A stretch of 5,892 nt of DNA, taken from a virus (taxonomy: Duplodnaviria > Heunggongvirae > Uroviricota > Caudoviricetes). The stretch lies in IMG/VR virus record IMGVR_UViG_2541047163_000021; one strand, given 5' to 3'. The notes under the pieces are model-generated. The model was not told where the DNA came from and did no database searches. It worked only from the letters and a program-made list of their open reading frames with translations. The first letter of the stretch is position 1. Every line of letters starts with the position of its first letter. Positions 1 to 5,892 of this stretch are shown one piece after another. A program made the translations under genes and the position numbers.

Positions 1-4343: not shown

Positions 4344-5435
4344 ATGCGTGATTACGCAAAAGTTTCTCCGCGATTCTGGCTGGGAGAAACGGGGAGAGAA
4401 CTTAGAAAGGCGGGTGCAGAAGCGCAAGTTGTTGCTTTTTACCTGATGACATCCCCTCACGCAAATATGCTGGGTTTGTATTACCTGCCAGTTTTATACC
4501 TTGCTCATGAAACCGGGCTTGGTCTGGAAGGGGCTTCAAAGGGGCTTAAAAGGGCTGTTGAAGCTGGTTTTTGTAGCTATGACCATGATGCAGAGATGGT
4601 CTGGGTCCATGAAATGGCAGCCTGGCAGGTTGGGGAAACGTTGAAGCCTGGCGATAACCGTTGTGCAGGTGTCAGGAATGAGTATGCATCATTACCTGAA
4701 AACGCTTTTCTGTCAGTGTTTTACGACAGATATAAAACGGATTTCCATCTGGATGTGAGGCGGAATAATAGCCGAAATTCGGTAAGGGGCTTCGAAGGGG
4801 CTTTTAAGGGGCTTCGAAGCCAAGAACAGGAACAGGAGCAGGAGAAAGAACAGGAACAGGACAAAAACACTATGGTTCATGGCAAAAAAAACACCACGAA
4901 CCAGGCAGGGGATGTTCAGACCGTCAATCCTGGTCAGCCAGCAGGCACGACACCGGAAGCCGATTCGGGCGCTGTGCAGCAGGTGATGACCGCAGGGTCG
5001 GAGCAATCACACCAACTGCAGCAGCCTGAAGCCGATTCCGCCATTCAGCGGGAAGCCGATCGGGTAGTCCCGGAAAGCACCGGGCAGTCTGTGGGACGAG
5101 TGGATTATCCGGATGTGTTCGAACAGGTCTGGCGGGAATACCCGTTGCGTGCTGGGGCAAACCCGAAGAAATCCGCTTTCAGTGCCTGGAAGGCCAGATT
5201 GCGCGAGGGGGGGCCACCAGAGACCATGCTGGATGGTGTGAGGCGTTACGCGAGATACCTGGCGGCGACCGGGAAAGCGGGAACGGAATTTGTTCAGCGA
5301 GCGACGACGTTTTTTGGGCCGGACCGGAATTTTGAAAACCCCTGGTTGCTCCCGGTAAGCGGCACGAACAACCAGCGTTGTGTGAATCATATTTCTGAAC
5401 CGGATACCGAAATTCCGCCGGGATTCAGGGGGTGA
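4344..5435 (+). CDS. Phage replication initiation protein (O-like / replisome-organizer type), 363 aa from the preferred start
   Basis: ATG at 4344 preceded by GAGG (4335-4338) with 5-nt spacer; the track start at 4233 has no RBS. Immediately upstream of a DnaC-like gene (stop TGA 5433-5435, next ATG 5442). A low-complexity EQEQEQEKEQEQ linker separates N- and C-terminal domains, and iteron-like repeats lie inside the gene. Family call is from synteny and architecture, not from a recognised motif. Confidence 0.7.
   Translation: MRDYAKVSPRFWLGETGRELRKAGAEAQVVAFYLMTSPHANMLGLYYLPVLYLAHETGLGLEGASKGLKRAVEAGFCSYDHDAEMVWVHEMAAWQVGETLKPGDNRCAGVRNEYASLPENAFLSVFYDRYKTDFHLDVRRNNSRNSVRGFEGAFKGLRSQEQEQEQEKEQEQDKNTMVHGKKNTTNQAGDVQTVNPGQPAGTTPEADSGAVQQVMTAGSEQSHQLQQPEADSAIQREADRVVPESTGQSVGRVDYPDVFEQVWREYPLRAGANPKKSAFSAWKARLREGGPPETMLDGVRRYARYLAATGKAGTEFVQRATTFFGPDRNFENPWLLPVSGTNNQRCVNHISEPDTEIPPGFRG
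4529..4561. repeat. Iteron-like direct repeats, cluster 1: three 11-bp units AGGGGCTTCAA / AGGGGCTTAAA / AGGGCTGTTGA
   Basis: Tandem 11-bp period (about one helical turn) read directly from the sequence, inside the replication gene. Confidence 0.5.
4784..4865. repeat. Iteron-like direct repeats, cluster 2 (3 x AAGGGGCTT[CG/TT/CG], 4784-4816) followed by a GAACAG-type hexamer tandem tract (4824-4865); candidate origin core
   Basis: AAGGGGCTTCG / AAGGGGCTTTT / AAGGGGCTTCG at 11-bp period, then gaacag gaacag gagcag gagaaa gaacag gaacag gacaaa, which encodes the EQ-rich linker. Confidence 0.5.
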
Positions 5436-5441
5436 TGTGGC

Positions 5442-5892
5442 ATGAAAAACATTGCGGCAGCCGGGGTTCTTGAACGTATTCGCAGACTTGCACCACAGGC
5501 GTCGGTTCCACCGTACCGGACGGTGGAGGAGTGGCGGGAATGGCAACTTGCTGAAGGACGAAAACGCAGCGAGGAGATTAACCGCCAGAATCACCAGTTG
5601 CGGGTTGAAAAAATCCTGAACCGTGCGGGCATCCAGCCGCTTCACAGGAAGTGCTCATTCGGGAACTACCGGGTGCAGAACGACGGTCAGCGCCATGCTC
5701 TGAGCCAGGCGAAATCCATTGCCGATGAATTGATGACCGGATGTACAAACTTCGTGTTCAGCGGTAAACCTGGTACCGGTAAAAATCACCTGGCAGCAGC
5801 GATTGGCAATCGGCTGATGGCGAAGGGGAGAAGCGTGATTATCGTCACCGTGTCCGATGTCATGAGCGTGTTGCATGACGGCTACGACAACG
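5442..5892 (+). CDS. DnaC-like helicase loader (AAA+ ATPase, YdaV-like), N-terminal 150 aa; 3' end beyond the window
   Basis: ATG at 5442 with AGGGGG about 10 nt upstream, 6 nt after the replication-gene stop. Translation contains the Walker A motif FSGKPGTGKNHLAAAIGNRLMAKGRSVIIVTVSDVM, which closely resembles E. coli DnaC as I recall it. Absent from the ORF track because it has no stop inside the window. Confidence 0.9.
   Translation, partial: MKNIAAAGVLERIRRLAPQASVPPYRTVEEWREWQLAEGRKRSEEINRQNHQLRVEKILNRAGIQPLHRKCSFGNYRVQNDGQRHALSQAKSIADELMTGCTNFVFSGKPGTGKNHLAAAIGNRLMAKGRSVIIVTVSDVMSVLHDGYDN

Follow-up and report, generated by a model that had tools for sequence, protein, structure and literature searches.

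What is a short, tandemly repeated sequence doing inside the replication initiator gene of a lambdoid prophage? Does it provide binding sites for the initiator, and does replication begin there, or is it present for the sake of the protein, the mRNA or some other reader? These questions arise from a stretch of viral DNA of 5,892 bp, hereafter the window, which is 98.6% identical to a segment of a lambdoid prophage of E. coli O157:H7 EDL933 (1,252,865-1,258,773). A first-pass annotation of the window had proposed a candidate origin within a gene for a 363-residue protein, and as far as sequence analysis goes that interpretation is supported. Table 1 collects the features that enter the argument.

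Table 1. Genes, domains and DNA elements of the window (positions are those of the whole window)
Feature	Position	Strand	Remarks
RelE/RelB pair			first in the gene order of the window
cI-like HTH repressor	2412-2813	-
YdaS-like Cro	2922-3194
YdaT/CII-like protein	3178-3603
Replication initiator (replisome-organizer) gene, 363 aa	4344-5435	+	from the ORF list; repeats and tract lie inside
N-terminal winged-helix domain, aa 1-143	4344-4772	+	presumed origin-binding
Block 1, two exact AAGGGGCTT units 11 bp apart	4528-4547	+	codons 62-68 (EGASKGL), helix 60-73
Close of block 1, degenerate third unit AAAGGGCTG and GAAGC half-site	4549-4564	+
Most A/T-rich stretch of the gene, 38-43% G+C	4700-4775		just upstream of block 2; composition profile
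Block 2, three exact AAGGGGCTT units (4784, 4795, 4806) and partial AAGCC	4784-4821	+
(GAACAG)n-type tract	4822-4869	+	codes for (EQ)n linker; module-exchange breakpoint; TRF
Imperfect inverted repeat TGGTTCATGG-A8-CCACGAACCA	4873-4903		immediately after the tract
C-terminal helical domain with DnaT-like tail VNHISEPDTEIPPGFRG (5382-5432)	5100-5435	+
DnaC-like helicase loader gene, 5' part	5442-5892	+	runs off the window; NCBIfam, phrog_50, Pfam IstB_IS21

The 9-base motif AAGGGGCTT is found in five exact copies in the window, all on the + strand, two in block 1 (4528 and 4539) and three in block 2. By chance a mean of 0.06 copies is expected, and none of 200 dinucleotide-preserving shuffles reaches five; a chance origin of the copies is excluded. 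Within each block the units are spaced strictly 11 bp apart, and Tandem Repeats Finder (TRF) detects arrays with a period of 11 at 4528-4554 (2.5 copies, 93% matches) and at 4784-4819 (3.3 copies). The first-pass annotation had described two blocks of three tandem 11-mers, about 255 bp apart, with a hexamer tract after the second. The measured distance is 256 bp from start to start, block 2 does hold three exact units, and TRF places a period-6 GAACAG array at 4824-4861. For block 1 the description stands for the two exact units and not for the third (about 4549-4558), which is degenerate, matching the motif at 7/9 bases, and which in relatives shows only a weak consensus, AAGnnnCAT. The partial unit AAGCC that ends block 2 (4817-4821) is conserved and runs directly into the (GAACAG)n tract. 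The arms of the motif are palindromic (AAG/CTT), its asymmetry being confined to the G/C centre, and since 11 is not a multiple of three, each of three successive units falls in a different reading frame. A G-quadruplex in block 2 was considered and rejected: block 2 has three runs of GGGG in the window, relatives have two or three on one strand or the other, and four are needed.

What sort of protein carries these repeats in its gene? The gene has the same bounds as the RefSeq CDS in the EDL933 prophage, the product (WP_001205823.1) is labelled 'hypothetical protein', and no Pfam family matches it at E <= 0.01, Phage_rep_O included. At full length the protein belongs with phrog_1701, 'DnaD-like helicase loader'; several PHROGs labelled 'replication initiation protein', phrog_3729 and phrog_270 among them, match its C-terminal half. 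In an AlphaFold2 model of residues 1-160 (pLDDT 86, pTM 0.80) the N-terminal domain has the canonical winged-helix order H1-S1-H2-H3-S2-S3, with elements H25-36, E45-47, H50-57, H60-73, E77-80 and E85-88, followed by two more helices; residues 144-160 are disordered (pLDDT < 50). A Foldseek search of BFVD with this domain returns a 'Replisome organizer' at E 1.2e-4, a likeness at the level of the fold only, and further matches among viral models are to 'Replication initiator protein', Lin1244/Lin1753-like and DUF1376 entries, the initiator models falling at E 5e-3 to 0.1. The model thus gives the domain a fold that binds DNA, of the replisome-organizer type, and helix 60-73, whose codons hold the exact units of block 1, would by its place in the topology be H3, the usual recognition helix. 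Block 2 encodes a disordered linker (aa 147-159) between the folded N-terminal domain and the (EQ)n linker. The C-terminal domain presumably contacts the helicase or its loader. The protein scores 17.8 bits against the DnaT equivalog of NCBIfam (NF002770), the cut-off being 201, and the last 24 residues alone match. The downstream loader gene matches NCBIfam PRK12377 at E 2e-89 and DnaC PRK07952 at E 6e-49.

Are the repeats kept as DNA, or only as the peptide that they encode? Relatives were sampled from 80 viral-contig and 80 genomic loci with homologs of the N-terminal domain at 50-100% amino-acid identity, the genomic loci coming from Citrobacter, Raoultella, Proteus, Morganella, Rahnella, Acinetobacter, many Burkholderiales, Xanthomonadales and others, with 35-69% G+C. 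About 120-140 homologous loci are distinct (Enterobacterales, Acinetobacter, Burkholderiales and Xanthomonadales), and codon entropies were taken over 35 representatives sharing < 90% amino-acid identity. At codons 62-68, in block 1, codon choice is nearly invariant among these representatives: GAA in 32/32, GGG in 34/34, GCT in 28/35, AAG in 34/34, GGG in 29/34 and CTT in 32/35, the entropy being about zero at GAA, GGG, AAG, GGG and CTT. Outside this stretch, the domain's conserved Gly, Leu, Thr, Ala and Pro codons have near-maximal entropy (for Gly, 1.4-1.96 of 2 bits), and the Ser codon that supplies the 2-nt spacer between the block 1 units varies freely, at 1.73 bits. At positions 1-7, both exact units of block 1 show about 98% invariance over 119 distinct loci. 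Toward the close of the block, codon 73 reads GAA in 27/29 representatives.

Block 2 is conserved in another manner. Its place (gene nt about 428-476) and its 11-bp phase are kept in nearly all relatives, with two to three units, and its orientation is not: all units are AAGGGGCTT, with a GGG centre, at 24 distinct loci, all are AAGCCCCTT, with a CCC centre, at 80, and the array is mixed at 9. With the orientation the encoded peptide differs, being ..EGAFKGLRS.. here versus ..EAPSKPLRS.. in most relatives, and such flips are tolerated since block 2 codes for a disordered linker. Because the inter-unit junctions CTTCGAAG are palindromic, inversion of the whole block would preserve both its length and the reading frame. 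Variants of block 1 covary weakly with those of block 2, and shared ancestry confounds the comparison (2x2 table 46/11/39/23, odds ratio about 2.5). In the 80 genomic loci the 7-mer core is found 261 times in the 10 kb of the blocks versus 49 times in the other 258 kb, or 26.1 versus 0.19 per kb, a roughly 137-fold difference in density; and in the complete 61.5-kb genome of PhiR5_2, which is 77% identical to the window at the nucleotide level in the initiator gene, 11-bp-phased pairs of the motif are confined to this gene. Comparisons of this kind indicate purifying selection on the repeats as DNA, and very probably the repeats function as DNA sites that are specific to this type of N-terminal domain.

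As to what reads the motif, a natural domain swap supplies the strongest evidence. From the end of the tract onward, the C-terminal halves of the corresponding genes of vB_EcoS-689R5 and Evi are 92% identical in nucleotides to that of the window gene, and their upstream CII/YdaT-like regulator is 92% identical in amino acids to the window's. Their N-terminal domain is unrelated to that of the window initiator (BLASTP E 1.1), and their repeat is a different one, GTCACG, present four times at 1152-1190 and five times at 1413-1463 of the locus L163, with a period of 10-11. These two clusters are about 261 bp apart, occupy places equivalent to those of blocks 1 and 2, and the second has a ACAGATAAAGAT tract directly 3' of it. 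Judged by these genomes, the repeat sequence tracks the N-terminal domain, and not the host, the regulators or the C-terminal domain. That the repeat changes with the N-terminal domain speaks against its being read by a host factor or by a regulator encoded nearby.

Our interpretation, to which we give a probability of roughly 0.7, is that the AAGGGGCTT clusters are iterons, read as double-stranded DNA by the initiator's N-terminal domain, and that, with the adjacent DNA, they form the replication origin of the prophage. Several other explanations of the repeats deserve weighing. It is extremely improbable that they arose only through a repeated peptide (EGAxKGL) or through slippage and do nothing as DNA, though EGASKGL and EGAFKGL are indeed in-frame echoes of one another in the window. 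A peptide repeat alone cannot produce an array with an out-of-frame period, the synonymous sites of block 1 are invariant, and the flips of block 2 abolish the echo in most relatives. The first-pass annotation had pointed out that homologs keeping the peptide motif while losing the DNA repeat through synonymous change would mark the repeat as protein-driven; the reverse is seen, in frozen synonymous sites and in a block 2 that flips, and by these a purely protein-driven repeat is excluded. Could the selected element be RNA? Block 1 and block 2 are reverse complements of each other in about 70% of relatives, so that a duplex of about 20 bp between AAGGGGCUU and AAGCCCCUU could form in the mRNA and control translation or stability. 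Such pairing is impossible where both blocks share an orientation, as in the window and 23 other distinct loci, arrays of mixed orientation exist, an Rfam search found no family, and the strict 11-bp phasing fits the faces of B-DNA and not RNA helices, all of which makes an RNA-level element very improbable.

If the repeats are protein-binding sites, is the initiator the protein that binds them? The motif might instead be read by a different phage protein or by a conserved DNA-binding protein of the host; the 9-mer is constant between hosts as far apart as Proteus (35% G+C) and Burkholderiales (about 69% G+C), and this could reflect a host partner. We think this distinctly improbable, given that exchange of the N-terminal domain alone is accompanied by a change to GTCACG, with host species, regulator and C-terminal domain unchanged, and that the motif is kept among phages whose immunity and regulator genes differ. 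The motif is not a DnaA box, and the DnaA-box-like matches (7, against 12.8 expected) include none near the repeats. Another possibility accepts the initiator as reader and assigns the sites a different purpose, namely autoregulation, by a roadblock or operator within the gene, or handcuffing, with the true origin elsewhere. Acinetobacter-type relatives have extra copies of the motif shortly before the start codon, where an operator would be expected, and the repeats have no clearly A/T-rich, unambiguous unwinding element next to them, a point that counts against the origin reading itself. Still, the complete PhiR5_2 genome offers no other phased cluster as an alternative origin, and sites at the linker followed by a repeat tract are the layout of proven origins (PMC7466680, PMC6316719). 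An arrangement with the origin elsewhere is in our estimation unlikely; autoregulation and origin function are in any case not mutually exclusive and may coexist.

We return, then, to the iteron interpretation, and consider it likely that the repeats constitute the origin. How might such an origin work? Several initiator molecules would bind the 11-bp-phased sites of both clusters along one face of the helix, and the clusters, some 255 bp apart, would perhaps be bridged by a loop. The resulting complex would destabilise either the A/T-rich stretch upstream of block 2 or the (GAACAG)n tract downstream of it, and the C-terminal domain, with its DnaT-like tail, would bring host DnaB by way of the DnaC-like loader encoded immediately downstream. 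Binding by the initiator, looping, the site of unwinding and the firing of the origin are all steps that we infer. A protein search of PLSDB for the initiator gene returned six records, all of them large or misassembled chromosomal or prophage pieces, with no small plasmid replicon among them.

Which of the two regions would be unwound? The stretch at 4700-4775 is one candidate. Averaged over 135 distinct loci, the position just upstream of block 2 shows the largest A/T excess, +13%, within 700 bp on either side; as the encoded residues F, Y, D and K could explain the composition, the stretch is not independent evidence for an unwinding element. The tract is the other candidate. TRF gives it, as an alternative to period 6, a period of 18 at 4830-4869, and its AT skew is +0.76, in favour of A over T. 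Its G+C content is 45-50% here, which means that it is not a classical A/T-rich unwinding element, and about 67% in high-GC hosts. It directly follows block 2 in essentially all relatives, mostly with a length of 7-34 codons, is always read as (E/D)Q-type codons, and is the place where BLAST matches to other phages start or stop. Any role of the tract at the DNA level would be inseparable from its role as a flexible linker. The imperfect inverted repeat that follows the tract might belong to the origin. It is found in some enterobacterial subtypes only; the versions in PhiR5_2 and 689R5 are stronger and show compensatory changes. Across the family as a whole, conserved hairpins are no more frequent after the tract than in control windows.

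How does this arrangement compare with known replication systems? The origin of λ and the Stx phages consists of iterons and an A/T-rich tract and occupies the central part of gene O (PMC7466680). The λ analogy drawn in the first-pass annotation holds for the layout, with repeats at the interdomain linker and then a repetitive A-rich tract (PMC7466680). As in those phages, the repeats are inside the initiator gene, at the point where a DNA-binding N-terminal domain meets a recruiting C-terminal one, a low-complexity A-rich tract comes after them, and the N-terminal domain and the iterons are exchanged as one module (PMC7466680). There are differences as well. The initiator has no detectable sequence relationship to O, the orientation of the units is free, the tract here is not A/T-rich, and the partner is a DnaC-like loader, unlike λ P. 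Iterons of λ are about 19 bp long, and lambdoid origins have four of them in gene O in the case of λ and six in 933W and P27. The earlier remark that the iteron unit here is unlike the four 19-bp iterons of λ is borne out, as we find 9-bp cores at 11-bp spacing, in two clusters, one of them within the codons of the DNA-binding domain.

A second useful comparison is with SPP1, in which oriL lies within gene 38 and its direct repeats are the binding sites of gp38, with an A/T-rich unwinding element next to them (PMC6316719). The present locus is like oriL and G38P in that the repeats are in the organizer's own gene, where they would be bound by its product, in that a loader gene follows, and in the replisome-organizer fold of the N-terminal domain, the similarity in sequence not being significant. 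SPP1 differs in having an A/T-rich unwinding element and a second origin, oriR, while in PhiR5_2 no second cluster was found outside the initiator gene; and its host is Bacillus, whereas the hosts here are Proteobacteria. Closer to hand are other enterobacterial lambdoid initiators, those of the mEp460/SfV type and the 'O' of Stx1_14040, whose C-terminal module is related to that of the window gene. They have the order N-terminal domain, 21-24-bp repeats, 12-bp tandem tract and C-terminal domain, with a single cluster of 21-24-bp repeats versus the two 11-bp clusters here, and their tracts show that a short-period A-rich tract after the iterons recurs in this group. Phages 689R5 and Evi are like the window in their two clusters and tract, C-terminal domain and upstream regulator, and unlike it in their unrelated N-terminal domain, their GTCACG unit and the lack of a DnaC-like gene downstream. 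The iterons of plasmids with winged-helix Rep proteins are typically 17-22 bp long, of a single orientation, outside rep, and accompanied by DnaA boxes and an A/T-rich region; the repeats here, in contrast, have a 9-bp core and variable orientation, lie inside the gene and have no DnaA boxes near them. Finally, the likeness of the initiator to E. coli DnaT, primosomal protein I, and the DnaD family is limited to the tail, and DnaT acts at forks without sequence specificity.

The position of block 1 suggests a further, more tentative idea, which as a whole we consider possible and rather doubtful, that of a 'self-referential' origin, with an iteron cluster written in the codons of the third helix, usually the recognition helix, of the very domain that reads the iterons. 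A change of the site would then also change the reader, and this would explain how the 9-mer has stayed fixed across phages of Gamma- and Betaproteobacteria, over a range of 35-69% G+C, whereas the iterons of λ-type O proteins diverge fast. Lying in a disordered linker, the second cluster could invert as a unit by way of its palindromic junctions; looping would let the two clusters cooperate, and the trinucleotide-periodic (SAR)n tract would offer a single strand on which the DnaT-like C-terminal domain or the DnaC-like loader could land.

Origins made of iterons inside an initiator gene are a well-known kind of element. What differs here is the 9-bp pseudo-palindromic core at 11-bp phasing; the presence of two clusters about 255 bp apart, one in the codons of a putative recognition helix and the other, in the linker, of free orientation; the conservation of a single site sequence across two classes of Proteobacteria; and an initiator unrelated to O that is DnaT-tailed and DnaC-partnered. 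In the open-access literature no iterons or origin were found described for this initiator family, papers on Eru phages and on Rac oriJ/ydaU gave no account of these repeats, and the motif string matched unrelated papers. A candidate origin with so simple a site (AAG-SSS-CTT, 11-bp phasing) opens the replication of these prophages, Stx and non-Stx alike, to experiment, and the site is a sequence signature for annotating origins in this initiator family. The locus is also an unusually clean natural case of a protein code and a DNA code overlapping: synonymous sites are frozen in the folded helix, and orientation flips in the disordered linker.

The papers in which the Eru replication types were defined name Shigella phage 75/02 as the representative of Eru4, and according to them nothing is known about the replication proteins of Eru phages (PMC8044961, PMC8951638). 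Phage 75/02 (Shigella/Stx1) encodes a full-length relative of the initiator that is 76.5% identical. In that phage and in E. coli O157:H7 prophages the initiator is annotated 'hypothetical', 'DNA-binding' or 'O'. The same labels are attached to it in many prophages of Klebsiella, Acinetobacter and Burkholderiales. The initiator family is widespread, and the clusters are probably its binding sites and origin.

In several lineages an identical variant of the unit is found in block 1 and block 2 (loci L011, L012, L015, L085, L113, L043, L037 and L058/L128). Loci of the Klebsiella/Citrobacter type carry CTT and then CTA, in like order in both blocks, and AGGGCCT is present in each block of L058/L128. 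Such matching of variants suggests concerted evolution of the clusters, or gene conversion between them.

Further copies of the motif, and sequences resembling it, are found elsewhere (see table). Acinetobacter-type loci have one or two extra copies, 11 bp apart, just 5' of the initiator start codon, a third cluster that could be an autoregulatory operator; the window has no such cluster upstream of its start codon. The GAAGCCGATTC-like 14-mers of the window are similar to the iteron, with 1-2 mismatches, and because they sit in a module common to the window and phage 689R5, their occurrence does not follow the type of N-terminal domain. The two AGCCCCT / AGGGGCT inverted pairs of phage PhiR5_2 look like hairpins rather than phased iterons, and are possibly terminators.

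Phages 689R5 and Evi (L164) encode a second type of initiator, in which the C-terminal domain is that of the window's protein and the N-terminal domain is unrelated. A DnaC-like gene is absent 3' of the second-type initiator gene, and LygF is found there instead. The C-terminal end of the window's initiator is nearly identical to that of DnaT, a primosomal protein of bacteria, for which the structures compared were PDB 6aep, 2ru8 and 9zbt. Phage initiators that are related to the window's protein but differ in the N-terminal domain retain the IPxGFRG end.

The imperfect inverted repeat that follows the hexamer tract has stronger counterparts in 689R5 and PhiR5_2 (DNA dG -14.3, z -4.2 for the latter), and the changes from TTC/GAA to TCC/GGA are compensatory. 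The repeat gets a terminator-like score when read on the minus strand. Its conservation does not extend to the entire family.

Features of the window and of related loci
Feature	Location	Strand	Remarks
RelE/ParE-RelB toxin-antitoxin pair	window 1906-2384	-	between dicB/ydfA-like genes and prophage cI-like repressor
ORF	window 3617-4126	+	phrog_8304 match, E 6e-120
ORF	window 3810-4265	-	NCBIfam 'ECs1072 family phage-associated protein', E 2e-30; the RefSeq-annotated one of the overlapping pair
Imperfect inverted repeat TGGTTCATGG-A8-CCACGAACCA	window 4873-4903		directly 3' of hexamer tract
Three GAAGCCGATTC-like 14-mers	window 4953, 5025, 5049 (range 4953-5062)		encode PEADS-type peptide repeats, disordered linker
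DnaT-like initiator end, ..VNHISEPDTEIPPGFRG	window 5382-5432
Extra motif copies	-37/-26 or -34/-23 relative to start codon		e.g. L038, L044, L062, L092, L097, L118
Second-type initiator, 689R5	L163 1026-2096
GTCACG repeats, two clusters, 689R5	L163 1152-1190 and 1413-1463		then ACAGATAAAGAT tract
AGCCCCT / AGGGGCT inverted pairs (two), spacing 13 bp, PhiR5_2	L168 20302-20321 and 20785-20804		outside initiator gene

Two long ORFs overlap in antisense at 3566-4301 of the window, each supported by a different library: no NCBIfam family match was found for the plus-strand ORF, and no PHROG match for the minus-strand ORF. One of the two families, phrog_8304 or the ECs1072 family, may have a shadow ORF underlying it.
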